From: Mobula hypostoma
Taxonomy: Eukaryota
Assembly (NCBI RefSeq): GCF_963921235.1
Contig: NC_086108.1
Span: forward strand, 81,470,001-81,534,000
Direction of reading: 5' to 3'
Length of the DNA stretch: 64,000 bases
The translations under genes were made by a program, and so were the position numbers. How positions within the stretch are numbered: the stretch's first letter is position 1; every line of letters begins with the position of its first letter. The notes below the pieces were generated by a model that had not been told where the DNA came from, searched no databases, and saw only the letters and a list, made by a program, of their open reading frames with translations. Positions 1-64,000 of the stretch are shown in pieces.

Positions 1-87
1 TTTTGGCTCTTTGTTACTTTGAGAGATTTTTAGAAGCAGCCACCTTCCTCATCCCAATCCAACTAGTTGTGACAGTGTGACTCTATT

Positions 88-290
88 GAAAACCAAAAAT
101 CTGCAAATGTTGGGAACCTGAAATAGAGCCAGAAAACGTCAGACAGCATCTGTGGAAAGGATGGCAGAGTGAACTGTCAGTTTAAAAACTATGACAAGAG
201 TCTTTGACCTGAAAAATTAACAGTTTCTCTTTTTTATAGATGCTGCCTGACCTTCTGAATGTTTGAGCACTTTCTAAATTATTCCCATTT
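88..290. mobile_element. Degenerate Penelope-derived palindromic unit with decayed hammerhead motif
   Basis: Inverted arms cagacagcatctgtggaaagg / tttttatagatgctgcctga flank atgacaagagtctttgacctgaaaaattaacag, a decayed version of the hammerhead unit at 30175. Confidence 0.55.
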
Positions 291-316
291 TTTTGAGAGC
301 AAGTTTGAATTTGCTC

Positions 317-340
317 TGCTCTCTCTCTCTCTCTCTCTCT
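317..340. repeat. (CT)n microsatellite
   Basis: Direct CT dinucleotide run. Confidence 0.9.
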
Positions 341-494
341 GCACCCATGACTGTGTGGCTAGCCACAGCACAAAATCATTTATACATTTGTGGATGGCAC
401 AACATAGAACTTCAGATGGTGACGAGGAGGAGTACAGGAGTGAGATGGATCAGCCAGCTGTGTGGTGTCGCAGCAACAGCCTTGTACTCAAAGT

Positions 495-3400
495 CGGAAT
501 TGATTTGAGAGTTTAAAGTAAAAGAACCCTCAGGGGAAGTGATCATAATGTGATCGAATTCTCCCTGAAATCTGAGAAGGAGAAGATAAAGTCAGATTAC
601 AATGAAGATGAGGGTAGTGCAGTGGATGTGATCTATATCGATTTTAGTAAGGCATTTGACAAGGTTCCACACGGTAGGTTTATTCAGAAAGTCAGAAGGC
701 ATGGGATCCAGGGAGGTTTGGCCAGGTGGATTCAGAATTGGCTTGCCTGCAGAAGGCAGAGGGTGGTGGTGGAGGGAGTACATTCAGATTGGAGGATTGT
801 GACTAGTGGTGTCCCACAAGGATCTGTTCTGGGACGTCTACTTTTCGTGATTTTTATTAACGACCTGAATGTGGGGGTAGAAGAGTGGGTTGGCAAGTTT
901 GCAGATGACACAAAGGTTGGTGGTGTTGTAGATAGTATAGAGGATTGTCGAAGATTGCAGAGAGACAGTGATAGGATGCAGAAGTGGGCTGAGAAGTGGC
1001 AGATAGCGTTCAACCTGGAGAAGTGTGAGGTGGTACACTTTGGAAGGACAAACTCCAAGGCAGAGTACAAAGTAAATGGCAGGATACTTGGTTGTGTGGA
1101 GGAGCAGACGGATCTGGGGGTACATGTCCACAGATCCCTGAAAGTTGCCTCACAGATGGATAGGGTAGTTAAGAAAGCTTATGGGGTGTTAGCTTTCATA
1201 AGTCGAGGGATAGAGTTTAAGAGTCGCGATGTAATGATGCAGCTCTATAAAACTCTGGTTAGGCCACACTTGGAGTACTGTGTCCAGTTCTGGTCACCTC
1301 ACTATAGGAAGGATGTGGAAGCATTGGAAATTGGAAAGGGTACAGAGGAGATTTACCAGGATGCTGCCTGGTTTAGAGAGTATGCATTATGATCAGAGAT
1401 TAAGGGAGCTAGGGCTTTACTCTTTGGAGAGAAGGAGGATGAGAGGAGACATGATAGAGGTGTACAAGTTAATAAGAGGAATAGATAGAGTGGATAGCCT
1501 GCGCCTCTTCCCCAGGGCACCACTGCTCAATACAAGAGGACATGGCTTTAAGGTAAGGGGTGGGAAGTTCAAGGGGGATATTAGAGGAAGGTTTTTTACT
1601 CAGAGAGTGGTTGGTGCGTGGAATGCACTGCCTGAGTCAGTGGTGGAGGCAGATACACTAGTGAAGTTTAAGAGACTATTAGACAGGTATATGGAGGAAT
1701 TTAAGGTGGGAGGGTTATATGGGAGGCAGGGTTTGAGAGTCGGCACAACATTATGGGCCGAAGGGCCTGTATTGTGCTGTACTATTCTATGTTCTATGTT
1801 CTATGAATTACAGAGGCATGAGAGAGAGGAGTTAGCCTGGATTGATTGGGAAAGAACACTGGCAGGGATGATGGCAGAGCAGCAATGGCTGGAATTTCTG
1901 GAAGCAATTCGGAAGGCACAGGATAGATACATCCCAAAGAGAAGAAGTATTCTAAAGGAGAGATGACACAATGATGGCTAACAAGAGAAGTCAAAGCCCA
2001 CATAAAAGCCAAAGAGAGTACATCGAATAGAGCAAAGATTAGTGGGAAGTTAGAGGATTAGGACGCTTTTAAGAACCAACAGAAGGCAACCAAAAAAGTC
2101 ATTAAGGAGGAAGAAATGGAATACAAAAGCTAACCACTAATAATGAAGAAGATACCAAAAGTTTCTTCAGATTCATAAAGTGTAAAAGAGAGGTGAGAGT
2201 GGATATCAGACCATGGGAAAACAATGCTGGTGAAATAGTAATGGAGGACAACAAAATAGCGGATGAACTGAGTAAGTATTTTGCATCTGCCTTCACTGTG
2301 GGAAGTACTAGGAGAGTGGTGGAAATTCATGGTTTTCTGGGTCATAAAGTGTGTGAAGTTACCATCACCAGAGGGAAGGTTCTTGGGATACTGACAGATC
2401 TGAAGGTAGGTGAAGTCGCCTGGACCAGATGGTGTACACAACAGCATTCTGAAAGAGGTGGCTAAAGAGATTGTGGAAGCATTAGTAATGATCTTTCAAG
2501 AATCACTAGATTCTGGGATAGTTCTGGAACACTGGAAAATTGCAAATGTCACTCCACTCTTCAAGAAGGGAGAGAGGCAGAAGAAAGGAAACTGTAGGCC
2601 AGTTAGTCTGACCTCAGTAGTTGGAGTTGATTATTAAAGATGAGTTCTCAGGGTACTTGGAGGCACATGATAAAATAGGACATAGTCAGCATGGTTTTCT
2701 CAAGGAAAATTCTTGCCTGACATATCTGTTGGAATTCTTCGAAGAAGTAACAAGCAGGATAGAGATAGGCGAATCAGTTGATGTTATGTACTTGGACTTT
2801 GACAAGGTGCTACACATGAGACTGCTTAGCAAACTACAAACCCATGGTATTACAGGAAAGATTCTAGCATGAATAAAGCAGTGACTGATTGGAAGGAGGC
2901 AATGAGTGGAAACAAAAGGAGCCTTTTCTGATGGCTGCCAGAGACAAGTGGTGTTCCACAGGGGTCTGTGTTTGGGCCGATTCTTTTTACGTTATATGTC
3001 AATGATGTGGATGATGGAATTGATGGCTTGGTTGCAAAGTTTGCAGACAATATGAAGATAGGTGGAGGGACAAGTAGTTCTGAGGAAGTAAAGAGGCTAC
3101 AGAAGGAATTAATCAGATTAGGAGACTGGGCAAAGAGATGACAGACAGAAAACAGTATTGGGAAGTTATGGTCATGCACTTTGGTAGAAGAAATAAAAGG
3201 GTTGACTATTTTCTAAATGGAGTGAAAATGCAAACCTGAGGTGCAAATGGACCTGCCCCTCAACCTGAAAATTAACCTTTTGGGAATCCTGCATAATGAC
3301 TCCTTGTGCAGGATTCCCTGAAGGTTAATTTGCAGGTTGAGTCTGTGACAAAGAAGGCAAATGCAATGTTAGCATTTACTTCAAGAGGACTCGAATATAA

Positions 3401-4005
3401 AAGCAAGAATGTGATGTTGAAACTTCATAAGGCACTGGTGAGGCCTCACTTGGAGTATTGTGAACAGTTTTGGGCCTCTTATCTCAGACAGGTATGCTGA
3501 AACTGCCAAGGGTTCAAAGGTAATTCACGAAAATGATTCCAGGATTGAATGGCTTGTCATATGCAGAGTGTCTGATGGTTCTGGGCCTGTGTTCACTAGA
3601 ATTCAGAAAAATGAGGGGAGACCTCATTGAAACCTATCAAATGGTGAAAGGCCTTGATAAAGTGGTTGTGGCGATGATGTTTCCTGTGATGGGCAAGTCT
3701 AAGACCAGAGAATACAACCTCAGAATAGAGGTGCGTTCTTTTAGAATTGAGATGAAGAGAAATTTCTTTAGCTAGAGAGTAGTGAATCTGTGGAATTCTT
3801 TGTTACAGGTAATGTTTATGTATATTTAAGGCAGAGGTTGATAGATTCTTGATTGGTCAAGGCATGAAGGGATTCAAGGAGAAGGCAGGAGATTGGGGCT
3901 GAGAAGAAAATTGGATCAGCCCTGATGAAATGGCAGAGCAGACTCCATGAGTCAAGTGGCCCAGTTCTGCTCCTATATCTTATGGTTTTATGGTCTTATG
4001 GTCTT
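495..4005 (+). mobile_element. CR1 LINE ORF2 fragment, degenerate, interrupted by a younger CR1 at 605-1805
   Basis: Motifs KSPGPDG, WKIANVTPLFKKG, RPVSLTSVVG, LVRPHLEYC; many stops and frameshifts; tail tcttatggt repeats near 3978-4005. Confidence 0.85.
605..1805 (+). mobile_element. CR1 LINE, 5'-truncated, young
   Basis: DFSKAFDKVPH, SGVPQGSVLG, KFADDTK, LVRPHLEYCVQFWSP; (TTCTATG)n tail at ~1784-1805; near-identical to the copy at 33645-34803. Confidence 0.95.
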
Positions 4006-4533
4006 AAGAAGGGAAATTATAGGCCAGTTAGTCTGATCTCAGTGGTTGGAAAGATATTGGAGTCGATTGTTAAGAATGTGGTTTTGGGGTACTTGGAGAC
4101 ACATGGCCATAATATAAAATAGGCCATGGTCAGCATGGTTTCCTCAAGAGAAAATCTTGTGTGACAAATCTGTTGGCACTCTTTGAAGAACTAACAAGCA
4201 AGATAGACAAAGGAAAATTGGTTGATGTTGTGTACTTGGATTTTCAGAAGGCCTTTGACAAGGTGCCACACATGAGGCTGCTTAACAAACTAAGAGTCCG
4301 TGGTATTTCAGGAATGATTCTAGCATGAATAAATCAGTGGCTGATTGGCAGAAGGCAAAGAGTGGGAATAAATATTTGAGGTAGCAGTTGATAGATTCTT
4401 GATTGGCCAGGGCACGAAGGAATGCAAGAGATTGGGGCTGAGAGGAAAAATAGATTGGCCATAATGAAATGGCGGAGTAGACTCGATGGGCCAAATGGCC
4501 TGTTTCTGCTCCTATATCTTGTGGTCTTATGGT
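4006..4533 (+). mobile_element. CR1 fragment with internal deletion
   Basis: KKGNYRPVSLISVVGK, then a jump near 4370 to the CR1 3' UTR and tail. Confidence 0.8.
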
Positions 4534-4899
4534 CAGTAAGACTAAGGAATTGATTGTGGGCTTCAGGAAGGACAACTCAAGGAAACACACAGCAGTCCTC
4601 ACTGAGGGATCAGCAGTGGAAGGGGTGAGCAGTTTCAGTTTCTTGGCTATCAACATGTCTGAAGATCTATCCTCAGCCCAACTTACTGAAGCAATTACAA
4701 GGAAGGCATAACAGTGGCAAAATTTAATTAGGATTTTGAGGAGACTTGGTATGTCACCAAAGACACTAGCAAAACTTTGCAGATGTTCCGTGGAGAACAT
4801 TCTAACTGGTTGCATCACTGCACGGTATGGAGGGGCCACTGCACAGAACCAGAAAAAGCTGCATAATAATGCACTAGCCTCCCCAGGATAGAGGACATC

Positions 4900-5175
4900 A
4901 GCCCCTTTTCACTTCCACCTATCACCTCCCAGCTTCTTATTTTCATTCCTATTCACCCTCTCCTGCTTACCATCCTTCTCCACGAGCTCTTACTCCAGCC
5001 CTTCCCCACCTTCTCATACTGGTTAACTCCCCTCTTTTCGTCCAGTCTTGATGAAGTGTCTCAGCCTGAAATGTTGACAGTCTAATTCCTTCTGTAGATA
5101 CTGCCTGACCTATTGAGTTCTTCCAGCATTCTGTGTGTTACTCCAGATTTCCAGCATCTGCAATCTTGTTCGTCT
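4900..5175 (+). mobile_element. Penelope-derived 3' unit with mutated hammerhead
   Basis: Pyrimidine-rich linker, then cagtcttgatgaagtgtctcagcctgaaatgttgacag, then the gatactgcctgacc...ccagcatctgca tail shared with other copies. Confidence 0.7.
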
Positions 5176-7830
5176 TGCCCATGATCATATTGACTGACAG
5201 GGCATGCTTGATAGGTCAGGTGATAAGCTTTTGCTCTGATTTTCTTGTGCATTCTTTTTATACACCACTGATCAGGCCTGATATTTGCACTTTAGCCCCA
5301 GGAATACCAGATTAAATGAGGAGAGGTGGCATTGTGGTATGAAGGGTAGTATTTTAAACACCCCAAGAGCCATAGGACAGATCGTAGGGCTGCAAATGTT
5401 GATTTCCCTGTCTGGATAATTTAACCACATTCTGGTTGAACCACAGCAGGTTAGGGGTCAATCAAGTAAACCACTCTAGACAAAGGGTCCACAATGTTCT
5501 AATTTTTATATCAGGCTCCATGCCACAGGCTCAAATTAAGACTTCAACTGTGTTTCTCTGGTGTAGGGAAAGCTCAATATTGAAGTAGAGTTGAGTTCAT
5601 GTAAAACTTCCTGTGTTGGGTTTACAGTCTGGAGGAGTCAAGTTAATAAAGACTAAGTGCTAACAGTGATCTTCTCAGTTCCCCATGGGCAAGTCTGTTT
5701 GCTGTGTGGGGGGGGGGTAAATACTTTGATAATTTGGAGGAGTTATTTGATGTTATCTCTACTTTTGACTGGACTTTAGAATGAGTAGACAATCTGTACT
5801 CACAACAAAAAGGCCATTTGGTGGAGGAATCCGCAGGGAGATGGGAAGGGCATGAGGGGCCAAGTGGCCTCTTCTACATCATAAATGAGGTTTTACCCAG
5901 GTGCCACCCTCCAATCACCTGCGCTGAAGGAATAGCACCGGCACCGTGGATAAGGTCAGGTCAGTCAGGTCGGCCTGCTGGCCCAGGCAGAGGGTGTGGC
6001 CCTGACCAGCCGGCGGGAGGATGTGCAGACATCATGGTGGGGCCACCCGGCCTGCACCGGAAAGCTAGTTTCTCGGTCAGCGGTCAGTAACCGGTGGGGA
6101 AGGGCGTGATCAGGGTAGGGGAAGGTAATGGGAAGACTGGTTCAGCTTTTGGGGGAGAAGAGAGGAGGCACTGTAGCTGAAGGAGTTACCTGGGGGAGAG
6201 GAGTATTTGGGGTCAGTACCAGGCAGAGTGGCCAGTAATAGGAGGAGGGCTCAGTCCTGGGATTGGGAGAAAGATCAGTACTGTAGTGGGGAGGGAGGGA
6301 AGAGTACTGGGATGTGGGGAAGATATCGATCAGCAGGTCAGTCCTGAGGGGAAAATGGTCTCTGCTGAGCAAAGAATGGCGAAGAGCCCGGTAGATGTGG
6401 AGCTGGTAATGAGAGGAGAACCAGTAACTGCAGAGGGGTCGGTAAAGATGGAGAGGGGATTTATTTCTCCGGGGACTAGTTACGGGAGGCAGCTCAACTC
6501 AGCATGCACCCACGAGATGGGTTCGTCAGCCCGGGTCGGGTGCGGGTCAGTTGGGGGGGCTTGGCGGTCCAGGTCCTGACCGGCCAGCGGGAGGACGTGG
6601 AGACTTGGGGCTCGGCTGCAGGGTGGTACCAGTACACGGCAGCTGTGCCTCCGACAGCATTATCCCTCCAGTGGTTGATGATTTCTGGGCTAAATCTCAA
6701 TGAGACTCGTATCGTTTCAGAAGATGATGGAGGAACAGCCGAGGGAATCATTGCCAGCCACACCACCAGAGCTAAGGGCAAATAGCTGTACTGCCTTGGG
6801 AAGGGCAAAGGCTGAGGTCGTGAAGCCCTTCAGAAAATCTGGAGTGGAGTCCTAAGGCGGATGGATGGCTTACTACATCATCTCCTGACAACTCCTGCAG
6901 CTGCTTTCCATTGGACTCCTGACATTAGGGAGCCCAAGACTTCCATATCCCCTCATCCAGGCCCATGGCACAGTGGAGAGGACACTCCATCAATATCGAC
7001 ACAACACAGGAAGTGAGAGTTACTGGTTATAAGCTCATTCGACTGGCGCAGGGGCCACTTCCGACGGTGGGAGAGATCACCACATCTCACTGGACAGCTA
7101 CCGCCCACCTCAGCCCCCAGCCAGTAAGGTGCTGTCCCGCCACTGCTTGCCTGCCTCACTGGGTACGTGGGGCTCAGAGTTCACCTCGACAAGCAAGCTG
7201 TGAGTCCGCACCGGGCAGAAGGATTAAAACTAGGAAGCCGCCAGTTCTTCACCTTGCAAGCTGGAAAATCTGGACCATGCGTCCCGGACTGACTGACGAC
7301 CTCCAACAGATCAACAATCCCGGCAAAACAGCAGTCATTGACAGGAAGCTCACTCGGCTGAACAGCGACATCGCCTGCCTCCAGGAGATTCGTTTGATGG
7401 ATCCATTCCATCAGAGAGTCCAATTACACCTTCTTTTGGCAGGGTCTCCTTCATGAAGACCCAAGGCAGTACGGGGACGGTTTTGCAGTGAAGAACTCTA
7501 TTACCGCCACCATGGAACCACCAGCAGGCAGAACAAGAAGGACCCTTGCTCTCCGCTGGTTGTCACTTTCTGGCCCTGTAAATTTTCTGAGCACTTATGC
7601 TCCAACATTTCGCTCTTCATCAGAGGCCAAAGGGTCCTATGAGGCTCTGCATGAGGCAATATCCAGAATCCCAAGCACTGTTGGATTGTAACTGCTGGGA
7701 GATTTCAATGCCAGAGTCAGAGTTCACCACAAAGCATGGCCTTCTTCCTCTGGCCATCACGGCATCGCAAGATGAACAGGAACGGGCAGAGACTGCCAGA
7801 GCTGTGCTACCATCATGGACTGTGCATCAC

Positions 7831-9203
7831 TGGTGGGAAGGATTTAAAAAGAAGACAGCTTTATAGAGTGGGTAAAGAGTAGAAGGAGTCAGAGTAAGAG
7901 GGCTTTGGCTCAACGGGGCTTCAGCGATAACAGGTCAAGGCGAGGTAAGTTACTTGTGAGGAATAGGAATAGGAAGTATGTCTGCGAGGCCGGTGTTCTG
8001 TATTGGGTGTCGGATGTGGGAAGTCCAGGACTGCCACATCTGCGCCAGGTGCGTCGAGCTGCAGCTCCTTAGGGACCGGGATAGGGAACTGGAGATGCAG
8101 CTCGATAACCTTCGCCTGGTCAGGGAAAACGAGGAGGTGACAGAGAGGGACTATAGGCAAGTAGTCACACTGAGGCCTCGGTAGACAGATAAGTGGATAA
8201 CAGTCAGGAGAGGAAAGGGCAAGAGTCAAATACTAGAGAGTATCCCAATGGCTGTCCCCTTTAGCAATAAGTACTCCTGTTTGAGTACTATTGGGGGGTG
8301 ACTACCTGGGGGAAGCAACAGTGGTCGCACCTCTGGCACAGAGTCTGGTCCTGTGGCTCAGAAGGGCTGGGAAGGGAAGAGGATGGCAGCAGTAATAGGG
8401 GACTCTACAGTTAGGGGGTCAGATTGGCGATTCTGTGGATGCAGGAACAAAGCACGGATGGTAGTTTGCCTCCCAGGTGCCAGGATCCGGGATGTTTCTG
8501 ATCACGTCCACGATATCCTGAAGTAGAAGGTGAACAGCCAGAGGTCGTGGTACATATTGGTACCAAAGACATAGGTAGGAAAAGGTGTATTGGCCTTCTT
8601 CAACCGTGGGATTGAGTACAAGAGCCAAGAGGTAATGTTACAGCTATATAGGACCCTGGTCAGACCCCAGTCGGAGTACTGTGCTTAGTTCTGGTCACTT
8701 CACTAAAAGAAGGATGTGAAAACTATAGAAAGAGTTCAGAGGAGATTTACAAGGATGTTGCCTGGACTGGGGAGCATGCCTTATGAGAGTAGGTTGAGTG
8801 AACTTGGCCTTCTCTCCTTGCAGCGACGGAGGATGAGTGGTGACCTGATAGAGGTGTATAAGATAATAAGAGGCATTGATTGTGTGGATAGTCAGAGGCT
8901 TTTTCCCAGGGCTGAAATGTCTAGCACGAGAGGGCACAGTTTTAAGGTGCTTAGAAGTAGGTACAGAGGAGATGTCATGGGGAAGATTTTATGCAGAGAG
9001 TGGTGAGTGCGTGGAATGGCTGCTGGTGACGGTGGTGGAGGCGGATACAATAGGGTTTTTTAAGAGACTCCTGGATAAGTACATGGAACTTAGAAAAATA
9101 GAGGGCTATGGGTAATCCTAGGTAATTTCTAAAGTAAGTACATGTTCGGCACAGCATTGTGGACCGAAGGGCCTGTACTGTGTTGTAGGTTTTCTACGTT
9201 TCT
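7831..9203 (+). mobile_element. CR1 with ORF1 5' part fused to ORF2 3' end (internally deleted), nested in RTE
   Basis: ORF1 zinc-finger/coiled-coil (CIGCRMWEV...CHICARC) and SGNH esterase motifs (VIGDS, CLPGARI, VHIGT); jump near 8585 to the ORF2 C-terminus; ATCAC duplicated at 7826-7830 and 9204-9208. Confidence 0.85.
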
Positions 9204-9359
9204 ATCACCAACATGTATTTTCAGTGTAAGGAATGGCGCAAAGTCTCCTGGAAACATCTACGGTCCCACCAGTGCCATCAGTTCAACCCTATCATCACGA
9301 GGCCCAGGGACCTGAACAGTATCCATGGCACTCACGGTTACCACAATGCAGACTGTGAC

Positions 9360-10760
9360 TTGTATTGCAAAGCCTCGAGGTTTTGCAATACATTCTACTC
9401 AACAGCAAAGTGGCCAACAGATTTTGTGGTGTCAGACTTTGTCATGATCCCAAAGAAAAGTAAGAGCACGAAATGCTCAGACTTTTGAACTATAAGTCTT
9501 ATAAGTCATGCCTCCAAGATCTTGTTATTAATACTTCTGAGCAGAATAAAAAGGACAGTTCTTAATGAGTGCCAGAGTGGATTTATATTGGGTAAGGGTA
9601 CCCGTGAAGGGATTTTCAATTTGCAAATGATTGTGGAATGAGGTCTAGAAAAAAAAATACATTTACATGTGCTTCCTGGATTACGAAAAAGCTTTTGACT
9701 GAGTCAAGCATGAACAGCTGGTCAATTGCCTGAACTCATTCAGGCTGGACGGGAAAGTTGTTTGACTGATTGCGAGCCTGTACTGGCATTAGAAGGCAGT
9801 AATAAGAACTAGTGGTGGGAATTCACCGGAAGTTGAGATCCAAAAAGAGGTTCGCCAGGGCTGCATTATCTCCCCTTTATTATTTAACATTTACTCAGAG
9901 GTAATCTTCAGGGTGTTGAACGATGAAGCTGGTGTCCAAATTGGTGGAGTGACGGTGAACAGCTTGAGGTATGCACATGATTCAGTGTTGTGAGCCGAGA
10001 CTGAGGACGAGTTACTCAGAATAGTAGATAAGATAAATGCTGAAGGTGAACGATTTGGAATGAAAATAAATACTGCAAAGATGAAGGTGATGGTAGTATT
10101 GCGGAAGAAAGAAGTTCTCAAAATCAGTATCAAAATTAACAGCGTAGGCATAGAGCAAGTCAAGAGGTTTGTGTACTTGGGACAGATGGTCACAGAGGAT
10201 GGGAAATGTGATACAGAAATTAGACGAAGAATTGAGATTGCAAGATCAACGTTCTGGAGCCTGAGTGACGTGCTGTGTGGCAAGAGGTTGGACTTTGGGC
10301 TGCATTGTAGAATTTGGAAATGCTACGTCTGGAGCAGTCTGTTGTATGGACTCGAATTGTGGACCTTATGCAAGGAAGCGCAACGACGACTGGAGGCATT
10401 TGAAATGTGGTGTTTAAGGAGAATGCAGAACATTAGATGGGTGATGAAGGTCAGTAATATGGAAGTGTTGAAGAGAGTGAGGAGAGAAAAGGAGTTGCTG
10501 AAGAATGTGCAGAAAAGGAAGCTGGAATGTGCCGGGCGCTTGTTAAGAGGTGGTGGACTGCAGAAATTGTTATTGGAAGGGATGACAGAAGGAAAGAGGG
10601 AAAGGGGAAGGCAGCGAACCACTTGGTACGATAGTGTGAGGCAATGGACTGGGTTGAGTTATTCTGAGGCCAGAAAAAGAGCACAAGATCGAAGAAGATG
10701 GAGGTGCATAGCCGCCAAGCCCGGATTCGGGGCGGCACCCACTGACTGACTGACTGACTG
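9360..10760 (+). mobile_element. RTE (BovB-like) LINE, 5'-truncated, nested in RTE
   Basis: TISLISHASKIL, FVYLGQMVTEDGKCDTEIRRRI, RLEAFEMWCLRR, EGKRERGRQR; (ACTG)n tail; TSD AGACTGTGAC at 9350-9359 and 10761-10770. Confidence 0.9.
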
Positions 10761-10998
10761 AGACTGTGACACAGGCTACTCCCCTGTTGTCAGTAGAGTG
10801 GAGCTAATGGCAAAGAGACTCCATCATTCCAAGCCTAAGGACTGATCTCGCATCAACACCTGCTGTACAACAAACTCTGACAGAGCGCAGCAGTTCACAG
10901 ACCCCTTTGACACTGCGATGAAGAACAGTTCTGGTGACAGTACCTCTATCAACTCCATGGGGTCGCAACTTTGTGATGCCGCCTACAGCTCAGCCATA

Positions 10999-11133
10999 AC
11001 ATTCATTCATTCAGGTGCCTTGCCGTTCGGTGTGGCTGATCATGTCTCTCCATCTATCATGGTCCCTGACCCTCTGAATTGTAGTTGTTGCCTCTCCTGT
11101 TTCTAACCATGATGGTTCATGAACTCAAATCAA
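10999..11133 (-). mobile_element. Short RTE-type 3'-end insertion nested in RTE
   Basis: 16-bp TSD CTACAGCTCAGCCATA at 10983-10998 and 11134-11149; (GAAT)n tail on the minus strand. Confidence 0.8.
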
Positions 11134-13432
11134 CTACAGCTCAGCCATAGCAGCATTTGATGAAAAGGAGCACAACAATGCAGACTAGGAAGAAATGGAG
11201 CAAGTGACTGAGGCCAAGAGAAAAGCCCAGATGGCCTACAAGCAAAATCCCTGCACCAGCACACATGAAGCCCTCAGGGCTGCTTGAAACAAGGTGCAGC
11301 AAACTGCCCAATGCTATGGAAACAACCGCTGGCTGAATTTGTGCAGCAAAATCCAATCAGCTGCTGATAGCAGGAATACAAGAGGGATGTTTGATGGCAT
11401 CAAGTCAGCAACCCGTCCTTCAGCCACCAAGACAGCCCGACTGAGGTGGAAAAATGGGGTAGTGATCACAGCCCAGAGCAAGCACCTTGAACGTTGGGTA
11501 GAGCACTACCTGGAGCTGTTTGCAACCTGGAACGAGGTGACCAATACTGCCCTGGAGGCACCGCCTGACTAGTCAGTCATGGAAGACCTTGAAACATTGC
11601 CATCTATGGAGGAGCTATCAACTGTCTCGCCAATGGGAAAGCCCCAGGGAAAGATGGAGTCCCCCCTGAAGTCTTGAACAGTGGGAAGCCTGCCTTGCTG
11701 CATCATCTATATGAGCTTCTGTGCCTCTGCTGGGAAAAAGACCACGTCCCCCAAGACAGATGATATGCCAAAATTGTCACACTGCACAAAAACAAGAACA
11801 ACTGTAGTGATTGTAACAAATACCGAGGCATCTCTCTCCTTGATATTGTGGGGAAAGTGTTCGCCCACGTCGTCTTGGCACGACTTCAGAGCCTTGCATC
11901 CAGACTCTACCCAGAGCCCCAGTGCGGTTTCAGAACAGGCAGGTCTACAGTGCACATGATCTTTTCGCTGCACCAGCTGCAGGAGAGGTGATGAAGGCAG
12001 CAGAAGCCTCTGTGCACTGCCTTCATTGATCTGACCAAGGTGTTCAACCTCGTCAGCAGAAGCAGACTCTTCAAACTCCTGCTAAAGATTGTCTGCCCCC
12101 CAAGACTGCACAGCATCATATCATCCTTCTAAACGACGCCCACAGCACTGTCTGCTTCACTGGAGCAACTTCTGATGTCTCTCCAGAGAGCAGCGGAGTG
12201 AAACAAGGTTGTGTCCTGGCACTGACCCTCTTTGGAATCTCCTTCCTCATACTCCTTCCGATCACTTTCACAGTCTGTACCGAAGGCATTTACCTTCACA
12301 CAAGAGCTGATGGCAAGCTATTCAACATGGCTTGCTTGTGCTCCAAGACCAAAGTTAGAACAGCATTCATCGGCGAGTTGCTGTTTGCAGACGATGCAGC
12401 GTTGATGTCAAGCACTGAAGGCGGACTCCAACAACCAACTAACTGCTTCGCCCATGCCTGCAAGGAGTATGTGTTAACCATCAGTCTGAAGAAGACAAAC
12501 GTCATGGCCCAGGGTTCAGAATCGTCCCCAAACATCACCATTGATGGTTGCTGCCTTGATGCCGTCAACTCCTTCAGCTATCCTGAGTCGACCATCACCA
12601 GCTCCCCGTCCCTCGAAGCGGAGGTGAACAGCAGGATGACCCAAGCTGCGGCTGTCATGGCCAGACTGAACGACAGAGTGTGGAACAGCAGGCAGCTGAT
12701 GAAGAAGACCAAGCTGTGAGTCTACCAGGCCCAGCAGGCTCAGCACACTCCTCTTTGCCAGCAAGGCTGCTCTGGGCGCATCTTGCACATCTCCTGCCAG
12801 GGCAGAATCACCAGCACAGAGGTTCCGCAGCAGGCCGACACCGCCAGCACCCACGCATTACTCAGCCACAGATGCCTGAGATGGTTGGGCCGTGTCAAAC
12901 GGACGGACCAGGGACACTTTCCCAAGGACATGCTGCAGGATGAGCTGAGTGAAGGTTACCGCCCACGAGGAAGACCATGCCTCCGCTACAGGGATGTCTG
13001 CAAGTGCGACGTGAAGCTGACGGGCATCGGCCTGAACACATGGGAGGAAACAGTCGAAGACCAGACAGCACGGAGGGTCGCAGTCAAAAGCACGGTACAC
13101 TGTGCTGAGATAGCAGGGACCTACATGCTCATCAACTAGAGAGGCAGAGGAAAAGCCAGAGCTGCATCACCCAGAGCACCTTCCTCCGTCACCTGCAGCC
13201 ACTGTGAACGAGACTGTCACTCTAGAGTGGGGCTCTACAGCCACTGCAGAGAGTGCAAATAGCCCCAAGTCTACAAGACCAAGAACCATCAGAGAAGTGT
13301 CACACCATCAACCCTCGAGACGTACAGATGCCGACAGTGATGGACTTCAGAGGCAGAGTTTCAGAGAACAGCGTGGTAGCAAAATGGGAAAGTAACATCA
13401 GACAACGGCAGATGTCCAGAAAAGAACCTGGT

Positions 13433-13448
13433 GCACCAGGTGGCAGTG
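13433..13448 (+). promoter_or_regulatory. Candidate CTCF-binding motif
   Basis: GCACCAGGTGGCAGTG closely matches the CTCF core consensus CCASYAGRKGGCRS and lies in non-repeat DNA; motif match only. Confidence 0.3.
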
Positions 13449-13914
13449 AAGTTTACCACCACCCCAAATGCTTATCTCTATTTGGGACCTATTGCCAATA
13501 AATGTGTAACATGGGAGATGGATACTTGGCAGAGCTGGGATAATACAACTTCCCATGATATTGGCAGGGGCAAGAGTAAGTTGGAAATAGCATTGCACAG
13601 GTTTGTCATTAGTGTGTCTAGGCACATACAACTACCATCACCAGGTCACCACAGAGTGTTTGTTAAGTGCAGGGGAATTTCATTACATCGTAGACCACCT
13701 GAAGCTGTGGTTCATGCAGCCCTACATCAGAAGACAACTCCAACACTGTTCACAGTTGCACCTTGCTTGTAAGCAGATTCAAGCTATGATTCACCTGGTG
13801 AGATCCCAGCCAAATGCTCAGCTGAAACAACTAAAAGATCTACGATCTGCCCTGGGCTTTTTCAGCTCTTCCTGTGATGATGTAATCACATTAGCTCCTT
13901 GAGGAACAATCATC

Positions 13915-14830
13915 CAAAATATGCATGGATTTAATTTCATTGACTTCAGGAGGAGGAAACCAGAGGTACATGAGTCAGTCCCCACCAAGGAATCAGAAGT
14001 GGAGGGGGTCAGCAACTTTAAATTCCTCAGTGTTATCATTTCATTACAAAGAAAGCACGGCAGCACCTCTACTTCTCTAGAAGTTTGCAAATGTCTAAAA
14101 CTTTGACAAACTTCTACAGATGCATGGTGGAGAGAATAAAGACTGATTGCATCATGGCCTCATATGGAAACACCAATGCCCTTGAATGGAAAGTCCTACA
14201 AAATGACGAAGGGTCTTGGCCCAAAACGTCGACTGTACCTCTTCCTAGAGATGCTGCCTGGCCTGCTGCGTTCACCAGCAACTTTGATGTGTGTTGCCCT
14301 ACAAAACGTAGTGGGTACGGCCCAGACCATCGTGAGTAAAGCACCCCCTACCACTGAGCACAACTACATGGAGAGCTGTCGCAGGGAAGCAGCGTCCATC
14401 ATCAAGGACCCCCACCATCCAGGTCATGCTTTCCTCTTGCCGCTGCCATCAGGAAGAAGGAAGAAAACCCTCAGGACCTACGCCACCGGGTTCAGGAACA
14501 ATTAATACCCCTCAACCATCAGGCTCTTGAACTAGAGGGGATCAATTCACTCAACTTCACTCACCTCTTCACCGAACTGTTCCCACAGCCTATAGACTCA
14601 CTTTCAAGGACTCTTCATCTCACATTCTCAATATTTATTGCTTATTTATTCATTCTTGTTTTTTTCTTTTGTATTTACACAGTTTGTTGTCTTGTGCACA
14701 TTGGTTGTTTGTCCGAACTGTTGGGTGTGACCTTTCATGGATTTATTGAGTATGCCCACAAGGAAACATATCTCAGGGTTGTGCATGATGACATATGTTC
14801 TTTGATAATAAATCTACTTGGAACCTTGAA
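13915..14830 (+). mobile_element. Rex1/Babar LINE 3' fragment
   Basis: IDFRRRK...VEGVSNFKFL, TNFYRCMVE, IIKDPHHPGHAFLLPLPSGRR...TGFRNN; tail ctcagggtt...ttgataataaa...ttgaac. Confidence 0.85.
14204..14297 (+). mobile_element. Solo Penelope-derived hammerhead/tail module inserted in Rex1/Babar
   Basis: TSD CCTACAAAA at 14195-14203 and 14298-14306 flanks tgacgaagggtcttggcccaaaacgtcgactg...gatgctgcctggcc. Confidence 0.85.
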
Positions 14831-14939
14831 CGTCGAGCTGAATAGTTAAAGGGAATTAGCTGTTCCTGAAACAGGTGGTGTGGGACTTCAGGCTTCTGTA
14901 CCTCCTTCCCATTGGTATTTGTGAGAAGATAGCATGGTC

Positions 14940-15250
14940 ATAAGACCACAAGACCATAAGACATAGGAGCAGAATTAGGCCATTCAGCCTATCTAGTCTG
15001 CTCTGCCATTTCATCATGGTTGATCCATTTCCCTCTTAACCCCTTTCTCCTGCGTTCTTCCTCTTATGCCCTAATTAATCAAGAACCTATCAACCTCCAC
15101 CTAATGATCTGGCCTCCACTGCCAGATATGGCAACAAATGCCACCTGACTAAAGAAATTCCTTCTCATCTTCATTCTAAATGGACGTCTCTGTATTCAGA
15201 AGCTGTGCCATCTGCTCCTAGACACCCCACCATGGGAAACATCCTCTCCT
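14940..15250 (-). mobile_element. CR1 3' end
   Basis: Reverse-complement CR1 tail (aagaccataagacataggagcagaattaggcc) plus ORF2 C-terminal remnant. Confidence 0.8.
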
Positions 15251-15399
15251 GGCCTGGAAAGAAGAGGGGCATCTTTAACCTCCTCTCAATTCTCCCATCA
15301 GCCACTTGCATAGGGTAATTTATGATAGCCAGCGGAGCTATGTACCAAGATGATTTGGTTTCTGGTTGGAAGCTGATGGTTCCTAGAGCGACTAGGAAA

Positions 15400-15810
15400 G
15401 CCAACGGATTCACAGGGAGAGCATGCAAACTCCATGCAGACAGCACCTGAAAGTCAGAACTGAAGTGTGAGGGACCAGCACTACCTGTGGCACCATCATG
15501 CTGTCCCTGTCACTAACCTTAGCTTGCCTGTTTCCCGCAACGCTAGAAGTCACCATTTTATTGTTTTTCTTAGATAATTCATTTAGAAATATAGCACAGT
15601 AACCCGGGCCCTTGTGGTCCAACAACCCAGCACCGCCCAAGTGCACACTAGCAACCTATTAACCCATAAGTCTTTGGAATATGAGTGGAAACCAGAGTAC
15701 CTGGAGGAAACCCGTGCGGTCATGAGAGAACATGCAAACTCCTGACAGACAGCTATGGGGATTGAACCCAGGTCTCTGGTGCTGTAGAGCATTACGTTAA
15801 TTGTTATGTT
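15400..15810 (-). mobile_element. Two V-SINE/HE1-like tRNA-SINE remnants
   Basis: gagagcatgcaaactcc and gagaacatgcaaactcc (reverse of the V-domain ggagtttgcatgttctc); gattgaacccagg as reverse B-box. Confidence 0.7.
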
Positions 15811-16599
15811 ATTTGGCAGCTCCAGGGTTGTGAAATGAACATCTACAGTATCTTAATCTTAAATATTTTCAACAAATGTTCTTTAGAGTAGAGCTTTAAT
15901 CCCCACCACCATCAGATTTCTGAACAGTCCATAAATGCTACGTCACTATTTTGTTCCCTTTTTACACTATATATTTATGTATTTTTATATTTCTTATTGT
16001 AACCTACAACAATTTCTAATGTTTTGCACTGTACTACTGCTGTAAAACAATGAATTTCATGAGATACATCAGAGATAATAAATCTGACTCCATCTAATAA
16101 AACATTCCTAAATTGCAATCCATTTATTTATAACAGAGACCATTTCTAAAACACAGGTACAACTCATATAAACTAAAAAGACATACAGATGCAGATGAAC
16201 AAATCATCCATTACAGAAACTGAAACCTGAGGAATGGACTCTCATTCACCACGTGTTTCTTTCATGCTTCTAGATGTTCTGTACCCCATTCCTAGTAAGC
16301 CCGAATTGCTCTCTACATTTATGAAGTTTCTCTTTGCCAATTGGGTGACTTCACATGTATATGATATTTCCTTAGGAATCCTTTTTACACAAATGCTCTG
16401 AGAATTTTTGGACACACAGATGCCAGCTACCTACAATTAATGCTAACTTCTCTTGAGTACGTAAACCTTCTGACTATAAGCACAACAGTAATTTGATATG
16501 CCAAATAGTTGTTTCCATCTGGTCTGCAAGCTTACTTATCTAAGCAACTTAGTCAACTTGTCTTTTTTGAAACAAGTCAAATTAAATAACCTATTGTCA

Positions 16600-17560
16600 T
16601 TGAGTCATAGAACACCACAGCACAGAAGGCGGCCATTTGTCCTATCTAGTCTATGCCAAAGTATTAATCTCTTGAGTCCAATTGACCTGCACCCAGACCA
16701 TAGCCCTCCATATCCCTCCCTTTCATGTACCTATCTAAATATCTCTTAAATGTTGAAATCGAACCCGCATTCACCATTTGTGCTGGCTGCTTGTTCCACA
16801 CTCTCACCACCCTCTGAGTGAAGAAGTTTCCCTCATTTTCCCCTTAAACATTCATCTTTCACCAGTAACCCATATCCACTAGTTCTAGTCTCACCCAACC
16901 CCAGTGGAAAAGGACTGCTTGCATTTACCTTATCTATACCCCTTATAATTTTGTATACCTCTATCAAATCTCCTCTCAATATTCTATGTTCTAGAGAATA
17001 AAGTACTAATCTATTCAACCTTTCCCTATAACTCAGATCCTCAAGTTTCAGCAACATTTTTGTAAATTTTCTCTGTTCTCTTCAATCTTATTTACATCTT
17101 TCCTGTAGATAGGTGACGAAAAGTGCGCACAATATTCCAAATTAGGCTTCACAAAATGTCTTATACAATTTCAACGTAACATCCCAATTCTTGTACTCAA
17201 TACATTGATTTATGAAGGACAATGTGACAAAAGCTTTCTTAATGACCCTATCTTCCTGTGGTGTCACTTTCAATGGATTGTAAATCTGTATTCGCAGATC
17301 CATAATTCTACCACACTCCTCAGTGTCCTACCACTCACCACGTACCCTGGCTGGTCCTCCTAAAGTGCAACACTTCACACTTGTCTGCATTAAATTCCAT
17401 CTGCCATTTTTTAGTCCATTTTTCCAGCTGTTCCAGATCCCGCTGCAAACTTTGATAGTCTTCCTCACTGTGCACTATACCCCCGACCTTGCTGTCATCC
17501 ACATACTTGCGATCCAGTTTACCACATTATCTTTCATATAGATGACAAACAACAACATTG
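16600..17560 (-). mobile_element. CR1 3' fragment
   Basis: Minus ORF LEDLSYRERLNRLVLYSLEHRILRGDLIEVYKIIRG and upstream RT remnants. Confidence 0.85.
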
Positions 17561-18339
17561 TCTTATTCCTCAACTCTTGAGCAGCAAGACAAGATGCTCT
17601 GAGCAAGCAAATCCCTGCTATAAAGAGCTTGTTTGCAAAGCCGTTTTTAACTTCAAACTAATTACTGCCTCACATTTACATTTTAAGTACTGAAGACCAA
17701 CTCCCCTTTATGACCAGATAATAAACAAAGAAATATTAATTGCAAGTTTACTTTCGTCTGTTTATCTTACAAGTGCTGTGGCAGCTGCCGTGTTTAGAAA
17801 GCAAGTTTAGCGAAACATGAGGCCTCTTGGTCCAAAAAAGTGAATATCCATCACACTTCATACTATGTCCAGTGTTCCACCCTCTGTTTCTGCAATGGGA
17901 ATCTTTGAAAACGTGTATATTTAATAAATGCAGTGCATTTGGTGAAAGTGATAATCAGACAGAGGTGTCTCTGGTTTGTATTTGAATATGACTGCTGAAA
18001 ATCCTGTGGGTGAAGATAGGTAGCAATACATTGTCTATAGATGGAACTGGGTTGAACCGAACAAACATGATTATGAGTTGTGATAGGTGTATGAAAAGGA
18101 AATATGATGCTGTTGAATCTAAAATCAGCTTGAGGAGTGATGTGATAGAAAAGCATTCCAGGATAAATTGTGCTGCAGAACATGGGTGAATTTGCCCACC
18201 TTTGCTGAACTGGTAAGGTTATTAATCTGTTTTGCTACATTGGATCTGGTTTCCTGATGTTCTATCTCCATCACAGATCCCTGTCTTTTCCTAGCTGCAG
18301 CACCTGGCTCTCTTTTGCTCTTAACTTAGTTTGACCAGC

Positions 18340-18790
18340 ACATAAGTGCCAGCACAAAGACAGCACAACTACTTTCTTTGAAGTTTGTGTTGATTCAGCA
18401 CGTCACCAAGAACTTTGAGAGACTTCTACAGATGCACAGTGGAGAGTATCCTAGCTGGTTGCATCGCAGCCTGGTGCAGACCCAATGCCCAAGAATGGAA
18501 AGCATTACAATAAGTGGTAGATACAGTGCAGTCCATCACAGGCAAAGCCCACCCCACCTTTGAGCACATGAAGTGCTGTCAGAAGAAAGCAGCATTCATC
18601 ATCAAAGGCCCCCATCATCCAGGCCATAATCTCTTCTCACTGTTGCCATCAGGATGGAGGTACAGGAGCCTTAAGTCACGTACCACCAGGTTCAGGAACA
18701 ATTATTACCCTTCAACCAAAGGGCTCCTGAAGCAGCAGGTCAAACCTTACTCACCTCAACTCTGAAATGATTCTGCGCCTTTTACATGAA
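18340..18790 (+). mobile_element. Rex1/Babar 3' fragment
   Basis: IIKGPHHPGHNLFSLLPSGWRYRSLKSRTTRFRNNYYP. Confidence 0.8.
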
Positions 18791-20991
18791 CCAACATGTT
18801 TAATGTTCCATTATGTCTTTGTTTTTTATGACCAAATGTTGATTGTCCCTTTTCAGACAACTCAATTCGGATTAATGGGCAAAGTACATTGGAATAAATT
18901 TGGTGTTTTGAAATGTAAGGAATACCAGTTGTTCTTAGTTGTGAGTGAGTTTCCAATAAGTATTCAGATTCAAGAGCAGCATATCTGTGCTTTAAATGAA
19001 ATAGACGAGAAGAATTACAATGGAACAGCAATTTTAATAACCGTTTTAAACTGAACAAAGATGGACAAGTGAAAAACTACAACCTGATTTCAGACTTTCT
19101 TCACACATTTATGGTTCCATAGCCCAAAATCTCTCTTGTAAATTACTTATAATTACTTTAAATATTTTTCTTGACTGATCTGGTTTAAATTGAATATTTG
19201 CTGCATCTAGTGCACAGCAGAGATGCTGCGAAATCCTCTCCCAATATAATTTAACTCAAACAAGATCAATTATATTTTAAAAAATCGGTAGAATGCAAGA
19301 AGACAGAAGTTTCACCCACATTATAATTGCAAAAAGTACTTAGTAACAGACCAAGGAGCAGAATTTTTGTGAAGCCCAAATTTTAATGACAGGAAATAAT
19401 GAATTTAAGATTCTCTGCTGCCTGGGTTGCATAACATCATATAAATCAGAACAAGAAATGCTTTCAGTCAATGACCAACTAACAGTCATTGATAACTTCC
19501 TGGAAAACCCTAGCAAATCTTTCGAAATATTTTCACATGGAAAATTTACATTCATTTCATAGGCTGCTCGGCAGTTCTGTCCTTGTGCTTCTGTAGCTAG
19601 TTGGTGGAAATAGTTGCCTACCCAAATTCAGAACAGTGCAAACTGCTGGTATTAATAGAACTCATCCGGTATCATTCACTGCAGTTTAAATGTCACATTG
19701 TGTTTTTCTCCACCCTGCTCCTCGGCTTTTGGGTGTTTTATGGCTTAGCATTTTTGTTCTTCTCCCTGACCTTTAGCAAAGAGGTGGGGGAGATGTTTAG
19801 AGGAGTAAAGGTGATAGTTAATTGCCTTTCACTACACAAGCATTGGCATCCCTTGGCTGCGTGTGTATACATAGTGAAGGCCACATACACACTTCCAAAT
19901 CATCGAACTAGAGTACTCTCTGATTTTTCTGCCACTGAAAAGTTTCTGAGCAAGAACAGGAATGCACGCTGAGGTTCTAGTCTGGGTTTTGGCTTCACTG
20001 TGTTGTGGCGGGCTGCTTTTGGAAGACAAATTCTCTGTCTTCCATAGTATCGGTCATCACTGCTTTCCACCTATCCAGCATCTGAGGTGTCCATTTGATA
20101 CATTTCGTCCACACATTACATTTTATTTCATTGGAAAGAAAAGCAGATGACCTCTCATTATGCATCACATAGGCAACCAGCTATGGAATTCATTTATAGA
20201 ACCTAGTAAAGCTGATAATATAGTCATCAGTAACCTGGTTATTATTTTATACTTGGATAATTCACAAATTCACACAATTGAGTTCTTGTTGAGTGAAAAG
20301 CATTTCCCCATAACCTTAACTATTATAAAGGAAAGACTAGTGTCTGATCAGTACATCTCAGTATGGTTCTTAGGTTTCGGTTCAAATATTGTGGGCAGCT
20401 AATGTCTTGTGTTGAACGTCTCACTAGAACAACACTTCTTCTTTATTTGTGAGTCCTGTTCATTGCCTTTTGCATTTCTTTTTACAAAGTCAGGATATCA
20501 GCACAGCCAGCAGCCACGGAAAGTAACCACTCCTGCAATTCTATTCACTAGCTGTTTGAAAGCACAGAACACATGAACAAGAGTGCATTGTGTGGAGCAC
20601 ACATCTCTTCCTTTGTAGTATGCAGTTATTTGTAGCAATCAAAGAGAACACTCACCCATTAAATCCAATCATAAAAGACAAAAAAAACATGTAATAGGTT
20701 ACTTTTGTTTACTGGAAAGAATTTTGTTAAATTGACTCATTTATGACAGGAAGCTGGAGCATTTCTAATAATGCCTGGGAATTTTATGGGCAGCAGCTGG
20801 AAGGTGGACTTTTGGGAATATTTTGTCTCCTCTATGTCACAGCACTTCATTGAAAGTACTAGTAACCATTTCTGCATTTGTAGAGTTAGTGTTGCTTTCC
20901 AGTCTAATTGAAAATAAAGTTCCCAATTTGTACTGATCAGACAGAACTGATGGCAGAGTATATACCAAGAAATTCAGCCAATTCAGTCAGT

Positions 20992-21179
20992 TGGCTGATG
21001 GTGTAGTGGCATCAGCACCGGACCTCAAGGTGAGAGGTCCCAGGTTCGAATCCAGTGGGTTCCTTGCATGCTTTCCATCTTTGCTGAGTGATGAAGCTAG
21101 CAACTCAGCCTTGTAAAAAAAAACAAGATTTGCCACAATGCTCAATGCCACATGGCATGAGAAGGAATAACAACAAACT
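20992..21179 (+). mobile_element. tRNA-derived SINE
   Basis: Pol III A box TGGTGTAGTGG (20999-21009) and B box GGTTCGAATCC (21043-21053), no acceptor stem, unrelated body, and an aac-rich tail. Confidence 0.75.
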
Positions 21180-21639
21180 TAGTTGTGTGCATTTTCAAGT
21201 ACCAGTAACGGAAGAAGGGTCTAAAGCAAATTTACTTTCTAAAGCAACTGAAGGAAAACGTTAATTGTTGAAATCATTGCCAACATGTTTGCTAAATATT
21301 TTATGCCTTATTTAAGCATATCACAATAACATTAAACAAAGGACATTCTATTGCTAGTGACTGTCAACAGGATTTTCAAAGTGCCAAGATCAGCATTCAC
21401 AGTATAAAGGACATATTTCCATTCAATTCTAAAAATAAATGATTTTGCCAATAATGAGTGCTGCTGTAAAAGATAATGATCCAAAAATGTGATTACCTTA
21501 AAATGCCAACCAAATGTGTAGACTGATTTAAGTAGACTTTCTAATATCCTGACAGGAAGGAAGCTGTATGTGTGACTCCAGACCATAGCAATGTAGTTGG
21601 CTTTTAGTCATCCTCTGAAATTTCCCAGCCACTGACAAC

Positions 21640-22057
21640 AAGAGGACCGCAACCTTGTTGTGGTTTGGAGGCTTGTGTGCCTAAGTGACCCAGAGAGCTG
21701 TGTTGGTTGGAGTCAGGGCTTTATGCTTTGGCTTTTGGTAGAATGACCCATGCCAAACAGGTCAAAGGTAGAGGCCAGACTAAGAGAGGTCCATTGGTCA
21801 GCCAGGTATAGGGGTTCAGCTCAGAGCTAACAACCCTGACTGGTAAAACAAAATTGTTACAGAGAGAGCAATGAAGAATCCTTCTGCAACTGAGTGTGAC
21901 AATATTCCTGGGTCTCCACCCGGGACTTACATGACAGGCAGTAGTGAAAACCGAGAGGAAGCTACTGACACAATGAAGGGAGCCTTGAACACCGCCAGAA
22001 ATGGAGAATCTTCATTGCTGCCCTAAATGCCAGGGGCTTAATGGGCAGTAGGTAAGT
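21640..22057 (+). mobile_element. Non-autonomous RTE-derived element (5' UTR joined to 3' end)
   Basis: 5' part resembles RTE/Expander 5' UTRs (accttgttgtgg...acccatgccaaacaggtcaaagg); 3' part ends ttgctgccctaaat...gggcagtaggtaagt; no ORF. Family assignment from recalled similarity. Confidence 0.6.
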
Positions 22058-22460
22058 TTCAACTTCAAATAATAATAGGCATTAAATGCTGGTTTCACCA
22101 ACAACACCCACATCGTGTGCATGAAGCAAGGACTCAGACCTTTGATAATGTCTCATCAAGTGAGTGAACTCAGCTTCTTTTCATACGTGAACCAGAATTC
22201 CTCGCAGGTCTTCCATGGGATGATAACTCAATGTTTTTATTTAAGCATTTTTTGTCAAAATATTCTCAAAATTAAGTGAAAGCAATTGCAAAACCTATAG
22301 TTCCAAATACAGCACTGAAGGATAGAGATTTTGTAATGAAAACATTGGCATTCCTTGTCCTTTTTGGCCTTGACTATGTAGTTAGATTTCATCCTCATTG
22401 TGAATGTCAATATTCCAGTTTTTGCATCACAGCCTATCCACCAAATATTTTAATTCTGAT

Positions 22461-23200
22461 CAACACACACAGAATGCTGGAAGAACTCAGCAAGCCAGGC
22501 AGCATCTATGGGAAAAAAAATACACGTCCAGTCCTTCCGAAGGGTCTCAGCCCGAAACGTCAACTGTACTTTTTTCCATAGATGCTGCCTAGCCTGCTGA
22601 ATTTCTCCAGCGTTTTGTGTGTGTTGCTTGGATTTCCAGCATCTGCAGATTTTCTCTTGTTTGTAATTTTAATTCTGTTTCCCATTCCTGTTCCAACATG
22701 TTGGTTCATGGCTTCCTCCTCTTGTGCCATGGTGACACCACCCTCAGTGTGAAGGAGCAACACCTCATATTCCATGTAGGTAGCCTCCAAGCTGATGGCA
22801 TGTATATTGATTTCTCCTTCTGGTAAAAAAAAAAGTCCCTGCCCCTCCCTGCTTCTTCTATCCCCATTCTATCCTCTTACTTCTTCTCACCTTGCTATCA
22901 CTTTCCTGTGGGTTCCTTCTTCCTTCCCTTTCCTCCTATGGTCTACACTCTTCTCTTCTCAGATTCCTTTCTCTCCAGCCCTTTACCTTTCCTACTCACC
23001 TGGTTTCACCTATCACCTCTTCCCCTCCCCGCACCTTTTTTATTCTGGCATCTTCCCCATTCCTTTCCAGTCCTGATGAAGGGTCTCCAACTGAAATGTC
23101 AACTGGTTATTCATTTCCATGATGCTGCCTGTCCTGCTGTTCCTCCAGCATTTTGAGTGGATTGCTTTGGAATTTCAGTATCTGCAGAATTTCTCTTGTT
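22461..23200 (+). mobile_element. Penelope-derived element with inverted 5' arm and two hammerhead motifs
   Basis: Arm 22461-22523 is the reverse complement of ~22565-22626; hammerhead-like motifs at ~22529-22566 and ~23068-23106; GIY-YIG C-terminal remnant (EQHLIFHVGSLQADGMYIDFS) lies between them. Confidence 0.85.
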
Positions 23201-23764
23201 TATAATGTGCTATAATCTACAATTTCCTGATTTATGTTCCTTGTCTTGTCTCTATAAAAGATGAATTATTGGCTTTAGAACAACCTCGGGAAAATTGTTA
23301 TCAATGTTTTAGATAAAGGTGTAAAAATATCTTGCTTACTCTTCTGCAATTGTTTTGGTTTTTGCTATGAAGGGAAGCTACTGTGCAATCTATTCAGTTT
23401 GTTGAAAAGTCTCCGTAAAGATTTTTGATTGTCTTTAGAGTTAAACTTTCTGTTACTTTTTCTTCTTTAAGGCCAAGTAATAGTAGGGTTTTTCAGCAGT
23501 TGGATTCCAGCATCTGCTTGTGTCTGAAACAGGAAACATAAAGTTAAAAATATAAATTTGATTTATAGAAACTGAAAACAGATTGAGTATGAAAAAAAAA
23601 GAAATATACATTAAAAGATATTCTTTTTAAATCAGAAACACTAACTTTCTTTGGAAAGAATGAAGTTACAAAGACAAAATTATTTTTTCAGGGCCAAAGA
23701 AGTTATTCATCTGTAAATATCTTATATTATACTAGTAAAAGTAGATTTACATTGGTAAAGTGGG

Positions 23765-24730
23765 AAATTGTTTTACTATTGTCACATGTACCAGGTTGTA
23801 GTGAAAAACTTTGTTCTTTATGTCATCTGTACAGATAATGTCATTACATCAGGAGCCTGAAGACATACACTCAACTTTTTAGGAATAGCTTCTTCCCCTC
23901 TGCCATCAGTTTTCTGAACAGTTAATGAACCAACTCTTTCTGTCTATTTTCTCTCTTATTTGCACTATTTATTTAATTTAATTCATATATATTTCTTATT
24001 GTAATTTATAGTTTGTTTACCTCGGAGAGGCAGCTGGTTCACATTGCTTCCTTCAGAGAGGCCGTTGGGTCCTAATGCTCCCAGAAGTTGAATGAAATTC
24101 TGTGATTTATGGATTGGGCTGTAGTTCACGTTAACTGTAGTTCATATTGGGGGTCTTTCATTTCTATGGGTTTTTTTTTCATGTTTTCGCCCTTCGTTCT
24201 TGTTGCTGATTGGCAGGCTGGAGGTCTGGGGTCTGATATTCTGATTTATCAGTTTTTATGTGAGGCAGGAGTTGAGGGGGGTTGTGGTTTGCGAGTTTTT
24301 TGTTTCTTTTTCTTTTCATACGGGGGGTTACAACAAGAGGGCGGGGGGGGGGACTGATGTCTTTCTTTCCACTACTTCTCTGGTTTTCTGGCTATCTGGA
24401 GAAGGCAAATCCCAGAGTTGTATTCTGCATACATACTTTGATAATAAAGTGGACCTTTGAACCTTTGAGCCTTCAGTATTTTCTGTGTACTGCTGCCACA
24501 AAACAACAAATTTCAAGACATATGCAGTGATATTGCTTCTGGTTCTGGTTCATTGAGGTAGTACAAGGAAAAACAATTACAGAGTGCAGAATCATCTATT
24601 ATAGTTACAGAGGACATGCTGTGCAAGCAGACAATAAGGTGGAAGACTGTGAGGTCAAGAGACCACCTTATCGTACTAGAGAACCATTCAATAGTCTGAG
24701 AGCAGTGAGACAAAAGCTGCCCTTGAGCCT
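23765..24730. mobile_element. Cluster of Rex1/Babar-type 3' ends in both orientations
   Basis: aggaatagcttcttcccctctgccatcag; tail catactttgataataaa...ttgaacctttga; minus remnant gaaccattcaatagtctg. Confidence 0.6.
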
Positions 24731-25120
24731 TGCAGTACATGATGTTAGGCACTTGGAGGATGAAGGGAAATTTAATAAAGGTGTGCAACTTGAACAACAG
24801 AAGAAATGTTTCCAATAGCCACCAGCACAAGAGCTAAGGAACACAGATTTAAGGCTTTAAGGGTAATAGGTAAAGGAGAGAACATGAGGAAGAACTTTCT
24901 TACAGAGCAAGTGATAAAGCCCTGGACCTTGCTGCCCATGACCATGGTAGAGGACAAGACAACCAATTATTTTAAAGGGAAATTCAATTAACACTTGAAA
25001 AAGATAGCCCTGCAGGGCCACAGGGAAAGATCAGGAGAAGGTAACGAACTGGGTGGTTCTACAAGCCAGCATGGGGTCACTGAGCTGAATGATCTCTTTC
25101 AATGCCATAACAATTCTAGC
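24730..25120 (+). mobile_element. Old CR1 3' fragment
   Basis: MFP...TRAKEHRFK...MRKNFLTEQVIKPWTLLP. Confidence 0.7.
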
Positions 25121-26004
25121 ATTCTGTGGCCATGTACACTAGCTGGACTTTGGAAAGCAGTCAGGTCCATGCCATGCAGTGTTGTTATAGATTCTGAAAG
25201 GTGCAATTTAGATTTAACCTCATCGAGCAAACAAAACAGTTTTGAAAAAATACTGAATGTTAAAACATTACAAGAGTATATGGATAATAGTGGAGTATTT
25301 AGAACAGAAAATTAATTTCCAAATCACTTCAGTTGCTGTGATTATAGAATGTTAACATGTGAAGGTACTATAGTGACAGGTTAGACACATTTTAAACAAA
25401 GGTAGCAATTAAGGTTGGCAGAATTTAAAAATATGCCACAGTAAAAAGTAAAACTTACCAACACAACAGTAAAAAAATCTTTTTCTGTCATAACTTTCCA
25501 TGAAGCCAGTATATCACTCTTTGGTGTGTACCATTCTGATATATCAAAATCAATTAAATACTTGCAGTAAACTTATGAATCTCTGATCTTTAATAATCTT
25601 GTATCTTTAATTTATAGAGTAAAAATTCTTCTGTAATTAGATTGTAAGCTTTATTTTGTAGACCTCAATGCAGGATAACAAGATGTGACTTTAATTTTTA
25701 AAGCTATCCCAAGAATATTGGTTTTCTATTTCTATTATGTCATCCTTTATTTTATTTCCAGGTTTAGCTTTAGAAGATTCAACCTATTGCCAAAAACAAT
25801 TATCAAGTGGATGGCCTACAGCATCAGAAGGCAACCCCACTCATGTATCTAATAAAGTGTTTACTGAGTGTATACGTGACAAGTTTGAAATCTGTTCAAT
25901 TTAGTTATACAAACGTAGATAATTGCTCAAATAATTTTTAAAGAGTTAAAATAATTTATTTAATGTAAATATCATTTCATGTTCAGAAAAAAAGGGATAT
26001 TACT

Positions 26005-27052
26005 TCTGTGTGTCAGATTGGAGGACTGTGTGTAGCAGTGTGCCTCAGGGATCTGTACTGGGTCCAATGTTGTTTGTCACATATATTAATGATCTGGATG
26101 ATGGGGTGGTAAATTGGATGAGTAAGTATGCAGATGATACTAAGATGGGTGGCGTTGTGGATAATGAAGTAGGTTTTCAAACCTTGCAGAGAGATTTGGG
26201 CCAGTTAGAAGAGTGGGCTGAAAGATGGCAGATGGAGTTTAATGCTGAAAAATGTGAGGTGCTACATTTTGGTAGGACTAATCAAAATAGGACATACATG
26301 GTAAATGGTATGGCATTGAAGAATGCTGTAGAACAGAGGGATCTAGGAATAATGGTGCATAGTTCCCTGAAGGTGGAATCTCATGTGGATAGGGTGGTGA
26401 AGAAAGCTTTTGGTGTGCTGGCCTTTATTAATCAGTGCATTGAGTATAGGAGTTGGGATGTAATGTTGAAATTGTACAAGGCATTGGTAGGGCCAAATTT
26501 GGAGTTCTGAATTTGGTGTACAGTTTTGGTCTCCGAATTATAGGAAAGATGTCAATAAAATTGAGAGAGTACAGAGGAGATTTACTAAAATTTTGCCTGG
26601 GTTTCATCTCCTAAGTTACAGAGAAAGGTTGAACAAGTTAGGTCTTTATTCTTTGGAGCGTAGAAGGTTGAGGGGGGACTTGATAGAGGTGTTTAAAATT
26701 ATGAGGGGGATTGATAGAGTTGACGTGGATAGGCTTTTTCCATTGAGAGTGGGGGAGATTCAAACAAGAGGACATGAGTTGCGAGTTAAAGGGCAAAAGT
26801 TTAGGGGTAACATGAGGGGGAACTACTTTACTCGGAGAGTGGTAGCTGTGTGGAACGAGCTTCCAGCAGAAGTGGTTGAGGCAGGTTCGATGTTGTCGTT
26901 TAAAGTTAAATTGGATAGATATATGGACAGGAAAGGAATGGAGGGTTATGGGCTGAGTGCAGGTCGGTGGGGCTAGGTGAGAGTAAGAGTTCGGCACGGA
27001 CTAGAAGGGCCGAGATGGCCTGTTTCCGTGCTGTAATTGTTATATGGTTATA
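26005..27052 (+). mobile_element. CR1 3' fragment
   Basis: VPQGSVLGP, KYADDTK, SLERRRLRGDLIEV, 3' UTR and tail. Confidence 0.93.
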
Positions 27053-27222
27053 CTTAAGAGACATGCAAATGCATTTGTTGAAAATTCTGAGGATCTGTGT
27101 GCAAGGTATTCTGTTATAATATTGAGCACTGAATCTGCAATTGATTGTAAGGGCTTGCATTCCATCATCAGCGTGCGAGTGATTGCTCATGCTTGCCAGT
27201 ATGCCTGGAGAGAGAAGTACAT

Positions 27223-28109
27223 GCAGACATCCCACCCTGCAAAAACCACCACCATCACCTCCCACAACCCCATATCTCCACCACCCCCCCCATTGACCTT
27301 CTTTGTTAGACATGGTTTTCTGCTGAAAAGAACTGTGAAATACTTGAGCAGCCTTCCCTGTGCTTAGCCTCCCTAATATTTTGTGGTCCCTAAAAGCATA
27401 AGATGTATCCTTATTATAGTGTCTTATGCTGAAAATGTGACATTAAAATATGTACTTGTATTATATTATCATGGAGTCTTTTTTTATTCTATTACAACTT
27501 TAAGCAAGTTTACAGGGAGTTTGGCCTCATCACATAGGACATCAATAGAGTAGCTCCTTAGCAGCTAGCCAGCTAGTTTAAATAACGTTAGCTATGCTGT
27601 AATGACACCTGTTAAACTCACCTCAACATGTCTTTTACAGTCCTAACCCACCACGGGCAATAGAAAAGTCACTGTTGCAAACAGTGCAGCGAGCAACACT
27701 GTCATTATTTTTCACCCCTATTAGGCAGGGGTACACTTTAGTGTAGTCGGGGGTGAAGTACGTTTTATATTTTCTTTTTTTGGAACACTCTGCCATGGCG
27801 CTGCAGGATACTAAACTAAACTGATGGACAATGAGAGAGAGAAAGAGAGAGAGAGAGAGAGGTCGACTGTAAAGCCCGCCCACAGAGAAAACTGATAGGT
27901 CCACTTAGCACAAAGAGAGACAAATCAGGATGCTCTCTCTGTCACTCTCTTGCTACCTCTCTGTCTCCCCCCTCTCCCTCTCTCCCCCTCCCCTTCTCGC
28001 TCTCAAAAAAATCAATTTCCAGGATATTGTATATAATTTGCAGGTGTCAGGGAGCGGCTATCAATATGCGGGAGACTCCTGGAACTTCCGGGAGAGATGG
28101 GATGTCTGC
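27223..28109 (-). mobile_element. Non-autonomous hAT DNA transposon with BED zinc-finger remnant
   Basis: Inverted 12-mers GCAGACATCCCA (27223-27234) / TGGGATGTCTGC (28098-28109); minus ORF MAECSKKRKYKTYF...ARCTVCNSDFSIARGG resembles the hAT N-terminal BED finger. No 8-bp TSD found, so the left end is uncertain. Confidence 0.65.
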
Positions 28110-28409
28110 TATAGGCATAGGCTTGCTGCATCTGATGTTCACCCTTTATAATTAAAGAGCTCATTTACCAATGATGGGGGTTAAAATCTATAAATACTAT
28201 GTACATATCAACACTTACTCAATCTATTTTCACACTGGTTCTATGAGAACATCTCTGGGCCGACGATGTAAAATCAATATACAATTTGTGGTCTTTCTGC
28301 CACTTCTGCTGCACAGACAGTAAACATCCTATTCAGCATAAACCATCCTCCAGTACTGGTCAGTAGTACCCAAGTCACAATTCTTCAAATGCACATCTAG
28401 GTGCTAAGC

Positions 28410-28905
28410 ATGTCTGCTTCTAGCATCTCTAATCCATCTACAAATGACATCTACGAGGAGTGCTGCCACAAGAAAGCATCACCCATCATCAAGAAACCCT
28501 GCCACCCAGACTGTGCTATCTTCTCATTCTTGCTGTTGGGAAGGAGGTACAGGGGCCTTAGGTCCCACACCACCAGGTTCAGAAGCAGTTATTACTCTTC
28601 AACCAACAGGCTCCTGAACCAGTGTAGATAACTTCACTCATCTCAACACTGAAGTGATCCAACAACCTATGAACCCACGTTCAAGGACTCCACAACTCAT
28701 GTTCTCAATATTATTTATTTACTTACTTTTTTTTGTATTTTCACAGTTCGTCTTCTTTTCCACCTTGTCCATTTTTGTGTGAATGTGACTTTACATTGAT
28801 TCTATTGTATTTCTTTGTACATACTGCAAATGTCCACAAGGAAATTAAACTCAGGGTGACATATACTGTACATACTTCGATGATAAATTTACTCCGTACT
28901 TTGAA
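28410..28905 (+). mobile_element. Rex1/Babar 3' fragment
   Basis: KKASPIIKKPCHP...GRRYRGLRSHTTRFRSSYY plus typical 3' UTR tail. Confidence 0.8.
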
Positions 28906-28909
28906 CCTT

Positions 28910-29430
28910 CTCCAGACCACCACCAATGAAGAAAGGGTTTCCTCATCTCTCCTCTAATCCTTCAACAAATGATTTTAAATCCATTTCCCCAATATTCACA
29001 CCCTCTGCTAAGTGATATAGGAGAACTTTTATGACCTATCTAGACTCCTTTTTCATCTCAGTTAAATCTTCCTTCATCCTCCTCTATCCCAGAGAAAAAA
29101 CACTCTATTTATCTTCCCTCAGAGCTAACCACTTCCAGTTCTGGCAATGCTTTTGTAAATTTCCTCAGTAGTCCTACAAATGTAATCACATCTTTCTGTT
29201 AATAGGGTGATCAGACTTGTATAGTATATCGTGTTGCTTACGTTTCCAGGAAAACCTCTCTACTCATACGTTCTTGTCCAATAATGAAATACATGGGTAA
29301 TATCCCATGTGCATTTATAACCATCTTATAAAGTTGTCCTGCTAACTTAAAGATCATGTGTATATACATTCCAAGGTCACTCTGTTTCATTCATACAATT
29401 CAACATCCCTTCATTTATTGTTTCCTCATC
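28910..29430 (-). mobile_element. Highly degenerate CR1 fragment
   Basis: Weak reverse-complement similarity to CR1 ORF2 C-terminal DNA elsewhere in the window. Confidence 0.45.
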
Positions 29431-29524
29431 TCTCCTCTAATCTTCCACAAATAACTTAAAGTCCATGTCGCCAATTTATTCTTCTATTTCATTCTACTTC
29501 CCACTCTTCGCACTGTCAAATTTC

Positions 29525-30300
29525 ACCCAGCTGTCAAATTCACTTTGCCCATCTCCAACAGTTCTCTTCACTTTCTTGATCTCCCTGTCTCCATCTGAGA
29601 AGATGGATTATCTATTGACATCTACTACAAACCTACTGACTCTTTACATGTGACCATTTATTTGACCTGGTGGATATTCCGGTTGTTATGGCAGACAATT
29701 TAATTCCACTTCCTATTCCCACCTCGACATGTCTGTCCACAGTCACCTCAACAGCTAAGTTAAGTTAGATGTAGATTAGAGGAACAACACTTCATATTCC
29801 GTCCTGAAGGTATCCAGCCTCATGGCATGAACATCAGCTCCTTTCCATTCCTGGAAGGTGATCCCCTCTGTCTCCTCCTTATTTTTCTTTATTCCTTCGG
29901 CCCCAATACACTTTCTCTTTCCCCTCACCACCCTCTCGATCTGCCCATCCTTCTGGATCTCTCCTCACTTTATTCCATGGTCCACTGTCCTCTCCTTTCA
30001 GATTCCATCTTCTTCAGCCTTTGTTACTTCCACCTAAAACCTCCCAGCTTGTTTCATCATTCTCACTCTTCCCCTCCCTCATCTGCCTATCATCCCCCTT
30101 CACTTGGATTCACCCACCATGCCTTACTCCACTCCTTTCCCTCACTATTTTATGCTAATTCTCCTCTTTCTTTCCAGTCCTGATGAAGGGAATTGACCCG
30201 AAATGTCGACTGTCTATTTCCCTCCAATATTTGCCTCATTGAATTCCTCCAGCATTTTGTGCATTGCTCCAGCTTTCCCACATCTTCAGTCTTTCTTCTG
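29525..30300 (+). mobile_element. Penelope-like element remnant (RT thumb, GIY-YIG end, hammerhead tail)
   Basis: PAVKFT...FLDLPVSI*EDGLSIDIYYKPTDS (PLE RT C-terminal motif), deletion, EN C-terminal remnant, pyrimidine linker, hammerhead. Confidence 0.8.
30175..30212 (+). ncRNA. Minimal type I hammerhead ribozyme motif (best copy in window)
   Basis: Stem I CAGTC/GACTG, core CTGATGA, stem II GGG/CCC, GAAA, minimal stem III, GTC cleavage triplet (cut after 30207). Confidence 0.75.
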
Positions 30301-30439
30301 TCTTTATATATTGTTTATCCTTTTGTTTTGTTCCACCTCTTCAAATGCATTACTTCATACTTTGCTAGGTAAAAATTCCTTTTGCAATTTTCATCCCAAA
30401 CAACCAGAATATTTATATCCTCCCTCATTCTGAAGCTTC

Positions 30440-31630
30440 ATCAGCATTGAGAATCTGGCTGAATAGTGCCAACTTGCAGTCAATGACAGCAAAACCAACG
30501 AGCTGATTATTGAGTCCATGTGGAGGCAACTCGAGGTCCATAAGCCAGTCCTCATCAGGGGATCAGAGGTGGCAAGAGTCAGTAACATTAAATTCCTCAG
30601 CGTTAACATTTTGGGGGAACTGTGCTGGATTCAACATGCAACTGCCATTACAAAGAAGGCACGGCAGCACCTCAGCTTCCTTAGAAGTCTGCACAAATTC
30701 AGCATGTCATCCAAAACTTGGACAAACTTCTATAGATGTGTAGTGGGAAGTATATTGTCTGGCTGCATCTTAGCCTGGTATGGAAACACCAATGCCCTTC
30801 AATGGAAAGAACTACCAAAAGTGCTGGATATGGCCCAGTCGATCATGAGTAAAGCTCTCCCCACCAAGGAGTGGTGTCACAGGAAAGTAGCAACCATCGT
30901 TATGGACCCCCGCCATCCAGGCCATGCTCTCTTTTCGCTGCTGCCATCAGGAAGGAGGTACAGGAACCTCAGTTCCTACGCCACCAGGTTCAGGAACAGT
31001 ATTACCCCTCAACCATCAGGCTCTTGAACCAGAGAGGATAACTTCAATCACCCCCAACACTGAACAGATTCTGCAAACTACAGACTCACTTTTAAGGACT
31101 CTACAACTCATATTCTCGGTAGTTATTTCTCGGTTAGGGCGGTGGGGTGGAGATACATCTCTACCAAAGGAGGCGTAAGGCACTCCTTCCCTTCGCTAGC
31201 CTGCTGATCATCATTAGGCAAGGTGTGGCACCTGCTTAGCACCCCCCCCCATCCCCACCCCCCGAGCAGGGTCACGTGATGCCATGAGAGCAGGTGGTGG
31301 ATGGTCGTATGAGCAGCTGGTACATATCACAAGTTCCGGTTATGCAACAACTGATGCCAGGAAGCCAATCTCTGAAGAGTATTGATAATGGTTGGGGTCA
31401 CCCGTCCTATAAAACCAGTGCTCAGAAGAAGTAATGGCAAACCACTTCTGTAGAAAATGGAATATAACATATTTCTTTTCTTTTTTTATTTGCAGTTTGC
31501 TGTTTTTTATACATTGATCGTCTCTCTCTGTTGCGTGCAGTTTGTCAATGATTCCATTGTGTTTCTTTCTATTTACTGTGAATTCCCACAAGAAAACAAA
31601 TATGTATTTTGATAACATATTTACTTTGAA
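30440..31630 (+). mobile_element. Rex1/Babar 3' fragment, interrupted at ~31132-31460
   Basis: ORF 30518-31027: VSNIKFLSVNI, KKARQHLSFLRSL, TNFYRCVVGSIL, HPGHALFSLLPSGRRYR. Confidence 0.88.
31132..31460 (+). mobile_element. RTE/BovB-related non-autonomous element
   Basis: Hairpin-rich GC 5' end; ends in aatggcaaaccacttc, a motif recalled from BovB/RTE 5' regions. Confidence 0.55.
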
Positions 31631-32699
31631 CTTTTAACTTCATTAATTGTGCTGTCAAAGTATGTATCAGTCGCTCACTTCTTTACAGTGTGCCATATAT
31701 TTACATCTATACTATTAACAATTATTACAGAAAACAAAACAATGAGTTCTGAGCCCTGTGAGACCTCAGAGTTAACCTTCCAGACTCTCAAAATTATCCA
31801 TTGAACCTATTTCTGCCCTTGAACCAATTTAAGATCCTATCTGCCACTCTTGTTTGATCCTGTGAGTTTCTATTATTTTAACCAGCCTTCAATATGAAGC
31901 AATGTCACAAACCTTAGTTAGGTCCTTGTAGACTATTGAAACACACTGCCTCCACCCTCACCAATGACCTCCCTTGATACTTTCCTAAAGAATCAGATAG
32001 ACTTCTCCCAATTGGTCTCAATTCAATTTCCATTCCAACATACGTTTGGAAAAAAGTCAAATACTACACAGGATATTAAGAACAGATAGTTTGTATTTTG
32101 ATGTGGCAATTCAAGAGATGGCAAATGAAAACAATTATTGACAACCTGTCTAATTGTCTCAAATGTTAGTCTATATGGTAATGTGGGCCTGCATGTGGAG
32201 CCTTCATTGATGTTATACAAATTAGAGTCTGATTACATCAGCATTATCCAAAAAGCATTTTACCCTGGTTCCTGCGGAAATTTATTAACTTTTTCCCAAA
32301 TGTCTGTTGGAATGGAAACCCCCATAGCTCTCCTGCTAGGTTGGAGGAAATTGGCTATCGTAATTTTCTACAAGCGAAGCCATAATCTCTCCTACCCTGA
32401 TTCACATCTCCCAAATCCCTTTTAATTTGCCTTAAATTGGCAAGATGTCAAAATGTACTAATCTACCCTGGATCTGCTGTTGTGCACCTTCCACTTACCT
32501 CGGGCACTCAACCAGTGAGTCTCCATGCCCAGTGCTTTACAGGAGGGGAGAAATCTGTGACTGCATGGGTTTCCTCTCGGTAGTGTAGCTTTCTCCCATT
32601 TCCCAAAGACATGCAGGTTAATCAGCCAGCATAGTTTGCTTCTTGCGTGTATAATACTCGTAGAATCTGGAGGGAACTGATGGGGTGAAAACAGCAAGA

Positions 32700-33245
32700 G
32701 ATTCTACAGATGCTGAATATCCAGAGTAACACTCTACAAAATGTTGGAGGAACTCAGTAGGTCAGGTAGCACCAATGGAGAGGAATAAACAGGCCAAGAT
32801 CCTCCATCAGGACTGGAAAGGAAAGGGGATGAAACCAGAATAAGAAGGGGGGGAGGAGACAAGGAAGAAATATATGCTGGCAGAGGATACGTGAAGGGGA
32901 AGTTGGGTTTGTGGAGGAGGAGGGTCATGTGAGAAGCAAGGAGGTGATGGGTGGAAAAAGTAAAGGGCTGAAAATGAAGAAAACTGATAGAGGAGGAGAG
33001 AGGACCAAGGGAGGAAGGGGAGCAGAAGGGTTGGTGAGGAGAAGAGAAGGTATGAGAGGGGAGCCAGAATAGGAAATGGAAAAAGGGAGAAGGGGCAGGG
33101 GGAAAAATTACCGGAAGTTGCAGAATTCAAGTCAGGCACTACCCTGATGGAATATGAGATGCTGCTTCTCGAACCCGAGAATGACCTCACCATAGTAGTA
33201 GAGGAGGCCATGGACCAACATGTCAGAATGGGAATGGGAAGTAGA
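32700..33245 (-). mobile_element. Penelope-derived unit
   Basis: Reverse copy of GIY-YIG C-terminal remnant (SHSHSDMLVHGLLY...KQHLIFH), purine-rich linker, partly deleted hammerhead (catcaggactgga at ~32805) and tail. Confidence 0.8.
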
Positions 33246-33644
33246 AAGTTCTTCTGTGATGATGATGCTTTCAGAACACAATATTTCTTTTGATGTAAAG
33301 AACGATAAACTTTTTTTGCTGGAAAAAGTTAAAAAAGCAAAGTATTTGGGAGTCGTGTATTTGTAACTTCCCAGTTGCTTAGTTACGTTTAAGAGTTCAT
33401 GGGTCATAACTTCCTAGCTTGAGGCACAGAATGGGGGACGGGTGTGTATGTTCAAAGAAAAATGGTTTCTTGTACATAGTAAACGTATGTATGGAAAAGT
33501 GAGAATAATTCTTGAAAGGGTTTCAGTACTATAAGGGCGTGTTTATATGAATCACTTTTTTTGCCTGGAGTCTTGTGGCTTCAGTAGTAAAAGGACTTTT
33601 ATGTGCTTACATTTTAAGAGGGAAGATGGGGCACGTATAACACA

Positions 33645-34803
33645 GGTAAGGTATTTGACAAGGTTCCACACGGTAGGCTTATTCAGAAAGTCAGAAGGCA
33701 TGGGATCCAAGGAAGTTTGGCCAGGTGGATTCAGAATTGGCTTGCCTGCAGAAAGCAGAGGGTTGTGGTAGAGAGAGTACATTCAGATTGGAGGGTTGTG
33801 ACTAGTGGTGTCCCACAAGGATCTGTTCTGGGACCTCTACTTTTCGTGATTTTTATTAACAACCTGGATGTGGGGGTAGAAGGGTGGGTTGGCAAGTTTG
33901 CAGATGACACAAAGGTTGGTGGTGTTGTGGATAGTGTAGAGGATTGTCGAAGATTGCAGAGAGACATTGATAAGATGCAGAAGTGGGCTGAGAAGTGGCA
34001 GATGGAGTTCAACCCGGAGAAGTGTGAGGTGGTACACTTTGGAAGGACAAACTCCAAGGCAGAGTACAAAGTAAATGGCAGGATACTTGGAAGTGTGGAG
34101 GAGCAGAGGGATCTGGGGGTACATGTCCACAGATCCCTGAAAGTTGCCTCACAGGTAGATAGGGTAGTTAAGAAAGCTTATGGAGTGTTAGCTTTCATAA
34201 GTCAAGAGATAGAGTTTAAGCATTGCGATGTAATGATGCAGCTCTATAAAACTCTGGTTAGGCCACACTTGGAGTATTGTGTCCAGTTCTGGTCACCTCA
34301 CTATAGGAAGGATGTGGAAGCATTGGAAAGGGTACAGAGGAGATTTACCAGGATCCTGCCTGGTTTAGAAAGTATGCATTATGATCAGAGATTAAGGGAG
34401 CTAGGGCTTTACTCTTCGGAGAGAAGGAAGATGAGAGGAGACATGATAGAGGTATACAAGATAGTAAGAGGAATAGATAGAGTAGACAGCCAGCACCTCT
34501 TCCTCAGAGCACCACTGCTCAATACAAGAGGACATGGCTTTGAGGTAAGGGGTGGGAAGTTCAAGGGAGATATTAGAGGAAGGTTTTTTTACTTAGAGAG
34601 TGGTTGGTGCGAGGAATGCACTGCCTGAGTCAGTGGTGGAGGCAGATACACTAGTGAAATTTAAGAGACTGCTGGACAAGTATATAGAGGAATTTAAGGT
34701 GGGGGGTTATATGGGAGGCAGGGTTTAAGGGTCAGCACAACATTGTGGGCTGAAGGGCCTGTACTGTGCTGTACTGTTCTATGTTCTATGTTCTATGTTC
34801 TAT
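33645..34803 (+). mobile_element. CR1 LINE, 5'-truncated, young
   Basis: 303-aa RT fragment; (TTCTATG)n tail; same subfamily as 605-1805. Confidence 0.95.
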
Positions 34804-35409
34804 AATTAAAGTTGGTTGCCGCCAGGAGATCCTGCCTGTCGTGGCAGACAGAGTGAAGGTGCTGATGTGGAGAATAAATTGGAATTGAAGTAGGATAAAT
34901 GAAATTAGGTACTTGACATTTAACATGGACTTGTTAGCCAGAAGAGACTTTTTATTTTTTGTTTTAGATGGCTCTATGACTCTAAAACTAACATTCTGGA
35001 AAAGTTCTCTGAGAAATCTGTTCCAAATTAAATCCGCCCCAGTACTTCCCGTCAAAAATCTTTAAATCCTGTAACTCATTCCAAACAATTATTGATTTTA
35101 ATGCAACCAAGTAGGGGAGAGCAAAAATTGTCCCAAATTTCTCCTATTATAGTATCAAGCTGAAGGCTTTTGGCATTTTCCAATGTTCTATAAGTCTGTC
35201 AAAATCAGTGAGCTGCACAACTACAGTAATTTGTTACAGCTCCCTCTGCTGCTACTGTTATTTCCCGGAGGACTATTGGATATGTTCCATCTGGTTTTCT
35301 TCTGCTGTGATCATTTAAATATTTCAGCTTCAATGATCATTTGTGGCTCACATCTATTTTCTGTGAAGACATTGATTGACCATCACTTCAGCAAACATTA
35401 GAAGATGGT

Positions 35410-36229
35410 AACACAGCAGGCCAGGCAGCATCTATAGGAAGAAGTACAGTCAACGTTTTGGGCTGAGACCCTTCGTCAGGACTAACTGAAAGAAGAGATA
35501 GTAAGAGATTTGAAAGGGGGAGAGGGAGATCTGAAATGATAGGAGAAGGCAGGAGGGGAGGGGTGGATCTAAGAGCTGGAAAGTTGACTGGCAAAAGGGA
35601 TACCAGACTGGAGAAGGGAGAGGATCATGGGACGGGAAGCCTTGGGAGAAAGAGAAGGGGGGAGGGGAGCCCGGAGGGTGGAGAGCAGGCAAGGAGTTAT
35701 AGTGAGAGGGACAGAGGGAGAAAAAAGAGAAGAAAAAAAGGGGAAAAAATAAAATATATATAAAAATATATTAAATAAATAAATAAGGGATGGGGTGTGA
35801 AGGGGAGGTGGGGCATTAACGGAAGTTAGAGAAGTTCATGTTCATGCCATCAGGTTGGAGGCTACCCAGACTGAATATAAGCTGTTGTTCCTCCAACCTG
35901 AGTGTGGCTTCATCTTGACAGTAGAGGAGGCTGTGGATAGACATATCAGAATGGGAACGGGACGTGGAATTAAAATGTGTAGCCACTGGGAGACCCTGCT
36001 TTCTCTGGCGGACAGAGCGTAGGTGTTCAGCGAAACAGTCTCCCAGCCTGCATCGGGTCTCGCCAATATATAAAAGGCCGCACTGGGAGCACCGGACGCA
36101 GTATATCACCCCAGCCGACTCACAGGTGAAGTGCCGCCTTACCTGGAAGGATTGTCTGGGGCGCTGAATGGTGGTAAGGGAGGAAGTGTAAGGACCTGAA
36201 TGGTGGTGAGAGAGGAAGTGTAAGGACCT
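35410..36229 (-). mobile_element. Penelope-like element 3' part with GIY-YIG endonuclease and hammerhead
   Basis: ORF 35816-36244: HFTCESAGVIYCVRCSQCGLLYIGET...EH...VATHFN...GMN; hammerhead-like motif at 35447-35484; possible TSD gaagatggt (35401-35409) / gaagatagt (36230-36238). Confidence 0.92.
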
Positions 36230-36711
36230 GAAGATAGTTACCACTGAATTTACATAAGTTGAGCTGAAGACAGGACTTCACCAAGTGCAACCAGGATACT
36301 TAGAAGTTTTCTATTCAGTTATCAAGCGATTAGGAAAGTTGACTTTGTACTCACTTCAGGTTTAACAGTGACTTTTTCTCAAAGGGAAATGACAAGGAAA
36401 AGTCAGTATTTTGAGCAAATCTCGGCTCCAAAACAATTGATCATGCTGAAAAGATAAATAAGCCAGAAGGTAGATATTGCTCAACAAATAAGTTCTCAAT
36501 CTCAAAATCATCATTTGTTTTTTTGTAATAAGAGGCATCCCAACAAAAAATTCTGCTTTTATATGAAGAAATCCAAGTAGATAAATGTTGACAAAGATTT
36601 TCTTTCTGTTTCTGTCAATTTGTTTCCAGGCTGATAAGGAGTAAGAAGCACAATATTGAAGTTGGGAGAGTGGGGTGGGTGGATAGGGAGGTGGTTTGGA
36701 TGAGAGCAGAA

Positions 36712-37175
36712 GGATTCAAGTTCAAGTTCAGCTCAAGGTTTATTGTTATTCAATCATATATTCATTCACCATGTATATCGCCAAATGGAAGTTGATCTCC
36801 AGACCAAGGTGCACATCACAGAACATACCACGCACTGACAACACATGAAGTAATATCACCGCAAATAAATTAACAAATAATCAGGTGCATTTGTGACACA
36901 AGTTAAAAAGTAAACAGTATAACACAACTGTGCCAGGGAATTCGGTAGTCTCACGGCCTAGGGAGGAAGTATTTCCCATGCTAACAGTTTTTGTCATAAT
37001 GCTACGGTACCTCCTGCCTCATCGTAGGAGGCCAAAGAGATTGTTGGATGCATGGGAGGGATCATTGGCAACGCTAAGGTCTCCTGGTAAATATCACAAG
37101 TGGGTAGAAGAGAGTCTCTGATGATCCTCTCAGCAGTCCTCACAATCCTTATCGGGTCCTGTGGTCAAATGCCTT
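36712..37175 (-). mobile_element. Rex1/Babar 3' fragment, continued after the CR1 at ~38891
   Basis: (ttcaag)n tail and ggtacctcctgcctcatcgtagg, the reverse of LP.GRRY-type coding DNA. Confidence 0.65.
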
Positions 37176-38890
37176 GAATAACTATTTTGGTTCTGTCTTC
37201 ACTAAGGGGGACATAAATAATCTTCCGGAAATAGTAGGGGACAGAGGGTCCAGTGAGATGGAGGAACTGAGGGAAATACATGTTAGTAGGGAAGTGGTGT
37301 TAGGTAAATTGAAGGGATTAAAGGCGGATAAATCCCCAGGGCCAGATGGTCTGCATCCCAGAGTGCTTAAGGAAGTAGCCCAAGAAATAGTGGATGCATT
37401 AGTGATAATTTTTCAAAACTCTTTAGATTCTGGACTAGTTCCTGAGGATTGGAGGGTGGCTAATGTAACCTCACTTTTTAAAAAAGGAGGGATAGAGAAA
37501 CCAGGGAATTATAGACCGGTTAGCCTAACATCGGTGGTGGGGAAACTGCTAGAGTCAGTTATCAAAGATGTGATAACAGCACATTTGGAAAGCGGTGAAA
37601 TCATCGGACAAAGTCAGCATGGATTTGTGAAAGGAAAATCATGTCTGACGAATCTCATAGAATTTTTTGAGGATGTAACTAGTAGAGTGGATAGGGGAGA
37701 ACCAGTGGATGTGGTATATTTGAATTTTCAAAAGGCTTTTGACAAAGTCCCACACAGGAGATTAGTGTGCAAACTTAAAGCACACTGTATTGCGGGTATG
37801 GTATTGATGTGGATAGAGAATTGGTTGGCAGACAGGAAGCAAAGAGTGGGAATAAATGGGACCTTTTCAGAATGGCAGGCGGTGACTAGTGGGGTACCGC
37901 AAGGCTCAGTGCTGGGACCCCAGTTGTTTACAATATATATTAATGACTTGGATGAGGGAATTAAATGCAGCATCTCCAAGTTTGCAGATGACACGAAGCT
38001 GGGCGGTAGTGTTAGCTGTGAGGAGGATGCTAAGAGGATGCAGGGTGACTTGGATGGGTTGGGTGAGAGGGCAAATTCATGGCAGATGCAATTTAATGTG
38101 GATAAATATGAAGTTATCCACTTTGGTGGCAAAAACAGGAAAACAGATTATTATCTGAATGGTGGCCGATTAGGAAAAGGGGAGGTGCAACGAGGCCTGG
38201 GTGTCATTATACACCAGTCATTGAAAGTGGGCATGCAGGTACAGCAGGCGGTGAAAAAGGCGAATGGTATGCTGGCATTTATAGCAAGAGGATTCGAGTA
38301 CAGGAGCAGGGAGGTACTAATGCAGTTGTACAAGGCCTTGGTGAGACCACACCTGGAGTATTGTGTGCAGTTTTGGTCCCCTAATCTGAGGAAAGACATC
38401 CTTGCCATAGAGGGAGTACAAAGAAGGTTCACCAGATTGATTCCTGGGATGGCAGGACTTTCATATGATGAAAGACTGGATGAACTAGGCTTATACTCGT
38501 TGGAATTTAGAAGATTGAGGGGGGATCTGATTGAAACGTATAAAATCCTAAAGGGATTGAACAGGCTAGATGCAGGAAGATTGTTCCCGATGTTGGGGAA
38601 GTCCAGAATGAGGGGTCACAGTTTGAGGATAAATGGGAAGCCTTTTAGAACCGAGATTAGGAAAAACTTCTTCACACAGAGAGTGGTGACAGTTGAGGCC
38701 AGTTCATTGGCTATATTTAAGAGGGAGTTAGATATGGCCCTTGTGGCTAAAGGGATCAGGGGGTATGGAGGGAAGGCTGGTACAGGGTTCTGAGTTGGAT
38801 GATCAGCCATGATCATACTGAATGGCGGTGCAGGCTCGAAGGGCTGAATGGCCTACTCCTGCACCTATTTTCTATGTTTCTATGTTTCTA
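37176..38890 (+). mobile_element. CR1 LINE, 5'-truncated, uninterrupted 539-aa RT frame
   Basis: KSPGPDGLHP, NYRPVSLTSVVGK, QKAFDKVPH, GVPQGSVLGP, KFADDTK; (TTTCTATG) tail; no endonuclease domain; small deletion near the C-terminus. Confidence 0.96.
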
Positions 38891-40049
38891 ATTTCCGTAC
38901 CAGATGGTGACATGCTAGCATGCTTCCAGTTCCCTGATTGACTTCCATGGATCAACCAAACATGAATGTGAACAAGCCATCTTCTGTTTTATTAGTTCAT
39001 AATGCAAATCCTTTTTCAAATGTATTTGCTATCACATTAACATGATGTTAATAACAAACAGGAATTATCTTGGATTCTTCGTGTTCTTTACTATTGTGTT
39101 TACTTCAACTCACCCAAACAATCCTCTTCTTTCAAAAAGCTTATTTAAAATAAAATTCATTAGAGTAATTGCCAAGAACAAGGCAAAGCTCATATTGTAC
39201 TCAGATCATTTGTCTCTCAAAATGCTTAAATTTCTAGAATTGCCATTATAGTTATCTACTTACAAAATTTCCAATTTTGTTATTATAGCTGCTTGCAAAA
39301 ATCAGAAATGGGTTCAGCTTTCACATATACACAGATCAGTTTCAGAGTATTACTCGGTGTCTCTGCTCATAGTTTTCCTAACAGGACTCTCACCAGTTTG
39401 CTGGCTGTATCTCCGCCTCCTTGGCAGCGTTCAGCACAAAGAACTGACAAAGCACCTTTGACGATGAGCTTGTTAGAAATCACCTGCTTCCCAGCCATTC
39501 TCCGAATGAAAGATGAGAAAACGTCAACTGCAGAAGAAGCAACTCTTTTTTAAAAGCAAAACTAGTTATCAAAAGTAGGTTTGCAGATTTAGTAATTCTA
39601 GCACACATGAGTCATGGTAAAAGAATATTGCTTCTTTAAAGTTAGTAATTAAAATTCCTCACCCAAATACTGTGTGATACATAATCTATTCCTTAGTATT
39701 TTAATACTTTTTAGTGACAAGCTTAGCTATTCATACAACAAATTAAACTGAAATTGAACTGTGCTTACTCTCATTCATGAGAGTAGCTGATTGATTGCAC
39801 TCTGTTCTATTGTAAACATGGTTGCCTAGAAATTCATTATTAGCTGCTATATAATAATGGTAGAGAATTATTCGTCCACCTCAGAGTACAAGATGTCATT
39901 GCTATTTTAGTGTTACTGATCAGGGATGAATTTCTAAGTAATAATTCTTAAACAGCACCTTCTTAACTTTAAGGGCATCATATTAGCATAAATGGAAAAC
40001 ATCCACTTACCCACCTTGTTCACATTGGATATTTTATTTAGATACATGA

Positions 40050-41092
40050 TTTGTGAGAGAAGCCGAAGAGTGGTAGCAGACAGTTGCCTCTCTGTCTGGA
40101 GGCCTGTGACTAGTGGTGTGCCGCAGGGATCGGTGCTGGGCTCTTAGTTTTTTGTCATCTGCACCAACGGTCGAGATGATAACGTGGATAACTGGATCAG
40201 CAAATTTTTGGATGACACCAAGAATCAGGGCACAGTGGACAGTGGGAAAGCTATCGTGACTTGCAGAGAGATCTGCATCAGCTGGAAAAATGGGCTGAAA
40301 AATGGCAGATGGAATTTAAAGCAGACAAGTGCGAGGTTTTGCACTTTGGTAGGACACTCAAGAGAGTTCTTACACAGTGAACGGTAGGGCACTGAGGAGT
40401 GTGGTAGAACAAAGGGATGTGGGAATACAGGTCCATAATTCTCAGGTAGATAGGGTCATAAAGAAAGCTTTTGGCACATTGGCCTTCATAAATCAATGTA
40501 TTGAGTACAGAAGATGGGATGTTATATTGAAGTTGTATAAGATGATGATGAGGCCTAATTTGGAGTATTGAGTGCGGTTTTGGTCACGTACCTACAGGAA
40601 AGATTTAGATAAGCTTGAAAGAGTACAGAGAAAATTTACAAGGATATTGCTGGGTCTAGAGGATCTGAATTATAAGGAAAGATTGAATAGGATAGGACTT
40701 TATTCCTTGGAATGCAGAAGACTGAGAAGAAATTTGATAGAAGTATACAAAATTATGAGGGGTATAGATAGAGCTTTTACCACTGAGGTTGGGAGGGACG
40801 ACAACCAGAGGTCATGGGTTAAGGGTGAAGGGTGAAAAGCTTAAGGGGAACATGAAGAAAACCTTCTTCCCTCAGAGGGTCCTGAAAGTGTGGAATAAGC
40901 TGCCAGCACAAGTGGTGCATACGAGTTCAATTTCAATGTTTAAGAGAAGTTTGGATAGGTACAAGGATAGTAGGGATATGGAGGGCTCTAGTCCTGGTGC
41001 AGGTTGTTGGGAGGAGGCAGTTCAAATAGTTTCGGCATGGACTAGATGGGCCAAAAGGCATGCTTCTGTGCTGTACTTCCATCGCTCTATGA
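40050..41092 (+). mobile_element. CR1 3' fragment
   Basis: GVPQGSVLG DNA, KFLDDTK, RPNLEY, SLECRRLRR. Confidence 0.9.
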
Positions 41093-41694
41093 TTTTAAAG
41101 TCTCACGATATCTTGTACTACCTCGATACGCCATGTAATGATGTGATATGCGTGAATAAAATACGAAGGCAAGTATTCATTTTACCTCAGCAAAAATAAA
41201 CCAATATAATGAACAATAATAATTCAAATTTGATTAAGAATTTCTGGCGACTCAACCAGACCTGAATATATGTGTCATGTTGAAAATAAAATTCTACTTA
41301 TTTCAGACCTGCTAGGGTGTTTTGACTTAATTTGATACCAATGTTTCTCACTGAGGAGAATATTAGGGAAGAGGTAGTAGCAAAATGACTTCTAGAATTG
41401 ATGTTGTTTATCTTTACATTTTGACATGTAAGAGTAAGAAGCTAACAAAATTCAACATTGATGTAAGGTTTTTAAAATGAACATCAAATCCATGAAAGTT
41501 AACAAAGATACTGAATATTTGAGAGGATAAGTTTTTGGCAGGTGGTAGTGCAATCGTCATTTCTAAACAATTATCTGTTATTACAATACAAATTATTTAA
41601 ACATTACAAATTCAGCAAAAGTAACTTGGGAGCTTGGTAATTGAATTATTTTCTTTGTTCCTAATTTATTTTCTTATTTTTAAATTATTTCCAG

Positions 41695-41787
41695 ATAGTA
41701 ATCTAATGATACAAATCCGAAAAGAACTGACCATCAACAGGAAGAGTTTCATTAACAGCACATTAAACTCAAAACGGGCTGCAACTG
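41695..41787 (+). other. Candidate 93-nt internal exon, gene unknown
   Basis: ctaat branch-like motif, long T-rich tract, ttccag acceptor; CTG/gtaaga donor; only the phase-1 frame is open (DSNLMIQIRKELTINRKSFINSTLNSKRAAT); no recognised homology. Confidence 0.35.
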
Positions 41788-42319
41788 GTAAGATTTTGAG
41801 ATTTGTGCGAATTGAATATGCCTAGTGTCAAGTGATCAGCCAACTCCATCTGGAAAAATGATCCATTCTGGCTTCCACAATATAAAGAGCTACAGTATTT
41901 ATTTGCCAATGTAAGCAGTGCACAGTGCGTTGGTGTAAATTACAGGAGCACTAAGTGGGCAGGCCTTAATAGTCAATGCAACCTCATCATGCCTCCCACC
42001 AAAAGGACCAACTGCATTCAAATCACCCTCAAACTTTACTGACTTCTATCTTTTATGGAGACCTTTTCCACAACACACACATCCAAGAAGTAGAGGAACG
42101 TTGCTAATGATTTAAAGTTACAGCTAATTTGATGGAATCTGGTTGAGTAAGACATTGAATATGGTCAGTACAATGGGTTCTCTCTATAATTATGGTTAGA
42201 CTGCATCGAACTGGGGTGGATTGACTTCCCCCTAAAATGTACTGTAGTTAATTCATGGATTCAAGTGGTTAACAATGTGCTAATTATTCAAAAATTTGAA
42301 AGGCTCTAAGAATAAATTA

Positions 42320-42882
42320 GGAGGCCTCACCTTGAGTACTGTGAACAGTTTTGGGCCCCTCATCTTAGAAAAGATGTGCTGGCATTGGAGAGGGTCCAGA
42401 GCAGGTTCACAAAGATGATTCCAGGAATGAAAGGGTTATCATACGAGGAACGTTTGATGGTTCTGGATCTGTACTCACTGGAATTCAGAAGGATGAGGGG
42501 GGGATCTCATTGAAATCTTTCAAATGTTGAAAGGCCTAGACAGAGTAGATGTGGAAAGGATGTTTCCTAGGACAAGAGGGCACAGCCTCAGGATAGAGGG
42601 GCGCCCTTTTAAAACAGAGATGCAGAGAAATTTCTTCAGCCAAAGGGTGATGAATTTGTGGAATTTGTTGCCAAGTGCAGCTGTGGAGCCTAGGTCGTTG
42701 GGTGTATTTAAGGCAGAGATTGATAGGTTCTTGATTGGACATGGCATAAAAGGTTACAGGGAGAAGACCAGGAACTGGGATTGAGGAGGAGAGAAAAAGA
42801 AAGGATCAGCCATGATTGAATGTCAGTGCAGACTTGATGGGCCAGACGGCCTAATTCCGATCCTATGTCTTATAGTCTTATG
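42320..42882 (+). mobile_element. CR1 3' fragment
   Basis: RPHLEYCEQFW DNA, RTRGHSLRIEG, FFSQRVMNLWNLLP, tail. Confidence 0.9.
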
Positions 42883-42884
42883 GA

Positions 42885-44310
42885 AATTATGGGCCAGTGA
42901 GTTAGATTTCAGTAATGGGTAAATTATTGGAAGGTATTCTAAGAGGCAGGATATATAAGTACGAGGAAGTCTGAGGACACTGGAAATCCAAAGCAACACC
43001 CAGAAAATGCTGGAGGAACTCAGCATGTCAGACAGCATCTATGGAAAAGAATAAACAGTCGATGTTTCAAGCCGAGACCCTTCTTCAGGAACGGAATGGA
43101 AGGGGGAAGGTGCATTCAGATAGACAGGGCCTGATTTGGGTTAGTCAAGATGGCTTTGTGCATGGTCAGTGGTGTCTTGCCAATCCTATAGAGTTTTTCG
43201 AGGAGACTACCAGGAAAATTGATGAAGGAGAAGTAATTGATGTTGTCTGCATGAACCTTAGCAAAGCCTTGGACAAAGTCCTACATGGGAGGCTGGTCAA
43301 GAATATTCAGTTGCTTGGCATTCAAGATGAAGTAATAAATTGAATTCAACATTGGCTTAACAAGGAGAAGCCAGAGAGTGGTAGTAGATGGTCGCGTCTC
43401 TGACTGGAGGCCTATGACCAGTGGTGTGCCACAGGAATTGGTGCTGGGTCCATTGTTGTTTGTCATCTATATGATAATCAATGATCTGGATGATAATGTG
43501 CGAAGAGGATCAGCAAATTTGTGGATGACACCCAGATAGGGGGCATAGTGAAAGGCTATCAAAGGTTGCAGCATAATCCGGACCAGCTGGAAAAATAGGG
43601 TGAAAACGGCAGATGGAATTTAATGCAGACAAGCGTGAGATGTTGCACTTTGGGAGGACAAACCAGTGTGGCACTGAGGAGTGTAATAAAAGAAGGAGTT
43701 CTGGGAATACAGATCTATAATTTCTTGAAGGTTGCATCACAGGTAAATAGGATAGTAAAGAGAGCTTTTGGCACACTGGTCTTCATAAATTGGAATATTG
43801 AGTACAGGAGTTGGGATGTTATCAAAGTATGTTGAAGTTATTTAAGACATTGCTGAGGACAAATCAAGAGTATTGTATGTAGCTCTGGTCATCTACCTAT
43901 GGGAAAGATATTAATAAAATTGAAAGGGTACAGAGAAAAGTTACAAAGATGTTGATGGGACTTGAGAACCTGAGTTACAGGGAAAAGTTGAATAGGTTAG
44001 AACTTTATTCCCTGGAGTGTAGGAGAATGAGGGGAGATTTGATAGAGGTATTCAAAATGATGAGGGGTATAGATAAGGTAAATGTGTGCAGGCTTTTTCC
44101 ACTGAGATTGGGTGAGACTAGAACTAGATGTCATAGGAGAAGAATGAAAGGTGAAATATTTAAGGGAAAATCTTTTCTCTCAGAGGTGGTGCAAGTTTAG
44201 AACAAACTACCAGGTGGTGGTAGATGTGGCGGATGCAGGTTGGATTGTAACATTTAAGAGAAACTTGGATAGGTACATGCGGGGGAGGGGTATGGAGGGC
44301 TGTAGTCCAT
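42885..44310 (+). mobile_element. CR1 RT fragment with Penelope-derived insert (~42965-43110, minus strand)
   Basis: SQDGFVHG, SKALDKV, LYSLECRRMRGDLIEV; insert contains reverse hammerhead-like cagtcgatgtttcaagccgagacccttcttcagga. Confidence 0.85.
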
Positions 44311-44867
44311 TGCGGGTCATTCAAAAACAATTCCAATGGCTACAAATCTATATCACAAAGGTATTAACCCAGCCACATGGATACAAATTTGGCTCATGGA
44401 TGCAAAACAGAATTGGGACTAACAGTTTCTTTTTCAACAGAAGAAGGTATAGCATGGGTTTGCATAAGGATAACTGCTGATTTTGTTAAGCGTTAATATG
44501 TTAGGCTTGAGACCAGTACATTCTCAAAATTTACACATGACACAATATTTGTCAACAGTGGGTAAGATTGTAACAAATGAGAATTTTGGGTTAGACAGAC
44601 ACAAAATGAAATTCAAAGCATAAAAGGGTATTATGTGCTTTAGTTTGAAACAAGGCAATGCAAACTAAATGGAATAGTTTTTTAAAAGATGCTGGTGCTG
44701 ACAAATAAGGCTTGAAATAAACCATGTGAGATTTTATAAATAGATAAAGTTCATTCCCAGTAGCATGTGCTTACCTTGTGATATAGTAGAATATGTGGAA
44801 TGAATTCCATGTCTGTAATTTGGTTCCATTGAAGTCAAAGAGATTAAACTTCAGAAGCTTACACAGT

Positions 44868-46085
44868 GAATGTCACAACTGGTGGAGCTGCTGACTCACA
44901 ACTTCAGCAACCCCAGTTCAATCCTGACCCCTGGTGCTGACTATTTGGAGTCTGCATGTTCTCCCTGTGACTGCATGGGATTCCACTGGATCTTCTGGTT
45001 TCCAAAGTTTCAAAATACATTTATTATCAAACTATGTACACAACATACAACCCTGAGGTTCATCTTCCCACAGTCAGCCATGCAACAATACAGCTCCATG
45101 GAAAGCACCAAACACCCAAAGCTCGAGAACAGAACAAACAATGCAAACAGCAAACGCAAGCAAATAACACAGAGTATTAAACATCAAACTGCGGAGTGCC
45201 TGAAACAGTGACAGCCACCAAGTCAGTTCAGTTTAGCACTGTGTCGATGACAACAGGTCACAGCCATAGAGAAAGTTCTACACCGAAGTGCCTCGATCAA
45301 ATCATGCAAACAGCAAAAAAGAGTGACCAGAAACACATAGAACATGAACTGCAGAGTCCTCCAAAAAACAAGTCCACAGCGGTAGAGTACACTCAGCACT
45401 GAGGATATTAGATATCAAACTGAAGATTCTCCCAAGGAAGAGTCCCACAGCCACGAGCTGCGATCGAACCTTGCAGTTTGGGGCCCAAGACTCCTGCACC
45501 TTGCTCGGGAGCAGCGAGAGGGAGATGGGACATACGCCGGTACACAGTGCTGAACACCCTCTCGCTGTCTGCTCTTGCCCTCATTGATTTCAATCTTGCT
45601 CAAAGCTTTAATCAGCAAGGAGTAATGGAGTTCACGTTCCACCATTAGGGAACATCTGACCACACACTTCACTCTCAACTTCGCCCAGTTCCCCAGGAAA
45701 CAGCAAAAGCACCAGATCGCACAGTCGGCCTAAAGTTGCCTCATCGGAAGAGAAACTACAGTCTGCAGTCAATCACAGCTCTGGAGAAGAAGCATAAAAG
45801 AAGAAGAAGAAGTAAATGTAATTTTGTGAGCCGTCTGCAGGATGTCACTACTGGTCTTGTCGGGCTCTCGAGCCACTTTGAGCTTCTCCCCTCACATTCT
45901 AAGGATGTCTAAACTGGTAGGTTAATTGGCTGCTAAAAATTACTTCTAACATGTTAGTAAGCAGTAGTAGTTAATGAAAATGTGGAGTGAATAAAAAGGG
46001 ATCAGTGTAGAATTAATGTAAGTAAGTGTTTGATAGCTGTCATGGACTCAACGGGCTAAAAGTCTTGTTTCTGTGCTGTGCAACT
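44868..46085 (+). mobile_element. V-SINE/HE1-like SINE split by a minus-strand non-autonomous element (~45004-45884)
   Basis: B-box-like agttcaatcc and V-domain ggagtctgcatgttctccctgtgac; resumes at ~45885; insert begins with the reverse of the Rex/Babar-type tail (atttattatcaaa...aaccctgag). Confidence 0.7.
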
Positions 46086-47087
46086 TTATAGCTTACCACA
46101 CATTCATGTCTTGTGGGAAAAGTTGAATTTTTGCCCAATGGAATAAAAAATAATTGGTTGTATTAAACTAAATAAGATACTGGCTTAGCTCCACCCAGAC
46201 AGTCGTATCCATTCTAAAAATAATATTTTAGGGAATAGCTTGAAAGTTTTAATAACAATAGAGTTTTACAGGATTAAAACTTTGAGAAGAAACTAGAAAA
46301 GCTTTTGTTGTTTTCCTTAAAAGAAGCAAAGCTAAAAAGAGGTTATAATCTTGTAGGTCCAGACAAAATAAAAGAAGGGAAATTATTAATTACCAAAATA
46401 TCAATAGTAGACTGCGTTGAATTACTGACTACTAATGCAATGTGTTTAAAAGTCACCTTTCTTTTTAGTGCTGTCTCTACATTGTAGTGATCTGTGTTTT
46501 TTTTCTCTATCATCTGAGGATAAATAGGAGCCAGTTTTTCATTCAGTATGTTGTTGCTCTTCCACAATACCATCAGTCCATCACAATAATTTACCAACAA
46601 ACTCCTCATGTGCAGATGTACCTTTGATCAGACTTGCATCTTAGAGCACAGCTAGAAGATGAAAGAGAAAAACTGAGTGATTGTAACTTAAATAAAAATG
46701 TAGCATATCAAATTGTATGACCAATAAAACAACTTTGCCAACTTTTCTGCTTATCTTCTCAAATTGTTTTTTCAAGGTGACTAACTTCATTAACATATTT
46801 TCTAGTCTTATCTCAGGTTGGAATTTATTGGTATTTTATCATATTGTGTTAACATTGTAAAAGCCTGGCTTGCTTGAGTTAGAAAAGAAAAGGATGTTGC
46901 AATAATATAACCACATTACTGAGCATATGTCAGAGAACACTTTGCCTTGGCAATCAAATGACCAAACAACATAAGCAATCTATTGGAGGGAAGTGACTTT
47001 CAATGCGTCTGTGAAGCAATGTCAATAGGTCTCAAAGTTATATGTCTATACACATTAAAAATTGCACTGCAGAAAAAAATTGGTTAA

Positions 47088-47245
47088 AACCATAAGACAT
47101 AGGAGCAGAATTAGGCCATTCAGCCCATCGAGTCTGCTCCGCCATTCCATCATGGCTGATCCCAGATCCCACTCAACCCCGGACACCTGCCTTCTCGCCA
47201 TGTCCTTTGATGCTTTGACTGATCAGGAATCGATCAACGGATTTA
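47088..47245 (-). mobile_element. CR1 3' tail
   Basis: accataagacataggagcagaattaggccattcagcccatcgag. Confidence 0.8.
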
Positions 47246-47579
47246 GGTATAGTTAAGACATTTAAATATTATTCCATAAGATAAAACCCTTGTTAAAGAG
47301 CAGGAATGACTTAGTAAAAGTACAGTATTTTAACAATAAAGAAAGCTAGGGATTCACCTGAAAGACAGAATGATGGATCTACTTTAGCAATCTACAGCAA
47401 AAGTAGGGCAGGGAAGAGTAAACGAAAACTCATTCTTTACAGTAGGGATGTGATGACAGAAATGGAAAGAGAAATTACACGTGCAAATCTCTGAAATTAT
47501 AACCGTTTAGGTAAACAGACTGTTAGTAAAGAAAGGCACTAGCTTTTTATAGTGCTTTTAACAGCATCATGGTGCTTAA

Positions 47580-47962
47580 AAACCAATTAAATACTTGTGA
47601 GGTGCTGCTACTATTGTAATGTAGCAACCTTGGCAGCAAATACAACTGCAGCAGATGTTCCACAAATGACAGTAACATAAAACAGATAATGATGCTGGTT
47701 GAGCAGTTAATATTAGCCAGGGCATCAGGAAAACGCTATTTTCTCTTCTTCAAACTTGTGCCAAAGGAACTTCCATGTCTACCCACGTTGGATGCAGCAG
47801 CCTCAGTTCCATGTCCCAAAAAAAGACCTCCTGCTGTAGACTGCCCCCTCACTATTGCACTAACTGTCGGCCAAGATCTGTGCTTAATTCGGCAAAGTAA
47901 GATTTGAATGCTGAACTTCTCTTCCTGGATGGTGGAGGTCCTGCCGTCAAACCCTAACTGAC
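47580..47962 (-). mobile_element. Ancient Deu-domain SINE (SacSINE1/AmnSINE1-like), degenerate
   Basis: Blocks ttgtaatgtagcaa, cagataat, tattagccagggca, ctcttcttcaaa, ccctcactattgcact follow the order of the reverse Deu domain as recalled; aligns loosely with 58325-58625. Confidence 0.6.
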
Positions 47963-48589
47963 CCTTAATTCTTCTTCTTATTTGCTTAATTTTTTAAAAT
48001 TTCTTACTGAGAAAAATTACTATTTTTCTTGGCTTCTTTAACTTCCATGCTCTAATCATCAACAGAAAGACAGAAAATTAAAGTATAAACCTATTTTGCT
48101 GTATTTCTTTTGATTTTGGTGATATTCTTGCTTATCAATGCTAATGATAATATTATGAGAGCTGCTTCAAAGGGCCGATGAAGGCAGCGTGAAATAAATA
48201 GAAAATGTTATGTGAATTTGGGCTCCTCCTCTGTAATTTCAACTGCATTTGTGTTCAGTTCTGACATCTCTGTGGGCTATCAATGTGAGAGAAATATAAG
48301 TATTATGTAAAGCATAAGACACAATGAGTCCAATGAAGCTACTATTAAGATATTGTTTTTCATCTCCAGAAACCCTAAAGGCAGCAGTTGCCACCTGGAG
48401 TGCTTAATGTCTTCATCTCATGCCCATTAAGCATTTTATATCTTACTGCTCTTGCAATCATATTAAAACTACCTCAAGCAATACAATACAGAGGTTAACT
48501 GCTTTTTTTTCTCTAGAAATTACTGTGAGGCCTGGAGGAGAAATTGAAATTATCTACAATTGGAAATCTATCTAATTATGATCGACAAT

Positions 48590-48880
48590 GAAAGGAGAAG
48601 GTTCAGAGCGTCAGCTGTTGTTGCTTTTCTCCCACTGCTCCAATAACTCGAGTTCAATCCAAACCTCCAGCATCTATGTGGAGTTTGCAGGTTCTCCCTG
48701 TGAATCAATGGATTTTCCACAGCTCTGCTTTCCTCCCAAGCTCCAAAGGCGTGATGATCCGTATGTTAATTCACCACTGTAAACCACCCCTGTTCCAGTG
48801 GTAGAATCACAGACCATCGATGGGATTCTGGGAAGAACTGGTTACAGAAAAATATTAGAGAAGAATGGCTTGCTCTATAA
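48590..48880 (+). mobile_element. V-SINE/HE1-like SINE
   Basis: gagttcaatcc B box and gtggagtttgcaggttctccctgtga V-domain. Confidence 0.7.
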
Positions 48881-48881
48881 G

Positions 48882-50180
48882 TTTGCCCATGGTATCACAG
48901 GAAAGATACTAGCATGGACAGAAGATTGGCTGACTGGCAGGAGGCAATAAGTGGGAATATAGGCGGCCTTTTCCGGTTGGCTGCCGGAGACTAGTGGTGT
49001 TCTGCAGGGGTGGTGTTGGGACTGCATCTTTTCACGTTATATATCAGTGATTTGGATAACAGAATTGATGGTTTTGTGAAAATAGAGGAGTAGGTAGTGT
49101 TGAAGAAATAAGGAGTCTGCAAAAAGATTAGGAGAATGGGCAAAGAAGTGTCAAATAGAATGCAGTGAAGAGAAGTATATGGCCATGCCCTTTAGAAGAA
49201 GGAACGAAAGCATAGACTATTGGCTAAACTAAGAGCAAATTCAGAAGTTGGAGGTGCAAAGGGACTTTGGAGTCCTAGTGCAGGATGCCCTAAAGGTTAA
49301 CTTGCAAGTTGAGTCAGTAGTAAAGAAGGCAATAGTAACGTTAGCATTCATTTCAAGAGGACTAGAATATAAAAAGCAAAGATGTAGCACTGGGGCTTAA
49401 TAAAGCATTAATAAAAAATGCACCTGGAGCATTGTAAGCAGTTTTGGGTCCTTATCTAAAGAAAGGATATGCTGGCATTGGAGAGTACAAAGAGGTTCAG
49501 GCGAATGATTCTGGGAATGAAAGGGTTAACCTATGAGAAGCTTTTAATGGCGTTGGGCCCGTATTCACAGGAGTTTAGAAGAATGAGGGAGGATCTCATT
49601 AAGGCTTATCAAGTATTGAAAGGCCGAGATGACGTGGACATGGAGAAGATGTTTCCAATTGTGAGGGAGTTTAGCACCAAAGCGCACAGTCTCAGAATAC
49701 GAGGACATCCTTTTAGAACAGAGGTAAGGAGGAATTTCTTTAGCCACAGAGTGGTGAATCTGTGGAAGGCATTGCCATAGATGGCTGTGGAAGCCAAGTC
49801 ATTGAGTATATTTAAAGCAGAGATTGTTCAGTTCTTGATGAGTAAGGGTTCAAAGATGAAGGCAGGAGGATGAGGTTAAGATGGACAATGGATCCAGAGC
49901 TGGAGTCCCTAAATCAGTCCTATGTTGAGTTCAATGTTGACTGGCAACTTCTGCAACACTGCTGGTAGAAACTGTATCGGTCTCTTTGAGTTCATCAGAT
50001 GAGTGGAGAGGAGGAGCTTGCTCTGCATATCGAACTGGCCAGGCTTGCATATCTAAACAGTTAGGACATAATATCCATGATCAGCTCTGACCCATGGAGG
50101 CCGTCAAATCAGCCATGAGTAAATGGCAGAGCAAACTCGATGGGCTGAATAGCCTAATTCTGCTCCTATATCTTATGGTC
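48882..50180 (+). mobile_element. Degenerate CR1 3' fragment with a ~215-nt RTE-related insert (~49889-50105) in its 3' UTR
   Basis: GMKGLTYE, FFSHRVVNLWKALP; insert shares ggagtcc(c)taa and caact(t/c)ctgca with the RTE leader at ~6840-6900. Confidence 0.8.
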
Positions 50181-50884
50181 TGGCAGAAAAGCAATGGGTC
50201 AGAAATACCTTTTTCCATATTGTAAACTCGGAGTATAACAGGGTTAACTTCCTCTCCTTTCTGAACAAATTCAGTTGCAAAATAAATTTTTCATTCACGC
50301 TGCCTCTTTCCTCTTCTGTATTGGACAGAATTCAAGACACATTTGTTGTATGAACAGTAGTGCTTTATTTAAGCACATTGCAAGCATGTTATTCACTTGG
50401 ATGAAATGCATGCTTACAATAAATGAAGGAAACAATATGGAGACCTTTTAACATTCTCAAATATGCTTCTCTTCAGATCTTTGGGACACATAAAAATGCA
50501 AGCTGGTAAAAGTGCTTCATGTTGCTGGTATTTTATGAAGACCCAATGTAGAGAATGCCGAATGAAAGCATTTACTACAACTCAAAACTATTAAAAAGAA
50601 ACTAAGGAGATTCAGATGACATTTAGTTTCTATTGTCTATGGTTGTTTGTCATGCAGACGACCAGAGTATGTACTTGAAGCATTTAAACATACACAGATA
50701 ATTGTCTGAAATTACATTGGTGGATGAATTGCCAGATCGGTTCTAACCAGAACCAATCAGTGACTTCTAACTGGCCAAAGAGCCTGCCAGCATAGGTTCC
50801 TGAAACAGGATGATTAAGAGCTTGAGTATCATTTTAAGTCCCTGATGGTAATGTGCCTTCCACCCTTTAAGCAGCTCCTAGAGC

Positions 50885-51090
50885 CTAAACTGAAAACAAA
50901 GTATACTGGAAGCACTCTGCCAGTTGGGCAACATCTATAAAAAGGGGAACAGAATTAACATTTAATGTCCGAGACTCCACATCAGAACACTCTTTGAAAT
51001 GAAAAGTTAGTGACGTTTCCCTTTGCACAGATTATGCTTGACCACATACTGCATCTTCTTTTACTTCAGATGTCCAGCATCTAGTTTCTG
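50885..51090. mobile_element. Degenerate Penelope-derived palindromic unit
   Basis: ggcaacatctat...aattaacatttaatgtccgagactccacatcagaac...gaaaagttagtg...ccagcatct. Confidence 0.5.
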
Positions 51091-52384
51091 ATTTTGATTT
51101 TGATTTTTGTACTACAGGCTAACCAGGACCTCTTCAAGAGCCATCTGGAGACCATTAACAAAAGACAAAAAAAAAATGTTTTTTCTTAATAATGCTGTAA
51201 CTTGTTAACCTTTTCCACTTTACCTCAACCACTCAGGACTTGCCTGAAGACTATCTTGGCTAAAATCCACTGGAATGTTCTGTAGAACAATGTGATTTGC
51301 TTATGAATTCAAAGACAGTGCAGAGGGTTGTTGACAGGTCAGTGAGCAGGTAAGCAGATGTTGTATAATGTGGGAAATTTGGGGGAATGCAAATTTTGAA
51401 ACACTGATGGGAAAATTAGTTTACATTAAGTGTCTATTGTTAGTCATTTATTCAAAACAAGCCTTTGACCTTCTACTACATCCATCAACCCACCGTTCTC
51501 AATCCTAATTACCTCAGCCATGACTTCAGAATGTTTAATTCTGTATTATCTCAGCACTTCCCAAAATCCCTATCTCCTAATTGTCTGGGCCAATAGATGT
51601 CCTAATTACCTAATCTAATCTAATCCCATCCCCCAAATCTCCTGACCCTCCAATAGTCTAATTCTGAAGTCTTGATTTCGCAAGGCTTGAATCTCTATTA
51701 TACTAGCCATGTCCAGCCAGAACCAACACACTTCTCTAGAGGCCCTAACTCTTTGATTCTTCCTAAATACCACCTACTGTGCAAGGTCCTAGTTCAATTT
51801 ATGTCCCATGGTGATCTACAATTTCCCATAGTGTTTAAGTACCAAGAGGCTAGTAAATATTGAGGGATTTGGGAATGCTGGTGCAAGAAAGTTTAACATT
51901 GAAGTACAAAATAATCTGGAAAGCAAATGATTATGTTACTGTCCTGTTACGGTATCAAAGCAAGTAGGTCCTGTCACAACTATCTATGGCTTTGGCAAGA
52001 GCACATTTTGGCTAATGTATAGAGTTTTGGTATCCTTGCCCACAAAAGGATATACTTGTCTCTGAGAGGATGAAAAAAAAGCTTTAAATTAATTTATGGA
52101 ATATTAAGAGAAAGATAGAATGGTTTTATTTTCTCTGGTGTCTTGAAAGATGAAAGGTTGGAACCTGTCACATTCTTACTAACTTTCACTGGTCAGATGC
52201 AGAGGGGTGGTTTCTCAAACTGTGTTCTCAAGATAATGAGTATGTCAATTGGGATTGAGATGGAGAGAAAGCTCTTGAGTCAGAGAGTTGTAAAATTTTG
52301 GAAATGTGTGACTCCACTCCATGGGAAATGTACAATGGGCATTAATATGTGAAACCTTCATCATATATCACGTGCCCACTCACC

Positions 52385-53170
52385 TTTAACAATGTCCTTG
52401 TCGACGCTCACCGAATGTTATCAATGCAACGTGGAAAGCATCCTACTTGGATGCATGTCAGCTTGGTATGATGACTACTCTGCACGCAACCACAAGAAAT
52501 GGCAGAGAGTTGTGGACATGGCTCAGCACATCACAGAAACTAGCCTCCTCTCTCTCCACACATTATGGAAATCAGCTTCCTCTCTGTGGATTTTGCCTAT
52601 ACTTCTCGTTGCTTCAGTAAAGCAGCCAGCATAATCAAAGACCCCACCCATCCCAGGCATTCTCGCTTCCCTCTTCCATTAGGGAGACGATATAAAAACG
52701 AGGAAGTCTGCAGATGTTGGAATTCCACAAAGTGCTGGAGGAACTCAGCAGGCTCCAGCAAGTCAGGCAGCGTCTATGGAGATGAATAAACAGCTGACTT
52801 TTCTGGCCAAGATCGTTCCAAAGGGTCAACTACCTATTCATTTCCATAGATGCTGCCTGAGCTGCTGAGTTCCTCTAGCATTTTGTGTGTCTGTTACAGA
52901 AGGTATAAGAGCCCAACATCTTGTACCACCAGGCTCAAGCAGTTTTTACCCAGCTATTAGAAGATTAGTAAATAGTTCCCTACTGAGATAAGGTGGACTC
53001 TTGACTTCACAGCCTACTTTATTATGAGCTTGCACTTACTGTTTACTTGCTCTGTACTTACTCCACAGCTGTAAACTTTCTGTGTAATGATCTGACCTGT
53101 GCAAACAGTATACAAGCCAAGCGTTTCACTGTACCTCTGTACATGTGACAATAATAAACCAATTCCAGTT
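52385..53170 (+). mobile_element. Rex1/Babar 3' fragment with Penelope-derived palindrome inserted (~52703-52895)
   Basis: TECYQCNVESILLGC, KAASIIKDPTHP; insert has inverted arms tgctggaggaactcagcag / ctgctgagttcctctagca. Confidence 0.8.
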
Positions 53171-53687
53171 ATGTCGATGGGCCTTTTGAGTGTTTCAACT
53201 CCACAATAGCCTGAACTAAGACTTGGAATTAGCAACAATTATTCCATTCTGATGGGACCCCCACAGTGCCTAGTGGCTCCTCTGGTGCTATATAAGAATC
53301 TCCACTGTTTAACACAGTTTTGCTGATAAATTGCGATGCCAAAGCAATTGCTACCATGTCTCCTAGGCAATGAAGAGCTGAAAAGGAGGTAAAAAACCTC
53401 ACAAGAAAATTGAAAAAACAAATGCAACACTAAATGTTTAACTGTACTTCCACTTGCAACACAGCATCTAACAATCCTAGATAGTCTGCTCCTTGCTAGC
53501 ACTGCTGGCATCCAATTAACATTACAAGGACCTCATTTAAATGCCAAAACTGGCAGCCTGACATCTACTTCAAATTCAAACAGAAGGTGAAGCCCCATAG
53601 AAAGATATGGTCCAAATGTGGGAAAAAAGGATAAAAAATTCAGTATGGATGCGATGAACTCAAAGGCCTGTTTCAGTGCTGTACAAC

Positions 53688-56578
53688 AGGTGACAGAGAA
53701 GGGATGCGCTCAGACCGATGGTTTGAGATGTGCCTATTTTAATCCAAGAAGCATCATGAACAAAGCGGATGAGTTTAGAGCGTGGATCAGTACTTGGAGC
53801 AATGATGTTCCGGCCATTACAGAGACCTGGATGGCTCAGGGGCAGGAATGATTACTTAGAGTGCCAGGCTTTAGATGTTTCAGAAAGGACAGGGAGGGAG
53901 GCAAAAGAGGTGGGGCGTGACACTGCTGATCAGAGATAGTGTCACGGCTGCAGAAAAGGAGTAAGTCATAGAGGGATTGTCTACTGAGTCTCTGTGGGTG
54001 GAAGTTAGAAACAGGAAGGGGTCAATAACTACTGGGTGTTTTTTATAGACCACCCAATAGTAACAGGGACATCAAGGAGCAGATAGGGAGACAGATTCTG
54101 GAAAGGTGTAATAATAACAGGGTTATCATAGTGGAAGATTTTAATTTCCCAAATATTGATTGCATCCCCCTAGAGCAAGGGGTTTAGATGGGGTGGAGAT
54201 TATTAGGTGTGTTCAGGAAGGTTTCCTGACACAGTATGTAGATAAGCCAACAAGAGGAGAGGCTGTACTTGATCTGGTATTGGGAAATGAACCTGGTCAG
54301 ATGTCAGTGAGAGAGCATTTTGGAGATAGTGATTACAATTCTATCTCCTTTACCATCGCACTGGAGAGCGATAGGGACAGACAAGATAGGAAAGTGTTTA
54401 ATTGTAGTAAGGGGAAATATGAAGCTATCAGGCAGGAACTTGGAAGCATAAATTGGGAACAGATGTTCTCAGGGAAATGTACAGCAGAAATGTGGCAAAT
54501 GTGCAGGGGATATTTGAGTGGTGTTCTGCATAGGTACGTTCCAATGAGACACGGAAAGGATAGTAGGGTGCAGGAACCATGGAGTACAAAGGCTGTTGAA
54601 AACCTAGTCAAGAAGAAAAGCAAAGCTTACAAAAGGTTCAAAAAACTAGGTAATGATAGAGATCTAGAAAATTATAAGGCTAGCAGGAAGGAGCTTAAGA
54701 ATGAAATTAGGAGAGCCAGAAGGGGCCATGAGAAGGCCTTGGCGAGCAGGATTAAAGAAAACCCCAAGGCATTCTACACGTATGTGAAGAGCAAAAGGAT
54801 AAGACATGAGAGAATAGGACCAATCAAGTATGACAGTGGAAAAGTGTCTATGGAACCAGAGGAGATAGCAGAGGTACTTAATGAATACCTTGCTTCAGCA
54901 TTCACTACGGAAAAAGATCTTGGCAATTGTAGGGATGACTTACAGTGGACTGAAAAGTTTGAGCATATAGACATTAAGAAAGAGGAGGCGCTTGAGCTTT
55001 TGAAAAGCATCAAGTTGGATAAGTACCTGGGATCGGACAAGATGTACCCCAGGCTACTGTGGGAGGCGAGGGAGGAGATTGCTGGGCCTCTGGCGATGAT
55101 CTTTGCATCATCAATGGGGACAGGAGAGGATCCGGAGGATTGGAAGGTTGCAGATGTTGTTCCCTTATTCAAAAAAGGGATTAGAGATAGCCCAGGAAAT
55201 TATAGACCAGTGAGTCTTACTTCAGTGGTTGGTAAGTTGATGGAAAAGATCCTGAGAGGCAGGATTTATGAACATTTGGAGAGGCATAATATGATTAGGA
55301 ATAATCAGCATGGCTTTGTCAAAGGCAGGTCGTGCCTTACGAGCTTGATTGAATTTTTTGCGGATATGACTAAACATCTGATGAAGGCAGAGCAATAGAT
55401 GTAGTGTATATGGATTTCGGCAAGGCATTTGATAAGCTACCCCATGCAAGGCTTATTGAGAAAATAAGGAGGCATGGGATCCAAGGGGACTTTGCTTTGT
55501 GGATCCAGAGCTGGCTTGCCCACAGAAGGCAAAGAGTGGTTGTAGACAGGTCATATTCTGCATGGAGGTCGGTCACCAGTAGTGTCCCTCAGGGATCTGT
55601 TCTGGGACCCCTTCTCTTCATTATTTTTATAAATGACCTGGATAAGGAAGTGGAGGGATGGGTTAGTAAATTTGCTGATGACACAAAGGTTGGGGGTGTT
55701 GTGGATAGTGTGGAGGGCTATCAGAGGTTACAGCAGGACATCGATAGGATGCAAAACTGAGCTGAGAAGTGGCAGATGGAGTTTAAACCAGATAAGTGTG
55801 AAGTGGTTCATTTTGGTAGGTCAAATATGATGGCAGAATATAGTATTAGAGGTAAGATGCTTGGCTGTGTGGAGGATCAGAGGGATCTTGGGGTCCAAGT
55901 CCATAGGATGCTCAAAGCTGCTGCGCAGTTAACTCTGTGGTTAAGAAGGCATACGGTGTATTGGCCTTCATCAATTGTGAGATTGTGTTTAAGAGCCGAG
56001 AGGTAATGTTGCAAATATATAGGACCCTGGTCAGACCCCACTTGTAGTACTGTGCTTAGTTCAGGTCGCCTCTCTACAGGAAGGATGTGGAAGCCATAGA
56101 AAGGGTGCAGAGGAGATTTACAAGGATGTTGCCTGGATTGGGGAGCATGCCTTATGAGAATAGGTTGAGAGAACTCGGCCTTTTCTCCTTGGAGCGGCGG
56201 AGGATGAGAGGTGACCTGATAGAGGTGTATAAGATGATGAGAGGCATTGATTGTGTGTATAGTCAGAGGCTTTTTCCCAGGGCTGAAATGGCTAATAGGA
56301 GCGGGCACAGTTTTAAGGTGCTTGGAAGTAGGTACAGAGGAGATGTCAGGGGTAAGTTTTTTACGCAGGGAGTGGTAAGTGCGTGGAATGGGCTGCTTGT
56401 GACGGTGGTGGAGGTGGATATGATAGGGTCTTTTAAGAGACTCCTGGTTAGGTACATGGAGCTTAGAAAAATAGAGGGTTATGAGTAACCCTAGGTCATT
56501 TCTGAAGTACGTACACGTTTGGCACAGCTTTGTGGGCTGAAGGGCCTGTATTGTGCTGTAGGTTTTTCTATGTTTCTA
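53688..56578 (+). mobile_element. CR1 LINE with nearly complete ORF2 (APE endonuclease plus RT), frameshifted
   Basis: CAYFNPRSI, AITETW, YRPPN, DFNFP, LDLVL, GDSD, NYRPVSLTSVVGK, KFADDTK, tttctatgtttcta tail. Confidence 0.95.
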
Positions 56579-56659
56579 ACCATATACAAGAGGAAATCAG
56601 GCACATCCATCATTTTACTAATGAGCTGCTGCACACGTTGATAGTGCTGTTCGGATGGT

Positions 56660-57278
56660 GTACGGTGCGTTGGCCTTTATCAGTCAGGGACCTAAGTTCA
56701 AGAACTGAGAAGTAATGTTGCAGCTTTGTAACACTCTGGTTAGACCACTCTTGGAATATTCAGTTCTGGTCACCTCATTATAGGAAGGACGTGGAAGCAT
56801 TGGAGAGGGTGCAAAAGAGATTTACCAGGATGCTGCCTGGACTAGAGAGCATGTCTAATGAGGATAGGTTGGGTGAGCTGGGACTTCTCTCCATGGAGCG
56901 AAGGATAAATAAGAGGTGACTTGATAGAGAGGTACAAGATAACAAGAAGCATAGATCTAGTGGACAGCCAGAGACTTTTTCCCAAGGTGGAAATAGTTAA
57001 CACGAGAGGACATAATTTTAAGGTAATTGGAGGGAATTCTCAGGGGAATCCTTTTACATACAGATTAGTGGGTGTATGAAACACCCTGCCAGGGGTGGTG
57101 GTAGAGGCAGATATATTTATGGGGGACTCATGAAACTCTTAGACAGGAACATGGATGATAGAAAAATGGAGGGTTATGCAGGAAGGAAGGGTTAGATTGA
57201 ATTTAGAGTAAGTTAAGAGATTGGCACAACACCGTAAGCTGAAAGGCCTGTACTGTGCAGTAATGTTCTGTGTTCTAT
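56660..57278 (+). mobile_element. CR1 3' fragment
   Basis: ggttagacca...cagttctggtcacctcattataggaagg, 3' UTR, tgttctgtgttcta tail. Confidence 0.88.
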
Positions 57279-57377
57279 AGATGTAATTAGTTAGAAACTC
57301 CACTCTATGTAAACAGCAGATGTCCACACCCAAGTGGCAATAGTGCTAGATGTTTAAAACTGTGTCATTGAACACTA

Positions 57378-58043
57378 AACGGAGGAGGAGAAGATGGCGG
57401 TGCAATGCAGCGCACGCGGCCACTCTGGTGAATGATATCTGTAATCTGTCAAGTAGGGTACCGTGCACAATTCTGATTTGATGGAGACAGATGTGAGAGC
57501 ACGGAAGAACATCTGGAGAAACTTCTGAAATGCCTTTTTCGCTGCCGCTGCTACTGTGTGATCCAGAATCTCCGGAGGGGAAGGCCCTGAATCCTCGGCT
57601 TTGCTTGTTTTGGCGGCCGGGGTGAGGTCGAATGCGCTTGGCAGAGGATGGTGCTCGGGAGGCTTTATCGGAGGGGCTGGTCGGAGGCTCGAAGTTTTCG
57701 GCTGTTGTCGGGTGCTTCCAATGCGTCGGCAGTTGTCGGTGCCTGGAGGTTTATGGCAGGAAGTTTCTCCCTTTTGCCGCCTGCTATCAGGGACACGAGA
57801 GTTGATCAGGACTTTGAGACTTTTTTTAACAGTGCCCATGGTCTGCTCTTCATCAAATTATGGTATTGTTTTGCACTGCTGTAACTATATGTTATAATTA
57901 TGTGATTTTGCCAGTGTTAGTCTTTGGTTTGTCCTGTTTTTCTGTGATATCACTCTGGAGGAACATTGTATCATTTCTTAATGCATGCATGCATTTCTAA
58001 ATGACAATAAACGAGGACTGAGTGTTCTCATAATCTAATCTAA
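57378..58043 (+). mobile_element. Non-autonomous non-LTR element, family uncertain
   Basis: CpG-rich start aagatggcgg, no credible ORF, ends with aataaa and (taatc)n tail. Confidence 0.55.
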
Positions 58044-58324
58044 ATGTGTGATCCACAAATGTAAGAATGAAAAGCTGCTGCATGGTTTGTTCTATTAAGT
58101 ATTTTTTTAAAATGAATAAAGTTTATTTTGGTTAAAAAAAACAGCAGATATTCACAAAAGCAGACAGTGAGTGGTGATTTGCATTGCTTATTCAGAAGGA
58201 AAAAAATCAACCTGCAAATTCAAACACTTGAGGTACAAAACCCTGAAAATCAGAGAGATGTTGTTTTATGATGCAGAAGAAAGAAAAGGTTACATTTCTC
58301 ACCTTTCATGGTCTCAGGTTACTT

Positions 58325-58625
58325 ATGCTGTTGAAGAGCAGTTACAGATTTAATGTGAGAAACACAGCTGCTAATATTCACACAGCAGGATCCCACAGGT
58401 ATTGTAATAACGGCAAAATAATTTATTTTCAGGTCTGCGATGTAAAAGTATTGATCAAGGAGAAATCTGCATTTGTTTAAATAGTGCTGTGAAGTTTTTA
58501 CATCCAGTTGACGCCTCTAAGATTTTGACTCTCCCTCAGTATTACAGTGGAGGGGAGAAAAAGCTTGTCTACACGTTTGGACTGAGATTGAACATAAAGC
58601 ATTCTGTCTCTGGCATCTGTAGGTA
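58325..58625 (-). mobile_element. Ancient Deu-domain SINE, degenerate
   Basis: cacacagcaggatcccaca, aaatagtgctgtgaagtttttacatccag, actctccctcagtattacagtgga match the reverse Deu-domain blocks as recalled. Confidence 0.6.
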
Positions 58626-58859
58626 GTGAAAGGGAAAACTGAACAGCCTCACAAAAATTACCACACAAAGCATCTTGGCACTCTCCAGAGTGATCCCTAG
58701 AGTATGCTAATTGGAATACCATTTTTCAAACAACGCAGCACAAACCCTGAGCATTCCACTGTGAATTATTAATTATATTTATGGACATGGAATCCGAAAA
58801 CACGTGTGAGATCCCATTTAGAAAATGTAAGCACTCAACCACCTGTTTCAGCAATGTAC

Positions 58860-59225
58860 ACATTCCAGAACTGCACTGCCAGAAACAGGACTTTTCAACC
58901 CATAGTATCCATACCCACCATGGTGCTAATTTCTACTAATCTTATTTACCTGCATTAGGCTCATATCCCTCTGCATCTTTCACAGATTCATGGAACGTTA
59001 CAGCACAGAAACAGGCCCTTCAGCCCATCTAGTTCATGTTGAACTTTTCCGTGTACCTGTTCAAGTAAACTTTGCACCGTATCTGCTTCAACCATCTCAT
59101 CTGGCACCCTGTTACAGATAAAACCCACCATCCTCTGTGTGAAAAGGACATCCCTCAGATCTTTAAATTTCTCCCCTCTCACTTATGTATGAGCTCTCCA
59201 GTAGTAGACTACCCTGTTCTAGAAA
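58860..59225 (-). mobile_element. CR1 3' fragments
   Basis: Minus ORF RGEKFKDLRDVLFTQRMVG...VEADTV and tail remnants. Confidence 0.7.
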
Positions 59226-59288
59226 AGACACTGCTGATCATTGAATCATAGAGCGAAGCAGGACAGATACAAATCCTTAGGTCTAATG

Positions 59289-60415
59289 CAGGGTTTCTCA
59301 ACCTGGGTTCCATGAGATATTGTGATCTAAAAAAAATAAACATTGTTTTTTTGAATTTCGTGCACTGCACAATGCTAAAACTTGTAGTGGTGGGCAGTGT
59401 CCAAAGAGTCCTGATGGAAACTCATTAGAGGTCTCTCAGCCCAGTATGACAGTGCAGAGTATGACCGTGTTTATTAGGTTAAATCCAATCTCAGTTGTTG
59501 ATGTGAGATAGGGGAGGCCATTGATAATTGGTGAGTGCTGTATTGGACAGAGGGAAGGACCGTAGGTTGATGAGTGTGAAGTGTGTTTTCTGAACATTGA
59601 ATGGACTTGCCCATCTTGGGCTGTGATCTCAGCCTCTCCCTCCTGAAGTACCTCCCCCAACTTCACCTTACATGCTGCTGATTGACTTATGGGAGGAACA
59701 AACTAGAAAATTGGAGGGAAATTTTCATTCTAGAGAAGGCATTTTTATGCGCCACAACTCAGCTGCTGGCCTGCCACTTCGTTATAAACATTGCAACAGT
59801 TGGATTGTGTAGATTAGAAGTGAATTGTATTGTGAAGTTTTCATATTTTTTGCTGTTTTCTCACCTATTATTCATTATGCCATTCTGTGTTGCATTTTAT
59901 TCACCCCAGTTAACACAGTGTCCTCCCTTACAACACAAGTGTATGACTGAGTGAGGAACCCTTTATCTGAATCTAGTGTTCAGCCTGAGAACTTTACTTT
60001 GAGAGAAGAGGAAGAAGTTTGTAAGCTGGATTCTGATCATGCACCCAGGATGAGATTTACTGACCTGCCCCTGGACAAGTTCGGGATTTCTCCGAATGAG
60101 GAGTATCCTGCCATTCATAGGAAAGCAACGAACATTTTGCTGTAGTTTTCAACTTCTTACATGTGTGAGCAAGCTTTTTCTTGTTTAACAAGCATCAAGC
60201 ACAAGGATAGAAGTAACTTCATTTCAGTTGAAGGTGAAATCCGTGTGTCCTTATCTCAGGTTCAACCCAGAATTGAGTATTTGTGCAGCAAAAAACAAGC
60301 ACAGGTTTCACATACTAGTCCTATATTTGAGCCTGATCATGTCACACAGTAAGAAAATGTTTTTTCAAAGTCTTGTATAAAATTGTGTCTTAGGCTACAT
60401 TGCTTTAGCACAATT
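59289..60415 (+). mobile_element. hAT Charlie/Buster-type DNA transposon remnant
   Basis: TIR-like CAGGGTTTCTCAACCT at 59289 after GTCTAATG; transposase dimerisation domain EEYPAIHRKATNILL*FSTSYMCEQAFSCLTSIK...KQAQVSH at ~59951-60313; right TIR not seen. Confidence 0.85.
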
Positions 60416-60419
60416 GAAG

Positions 60420-61925
60420 TTCCGTCACCATGGCCAGAAGAGAGGAAGGAGGGGAGGACTCCAAGTCGGACTAAAATGGTAAGGAGTAAAACTTCCTCTA
60501 CCCAGCATCTTGTTAGCAAATGTAAAGTCACTGGAGAACAAGATTGAGGATCTAAGGGTAAGATTTCTGGATTAGAGGGAAATGAAAATTTGCTGTGTTC
60601 TTTGTTTCACGGAGATGTGGCTCACTCCGGACAAGCAATATATGGCAATCTGACCCAATGGCTTCTGGATCCACTGGATGGACCAAAATGCTGAATCAAA
60701 GAGGGCAAAAGGTGGGGGTGGGGTGTTGGTCTGTGTTTCATGATAATCTCTTCGTGGTGCTTGGATGTAGTGGTCTTGTCGAACCTGCTCTCCCAACCTG
60801 GAACATCTAATGATTAAGTGCCATTCATTCTGCTGATCAAGAATTCTCCTCCGTGACCCTGTTTATATACTACCGTAAGCAAATGTCAAGCAAGCACTCA
60901 ATGTATTGAGTGCTGCAGTTAGCAATTAAGAAATAACGTTCATCAACGCCTTTCAAATCATTGCTGGGAACCAATCAAGTTTGCTAGAAGAAATCTCTGC
61001 CCAACTATCATCAACATATCATCGGCAGCACCAGCGGTCCCAGTCCTCCCACCTGCATACAGGCAGAGGTTGAAGAGCGAGCCTCCAGAAGAAAGGACAA
61101 CATGGAGGTGGTTGTGAGAGGTTCAGGAGCAGCTGTGGGATTATTTCAATTCTGTGGACTGGGCCACGTTCAAGAACTCATCAGAGGACCTGAGTGAATA
61201 ATCACGGTTGTCACTCACTTTATAAAGTCAATCGTGGGGAAGTGTGCCTCCACAAAATTATTCAGTCTTCCCCAACCAGGATCCCTGGATGAATACAGTG
61301 ATCCACAGTCTGCTAAGTAGCAGTTCAGTGGTGTTCAAATCTGGCAACCAAGTAAAATACAAGAGGTCCAAGTATGACCTCCAGAAAGCTGTATCACATG
61401 TGAAGTGGCAACTCCAGACCAAATCTGAATCACAGAAGGATGCTCAGCAGCTGTGGCAAGGTTTGAATGCCGTCACTTCCTATAAAGCTAAACCAAGTGA
61501 CATATGCGACAACAGGGTTTCACTCCCCCAGATGAGCTCAATGCCTTTTCTGCTCACTTTAACCATCAAAACATGGAGGAACTTTCATAAACTCCGACAG
61601 CCGACTGTGACCCTGTGATTCCAGTCTCTGAGGCCAATGTGAAAGTGTGAACCCATGGGAAGCATCTTGCCCAGATGGGATACCCGGCTGAGTACTACTG
61701 ACCTGTACTGACCAACTGGCAGGAGTGTTAACCAGCAACTTTAACCTCTTGCTTCAGCAGTCTGCGGTACCCAGCTGCTCAAGCACACTTCATTTATACC
61801 GGTGCCTCAGAAGAACATGGTAATCTGCCTCAATGACTATTGTCCAGTAGCACTTACATCCGCAGTGATGAAATGCTTTGAGAGGTTGGTGATAAAACAT
61901 ACCAACTCCTGCCTGAGAAGTGATA
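60420..61925 (+). mobile_element. Rex1/Babar LINE 5' part (endonuclease and RT start), degenerate
   Basis: LENKIEDL, CFTE.W, FPNQDPWMN, CLNDYCPVALTSAVMKCFERLV. Confidence 0.85.
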
Positions 61926-62834
61926 AGATGCTGAAATGTGATGTCAGTGAAAACAAAGAAAGGCAAATTCATTCATTGTCTTCTAATAGTAACTAGTTAA
62001 GTGCTTAGAAGAAAAAGCAACTGCAGGAATGTGGAGTGAGTGTGCTGGTGTAACTGTGTTGCACTTACTTGGAGCCTGTAGGGACCAGAGTAGCCGAATG
62101 GCTCCTTCCATGCTGTGAGAATTTCCTGTGATTTTACGTAAAATTCCTCCTGAATTCTAAATATCTATTTTTCTCTATTCTTCCTACAAAATATATTTAC
62201 GCTTCCCTTTATTTTGCACTTTCTACCTGCAACCTTTCGGTTCACTTGCTTAACCTTGTCATCTCAGGAGCTACTCTACATACAATCAACAGATCTTTAA
62301 TCTCCAGGTGATACTAATTCATTCAGTTCACTCCAAAAAGGCAATACTTTTCTTAGTTTATCATCTGCTGATGATATTTGCTCGTGCTTGCTCTCTCGCT
62401 CTCTAGTTTAATATTTGAAGGTATTTTCTTCGACGGGTAGTTTCTCTGAGTTCAGCCTGAACTCCACTAGGTAGGGAAAAACAGTTAAGATTTACATTGA
62501 AGTACAGTGTCTCAACTTGCAAGATGACCTATCTCTTCCTCTGAGCCCTCTTTACTTATAGTCCAAAAATCGCACCACTGCCAGTTTGATTGACACAATC
62601 CTTCCTTTTGTCTGTACCCTCTCTTTTCTGTTTGCTGGATAAAGTAAAGTTTGATGTTCTTTGACAGAGAAAAGTTTTGAGTGTCTCAGCAGTCTAAAAC
62701 ATATTAACGATAATTTCCCCTGATATTCACACCCGTGAATGCCTGTTAGGGACAAAGCGAGACAGAGCTGAAGTTATCTTGATGCATTGGCTTCTTACTT
62801 TGTTGACATTATCATATACTGTAGCAGGGGTCCA

Positions 62835-63395
62835 TGGGGTGTGTGGGGTGTCAGGGAGGAGTAGCACCCCTGGTGGGGGAACATGTCGCGTCCTTTTCAG
62901 GGCGGTTAGTCCACCTTTGGTCCCCACCTGGCACTCAGCTCTCACCTGTGTCTCCCCGTAGCTGTTTGCATGTGACAGCGGCCACACTCCGGGCAACGGT
63001 TTCGACAAGCCGGCTAAAGCAGGTGAGGGTAGCCGACGGGTCTCAAACCCTCGGTGTGATAGGGAGTTGTCTATCCCAGCACGTGAAGACAGACTCCGGC
63101 GGATTGAGCGGACGAGACCAATGGAAGGTCCAATGGTCAAGGCGGCGGTCTCTGCAAGTGTCATGGAACATGTAGAGCAGGACAAGACACAGAAGACGTC
63201 TCGGTCATCCACCGCACCCAGCCCCATCTCCAGCCATCTCGACTCTGTCTTGCCACTGGATCCAGATGGGAACTGGGAAGAGAGAGTGAGGCTGATGCTG
63301 TGCAACTCTCCCTCACTTAAATCCAAATCAAGCACTAGTCTCGACACCATCATAATGGTGTGGAGGTCCTCATCGACGTCAACGATGAATGAACA
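62835..63395 (+). mobile_element. Non-autonomous RTE-type retroelement with 5' ribozyme
   Basis: 14-bp TSD gtagcaggggtcca (62821-62834) / gcagcgggggtcca (63396-63409), 2 mismatches; atgaatgaac tail; no RT coding sequence. Confidence 0.8.
62836..63030 (+). ncRNA. HDV-like self-cleaving ribozyme with long J1/2 and an L3 hairpin insert
   Basis: P1 GGGGTGT (62836-42) / ACACTCC (62984-90); P2 CTCACCTG (62941-48) / CAGGTGAG (63020-27); P3 GTC/GCC (one mismatch); L3 TCCCCGT; GG-GCAA; P4 CGGTTT-cgac-AAGCCG; J4/2 GCTAA with catalytic-position C63014. Confidence 0.75.
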
Positions 63396-63674
63396 GCAGC
63401 GGGGGTCCAGAAGAGAAGCTTGTGGTTGCATGAACAAAATATTTCAGGATTCCATCTCCAGTTTACAGTCTGTTTGAAAAGTATTACCACTGATGTAAGA
63501 TTCCACCACAATATCTTAGACCAGAAATTGCAGTCAATTTTCTAAAGGCTAATATTTGGTTCACCATGAGTTCGTCAGCATTCACCACTAAAGTGTCTGG
63601 CTACATTTCCTTTAGCCACATTAATGTTCTTTGAATTTAATTAGTATTAAATGTGCTGTATTCTTGGTATTTAT

Positions 63675-63955
63675 AAGACCTTAAGACACTGGAGCAGAAT
63701 TAGGTCATTTGGCCAAACAAGTCTGCTCTGCCATTCCATCATGGTTGAATTATTATCCCTCTCAACCCCATTGTCCTGCCTTCTCCTCCTAACCTTTGAC
63801 ACCCTGACTAATGGAGAAGCGATCACCCTCTGCTGTAAATATATTCAATGACTTGGCCTCCACAGCTGTCTGTGGCAATGAAGTACACAGATTCACTACC
63901 GACTGGCTAAAATAATTCCTTCTCATCTCTGTTCTAAAGGGACACCTTTCTATTC
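63675..63955 (-). mobile_element. CR1 3' end
   Basis: aagaccttaagacactggagcagaattagg...cacagattcactacc...aattccttctcatctctgttctaaaggg. Confidence 0.85.
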
Positions 63956-64000
63956 TGTTGGTCTTTCTTGCTGCTGTAAATGTTTAAAATGCACTCAGGG

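Follow-up and report, generated by a model that had tools for sequence, protein, structure and literature searches.

A putative bipartite, ORF-less derivative of an RTE-type LINE with an HDV-like fold at its 5' end and a deletion joint inside a 5'/3' inverted repeat

Internally deleted LINEs that are headed by a ribozyme are already a published class (PMC3414825, PMC5786205, PMC6765202). The R2 SIDEs of Drosophila are ribozyme-headed deleted LINEs for which cleavage has been demonstrated (Eickbush and Eickbush 2012, PMC3414825), and R2 ribozymes keep 15 nt for P1.1, P3 and L3 together (PMC3774820). [quoted passage not shown] HDV-like ribozymes are placed at the 5' ends of RTE, baggins, R4 and L1Tc elements, and RIME/NARTc belongs to the same set (via PMC6765202). 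The RTE element Perere-3 of Schistosoma mansoni carries a Twister T-variant at its 5' end, with transcription from host promoters being proposed (PMC8501958).

The element studied here lies in a window of 64 kb, which is the whole stretch of DNA that was analysed. Like the R2 SIDEs (PMC3414825), it is an internally deleted LINE with a 5' HDV-like ribozyme and the parent's 3' end, without a Pol III head and mobilised in trans; unlike them, its parent is an APE-type RTE, its copies are dispersed with target site duplications (TSDs) and number in the thousands, its L3 holds a hairpin, and its ribozyme is a predicted one. With the bipartite RTE LINEs it shares a part of an RTE 5' UTR joined to the extreme 3' end in the absence of the ORF, and it departs from Kojima's account of them, in the sections available, in that the joint falls within a covarying 5'/3' helix. 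The HDV-like ribozymes of RTE, baggins, R4 and L1Tc agree with it in fold, place and proposed job; as cited in PMC6765202, they differ from it in that the element has a 28-nt L3 containing an inserted hairpin and a doubled P1 5' strand. Perere-3 is alike in being an RTE whose TSD abuts the ribozyme cut site (a predicted cut in the element), and unlike in its ribozyme class (Twister) and in being autonomous. Taken as first put forward, the finding adds a high-copy case from a vertebrate to an arrangement already in print. Its parts in the window copy are listed below.

62821..62834 (+): left TSD, 12/14 identical to the right copy
62835 (+): extra T between the TSD and ribozyme G1; T at this place in 12/17 copies chosen by 3' end
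62836..62842 (+): P1 5' strand, the predicted self-cleavage site being immediately 5' of G62836; unit 1 of a 9-nt repeat in tandem; start of 17/29 copies
62845..62851 (+): second repeat unit, an alternative P1 5' strand or the base of a J1/2 hairpin
62852..62937 (+): J1/2 insertion with internal structure, in which pairs 41-47/83-87 and 60-64/72-76 change in a compensatory way from family to family
62941..62948 (+): P2 5' strand
62950..62952 (+): P3 5' strand; the private change G62951T breaks the middle pair (0/29 other copies)
62953..62980 (+): L3 of 28 nt, opening with 7 canonical nt (U20, C21, C22, G25 equivalents) that are followed by an inserted hairpin at 62961-62979
62981..62992 (+): P3 3' strand (62981-62983), P1 3' strand (62984-62990) and GG of P1.1
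62997..63012 (+): P4 hairpin; 3/6 pairs change on both sides between families
63013..63027 (+): J4/2 (GCUAA at 63013-63017, with predicted catalytic C63014; C in 23/23 aligned rows), then P2 3' strand at 63020-63027
63028..63353 (+): remainder of the parent RTE 5' UTR, non-coding; the element holds the first ~520 of ~850 nt
63340..63365 (+): junction hairpin, 5' UTR arm at 63340-63350 and 3'-end arm at 63355-63365; joint at about 63353; C63362G private
63353..63395 (+): parent RTE 3' end, with stop codon, helix arm, terminal stem-loop at 63371-63387 and start of an (AAC)n-type tail
63396..63409 (+): right TSD

The 561-nt insertion at positions 62835-63395 was confirmed in the sequence as it had been described, and genome-wide search places it in a dispersed repeat, with 39 other copies at 93-94% identity over nearly the whole length among the best 40 of 5065 first-look candidates that were scored. 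Its claimed 14-bp TSD is present but imperfect, with 12 of 14 positions identical. A 37-nt motif running from P4 to P2 occurs exactly 1012 times in the 3.5-Gb genome, compared with 0 occurrences of the reversed control, and a junction motif with two mismatches allowed gives 3093 matches. The latter count is inflated because the nearly palindromic junction pattern counts perfect copies twice, so that the copy number is given as at least about 1,550, a safe lower bound from this motif. Perfect TSDs of at least 8 bp flank 21 of 30 copies in one set and 16 of 22 in another, and the copies end in AAC/AACC tails, the microsatellite type of tail expected from target-primed reverse transcription (TPRT). 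The window copy is 5.8% diverged from the majority of 30 copies, whereas other copies are 1.1-3.6% diverged; together with the disruption of P3 and of the junction helix, this suggests that the window copy is probably dead. No second copy of the element was found within the window, which is otherwise rich in repeats, with RVT_1 remnants of other LINEs at 12030-12719, 33618-34628, 37108-38793 and 54160-55398.

The parent was reached through a degenerate core pattern with 454 relatives, 2 of 30 fetched loci continuing into an endonuclease frame. One of these parent-type loci (L144) spans 4.07 kb, has a separate TSD and carries APE and RT remnants between ends that match the query at positions 3-522 (91% identity) and 519-561 (86%); the element is accordingly the first ~520 nt of the parent joined to its last ~43 nt, with the ORF deleted. 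Among 17 parent-family loci found through the endonuclease, 10 reach query positions 1-3, and the 3' match is shown by 8 of the 12 parent loci fetched at length. Another locus (L176) holds an unbroken frame of 1109 aa with Exo_endo_phos and RVT_1 domains. The parent has a single APE-RT ORF and a short 3' UTR and lacks ORF1; this build (an APE-RT ORF of ~1100 aa, a short 3' UTR, no ORF1) and the motifs are what we take to be marks of RTE, and the parent would on these grounds be an RTE-type LINE, assigned by build rather than by tree. Relatives at 57-78% identity are found in a frog, turtles, a shark and many 4-kb metagenome contigs. For family B, a query that included flanking sequence retrieved an unrelated repeat and no parent.

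The original prediction had called the element SINE-like, with only its 3' tail borrowed from RTE. Being short, non-coding, of high copy number and tailed like an RTE, it could be taken for a SINE-like family of separate origin with a captured ribozyme head, but identity to the parent 5' UTR is 86-95% across ~520 nt of its head and body, which refutes this alternative and leaves it next to no probability. The part of the claim that stands is that the element is non-autonomous and mobilised by RTE; the part that falls is the separate origin, the whole element being the parent LINE's 5' UTR plus its 3' end. The predicted lack of a Pol III head is borne out by the absence of a tRNA gene in 4 loci, the absence of an A or B box by pattern search of the element, the absence of any Rfam match to the element at E<=10 (the ribozyme included), and a head that is a LINE 5' UTR; Pfam likewise gave no match for the two long spurious frames over the element. 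Because both head and tail match the parent, and no tRNA, A/B box or Rfam match was found, the element is classified, on its sequence, as a bipartite non-autonomous LINE, an internal-deletion derivative of an RTE and not a SINE. Since the whole element is the parent's own 5' UTR and 3' end, the ribozyme is inherited from the LINE.

At this 5' end, every part of the HDV-like nested double pseudoknot is present in the order that had been predicted: P1, P2, P3 (with a U-C mismatch), CC/GG P1.1, P4 and GCUAA with C63014. The pseudoknot is fully paired in the family majority, and the P3 mismatch of the window copy is private to it, with the majority carrying the proposed GGC. The equivalents of the active-site residues U20, C21, C22, G25, G38, G39 and C75, on what we take to be the HDV numbering, are in place, except that G38 is A in several rows of family B. 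The original prediction described neither of two further features. The first is the length of L3, which is 28 nt rather than 7-8 because of the inserted hairpin, so that L3 is not of the compact kind usual in HDV-like ribozymes and the element ribozyme is filed as an HDV-like variant rather than a plain member. The second is the equally good second P1 5' strand. The autonomous RTEs of family D (L215-L221) have a single P1 unit at their start (6 pairs and a C-A mismatch), with the tandem unit absent.

Statistical support for the fold within this genome is uneven. A descriptor with the long L3 and one P3 mismatch, which was composed after the element had been seen, has this locus as its sole match on both strands of the window and 1 match in 6 shuffled strands; the strict descriptor gives 0 matches in the window and in 0 of 6 shuffles. 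The nested minimum free energy is unremarkable (z -1.17). Across 23 rows from 4 families, the pseudoknot is 92.2% paired versus 89.7% when shuffled, with slid controls at 27-52%, and the covariation score is 0.153 versus 0.108 shuffled, in an alignment of which 5 family-D rows are misaligned in P1. The covariation that the original prediction had called for is seen between families in this genome as true double changes confined to the P4 and J1/2 stems; P1, P2, P3 and P1.1 show no real covariation within this genome, being nearly invariant, and are therefore uninformative on pairing there. No family with a changed first base of the P1 3' strand was found, and 20 scattered single mutants were. 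RNAalifold prefers a nested fold in which P2 is extended, the P3 5' strand pairs with J4/2 and the catalytic C is buried; it is the chief competitor of the pseudoknot.

An outside comparison was provided by 70 metagenome loci, of which 19 with long 5' UTRs were screened for the fold. A clear HDV-like fold is found in 3 of the 19 (L300, L311 and L327), with registers set by hand, the automatic descriptor having misplaced L300, L311, L275 and L308; the fold is partial in 2, and L275 (P1 mismatch) and L308 (P1.1 broken) were left out of the clear folds. In all three clear cases, P1, P2, P3 and P4 have other sequences yet are paired, and P1 adjoins an AT-rich flank. L300 has a 28-nt L3 with a hairpin as in the element, its P1 opens with an A-U pair, one P2 pair is swapped and P4 is different; L327 differs in P1, P2, P3 and P4 and has a compact L3 identical to the first 7 nt of the element's L3; and the L3 of L311 is compact as well. 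Combined, these three fix the register and mark the L3 hairpin as a lineage-specific insertion. None of 20 such metagenome RTE loci matched Rfam at the gathering score, which suggests that, if the family cleaves, searches fixing a short L3 miss ribozymes of this type. It would also follow from cleavage that the L3 of an HDV-like ribozyme tolerates an entire hairpin.

To avoid a bias towards full length, the survey of 5' ends used copies retrieved with the 3'-terminal 77 nt of a copy close to the majority, the query itself being dropped. From the 29 copies so chosen, 17 start at query positions 1-3, in line with the expectation that full-length copies begin at P1 G1, another 5 start at 5-11, and 7 are truncated at 50-442. 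In the window copy, the predicted cut had been placed 1 nt inside the left TSD; it actually lies 1 nt downstream of it, with T62835 as an extra base. Perfect TSDs of at least 8 bp were found for 16 of the 22 copies that reach the 5' end: the TSD directly adjoins G1 in 4, is separated from it by a single extra base in 4 and by 4-8 extra bases in another 4, and reaches 1-9 nt into the element in the other 4. The element thus resembles R2, in which variable non-templated bases occur at the 5' junction when cleavage resets the end in each cycle (PMC3774820), in having variable extra bases at this junction. In 3 of the 16 TSD-bearing copies, the 4-8 extra upstream bases resemble the 5' repeat unit, suggesting that some templates extended 5' of G1. 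The first P1 unit has an A-C mismatch in 7 of 30 copies; we infer that the 5' repeat can grow and that the ribozyme uses whichever unit is available.

These 5' ends would be accounted for equally well by a fixed start site, and a different explanation is that the RTE 5' UTR contains a Pol II promoter that sets the start at G1, with the HDV-like fold being vestigial or the nested fold serving translation or protein binding. The nested RNAalifold consensus, an L3 four times the usual length and the repeat-like bases upstream of G1 in some copies all agree with such a promoter, as does the statement, in the available text of Kojima 2018 (PMC5786205), that bipartite LINEs are transcribed by Pol II and that LINE 5' ends drive transcription. 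However, the first 7 nt are complementary to the 7 nt after P3 in the element family, and the same holds for L300, L311 and L327, where the sequences are other ones. The nested fold leaves this 7-nt complementarity unexplained, and the U20, C21, G25 and C75 equivalents are kept. A promoter with a vestigial fold is consequently judged to be improbable, and the preferred reading is that of an HDV-like fold that is intact in the family majority, from which cleavage is predicted.

What is new at this locus is the position of the deletion joint, which falls within an 11-bp inverted repeat whose arms stand 3.5 kb apart in the parent. A search of the literature, with patents, Repbase and most subscription journals outside its scope, found no description of the L3 insertion or of RTE 5'/3' pairing. 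The joint is inside the 4-nt loop of what is a perfect 11-bp hairpin, broken in the window copy by C63362G. In the parent, the 5' arm is located 24 nt after a conserved 5' UTR motif and the 3' arm falls in the interval from the stop codon to the terminal stem-loop. Arms that complement each other, with different sequences, occur at these two places in families C, D and E as well, giving four RTE families of this genome with an equivalent helix place; in family E, the helix is present but the 5' head is a different one without the HDV-like fold.

Support for the helix in this genome depends on anchoring. A loose 60-nt duplex scan over whole elements was negative, with 8 of 8 copies no better than shuffles (9-24 of 25 shuffles were as good). 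An anchored test used 19 of 24 copies, 5 being omitted for a missing or displaced anchor, and scored 16, the pattern having missed 3 more; for 14 of these 16, no more than 6 of 200 shuffles did as well, while 2 family-A copies failed and family E was weak by energy. In a 4x4 matrix of families, cognate arm pairs score 22-34 versus 11-18 for foreign ones, with the cognate pair highest in every row and column. Counted by eye, 5 double changes that keep the arms paired separate family A from E, and 3 separate C from D.

The search was extended to metagenome RTEs. In 22 full-length elements tested with a broad 3' segment, the best complement falls at -370 to -310 in 6. With anchoring on the terminal stem, 18 elements were scored (3 without the stem pattern and 1 with a short UTR were excluded), and the best complement in the whole UTR falls at -380 to -300 in 9, compared with an expectation of 1.75; in the other 9 of the 18, the helix is not in the expected window. 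In eight controls, shifted segments give 2-4 of 18; for foreign arms, the figure is 37 of 306. The enrichment has P of about 1e-4 at the foreign-arm rate, 4e-4 when one of a related pair (82% identical) is removed, and 0.009 at the worst control rate, values that are to be read with the helix window having come from the families of this genome but the window and stem pattern having been fixed after the first metagenome result was seen.

It is conceivable that the 5'/3' helix only guided the deletion, or that it reflects old copying accidents, without a role in normal retrotransposition. A family-C short copy (L115) that lost most of the parent helix, another family in which this 5' part is followed by a foreign tail, the half of the metagenome elements that are without the helix and the negative loose scan all point that way. 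The arms diverge between families yet remain paired, however, and the pairing is found in autonomous elements, for which the deletion brings no gain; a helix without function is on this evidence considered rather unlikely.

Overall, the explanation that is favoured, and held to be likely, is that of a bipartite, ORF-less RTE derivative that arose by one internal deletion and was amplified in trans by the parent's APE-RT, with trimming by the ribozyme, looping by the helix, deletion across the loop and the present copy dead. Whenever Pol II transcription reads through a source copy, the HDV-like ribozyme would trim the RNA at G1, giving a defined 5' end. In the parent RNA, the 5' UTR arm would pair with the arm beside the terminal stem-loop and close the ORF into a loop, and reverse transcriptase may have skipped this loop or recombination may have removed it. 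In stringent LINEs, the protein binds the terminal stem of the RNA and copies it by TPRT; here, the parent protein would bind the terminal stem together with the adjacent helix. The deleted product may have survived because it retained the paired arms and terminal stem that the protein needs, and the short element, having kept every signal, would then have outnumbered its parent.

A more general reading is put forward tentatively, as a possibility that falls somewhat short of an even chance. RTE RNAs may be looped by a short helix in which the bases just before the terminal stem-loop pair with a set position of the 5' UTR, 300-380 nt upstream of the endonuclease, with the helix belonging to the features that the RTE protein recognises or bringing both ends to the target site; in that case, parasites of RTEs would have to keep the 5' UTR piece and their joints would fall at the helix, while in this lineage an HDV-like ribozyme with an L3 hairpin would cut the 5' end. 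The helix is a concrete candidate for the reason that bipartite derivatives, like bipartite SINE tails, come from RTE and few other clades. It is relevant, too, to gene-insertion templates based on RTE, for which cognate 5' and 3' UTRs have so far been tuned by screening (PMC13708176).

Several observations on related elements were made in the course of the analysis. Two loci have a 3'-arm complement close to the endonuclease: in L269, a 16-bp stretch at about 730-750, which looks like a perfect match to the 3' arm's complement, is only 68 nt before the endonuclease, which suggests a shortened 5' UTR that kept the arm, and L251 is similar, with its 3'-arm complement at -19. One contig of low depth, from an organism other than this one, has its joint elsewhere in the junction hairpin and is treated as a lead only. 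An abundant RTE family with ~65% aa identity and several frames above 1000 aa (L188-L191 and L251-L253) has query 233-506 and the 5'/3' helix in common with the element; its GC-rich 5' head differs and is without this ribozyme.

Additional searches for the parent turned up other elements. An endonuclease-family search retrieved other LINE types only, and a search for a DUF6451 partner led to an SR2-like RTE with a (GAA)n tail, without a match to the element. A more distant RTE (L046, G000:C36:131597500-131605500, minus strand) combines an open frame of 1018 aa with a (GAA)n tail and is unrelated to the element in DNA. Loci L094, L096, L106 and L113 belong to a young LINE family with many identical open frames of 1224 aa. 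In L200, L210, L197 and L244, which are autonomous copies, the 5' head is inverted relative to the ORF, in the manner of 5' inversions by twin priming.

Among the short copies, L117, L118, L119, L124, L126, L136 and L141 (~1390-1915) combine a family-C ribozyme head (query 1-381) with a foreign 3' tail, which is unlike either parent examined and is a probable case of tail exchange. The family-B copies retrieved by one query (L120 and L259-L263) all end beside the same other repeat, as if they had been inserted at one site in that repeat or carried along with it. Finally, a family-A short copy on the minus strand (L137) has an insert of ~150 nt with a tRNA-like head, which received no ARAGORN call, exactly at the 5'/3' joint.
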